Assembly (NCBI GenBank): GCA_041611735.1
Contig: JBFIML010000058.1
Coordinates: forward strand, 1 to 18,049
Source: Myxococcota bacterium
GTDB lineage: Bacteria > Myxococcota_A > UBA9160 > PR03
DNA: 18,049 nucleotides
Direction of reading: 5' to 3'
Shown: in pieces, positions 1 through 18,049 of the stretch
How positions within the stretch are numbered: position 1 is the first letter of the stretch
Layout of the letters: the number at the start of each line of letters is the position of its first letter
Made by a program: the position numbers and the translations under genes
The notes under the pieces: model-generated
What the model was told of the DNA's origin: nothing
Databases searched by the model: none
Seen by the model: only the letters and a program-made list of their open reading frames with translations

Positions 1-27
1 AGCCTGTACCCTGTCCTCGAGGGTCAT
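1..27 (-). CDS. 5' end of a gene leaving the window (MTLEDRVQA...), possibly a transposase
   Basis: ATG at 27 (minus) with AAGGGAG about 8 nt upstream. Only 9 codons are visible; the N-terminus recalls IS481-family transposases from memory, unverified. Confidence 0.45.
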
Positions 28-128
28 CGGGCCGTCTCCCTTGTTCGTGTTTGGCGACAAGAACTTAGGAGATCAGGTCCGTTGACCCTCCTTTGCGTCG
101 GGTCCGAAGTGTCAACACCTTTCGGACA
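1..128 (-). mobile_element. Probable left end of an insertion sequence (IS481-like) running off the window start
   Basis: The minus strand from 128 reads TGTCCGAAAGGTGTTGACAC, a TGT-initiated end of the style seen in IS481-family elements. About 100 bp further on are an RBS (AAGGGAG) and an ATG. The true end could instead be near 135. The partner IR is not in the window. Confidence 0.45.
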
Positions 129-237
129 TAGTTCACCCTAGGGACTCTTCCCCTGTAGTGCCTTCAATTGTCTATGAAGCCTTTCGACATTGGCAGAGAT
201 ATTGTCAAATCTTGTGGATTGGGTTCTGACCAGACGC

Positions 238-269
238 CAAACAACCACGCCCCGGCCGAAGCCGGGGCG
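238..269 (-). terminator. Intrinsic terminator of the 322-657 gene
   Basis: Minus strand: 9-bp stem CGCCCCGGC / GCCGGGGCG (248-269) closing a C(UUCG)G tetraloop, followed by UGGUUGUUU, about 50 nt after the stop codon. Confidence 0.7.
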
Positions 270-321
270 CGTCAAGTTCTGATTCCAGAGGGAGGCAGGG
301 CCACCCCCAGAAAACTGAGAA

Positions 322-657
322 TCAGTCCCTAATGTTGTCGAGCAGCTGCGGGATCAGGCCGCACCGTGCATTGGTAATGACGAACTGAGAGGCAGAGTCG
401 AAAGTGATCTGGCCCTCCGAGAACAGCACCATCAGAGCATTCAGGTCATCGAAGGTATCATCATTCAGGATCGCCGAGGACACGAGAAAGCCCAGGTTGT
501 TGAACTGACGCAACTCGAGAAAATCATCCACAGCGTCGTTGGTGGCGGCGAGAAGATCGCAGTCAACGTCCAGCGGCTGAGCGGCATGGGCCGTCGAGAC
601 GCTGAGCAGCAGGCCGGCCGTCACTGCCAGAGTGGTTAAGAGATTTCTGGTTCTCAT
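322..657 (-). CDS. Small secreted hypothetical protein (111 aa, Sec signal peptide, acidic, two Cys)
   Basis: The true start is likely ATG 657, with GGAGGT 5 nt upstream, rather than 825. The N-terminus MRTRNLLTTLAVTAGLLLSVSTAHA-AQ is a classic signal peptide with AHA cleavage. The gene has its own terminator. GC is lower than the core (line 421-480 counts 50%). Confidence 0.8.
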   Translation of the reverse strand: MRTRNLLTTLAVTAGLLLSVSTAHAAQPLDVDCDLLAATNDAVDDFLELRQFNNLGFLVSSAILNDDTFDDLNALMVLFSEGQITFDSASQFVITNARCGLIPQLLDNIRD

Positions 658-686
658 ATCGCACCTCCCGAGGTTCAGTTGCATCA

Positions 687-711
687 CAGTGGGCACGACG
701 CGTGCCCACTG
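687..711. repeat. Perfect 11-bp inverted repeat upstream of the small secreted-protein gene
   Basis: CAGTGGGCACG-acg-CGTGCCCACTG. Confidence 0.8.
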
Positions 712-855
712 CGCAGCCTTGGTAGTAGACGGGACGCATTCGCAAACTGCAAGATAAATAGGCGAACTTTCGGGGCCGAACGCTGGAATGGGTAGACCGA
801 GCGAATGCGCAAGCCGCGCCAGCAACCTTCGGGCGACCTTGGGTTTCCCTGCTTT

Positions 856-890
856 CGGGGCTGCGGGGCTGCGGGGCTAGCGGGGGGCTT
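856..890 (+). repeat. Tandem CGGGGCT(G/A) octamer repeats / four G-tracts
   Basis: CGGGGCTG CGGGGCTG CGGGGCTA G CGGGGGGCTT at 856-890. Confidence 0.8.
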
Positions 891-897
891 CCCTCGT

Positions 898-930
898 GCT
901 CGGGGGGGCTTGGCAAAGACCCCCCCGAGC
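898..930. repeat. G7/C7 hairpin (11-bp perfect stem, 11-nt loop)
   Basis: GCTCGGGGGGG-cttggcaaaga-CCCCCCCGAGC. Confidence 0.85.
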
Positions 931-1035
931 GGCGACCGACTTGGGGCGCCGATCCTCGCAGCCGGCCGGCGTCTTCGACTCCAGGCCCGGAGGCTTGATC
1001 TTGGAGTCAGGCGGTCCCGGGAACCGTAGGTCAGG

Positions 1036-1088
1036 GCCGAAAACAGGGTTGAAAACGAGGGGTTGAAGGTTGAAGCATGGCCGAAAAC
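1036..1088 (+). repeat. Short direct repeats around the start of the phage-like ORF
   Basis: GGTTGAA at 1047, 1061 and 1068; GCCGAAAAC at 1036 and 1080. Confidence 0.7.
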
Positions 1089-1553
1089 GTTGGTGCCGTC
1101 GGCGGCCGTCCGCGGAGCGCCCGGCGGGCTCGAGCCCGGCAGCGGGCGGAGCACACCATCACGCTCGAGGACGTTCGCCGGTATCGGCATATGGGCGTCA
1201 TCCCGGCGTCGATGCGACCGCTCGTCCGCCTGGCCGAGGACGAGCTGGCGGCCTGGGTGCAAGACCTCGGCGGCCCGTCCGAGGTCTCGGCCCAGGAGCG
1301 GGCCGTCCTCGAGGACGCGGCTCGCCTGGGCGTGATCCTGCGGGCCCAGGTCTTGCGCTTCATGCGGAGCGACGGGAACGACCGCCACGCGGCCACCAGC
1401 GCCACCACGGCCGCCGCCACGCGCCGGGCGAGCCTCCCGGCCGTCGGGCTCGGCCGGCGGGCCCGGGAGATCGACCGAGCCCCGGGACCTGGCCTTCGCC
1501 GACTTCGCGAGACGGCAGTATACGGCACCAGGCCCGATCCGAGCCTCAAGTGA
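1077..1553 (+). CDS. Hypothetical phage/mobile-element protein (possibly terminase-small-subunit-like)
   Basis: Protein-like helical core (AAWVQDLGGPSEVSAQERAVLEDAARLGVIL...VGLGRRAREID) with GC-rich third positions. The DLGG...GLxRRAR pattern is recalled from prophage-associated hypothetical proteins. The last ~25 aa look non-native. Confidence 0.55.
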   Translation: MAENVGAVGGRPRSARRARARQRAEHTITLEDVRRYRHMGVIPASMRPLVRLAEDELAAWVQDLGGPSEVSAQERAVLEDAARLGVILRAQVLRFMRSDGNDRHAATSATTAAATRRASLPAVGLGRRAREIDRAPGPGLRRLRETAVYGTRPDPSLK

Positions 1554-1588
1554 TTTCCCGGAAGAAGTAGCTAACTCCCCGGAATCGC

Positions 1589-1664
1589 TGGCGCCCCCGG
1601 CAGGACTCGAACCTGCGACACGCGGTTTAGGAAACCGCTGCTCTGTCCCCTGAGCTACGGGGGC
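1589..1664 (-). tRNA. tRNA-Arg, anticodon CCU
   Basis: GCCCCCGTAGCTCAGGGGACAGAGCAGCGGTTTCCTAAACCGCGTGTCGCAGGTTCGAGTCCTGCCGGGGGCGCCA: 7-bp acceptor stem, anticodon arm GCGGT-TTCCTAA-ACCGC, GTTCGAG T-loop, encoded CCA. Confidence 0.97.
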
Positions 1665-1870
1665 GGGCCCCGGGGAGCCTAACGCACGCCGGGGTGGGGA
1701 GTTCTGCCGCGTGAGCGGCCCGGGGCGCCAGGCGAGCGAGCGGCGCGCGCGCATCCCGGGAACCCCCGAAACCCGGAATCCCCAGATACCCCGCAGGTTT
1801 CCACTTCGGGACGGCGGTCGTCCAGCCGAGAAGAACGGCGGAACATGCCGTCCCGGGTCGGGACGCGCGC

Positions 1871-3460
1871 ATGTTCGCAAGCTCGCCCAGGGAGGGGACG
1901 CGCGTCGTGCAGGCTCGCACGCAGCTCGGGCTCGTACTCGGTGTCGCCGCGCTGCTGGCCTGCGCCGTGACGCCGGAGCCCCTCCCGCCCGAGGAGCGCA
2001 TGGCGCGGGCCGAGGCGGACCTCGCTCTCCTGTTCGCTCCCGAGGAGCCGCTGGACGGCCCCGTCGATCTCTACGCCGCCATGGGCCGGGCGGTGCGCTT
2101 CAACCTGGACCACCGGCTGGCGCGCATGGAGCAGGCCCTGGCCGACCGCCGCCTGGCGGACGCGCGACTCGACCTCCTCCCGCGCCTCGTGGCCACCGAC
2201 GGCTACTACGGGCGCAGCAACGATCTCGGCTCCGTGAGCGAGTCCCTGCTCACGGGCAACCAGTCCCTGGAGGCCTCCACCTCCCAGGAGCGGACCGTCC
2301 ACCGCAGGGACCTCACCCTGGCCTGGAACGTGCTCGACTTCGGTCTCTCCTGGGTGCGCGCGTCCCAGGAGGCCAACCAGAGCCTGATCGCCCGGGAGCG
2401 GCGCATGAAGGCGGTGCAGCAGGTGGTGGCGGAGGTGCGCCGCTCCTTCTGGCGCGTTGCGGCGGCCCAGCGTGCGCTTCCGGAAGTGGAGCGGGTCACG
2501 GAGGCGGTGCGCTTCGCCCTGGCCCGCTCGCGAGAGCTCGAGGCGGAGCGGTTGCAGGATCCCTCGGAAGCCCTGGCCTACCGGCGCGCCCTGCTCACGC
2601 GGCTCGAGGAGCTCGGCGCCCTGCGGCGAGAGCTCGAGCTGGCGGAAGTGGAGCTGGCGGCGCTCCTGAATGCGCGCCCGGGAAGCCACCTGGAGCTCGT
2701 GACGCCGGATCCGGAGGACTGGGTCGTTCCGGCGCTTCTGCTCCCCCTCGAGACCATGGAGAGCGACGCGCTCCTGGCACGCTCGGAGCTTCGGGAGCAG
2801 GACTACCAGCTCCGCATCAGTCGCCTGGAGGTACGGCGCGCCATGCTCCGCGTGCTGCCCGGTCTCGAGCTCTCGGTGGGGCGTCACCAGGACAGCAACA
2901 GGTACCTCACCAACGAGGACTGGTGGAGCTGGAGCGCCGTTCTCAGCCACAACCTGATCCAGCTCGTGACGGCTCCGAGCGACATCCGGGTAGCGCGCGC
3001 GGGAGTGGACGTGGCGAACGTGCGCCGGCTCGCCCTCAGCATGGCGGTGATCGCCCAGGTGCACGTGGCGCACCGGCAGTACGAACGGGCGCTCGACGCC
3101 CTGCGCGTGGCCGAGGAGGCGCGCCGGGTCGAGGCGCGCCAGCTGGACGTCTCCCGGGCACGCCTCGATGCCGGGCGCAGCTCGCGCCTCGATCTGGTGC
3201 GCAGCGAGACCGACGAGTTGCTGGCCGGGCTGCGTCACCAGCTCGCCTACGCGGACCTCCAGGGTGCCTACGGGCGGCTGCTGAGCTCGCTGGGGGTGCG
3301 CCCCTACCGGGAGGAGGAGGAGCTGGCGGATGCCGGGGCGCTGGCCGCGAGCATCCGTGCGGCGGAGCAGAGCTGGCGGCGCCGAGCCGAGATCCTGCGC
3401 GACCACCCCGGCGCGGTGGTGGTCTCCGACTACCCGGCGGGAGACGTGCGCGCCAACTGA
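1871..3460 (+). CDS. TolC-family outer membrane efflux/secretion protein, probable lipoprotein
   Basis: Lipobox-like signal (LGLVLGVAALLA-C) and two OEP-type repeats (AMGRAVRFNLDHRLAR...LDLLPRL...LAWNVLDFG; ALLARSELRE...LRVLPGLELS...SRLDLVRSE). A GTG at 1907 after GGAGG is a plausible alternative start. Confidence 0.85.
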   Translation: MFASSPREGTRVVQARTQLGLVLGVAALLACAVTPEPLPPEERMARAEADLALLFAPEEPLDGPVDLYAAMGRAVRFNLDHRLARMEQALADRRLADARLDLLPRLVATDGYYGRSNDLGSVSESLLTGNQSLEASTSQERTVHRRDLTLAWNVLDFGLSWVRASQEANQSLIARERRMKAVQQVVAEVRRSFWRVAAAQRALPEVERVTEAVRFALARSRELEAERLQDPSEALAYRRALLTRLEELGALRRELELAEVELAALLNARPGSHLELVTPDPEDWVVPALLLPLETMESDALLARSELREQDYQLRISRLEVRRAMLRVLPGLELSVGRHQDSNRYLTNEDWWSWSAVLSHNLIQLVTAPSDIRVARAGVDVANVRRLALSMAVIAQVHVAHRQYERALDALRVAEEARRVEARQLDVSRARLDAGRSSRLDLVRSETDELLAGLRHQLAYADLQGAYGRLLSSLGVRPYREEEELADAGALAASIRAAEQSWRRRAEILRDHPGAVVVSDYPAGDVRAN

Positions 3461-5811
3461 GACGCGTCCCGAAGGGCCGAGCGGACCACGGCGACCAGCT
3501 CGTCCGCTTCGAAGGGCTTGTGCACGAAGCCGGCGATGCGCGCGCTTCCGACCCGGCTCAGGGCGTCCGTCTTGTCGTAGCCGCTGGCGAGGACCACCGG
3601 GACGTCGGGCCGGATCCCGCCCAGGGCGTGAGCCACCTGGACGCCGTCGCCCTCGGGCATGGTGAGATCCACGAGCGCCAGGGCGATGTCCACCGCGTGG
3701 CGGCGGAACACCGCCACGGCCTCGTTTCCGTTGGCCGCCTCCAGGGCCCGGAAGCCGGCCCGCTCCAGCAGATCCACCGCCACGCGCCGCACGTCCTCCT
3801 CGTCGTCGACCACGAGCAGCGTGCCGAGCGGCTGGGGGACCGAGGTGGGCTGCGCCACGGGTGCCCGCCGGAGCCGGGCAACGGGCCGGCCGCCGGCCCG
3901 GGGCAGCAGCACCCGGAAGGTGGTGCCTTGCCCGGGCGCCGTCCGCAGCCGGATCGTCCCGCCGTGGGCCGCCACGATCCCCAGCGCCGCCGCCAGGCCC
4001 AGGCCTCGACCCGTGGTCTTGGTGGTGAAGAAGGGATCGAAGATGCGGGTGCGGGTGGGGGCGTCCATGCCGCAGCCGGAGTCGAAGACCTCGAGGAAGA
4101 CGTAGCTCCCCTCCTCGATCCCCTCGCGCAGCTCGCAGCCCGCCAGGTAGGCCTGGTCCACGCGGGCCGTGCCGGTGCGGACGAGGATCTCGCCGTCGCT
4201 GTCCCCGAGCGCGTCCGAGGCGTTCGTGATCAGGTTCATCACGATCTGGCGAAGCTGGGCCACGTCGGCCTGGACGGCGGGCAGGTCGCGGGCCAGCTCG
4301 CAGCGCAGCCGGGCGCTCTTGCGGATCGAGCTCTCCAGGAGGCCGGCCATCTCCTCCACCAGCTCCGAGAGGTCCACCGTCCGCACGTCCACCGGCGCAC
4401 GCCCCGAGTAGACGAGCATCTGGTGAGTCAGCTCGGCGGCCCGTCGCCCGGCCTTGCGGATCCGCTCCACCCGGCCGCGCACGGGCGCCTCGGGGGCGAG
4501 GTCCATCAGGGCGAGGTCCGCATGGCCGAGGATCGCGGCCAGCAGGTTGTTGAAGTCGTGGGCGATTCCGCCGGCCAGGATCCCCAGGCTCTCCAGGCGC
4601 TGCACCTCCTGCATGCGACCCTCGAGTGCGTGCCGGTCGCGCGCCTCCAGGGCCAGGGCCACGAAGTCCGCGATGGACGCCGCGAAGACCTCCTCCTCGG
4701 GCGCCCAGCGGCGCGTGGAGCCCACGTGCTCGTGGCACACCACGCCCGCCGTCTCGCCGCGGAAGCGGACCGGCGCGTCCAGCATGGACGTGATGCCGAG
4801 GGGCGCCAGGTAGCCCTCGACGAACTCGCTGGTGCGGGGATCGTGCAGCGCGTCGGCCACGGCCAGGGCGCGCTCCTGTTCGAGGGCCGAGAAGTAGCGT
4901 GGGTACTGGATCGACTCGAGCTCGAGACCGCGGGAGTGGTCGCCGGTCCGGCGATCCAGGACGTCGGCGCTCACGATCTTCGTGCGCTCGGTGTCGAACA
5001 GGAAGATGCCCACCCGGGCCACGTCGAGGCTGGCGGCCGCCGTCTCGGTGATCTGCGTGAAGGCGCTCTCGAGGTTGCCCTCCACGATGGCCCGGCTCTT
5101 GGCGAGCTGGAGCAGGACCACGTTGAAGCGGGCCAGACGCACCTCGCGCGCGCGCAGCTCGCTCTCGACCCGGCGGCGCACCACCAGCTCGTGGGCGCGT
5201 CCCTCTGCCAGGCGCACCAGGGCGATCAGGCGGCTCGTGTTGCGCACGCGCACCTCGTGCACCACCGTCGAGAGCACCGTCACGAAGCCGATGGCGTAGG
5301 CGAAGTGGATCCAGGCCGGGTCCGGCGGTGCGGCGAGGGCGAGCACCACCCAGCTGCCTGCCGTCGCCACGAGGCCCACCGCGAGCCAGGGGCGCGAGAG
5401 CAGCAGGAAGCCGCACGCCGCCAGCAGGATCAGGAAGTTCGTGGTCTGGCGCGGCTCGGGCACCAGGGCCAGGTGGGTGGTGCTGTTCACGAGCACGACC
5501 AGGCCGATGGCGGCCATCAGCCGGTGTCCCCACCCGAAGGGGACCGGGCGTCGGCGCAGGGCGAGCCAGAGGCCGAGGAGCCCCACGCCGGAGCTGGCGG
5601 CGAGGCCCGTGAGCCAGGGCGCCGCATGGGCCGGCACCACGAAGGGATGGGAGAGCGTCAAGACCCCGTACACGGCTCCCAGGAACACCGCCGTCAGGGG
5701 AACCGCCCGGGCCACGGCCGCGTCCAGGGCGTCGGCCAGGGCCTCGGGCGGGAGGGCCGCCTCCGCGGGCGTAGCTTCGGGCGCCGAGCTGTCGAGGACT
5801 GCGCCGATCAT
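3430..5811 (-). CDS. Membrane-bound hybrid sensor histidine kinase (multiple TM - GAF - HisKA - HATPase - REC), CckA-like
   Basis: Several N-terminal TM helices and a GAF domain (LAPLGITSMLDAPV...VVCHEH...RRW). Intact H-box GGIAHDFNNLL, N-box NLITNA, DSGCGM, FDPFFTTK and GRGLGLA. Receiver with VVDDE, DLTMP, SGY, KPF. Confidence 0.93.
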   Translation of the reverse strand: MIGAVLDSSAPEATPAEAALPPEALADALDAAVARAVPLTAVFLGAVYGVLTLSHPFVVPAHAAPWLTGLAASSGVGLLGLWLALRRRPVPFGWGHRLMAAIGLVVLVNSTTHLALVPEPRQTTNFLILLAACGFLLLSRPWLAVGLVATAGSWVVLALAAPPDPAWIHFAYAIGFVTVLSTVVHEVRVRNTSRLIALVRLAEGRAHELVVRRRVESELRAREVRLARFNVVLLQLAKSRAIVEGNLESAFTQITETAAASLDVARVGIFLFDTERTKIVSADVLDRRTGDHSRGLELESIQYPRYFSALEQERALAVADALHDPRTSEFVEGYLAPLGITSMLDAPVRFRGETAGVVCHEHVGSTRRWAPEEEVFAASIADFVALALEARDRHALEGRMQEVQRLESLGILAGGIAHDFNNLLAAILGHADLALMDLAPEAPVRGRVERIRKAGRRAAELTHQMLVYSGRAPVDVRTVDLSELVEEMAGLLESSIRKSARLRCELARDLPAVQADVAQLRQIVMNLITNASDALGDSDGEILVRTGTARVDQAYLAGCELREGIEEGSYVFLEVFDSGCGMDAPTRTRIFDPFFTTKTTGRGLGLAAALGIVAAHGGTIRLRTAPGQGTTFRVLLPRAGGRPVARLRRAPVAQPTSVPQPLGTLLVVDDEEDVRRVAVDLLERAGFRALEAANGNEAVAVFRRHAVDIALALVDLTMPEGDGVQVAHALGGIRPDVPVVLASGYDKTDALSRVGSARIAGFVHKPFEADELVAVVRSALRDASQLARTSPAG

Positions 5812-5911
5812 GGTACGGGGAGCCCGCGCGCGGTGGCCCGCCGAAACCGGCGTCGGGCCATGCCCCAGGCTACCACGTCCGGTGCGGAAGCGGCCGTGCG
5901 GCCGCAGGCGC

Positions 5912-6436
5912 TCAGAACTCGATCACCGTGTGGATGCGGTTCAGGTCCAGGCGCTTGCGGCCGGCCAGGGCCGTGAGCTCCATCAGGAAGGCGCACCCCA
6001 CCACCTCCGCGCCGGCGGAGCGGGCGAGGCGCACGGTGGCGGCGGCGGTCCCTCCGGTGGCGATCAGGTCGTCCACCACGAGGATGCGATGCTCGGGCCG
6101 GACCGCGTCCACGTGCATCTCCACCGTGTCCGTGCCGTACTCCAGGTCATAGGTCTCGCTCAGCGTGTGGTGGGGCAGCTTGCCCGCCTTGCGTGCGATG
6201 GCCAGGCCGGCACCGAGCGCGATGGCCACCGGCGCGCCCAGCAGGAAGCCGCGCGACTCGATCCCGATCACCCGGTCGACGCGCTCGCCGCGGAAGGGAG
6301 CGGCCAGGGCATCCACCGCCTGGCGCAGGGCGCGCGGGTCGGCCAGGAGTGGCGTCAGGTCCCGGAACAGGATGCCGGGCCGGGGAAAGTCCGGGATGTC
6401 CCGGATGAAGGCGCGCAGGTCGAGGGCGTCGCGCAC
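5912..6436 (-). CDS. apt: Adenine phosphoribosyltransferase
   Basis: IPDFPRPGILFRD, GIESRGF, RKAGKLP, YDLEYG and the PRPP motif VVDDLIATGGT; GTG start 1 bp after the upstream stop. Confidence 0.97.
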   Translation of the reverse strand: MRDALDLRAFIRDIPDFPRPGILFRDLTPLLADPRALRQAVDALAAPFRGERVDRVIGIESRGFLLGAPVAIALGAGLAIARKAGKLPHHTLSETYDLEYGTDTVEMHVDAVRPEHRILVVDDLIATGGTAAATVRLARSAGAEVVGCAFLMELTALAGRKRLDLNRIHTVIEF

Positions 6437-6437
6437 G

Positions 6438-7175
6438 CTATCCCCTCGCCGTCCGCGGCAGGCATAGCAGCGGGTCGCGGGGCTCGTCGCCGCGGCGGAC
6501 CTCGAAGTGGAGGTGCGGACCGGTGGCGTTACCGGTGCGTCCGACCTCCGCGATCACCTGCCCCTTTTGCACGGAGGCTCCCTTGCGCACCAGGTTGCGA
6601 TGGTTGTGGGCGTAGACGGTCGCCCAGCGACCCGGGTGCCGCACGATCACCACGTTACCGTAGGCGCCCAGGCCCCGGCCGCTGTGGATCACCCGGCCGG
6701 CCTCGGCGGCACGCACCAGCGTGCGCGGGTGGGCGGCGATGTCGATGCCGTCGTGGTGACGGCGCCGTCCGCGGCGGCCATAGCGGGAGGTGAGCTTGCC
6801 CTGTACCGGCCAGGCGAACACGAGGCCCGCCTCGTGGTGGGCGTCGCAGGCGGAGGCCGGGGGCGGAACGCGCGCCAGGCGCGGCGGCGAATCGGGGCCG
6901 CCGGCCGCGCCGGGGATCCAGAGCCGAGCCCCGGTGGGGACCGCCCGCACGTCGCGGATGCCGTTCGCGCGCACGATCGCCTCCACGGGGACACCGTAGC
7001 GCCGGGAAAGGCGCCAGACGGTCTCTCCGGGGCGCACCACGTGGTAGGCGCCGGGCGGCGGCTCGGGGGCCGGCGGGGGGCGCGGCGGCGGATCCGACGC
7101 ACAGCCCAACACCCACGCCGCCAGGAGCGCCCGGGCCAGGGGCGGCCCGCATCGCCGCCGCTTCAGACCGCCCAT
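6438..7175 (-). CDS. nlpD: LysM + M23 peptidase lipoprotein (NlpD-like)
   Basis: Likely start ATG 7175, overlapping the pcm stop. Lipobox VLG-C, Pro-rich linker, LysM (YHVVRPGETVWRLSRRYGV), and M23 with intact HDGID, YAHN and HLHFE motifs. It lies downstream of pcm, as nlpD does in other bacteria. Confidence 0.88.
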   Translation of the reverse strand: MGGLKRRRCGPPLARALLAAWVLGCASDPPPRPPPAPEPPPGAYHVVRPGETVWRLSRRYGVPVEAIVRANGIRDVRAVPTGARLWIPGAAGGPDSPPRLARVPPPASACDAHHEAGLVFAWPVQGKLTSRYGRRGRRRHHDGIDIAAHPRTLVRAAEAGRVIHSGRGLGAYGNVVIVRHPGRWATVYAHNHRNLVRKGASVQKGQVIAEVGRTGNATGPHLHFEVRRGDEPRDPLLCLPRTARG

Positions 7176-7822
7176 CCATGCGCGCCGAGCAGGTCCACGA
7201 AGCGGCACCGACCGAGTACCTCCTGGACCAGTCCTCCATCGGCTCGGCGGCGCACGCGCACGAGCTGCTGGGCGTCGCGCCCGCCCACGGGCGCCACCAG
7301 GCGGCCCCCGGGCGCGAGCTGCTCCAGGAGCGGCGGGGGCAGCTTCGGCGAGCCCGCCGTCAGCAGGATTGCGTCGAAGGGCGCGTCGACGGGCCGGCCC
7401 ATGGAGCCGTCGCCCAGGTGCACGATCACGTTGGTGAGGCCGAGGGCGTCCAGGGTCCGGCGTGCCGCCGAGGCAAGGCGCGGCACCCGCTCGATGGAGA
7501 CCACCCGCTCGGCCAGGCGCGCCAGGACCGCCGCCTGGTAGCCCGAGCCGGCCCCCACCTCGAGGACGTGCTCCCTGCCCCCCAGCTCCAGGGCCGCGGT
7601 CATGGCGGCCACGGTGCCGGGCGCGGAGATGGTCTGGCCGCCGCCGATGGGGACCGCACAGTCGCGGTAGGCCTGACCGCGCAACGCCTCGGGGACCATG
7701 CGATGGCGGGGAACGGCCTGGAGCGCGTCGAGCACCCGCGCGTCGCGGATGCCCGCCCGGGCGAGCCTCTCCACCATGCGCCGACGCGCCAGCGCGTACT
7801 CCCCGGCCGTGCACCGGGTCAT
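7163..7822 (-). CDS. pcm: Protein-L-isoaspartate O-methyltransferase
   Basis: VPRH, GQTISAP, SAM motif VLEVGAGSGYQAAVLA, GDG, PFDAI, LAPGGRLVAPVG. Confidence 0.95.
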   Translation of the reverse strand: MTRCTAGEYALARRRMVERLARAGIRDARVLDALQAVPRHRMVPEALRGQAYRDCAVPIGGGQTISAPGTVAAMTAALELGGREHVLEVGAGSGYQAAVLARLAERVVSIERVPRLASAARRTLDALGLTNVIVHLGDGSMGRPVDAPFDAILLTAGSPKLPPPLLEQLAPGGRLVAPVGGRDAQQLVRVRRRADGGLVQEVLGRCRFVDLLGAHGWAV

Positions 7823-7889
7823 CCTCTCACCCCCCGGGGCGGAGCGTAGGGGGCGTCGGCCCTCCCGGCAACGGGAGGCTCGCTGGTGC

Positions 7890-9083
7890 CTAGGGCCGCT
7901 CCGCCGCGGCGCGACGCGCCTCGAACTCCCGTCGCACCGCCTCCCGGCGCTCGGGGTCCGCGGCCAGGTCGACGACGGTCAGGGCCAGGGCCCGGGCCGC
8001 CTCGAGGAGCCCCTCCTCGCCCGCGGGGCTCGCCGCCGCCCGGGCGAACTCCCGGGTGTGCAGCTCGAGGCCCGTTCCGATCGGGAAGTTCGGATGGATG
8101 GTGGGGACGACCCGGGAGACGTGGGTGATGTCGCTCGAGCCGATCGCCTCGTCCGGGGCGTGGCCCGTCTCCGGGAGCCCGAGGCGCTCGAGCTGATGCC
8201 GGTACGCCTCCGCCAACGCCAGGTTGGGCAGGAGCGGCGGCGAGGTGCCCTCCTCCTCGCGCACCTCGAGCCGCGTCCCCGTGGCCTCGGCGGCCCCTCG
8301 CGCGCAGGCGAGCACCCGCTCGCCGGCCCGGGCCAGCGTGTCGTCGTCCGGGGCTCGCACCCAGACCCGCGCCGCCGCGCGCTCCGGAATCACGTTGGGC
8401 GCGCGTCCGCCTTCGGTCACGATCCCGTGCACACGGACCGTGGTCGGGAGCTGCTGGCGCAGCAGGCCGATGCCGACGAAGAGCTGGATCACCCCGTCGA
8501 GGGCGTTCACGCCCCGTTCCGGGTGGGCGGCCGCGTGGGAGGCGCGGCCGTGATAGAGGAGCTCGAGCTTGCGATTGCCCAGGAAGAGCCGATGGGCGCG
8601 TCGCATGCCGGCGGCGTGGGCCATCATGGCCACGTCCGCATCGGCGAAGACACCCGCCGCCACGAGCCGACGCTTGCCCACGCCGATCTCCTCCGCCGGG
8701 CAGCCGATCACCAGCAGGCGCAGCTCGGGCGCCGCGAACGCCTGGGCCAGGGCCGCCGCCGCCAGCAGGCTCGCCGGCCCCGAGAGGTTGTGGCCGCAGG
8801 CGTGGCCGATCTCCGGGAGGGCGTCCATCTCGGCCAGGAGCGCCGCGGCGAAGGGCGCCCCGGCCTCGCCCCGCGCCGCCCGAAAGGCGCTGGGGAGTCC
8901 GGCCACGGGCTGCTCGACGACGAAGCCGCGGGTGCGAAGAAATTCGCAGTAGCGGCGACTTGTCTCGTGTTCTTCCAGTGAGAGCTCAGGGTTTGCCGAC
9001 GCCCAGCGCGCGATCGCAAGGACGGCCTCGCTTTGCTTCTCCAGGGCCTCGAGGACCCGCTCGCGCCGTCGCCCCGCGTCCAT
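7890..9083 (-). CDS. M20-family amidohydrolase (M20D / ACY1L2-AbgB-like)
   Basis: NPELSLEE, EMDALP, GHACGHN, GCPAEE, HGRASHAA, NALD, NVIP, GSSD. The start is placed at ATG 9083 because the longer ORF overlaps the upstream gene. Confidence 0.9.
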   Translation of the reverse strand: MDAGRRRERVLEALEKQSEAVLAIARWASANPELSLEEHETSRRYCEFLRTRGFVVEQPVAGLPSAFRAARGEAGAPFAAALLAEMDALPEIGHACGHNLSGPASLLAAAALAQAFAAPELRLLVIGCPAEEIGVGKRRLVAAGVFADADVAMMAHAAGMRRAHRLFLGNRKLELLYHGRASHAAAHPERGVNALDGVIQLFVGIGLLRQQLPTTVRVHGIVTEGGRAPNVIPERAAARVWVRAPDDDTLARAGERVLACARGAAEATGTRLEVREEEGTSPPLLPNLALAEAYRHQLERLGLPETGHAPDEAIGSSDITHVSRVVPTIHPNFPIGTGLELHTREFARAAASPAGEEGLLEAARALALTVVDLAADPERREAVRREFEARRAAAERP

Positions 9084-9132
9084 GCCTCCCGGATCGACCG
9101 CCCGCTGCGGCGACTTGGGGCGCCTTCCGGGG

Positions 9133-10653
9133 TCAGCCCGTGGCGGGCCGCAGCAGCACGGTGAAGATGGTGCCGCGCCGGCGCGTGCTCTCCACCTTGA
9201 TGGCTCCCCGCTGGGCCTGGAGGAGTCCCAGCACGGGCGCGAGCCCGAGGCCGCCACGCGGGGCGCGCGGGCCGAAGAAGGGCTCGAAGACGCGCTCGCG
9301 TTGGCGGGGGCCGAGGCCGAGGCTGCCGTCCTGCAGCTGGAGCGTCACGTACGGCCCCGCGCGCAGGCCGGCGCGCGGCTGCACATCGGCCAGGAAGGTG
9401 GCGTCCGCCTCCAGCAGGCCGGTGCGGATGCGGATGGTGTCCCGGGCGTCGTCGCCCGCCTCCGTCACCCGGCGCACCAGGCGTTGGATGACCTGGCGGA
9501 GCAGCCCGGGGTCCGCCAGGGCCGCCGGCAGATGTGCGGCCAGGTCGTAGCTGACCCGCGTGCGCTCGCCGAGCTCGCTCTCCAGCACGGGGGAGAGCTC
9601 GAGCAGGAGCGACGAGATGTCCACGGGGCGCGTGCGGGCCGTGGCCTCGCCGGCGCAGGCGCGCAGCTCGCCGGTCAGCTCCGCCAGGCGCAGCCCGGCG
9701 CGGCGGATGCGGCGCAGCTCCCCGGGCTCAGCCCCACGGCGCAGATCCATCCACAAGAGGTCCGAGGCTTCGAGCAGCGACGTGGCCAGGCCGTCCAGCT
9801 CCCCGGCGAGGCCGTGCGCCAGCTTCTCCGCCTCGCGGTTGGGCCCAAGCTTGCCGCTCGGGGGCACGGACGGGGCCGGCGCGTCCCGTCCGCTCAAGTC
9901 CACCAGCAGCGCCTGCACCGCCGGCTTCCCCTCGAGGAGCAGGGGGGCCGTGTGCACCAGGACCCGTGCCGGCGTGCCGTCCTTGCGAAGCATCTGGGCC
10001 TCGACGACCGCGGGCGTGATGCCCTCCTCCAGCACGGACCGGATGCGCTCTTCGGCCAGCGGGCGGGAATCGGGATGGACGAAATCGAACACCGGGCGGC
10101 CTACCAGCTCGCTCGCGTCCTCGCCGCCCCACAGGCGGACGGCAGCCGGGTTCACGTACACCACCTGGCCGCCGCGGTGAACGGCCACGGGATTCGGGCA
10201 CTGCTCCACCAGGGTCCGGTAGCGGGCCTCGCTCTCGGCCAGTGCCGTCTGCGCCTGCCTGCGCTCGGTGATGTCCGTGGCGATGGCCACGAACTCGAGG
10301 CGAGCCCCATCCTCGGAGGGGGCCGGCAGCACCTCGAGATCCACCCAGCGCCGCTCGCCCGAGCGGCTGGAGAGGCCGAGCTCCAGGCGCGCCGGCTCGC
10401 CGCGCTCCAGGCGCGCGCGCACGAAACGGACCGCGGCCCCGTCGATCTCGGAGTCGGCCAGGAGCGCGAGCATGGGCTTGCCGATCGCCTGCCCCGCCGG
10501 CTGCCCGGTCATCCGGCTCCAGGCCGCGTTCACCCACTCCACTGCGCCGTTCGCATCGCCCACCACGATGGCGCTGTCGGTGCGCGCGGCCAGCAGGGCC
10601 AGCTTGCGCGCCAGGCTGGCAGACGCCGGAAGCGGACGGCGGGACTCGGTCAT
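9133..10653 (-). CDS. PAS-PAS-histidine-kinase-like protein with degenerate catalytic motifs (probable pseudokinase), no receiver
   Basis: Two PAS/PAC units (WVNAAWSRMTG...DITERR; YVNPAAVRLWG...FVHPD). The kinase fold is recognisable (VFEPFF, GLGLA, GAIKVES, GTIFTVLL), but the H-box reads LAHGLAGELDGL and the N-box QRLVRRV. Start placed at ATG 10653. Confidence 0.85.
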   Translation of the reverse strand: MTESRRPLPASASLARKLALLAARTDSAIVVGDANGAVEWVNAAWSRMTGQPAGQAIGKPMLALLADSEIDGAAVRFVRARLERGEPARLELGLSSRSGERRWVDLEVLPAPSEDGARLEFVAIATDITERRQAQTALAESEARYRTLVEQCPNPVAVHRGGQVVYVNPAAVRLWGGEDASELVGRPVFDFVHPDSRPLAEERIRSVLEEGITPAVVEAQMLRKDGTPARVLVHTAPLLLEGKPAVQALLVDLSGRDAPAPSVPPSGKLGPNREAEKLAHGLAGELDGLATSLLEASDLLWMDLRRGAEPGELRRIRRAGLRLAELTGELRACAGEATARTRPVDISSLLLELSPVLESELGERTRVSYDLAAHLPAALADPGLLRQVIQRLVRRVTEAGDDARDTIRIRTGLLEADATFLADVQPRAGLRAGPYVTLQLQDGSLGLGPRQRERVFEPFFGPRAPRGGLGLAPVLGLLQAQRGAIKVESTRRRGTIFTVLLRPATG

Positions 10654-11006
10654 GGGGGGTGACCTTCCGTGCGGCAACGGCCCGTGGGCTGCTGCCGCGT
10701 GCAGACGTTGCGGGACGAGAGGCACGACATCAGGGACGTACGCGGCCGCGACAGCGATCCGTTCTTGCCCAGTCGTTCTTGGCCAGCCAGCGTCCGGAGC
10801 GGAAAAAGGACAACCTCTCGACAGCGCCCACTCTATCACGAACACCGGAGCCGGAACAGGTGGATCGTCAGGATCCTCAATGATCGAGCTGCTCCCCCCG
10901 GGAGCACGCTACGCTCGGGCGCCATGCCATTCGGGTATGCGGATACCGAGAAGCCGAATGCGACGTCGGGTCTCGTGCTGGTGGCGCCCGATGCGGCGGT
11001 GGACGG

Positions 11007-12809
11007 GTGACGGGGCTATCGGGGCGCGCGCGCGCCATCCCGGCGGCGGCGGGGCTCGCGATCGGGGGCGCGGCCGCGTGGATGCTCGCCGTGAGCTGGG
11101 GCCGCTGGCCGGACGGGCAGGTGGACTTCGGGCGCGAGCTGTATCTCCCCTGGCGCCTCAGCCAGGGCGACGTCCTGTACCGGGACGTGGTGAGCTCGTT
11201 CGGGCCCTTGTCGCCCTATCTGAATGCGTCGTGGTTCGAGCTCTTCGGCGTCGGCCTCTTCACCCTGGTCTGGTGCAACCTCGCGCTGCTGTTCGTCCTG
11301 CTGCTCGTGCTTCGGGCCCTGCTTCGAGCCGTCGGATCGCCCCTCTCCGCGACGGCTGCGCTCCTCGTCTTCGTCCTCCTGTTCGCCTTCTCGCAATACC
11401 TCGAGACCGGCAACTACAACTACGTGACCCCCTACTCCCACGAGCTCGTGCACGGGACCCTGCTGGCCCTGCTCGCCCTCGGGTCCCTGGGACGCTTCTT
11501 CGTACGACCCCGATGGACCTGGCTGGGGGCCTCGGGCCTCTTCCTGGGGCTCGCGTTCCTGACGAAGATCGAGCCCTGGCTGGCCGCGACGCTGGCCGTG
11601 GGCCTCGGGGTGCTGCTCTCCGGGTGGAGTCGCCGCCTCCCTCCGGGCAAGGCGCTGCGCGAAGCCGCCGTCGTGCTCCTCTGCGCCGCGCTCCCCGTTG
11701 CGGTGGCCACCGGCCTGCTGGCCCTGGCCATGCCCTGGCGCCAGGCCGTGGACGGGGTGCTGACCAACAGCCGCCTGACGCTCGACCCGGCCCTGAGCGG
11801 AGCTGCCTTCTTCCGGGTCGGCATGGGCATCGACGACCCGCGGGCGAGCCTCGCGGCCCTCGGCCTCGCCCTGGGGCGAATCGCGCTGGGCCTGCTGCCC
11901 GTGGCCGCGCTCGCCTACCTATGGAGGACTCCCCGGTGGCGGGGACTGGCCTGTGCGTCGACGGCCCTGGGGGTCCTGGCCGTGGCAGTGCCCATCGATT
12001 CCGATGCGTGGCTCGCGCTGGCACGTCCCCTGCCCGTCTTGATGCTCGGCTTCGGCGTGGTCTCGTTGCGCAACCTGGTGCGGGTGCGCAGCCGCGGAGG
12101 GTTCGATGCTCGCGAGGCCCTGCGCTTCAGCCTGTTCGTATTTGCTCTTGCCTTGCTCGGCAAGATTCTCCTGAACACGCGCTTCTACCACTACGGGTTC
12201 GTGCTGGCGATGCCCGCCGCCCTGCTCACCGTGGTCGCGTTGATCGAGTGGATCCCGGCCTACCTCACCCGCAGCGGAGGATGCGGGCGCATCTTCCAGG
12301 TCGCAGCCGCCGCGTGGCTGGCTTGCCTGGTGGGAACCACCCAGCTCGTGACGCTGGATGTCTACTCCCAAAAGACCCATCGAGTCGGATCGGGACGCGA
12401 TCGCTTCCTGGCCGACGAGCACGGCCGGCGGCTGCAGGAGATGCTGGAGGCCGTCCAGCGCCAGGTGGGCGAGGACCAGACGCTGGTGGTGCTTCCCGAA
12501 GGCATCATGCTGAACTACCTCGCCCGCCGGCGCAGCCCGCTCCGGCTCCACACCTTCCTGCCCTGGGAGTTCACGGTCTTCGGGGAGCAGACGATCCTGT
12601 TCGAGCTGATGGTCACCCGGCCGGATTTCGTGGTGGTGACACACCGGGACGCAACCGAGTACGGCCCTCGCTACTTCGGGCGGCACTACGGGCTTTCCGT
12701 GGCGCGCTGGATCACTCGCCACTACCGGCCCATCGACCAGGTTGGCGCTTCGCCCCTGGCGCAGCCCGCTCGCCCCGGTCTCCTGCTGCTGGCGCGAAGC
12801 GACGGCTAG
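11007..12809 (+). CDS. Polytopic membrane protein, probable GT-C (ArnT/PMT-like) glycosyltransferase
   Basis: An acidic motif follows TM1 (DGQVDFGRELY...LYRD...GPL). The protein has more than 10 hydrophobic segments, a G-x3-GLAFLTK motif and a soluble C-terminal domain (NYLARR...PDFVV). Confidence 0.65.
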   Translation: MTGLSGRARAIPAAAGLAIGGAAAWMLAVSWGRWPDGQVDFGRELYLPWRLSQGDVLYRDVVSSFGPLSPYLNASWFELFGVGLFTLVWCNLALLFVLLLVLRALLRAVGSPLSATAALLVFVLLFAFSQYLETGNYNYVTPYSHELVHGTLLALLALGSLGRFFVRPRWTWLGASGLFLGLAFLTKIEPWLAATLAVGLGVLLSGWSRRLPPGKALREAAVVLLCAALPVAVATGLLALAMPWRQAVDGVLTNSRLTLDPALSGAAFFRVGMGIDDPRASLAALGLALGRIALGLLPVAALAYLWRTPRWRGLACASTALGVLAVAVPIDSDAWLALARPLPVLMLGFGVVSLRNLVRVRSRGGFDAREALRFSLFVFALALLGKILLNTRFYHYGFVLAMPAALLTVVALIEWIPAYLTRSGGCGRIFQVAAAAWLACLVGTTQLVTLDVYSQKTHRVGSGRDRFLADEHGRRLQEMLEAVQRQVGEDQTLVVLPEGIMLNYLARRRSPLRLHTFLPWEFTVFGEQTILFELMVTRPDFVVVTHRDATEYGPRYFGRHYGLSVARWITRHYRPIDQVGASPLAQPARPGLLLLARSDG

Positions 12810-12829
12810 CCCAGGCGGGCGCGGACGGC

Positions 12830-14419
12830 CTAGGAGGCCTCGGGCCGCTTGCGCAGATCCACCACGTTCTTGAGCTCCGGGAACGTCTCGCCGAGCTTCT
12901 CGAGCATCCCGCTCGAAGAGCCGAAGGCCAGCAGCTCGCGCAGCAGCGGGAGCGCCGCCCCGGTTCCCAGCAGCGCCGAGTAGACCCGCGCCACCGGGTC
13001 GCCGGGGGCCGTGCCGTCGCCGCGGCCGTCGCCGGTCAGCCCCTTCACGTCGAGCACGCGGATCGAGTCGATGTGACGGGCCGGCTCCATGGCTTCCCGG
13101 GCGATCTCCGGCAGCCGTTCGATCAGCCGCAGGGCCACGTCCCGGTACACGAACTTCAGGTCCATGGCGTTCTCGGCCTTGCGCAGGAGCTGGGTCACCT
13201 GAGCCTCCGACTCGCCGTCCTTCAGCTTCGACTGGGCCAGGCGCTCGGTGGCGCGTGCCTTGCGCTCGGCCACCTCGAGCTCGTGCAGCGCCTGGATCAG
13301 GGCCACTTCCTTGGCGCGCTCCGCCTCGGCCTTCTGGGAGACCGTGGCCACGGCCTGCTCCGCCTCCTCGCGCTCCGCCTCCGCCTTGAGCCGCGCCTGC
13401 TCCTCGGCGATGCGCTTGCGCTCCGCCTGGAGCACCGCCACGGCCTTCTGGCGCTGGGCCTCCTCGATGGCACGCTCGCGCGCGATCTCGGCCAGGGAGC
13501 GGTCGCGCTCCTTCTCCTGCAGGTACAGCTCGCGGGCCAGCTCCGCCTCGCGGACCTGCCGCTCCTTGGCGATCTCCGCCTCGCGGGTCTGGAGATCCTG
13601 GGCGAAGCGGAAGCGCTCCCCTTCCGCCTGCTGCTCCACCCGGTGGCTCTCGACCTGGCGGAGCTGCTCGGCCTGGGCGAACTCCTGCTCGCGCTCCAGC
13701 TCGAGCTTGAGGCGCACCGACTCCACGTCCTTGCGCTTGATGGCGACCTCGGTGTCCCGCTCGATCTCGTTGCGCTCCCGCATGCGGGCGCTGGTCTGGG
13801 CGGTGATCTGGCGCAGGCCCTCGGCGTCGAAGATGTTGTTGGGGTCGAGCTGGCTCTTGTCGGTCTGATCGAGCGTGAAGAGCGCCACGTCCTCGATGCC
13901 GAGCCCGTTCTGGGCCACGGGTTCGGTGACCATGTCCTTGACCTTCAGGGCGTAGCCGCGCCGGTTCTCGTGCAGCTCCACCAGCTCCATCTGTGCCGCC
14001 GCGCTGCGCATGGCGGAAACGAGCTTCTCCTCCACCAGGGCCTTGACGCCCTCGGCGGAGAAGCTCTTGTCGCCGAGCGAGCGGCTGGCGGCCTCGATCA
14101 TCGCATCGTCGGGAAGGATCTTGACGTAGAACTCGGCGCCGAGATCCACCCGATAGCGGTCCTTGGTGATGAAGGCGTCCCGGTTGCGGCGCAGGATCTC
14201 CACCTTGAAGGTCTCGAGAGACAGCCACTGGATGTTGTGCACGATGGGCAGGATGAAGGCGCCCGCGTCGGTGACCACGCGACGGCCGCCCAGCCCGGTG
14301 CGGATGTAGGCCATGTTGGCCGGCACCTTCACGTAGAGGCCCCGGAACAGGCCGATCACGGCCAGCGCGAAGACCACGGCGACGCCGAGGCCGATCAGGA
14401 TCCAGATCCAGGCGGGCAT
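12830..14419 (-). CDS. SPFH/flotillin-family membrane protein (YqiK-like)
   Basis: N-terminal TM, SPFH signatures (RTGLGG, FITKDRYRVD...FYVK, DQT...NNIFDAEGL), a long Glu/Ala/Arg coiled coil and a C-terminal IDSIRVLDV. RBS GGAGGA. Confidence 0.9.
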   Translation of the reverse strand: MPAWIWILIGLGVAVVFALAVIGLFRGLYVKVPANMAYIRTGLGGRRVVTDAGAFILPIVHNIQWLSLETFKVEILRRNRDAFITKDRYRVDLGAEFYVKILPDDAMIEAASRSLGDKSFSAEGVKALVEEKLVSAMRSAAAQMELVELHENRRGYALKVKDMVTEPVAQNGLGIEDVALFTLDQTDKSQLDPNNIFDAEGLRQITAQTSARMRERNEIERDTEVAIKRKDVESVRLKLELEREQEFAQAEQLRQVESHRVEQQAEGERFRFAQDLQTREAEIAKERQVREAELARELYLQEKERDRSLAEIARERAIEEAQRQKAVAVLQAERKRIAEEQARLKAEAEREEAEQAVATVSQKAEAERAKEVALIQALHELEVAERKARATERLAQSKLKDGESEAQVTQLLRKAENAMDLKFVYRDVALRLIERLPEIAREAMEPARHIDSIRVLDVKGLTGDGRGDGTAPGDPVARVYSALLGTGAALPLLRELLAFGSSSGMLEKLGETFPELKNVVDLRKRPEAS

Positions 14420-14470
14420 GTGGGTTCCTCCGGAGCCGCGGGAGCGCCGCGGCGTGGTGCCGACGGGGAG

Positions 14471-16234
14471 CTAGCGCCCCTCCTCCACGCGCAGGTCGCT
14501 CGGCTGCGCGCCGTACACCTCGAGCAGGTAGGCGAGACGCTCGCGGGTTGCGGCCGGGTCGCCGCCCCGGAAGCGGAAGGTCGTGCCCTCGAAGGAGCGC
14601 ACCTGGGGATGGATGTCCCGGAAGGCGGGCGGCGCCTTGGTGAAGTCCTGGGCGCAGAGGTCGCGCCACCAGCGGGTGAGGGTGCGGGGCTCCACGCCCT
14701 CCACCACGATCTGGAAGGGCTTCGAGCCGTCGCCGCCCGCCAGGGCCCCGGCCTCGCCGCTGGCCGGGCGCGGCGGCTCCCGCCGCACCGGGCGCCAGGC
14801 CGGCGACAGGGACGCCGGCTCGCTGGCCGGTCCTTCCGCGATGCGGGCCAGGGCTGCCGCCGCCGAAGAGCGCGTCTGCCGCGGCGCCCGCTGGCCCACC
14901 GGCGACCCGGAGCCCGCCGTGGCATAGGCGCTCTCCGCGTGCAGGGTCAGGTCCAGGCCCGCCTCCTCGTCCTCGTCCTCCACGCGCAGCCCCACCACGG
15001 AGTTCACCAGGCCGAGGATCAGGAAGGTGCCGACCAGGCACAGGCCGATGGTCGCGCCGATCCCCTCCAGCTGGGTCAGCAGCTGCTGGGGATTGCCGGT
15101 GAAGAAGCCGCCATCGGAGAGGGCCGGCGAGGCAAACAGGCCGGTGGCGATGGCGCCCCAGGTGCCGCCCACCCCGTGCACGCCCACCACGTCCAGGGCG
15201 TCGTCGTAGCCGACCCGGTTCTTCCAGTTGCACGCCTTGTAGCACAGCCAGCCCGCTACGAGGCCGATCAGGATGGCCGCCCACGGCTCCACGAAGCCTG
15301 CTGCCGGCGTGATGGCCACGAGCCCTGCCACGGCGCCGGTGGCGGCCCCCACCGCCGTGGGCTTGCCCTTCCCCACCCACTCGCTGAAGAGCCAGCCGAT
15401 CACCGCCGAGCCCGCGGCGGTGTTCGTGTTCACGAAGGCGACCGTGGCGATGCCGTTGGCCGCCAGCGCGCTGCCGGCATTGAAGCCGAACCATCCCACC
15501 CACAGCAGCGCGGCCCCGGCCACCACGAAGGGCACGTTGTGGGGCGGCATGGGTTCGCGGCCGTGGCCCCGGCGCCGGCCGATCATGGCCGCGGCCACCA
15601 GCGCCGAGGTGCCCGACGAGATGTGCACTACCGTGCCGCCGGCGAAGTCCAGGGCCCCGCGGGCGCCGAGCCAGCCCCCGCCCCACACCCAGTGAGCGAG
15701 CGGGGAGTAGACGAAGGTGGACCAGAAGATCACCAGCAGCAGGAACGCCGAGAACTTCATGCGCTCGGCGAAGGAGCCGACGATGAGCGCCGGCGTGATG
15801 ATGGCGAACATGAGCTGGAACACCATGAACGCCTGATCGGGGATGGATTCGGATACCGTGCCGCGCTCCCAGCTCACCCCCTGCAGCGCGAACAGGCTGA
15901 GATCGCCCACCACGCCTCCGTGGTCCGGGCCGAAGGCGATCGAGTAGCCCCACAGCACCCAGGTCACGCTCACCACCGCCGCCGTGGCCAGGCACTGCAT
16001 GAGGACCGAGAGCACGTTCTTGGTGCGGACCAGGCCCCCGTAGAAGAGCCCGAGGCCCGGGATCGTCATCATCAGCACGATGGCCGAGCTGGTGAGGACC
16101 CAGGCGACGTCCCCGCTGTCGATCGCGACGGGCGCGGCAGCAGGCGCCGCCTCCTGGGCGAAGGCGTTGCCCGCCCCCAGCAAGAACGCGGCCCAGGTGG
16201 CGATGGCGAGGCGACGGCGCAGCCGGTGGCCCAC
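14471..16234 (-). CDS. amtB: Ammonium transporter (Amt family) with a C-terminal extension
   Basis: GTG start at 16234 after AAGGAGG and a signal peptide (AFA-QE). Amt motifs PGLGLFYGG, FQLMFA, HWVWGGGWL, DFAGGTVVH, WFGFNAGS, DDALDVVGVHG and EEAGLD...H-E-AY, then 150 further residues. Confidence 0.95.
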   Translation of the reverse strand: MGHRLRRRLAIATWAAFLLGAGNAFAQEAAPAAAPVAIDSGDVAWVLTSSAIVLMMTIPGLGLFYGGLVRTKNVLSVLMQCLATAAVVSVTWVLWGYSIAFGPDHGGVVGDLSLFALQGVSWERGTVSESIPDQAFMVFQLMFAIITPALIVGSFAERMKFSAFLLLVIFWSTFVYSPLAHWVWGGGWLGARGALDFAGGTVVHISSGTSALVAAAMIGRRRGHGREPMPPHNVPFVVAGAALLWVGWFGFNAGSALAANGIATVAFVNTNTAAGSAVIGWLFSEWVGKGKPTAVGAATGAVAGLVAITPAAGFVEPWAAILIGLVAGWLCYKACNWKNRVGYDDALDVVGVHGVGGTWGAIATGLFASPALSDGGFFTGNPQQLLTQLEGIGATIGLCLVGTFLILGLVNSVVGLRVEDEDEEAGLDLTLHAESAYATAGSGSPVGQRAPRQTRSSAAAALARIAEGPASEPASLSPAWRPVRREPPRPASGEAGALAGGDGSKPFQIVVEGVEPRTLTRWWRDLCAQDFTKAPPAFRDIHPQVRSFEGTTFRFRGGDPAATRERLAYLLEVYGAQPSDLRVEEGR

Positions 16235-16293
16235 GAGGGATCCCTCCTTGCCGGGCAGACGGGCGCCCGCAGTGATGACCCCGGGAGGCCAAG

Positions 16294-16310
16294 AGCAAGC
16301 CATGTGCCAA
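16294..16310 (-). promoter_or_regulatory. Sigma54 (-24/-12) promoter of amtB
   Basis: The minus strand reads TTGGCAC-ATGGC-TTGCT, an exact TGGCAC-N5-TTGC, about 60 bp upstream of the amtB start and correctly oriented. Confidence 0.9.
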
Positions 16311-16368
16311 ATCCGACACGCGTGGGACGCGCTCTTGTGCCCGTTGCCGCACACGAACCGCCCGCGTG

Positions 16369-16407
16369 TGCCCGCCTCTTGGGCACCCAGTGCCCGCGCC
16401 TTGGGCA
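16369..16407. promoter_or_regulatory. Two tandem NtrC-like enhancer palindromes (TGCCC-N7-GGGCA)
   Basis: TGCCC-gcctctt-GGGCA (16369-16385) and TGCCC-gcgcctt-GGGCA (16391-16407), centres 22 bp apart, at about -94 and -116 from the inferred TSS. They resemble the NtrC consensus TGCAC-N7-GTGCA. Confidence 0.75.
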
Positions 16408-16417
16408 GCGGGCGGGG

Positions 16418-18049
<1,632 letters not shown>

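Follow-up and report, generated by a model that had tools for sequence, protein, structure and literature searches.

An Amt ammonium channel with a tethered C-terminal domain and a flotillin encoded as a putative nitrogen-regulated gene pair in a Myxococcota genome

The window, by which we mean the whole stretch of 18,049 nt that was analysed, carries an Amt ammonium channel gene with an additional C-terminal domain (CTD) and, directly downstream on the same strand, a gene for a flotillin. The pairing suggests, short of proof, that the scaffold works with the channel, and we give an even chance to the reading that the two proteins form a functional partnership encoded by a two-gene nitrogen-limitation operon.

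The enhancer palindromes, the sigma54 promoter, the Amt gene, the 51-nt spacer and the flotillin gene named in the original prediction are all present in the sequence where they had been placed, in a minus-strand layout (Table 1). The distal palindrome starts 11 nt past the codon that ends the kinase gene upstream, and the two copies are 22 nt apart, or about two helical turns. The likely Amt start is the GTG at 16234, which is preceded by AAGGAGGG and lines up with the starts of homologues. A search of Rfam over the window returned a tRNA alone, without any riboswitch in the leader of amt. Because the Pfam-assigned neighbours of the Amt gene are a hybrid histidine kinase upstream and the flotillin downstream, neither of them is a PII gene, as had been claimed; no PII match is found on the contig, and the three PII genes of the genome are on contigs C27 and C112. 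The same genome carries a canonical amtB-glnK together with glnB-glnA on another contig, which corrects the picture that the prediction implied, and GlnK encoded elsewhere in the genome might act on the CTD-Amt in trans.

Table 1. Features of the Amt-flotillin locus (positions in the window)
Feature	Position	Strand	Details
Distal enhancer palindrome TGCCC-N7-GGGCA	16391..16407		~98 nt upstream of the -24 element
Proximal enhancer palindrome TGCCC-N7-GGGCA	16369..16385		~76 nt upstream of the -24 element
Sigma54 -24/-12 promoter TGGCAC-N5-TTGCT	16294..16309	-	TGGCACATGGCTTGCT
Amt ammonium channel gene	14471..16234	-	587 aa plus stop; GTG start; signal-peptide-like N-terminus
Amt core	14924..16105	-	Pfam Ammonium_transp, residues 44-437
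Amt linker	14723..14923	-	Pro/Ala/Arg-rich, ~67 aa
Amt C-terminal domain (CTD)	14474..14722	-	residues 505-587, 83 aa; without Pfam family
Spacer	14420..14470	-	51 nt; GGAGGA ribosome-binding site 8 nt before the flotillin ATG
Flotillin gene (SPFH2, YqiK/FloT class)	12830..14419	-	529 aa; Pfam Band_7 and Flot
Flotillin parts			N-terminal membrane helix 3-28; SPFH domain ~36-185; long helix 196-434; Flot domain

Judged by its sequence, the first protein is a regular Amt ammonium channel with its pore motifs kept. The core matches Pfam Ammonium_transp (PF00909) over profile positions 1-399 (2.3e-126, 422 bits), TIGR00836 at 468 bits (cut-off 343) and the Amt-1 structure 2b2f (E 4.4e-110), and it falls below the AmtB equivalog NF007947 (403 bits against a cut-off of 657). 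The segments ALDFAGGTVVH and GVHGVGG are identical to those of 2b2f in the alignment and invariant in our Amt alignment; we take D-F-A-G-G-x-V-V-H and the second His of H-G-x-G-G to be the conserved Amt pore motifs, with the corresponding residue roles. The identity between the CTD-Amt and the glnK-linked Amt of the same genome is only 32%.

The downstream protein scores above the cut-offs for Band_7 (PF01145, 3.2e-13, 50.5 bits) and Flot (PF15975, 2.1e-20, 73.5 bits), and at 55.8 bits it is below the FloT equivalog NF058507, which has a cut-off of 700. A sequence search of solved structures gave no match at E <= 0.001. Its AlphaFold2 model (mean pLDDT 75.7) has as best Foldseek matches the flotillin cages 9bq2 (E 1.8e-14) and 9l3g, with E values near 1e-14 over 450-480 columns, and the predicted fold consists of a membrane anchor, an SPFH domain and a long coiled-coil wall helix, as in the solved flotillin cages. 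The claim that this flotillin lacks an NfeD/YqiJ-type partner is borne out: no NfeD match occurs on the Amt-flotillin contig, those of the genome being on contig C13, beside other SPFH genes, and on C4, and neither YqiJ_N nor YqiJ_OB has a match in the three Amt-flotillin genomes (G000, G017 and G212), with the control genome G027 positive. Among 28 other flotillin loci in the phylum, 18 have YqiJ_N upstream and an Amt is present at none.

The sigma54 promoter is the sole match in the window, where 0.03 are expected and 6 of 200 shuffled sequences contain one. The two palindromes, whose 5-nt arms are missed by repeat finding and were detected by pattern search, compare with an expectation of 0.07 and with no pair in 200 shuffles. 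In the 4.09 Mb genome there are 17 strict sigma54 promoter matches and 11 TGCCC-N7-GGGCA sites, and only three of the promoters have such sites in the 200 nt ahead of them, four sites in all against 0.009 expected. By the Pfam assignment of their genes, the three are those of glnB-glnA, amtB-glnK and the Amt-flotillin operon. Since the arrangement is limited to these units, nitrogen control of the Amt-flotillin genes is well supported by the sequence motifs, and the description of the locus as a nitrogen-type sigma54 unit stands. The genome has one rpoN and about 15 sigma54 activator genes. A search for sequencing runs listed 10 of DNA type, from 6 studies, and none of RNA. In G017, the palindrome and sigma54 pattern is found at a PII gene and again, with one mismatch, at the amt-flotillin pair; the pair in G212 has neither the palindrome nor a canonical sigma54 promoter, the spacing being one base too long.

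Cotranscription of the two genes is probable from the structure of the interval between them. A consensus scan of 12500-16600, spacer included, found no sigma70-like promoter, the single terminator-like site in that range is on the opposite strand inside the Amt gene, and no terminator signal was found in the spacer. The spacer hairpin is no more stable than shuffled sequence (z = +1.0; 171 of 200 shuffles equal or exceed its stability). It is very improbable, in our estimate, that the flotillin gene is transcribed independently from a promoter of its own and that its place beside amt has no regulatory meaning. Such a reading could draw on the lack of a clear sigma54 promoter upstream of amt in G212 and on the range of the consensus scans, which cover sigma70-type promoters only, but the spacers in the three genomes are short (51, 87 and 31 nt) and have ribosome-binding sites, neither promoter nor terminator signals are seen in them, and the order and strand of the two genes are identical in every case seen.

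Conservation of the adjacency in relatives had been named as a check on the original prediction, and the adjacency is conserved: three of the 193 genomes of the order, from three families, encode a CTD-Amt, the flotillin lies directly downstream in 3/3, and a metagenome contig (L092) has a long-linker CTD-Amt followed by a flotillin in the same arrangement. Eleven of 19 long-form Amt clusters are on source contigs exactly equal in size to those of close flotillin clusters, and these probably represent 11 further Amt-flotillin gene pairs, with the size match implying a common contig and not adjacency. A match at 2220 nt was set aside, since a contig of that length leaves no room for both genes and the match must be coincidental. 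In a distant long-linker clade, with CTDs 31-39% identical, there are four size-matched contigs with flotillins of 54-55% identity.

One alternative is that the Amt and the flotillin are co-expressed and functionally independent, the flotillin being a general membrane-organising or stress protein useful in nitrogen starvation that travels with the Amt because the genes were joined once and then inherited or transferred as a block. The patchy spread of the pair, and loci that have only the two genes in common with no shared flanks, fit block transfer. However, the pair is kept down to 61% flotillin identity and apparently occurs in the second clade as well, and a search with the flotillin drew no match from the family's 16 other genomes and hit, among the 41 relatives searched, only G000, G017 and G027. 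The CTD and the flotillin are also present or absent together, and linker length switches with the partner. We regard independent function as a possible explanation, though an unlikely one.

The CTD has a conserved beta-alpha-alpha-beta-beta-alpha-beta, ferredoxin-like pattern and is found only at Amt C-termini. It gave no match in Pfam at E values up to 10 and none in a Foldseek search at E <= 1e-3. Using VIA-align, the best Z is 5.8, which is within the range of chance arrangements, and the matches are generic ferredoxin-like folds, among them weak matches to ACT and RAM domains (Z 4.9-5.5). A profile search collected 166 clusters, and a Pfam check of 15 of the CTD-profile proteins identified 10 as Amts and five, all multi-stretch matches, as TPR or other repeat proteins. 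The profile gave no hint of kinship between the CTD and a stand-alone repeat protein, as none of the multi-stretch matches to TPR and unrelated repeats is an Amt.

Amt-sensor fusions are known, and the CTD-Amt could likewise sense ammonium, its ACT/RAM-like CTD binding either a metabolite or a partner in signalling, with the flotillin scaffolding the signalling complex. The ferredoxin-like fold with its weak ACT and RAM neighbours points in this direction, as does the hybrid histidine kinase directly upstream of the Amt in the window and in G003, a genome of the same family. The structural matches are nevertheless generic and their best score within chance range, the kinase is not kept in G017 or G212, and the Amt core scores as a regular Amt with conserved pore motifs; we therefore consider a sensor platform improbable.

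Two architectures of CTD-Amt can be distinguished by the linker that precedes the domain. Linkers are 67-91 aa long in the flotillin clade (10 rows) as compared to 24-31 aa in 93 glnK-linked rows; the long-linker class overall spans 62-91 aa and the short-linker class 24-31 aa. The short-linker proteins are mostly from Planctomycetota, and glnK lies downstream of them in 123 of the 139 testable cases (61/72 and 62/67). The wording that the Amt is paired with a flotillin "instead of GlnK" thus holds within the wider CTD-Amt family, with a qualification from the closest relatives of the Amt core: six orthologues (66-85% identity), which have no CTD, have neither glnK nor a flotillin downstream. 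The flotillin therefore tracks the long-linker CTD and not the loss of glnK as such. Since CTD-Amts occur in Planctomycetota without a flotillin, the CTD is not a dedicated flotillin adaptor.

G003 has a locus equivalent to that of the window from which just the linker, the CTD, the flotillin and one additional ORF are absent, and the nucleotide match of the window to this CTD-less gene stops at the start of the linker, at position 14898. The extra segment of the window also carries an unrelated convergent ORF, so a mixed insertion is possible, and its presence is a point in favour of the two proteins having independent functions. A mosaic signal along the Amt core is weak, with G003 being closer over the N-terminal bins and roughly level over the last two. 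Independent Amt-flotillin transitions amount to one pair on well-supported branches and three on all branches, and these numbers carry no statistical power; the one well-supported transition likewise fits independent function, and the pattern could stem from a few events carried by horizontal transfer of one block. A tree of the CTD alone suggested a single clade derived from glnK-linked ancestors. We dropped a scenario in which glnK was swapped for flotillin once because the long and short forms intermingle when CTD-less relatives are added to the tree.

Under the partnership that we prefer, nitrogen limitation would switch on the two-gene operon through sigma54 and an NtrC-type activator bound at the TGCCC-N7-GGGCA sites. 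The first product would be a functional Amt channel whose cytoplasmic C-terminus bears the small ferredoxin-like CTD on a long flexible tether, and the second a flotillin-type SPFH scaffold with its bulk likewise cytoplasmic, placing the CTD and the flotillin presumably on the same side of the membrane. Amt and flotillin would most likely act as one membrane unit, in which flotillin oligomers may corral Amt trimers in a microdomain and the tethered CTD would be the likeliest adaptor; this model would entail a physical association of the two proteins and an effect on transport. The scaffold would fill the accessory role that GlnK holds in short-linker CTD-Amt operons, and the Amt would take the operon position of YqiJ/NfeD beside related flotillins. 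A more specific version, which we think rather unlikely, is a regulated, GlnK-independent microdomain for ammonium uptake in which a cytoplasmic SPFH cage surrounds Amt trimers and, by capturing their tethered CTDs, gates the channel or stabilises it, as a bacterial counterpart of RhAG-stomatin and UT-B-stomatin that is encoded by one cassette, gained or lost as a whole, and present in at least two phyla.

The closest known parallel in gene content is the glnK-amtB operon of E. coli and most prokaryotes, in which an Amt gated by GlnK is likewise a member of a nitrogen-regulated pair with a cytoplasmic-side accessory protein. Short-linker relatives keep glnK in the downstream position that the flotillin has here, and the canonical amtB-glnK of this genome has the same promoter type. 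The downstream gene, however, encodes a membrane-anchored flotillin of 529 aa and not a PII protein of 112 aa, the Amt has an extra tethered domain, and the Amt-flotillin unit has no assignable step for sensing a signal, be it uridylylation or the binding of 2-oxoglutarate.

In the bacterial complexes HflK/C-FtsH and QmcA-YbbJ, an SPFH cage has a defined client among membrane proteins, and the flotillin model matches these structures by fold; the client there is either a protease or an NfeD protein, unlike an Amt, and HflK/C faces the periplasm. In the NfeD2-SPFH2 operons (yqiJ-yqiK of E. coli, yuaF-floT of B. subtilis), as described in passages of PMC2636767, a flotillin-class SPFH gene is also directly downstream on the same strand, and the upstream partner is a polytopic membrane protein that has a small domain, beta-rich or alpha/beta, in the cytoplasm, whereas here the upstream gene encodes an Amt channel whose ferredoxin-like domain is unrelated. 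Neither 'ammoni' nor 'transporter' occurs in that paper. In human cells, according to passages of PMC12407830, a stomatin dome encloses either an AQP1 tetramer or a UT-B trimer, and mutations in RhAG accompany stomatin loss in overhydrated stomatocytosis. The dome is thus an SPFH cage associated with channels that are oligomeric and pass small solutes, nitrogenous or neutral, and an Amt homologue is tied to an SPFH protein, but these are eukaryotic post-translational associations known through cryo-EM and genetics, with no operon, while the Amt-flotillin pair is known here from genes; stomatin and flotillin also belong to different SPFH branches. Among the titles, abstracts and passages returned by a literature search for Amt, AmtB or GlnK with flotillin or SPFH, there is no paper on an Amt-flotillin operon.

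The CTD defines a so far unnamed family of Amt C-terminal domains that comes in two architectures, one short-tethered and paired with GlnK, the other long-tethered and paired with flotillin. This points to accessory control over ammonium transport in addition to PII. SPFH scaffolds are ubiquitous and their clients are known in few cases, their effect on channels is an open question, and RhAG is genetically tied to stomatin in human red cells without a mechanism. If an Amt is hard-wired to a flotillin, the operon would offer a simple genetic system for the effect of an SPFH cage on a channel, with a nitrogen-regulated promoter and with natural variants, such as that of G003, that are without the CTD and the flotillin.

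Sequence comparison gives good support to the view that an ammonium transporter gene (amt) and a flotillin gene on the minus strand of the window form a recurring pair under nitrogen control, probably transcribed together. The original prediction placed here paired enhancer palindromes, a sigma54 promoter, amt, a 51-nt spacer with a ribosome-binding site and a flotillin gene, with no PII gene on either side of amt. All of these elements are present at 12830-16407 and by Pfam the neighbours of amt are a PAS-HisKA-HATPase-REC hybrid kinase upstream and the flotillin downstream, so that the observation is confirmed. Such palindromes are expected 0.07 times per window, and two together were seen in 0 of 200 shuffles. 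The GTG start of amt at 16234 is preceded by AAGGAGGG and is in register with the starts of its homologues. Within 12500-16600 a consensus scan returned no sigma70-like promoter, and no terminator-like site was found there on the strand of the unit; the small hairpin of the spacer shows no extra stability over shuffled versions (z = +1.0). The kinases on both sides of the unit are syntenic in G003, a genome of the same family, and are missing at the corresponding loci of G017 and G212, two other genomes of the order that carry the pair.

Features of the amt-flotillin unit and its surroundings (forward-strand coordinates)
Feature	Position	Strand	Evidence or remark
TGCCC-N7-GGGCA palindrome, distal	16391-16407		Ahead of minus-strand unit; pattern search
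TGCCC-N7-GGGCA palindrome, proximal	16369-16385		Ahead of minus-strand unit; pattern search
Third inverted repeat, GGGCAC-N3-GTGCCC	16381-16395		Arises between the two palindromes
sigma54 promoter TGGCACATGGCTTGCT, perfect	16294-16309	minus	Pattern search
Amt gene	14471-16234	minus	ORF and Pfam
Spacer amt/flotillin, 51 nt	between 14471 and 14419	minus	GGAGGA ribosome-binding site
Flotillin gene	12830-14419	minus	ORF and Pfam
Hybrid histidine kinase	16418-18049	minus	
PAS histidine kinase	9133-10845	minus	
Convergent ORF, 600 aa	11007-12809	plus	
tRNA gene	1592-1664	minus	Rfam, 65.4 bits

The case for nitrogen control comes mainly from comparing palindromes and sigma54 sites within the genome of the window, which has one rpoN and about 15 sigma54 activator genes. 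Strict sigma54 promoters are matched 17 times in its 4.09 Mb, and TGCCC-N7-GGGCA only 11 times. Three of the promoters have such palindromes no more than 200 nt upstream, which accounts for four of the 11 sites where 0.009 would be expected: glnB-glnA and a canonical amtB-glnK, which lie on contig C27 and were named by Pfam, have one each, and amt-flotillin has two. The other seven have no sigma54 promoter near. The core nitrogen cluster of this genome (L012, C27:20000-30000) consists of a porin (BBP2), glnB, glnA, amtB and glnK, with a sigma54 promoter and the palindrome ahead of glnB and again ahead of amtB. The PII gene of G017 carries the same palindrome and promoter as the unit of the window, and at the amt-flotillin pair of G017 stands TGGCACATCCCTTGCT, preceded at about 110 nt by a palindrome with one mismatch. 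A sigma54 promoter is also present at the PII gene of G212; its pair lacks the palindrome, shows just a sigma54-like site carrying an additional spacer base (GGGCAAAAGCCCTTGCA, L203 6395-6411), and may be regulated differently. Variants of the form GGGCA-N5-TGCC occur near sigma54 promoters of both G017 and G212.

The Amt core is that of an ordinary Amt, as its matches to Pfam (2.3e-126), TIGR00836 (468 bits, cut-off 343) and the Amt-1 structure 2b2f (4.4e-110) show, and it retains the DFAGGxVVH and HGxGG motifs. Its identity to the other Amt of the same genome is just 32%. Between the core and a conserved 83-aa C-terminal domain (CTD) runs a linker of about 67 aa rich in Pro, Ala and Arg. The CTD has no Pfam match up to E 10. 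A confident AlphaFold2 model of the CTD (pLDDT 92) has a beta-alpha-alpha-beta-beta-alpha-beta ferredoxin-like fold, for which Foldseek gave no relative at E <= 1e-3 and the top VIA-align hit (Z 5.8) points to no specific relative. An exhaustive protein search with the CTD profile yielded 166 clusters. Pfam was run on 15 of the listed proteins, and the single-stretch matches were all Amts (10/10); no Amt was among the five multi-stretch matches, which were unrelated repeat proteins of TPR or other type and were therefore treated as false positives.

The profile matches 3 of 193 genomes of the order, namely the window's own, G017 and G212, which belong to three different families. In all three a flotillin (61-78% identity) lies directly downstream of the CTD-bearing Amt, at gaps of 51, 87 and 31 nt, and the three loci have nothing in common except these two genes. 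Together with one metagenome locus (L092), these genomes bear out the expectation that the adjacency is conserved in relatives. A flotillin search of 41 relatives matched only the genome of the window, G017 and G027, the last at 41% identity and with no Amt nearby. Across the phylum a flotillin-like match is present in 38 of 401 genomes; 30 loci were obtained from these 38 matches (eight matches gave none), and among the 29 inspected besides that of the window an Amt lies upstream of the flotillin only in G212.

We also scanned public contigs by CTD alignment, obtaining 79 loci from genomes, mostly of Planctomycetota (Gemmataceae), and 80 from metagenomes; some of them are duplicated between the two collections, so that the counts are not fully independent. 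The CTD is fused to an Amt core in every testable locus (75/75 and 49/49). Among loci with at least 700 nt of downstream room, 61 of 72 from genomes and 62 of 67 from metagenomes have a PII gene no further than 700 nt away, and a flotillin follows in one of each, L013 (the G017 locus) and L092, the only scanned loci with CTD identity of at least 65% to the window. The absence of glnK beside an Amt of the window type is in line with the original prediction. Linker length differs between the two contexts: it is 24-31 aa in 93/93 glnK-linked rows, 67-72 aa in the three genome rows with flotillin and 73-91 aa in seven further rows of the same clade, defining two architectures at the sequence level, a short tether with GlnK and a long tether with flotillin. 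Tandem duplicate CTD-Amt genes occur in three Planctomycetota loci (L019, L061 and L074), with one glnK after the second copy in L019 and L061.

Indirect support comes from searches of a protein database. Among 19 clusters of long-form Amts, those with the long linker and CTD (at least 61% identity), 11 have a longest contig identical in size to that of a close flotillin cluster (36620, 3670899, 9413, 20903, 7234, 13188, 7916, 4350, 9451, 19980 and 4735 nt). A twelfth match, at 2220 nt, was set aside as chance, a contig of that size being too small for the two genes. More distant long Amts (core 59-67% identity, CTD 31-39%, linker 62-75 aa in 12/13) match flotillins of 54-55% identity in contig size (13244, 53323, 80982 and 20861), one of these flotillins being named as from Candidatus Limnocylindrales. 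This naming hints that the pair extends past the phylum of the window. Location on a common contig does not prove adjacency. A 481-aa Amt with no detected CTD (P0359) has its contig size, 6953, in common with a partial close flotillin (P0196) and may be a frameshifted long form.

Closest to the Amt core stand Amts of about 450 aa that lack the CTD (66-85% identity) and are common in the order (G003, G029, G020, G026, G034 and G018). A strict sigma54 promoter is found at five of these six genes, and the 1.5 kb downstream of each of the six contain neither a PII nor a flotillin gene. The predicted presence of flotillin in place of glnK holds within the CTD-Amt family; these nearest relatives have neither. 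In many genomes of the order there are orphan amt genes that are driven by sigma54 and lack a glnK within 1.5 kb (L217, L218, L220-L223 and others), and a few Amts at 55-57% identity adjoin PII genes. G003 is syntenic with the window (nucleotide identity 72.5% for the hybrid kinase, 83.7% for the Amt core and 71% for the PAS kinase), and its Amt terminates at ...SGTPVMER, exactly where the protein of the window runs on into the linker. Relative to G003 the window has about 3.8 kb extra, comprising the linker, the CTD, the flotillin and the convergent ORF. This ORF has no Pfam or NCBIfam match; in a protein atlas it adjoins clusters with PMT_2 (membrane glycosyltransferase) in about a quarter of members, most commonly in Planctomycetota (score 1.00).

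A core-only Amt tree of 90 rows (quick search in IQ-TREE) mixes long and short forms in one 52-row clade (support 96) whose basal rows are long forms and whose sister is a planctomycete clade with CTD plus glnK. This intermingling, with 13 architecture changes, indicates from the tree that the extension has been lost or gained several times. The CTD and flotillin are jointly present or absent in every locus with known context, a pattern that has no statistical power because it comprises only one independent pair on well-supported branches, or three on all branches.

The flotillin has Band_7 and Flot domains, and its model combines an SPFH domain with a membrane helix at the N-terminus and one very long helix. 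Among solved structures the model matches the flotillin cage 9bq2 best (E 1.8e-14), with prohibitin, HflK/C, stomatin and QmcA-YbbJ next. Amts have an N-out/C-in topology; with the positive-inside rule applied to the flotillin, this would put most of the flotillin in the cytoplasm together with the CTD.

A YqiJ_N match lies directly upstream in 18 of the 28 other phylum flotillin loci (at most 44% identity), 16 of them above the Pfam cut-off, and an Amt in 0 of the 28; the count agrees with the operon rule for NfeD2-SPFH2 set out in PMC2636767. Neither YqiJ_N nor YqiJ_OB was matched in the genome of the window (95% complete), G017 (68%) or G212 (91%), while the control G027 was positive. NfeD matches of the window's genome fall on contigs C13, beside other SPFH genes, and C4, with none on the contig of the window, in agreement with the predicted lack of an NfeD/YqiJ-type partner. 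With YqiJ unmatched in the three genomes and common upstream elsewhere, the Amt holds its usual place: yqiJ adjoins the flotillin in NfeD2-SPFH2 operons, whereas here the Amt does.

On gene context, we regard it as an evenly balanced proposition that Amt and flotillin work as functional partners. In its favour are the recurrence of the pair, the exchange of partners on both sides (flotillin where GlnK would be, Amt where YqiJ would be), the joint presence or absence of CTD and flotillin, and the switch of linker length with the partner. The most economical mechanism would be one in which a cytoplasmic flotillin assembly corrals Amt trimers, with the tethered CTD serving as adaptor between the two. 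A precedent is provided by stomatin domes, which enclose AQP1 tetramers and UT-B trimers, and by the link of RhAG to stomatin, both according to PMC12407830; the Amt unit differs in being known here from its genes. No description of Amt-flotillin pairing in prokaryotes was found in the literature searched. The unit can be classed both as an operon of the SPFH-partner kind whose partner is new and as an Amt operon whose accessory gene is new.
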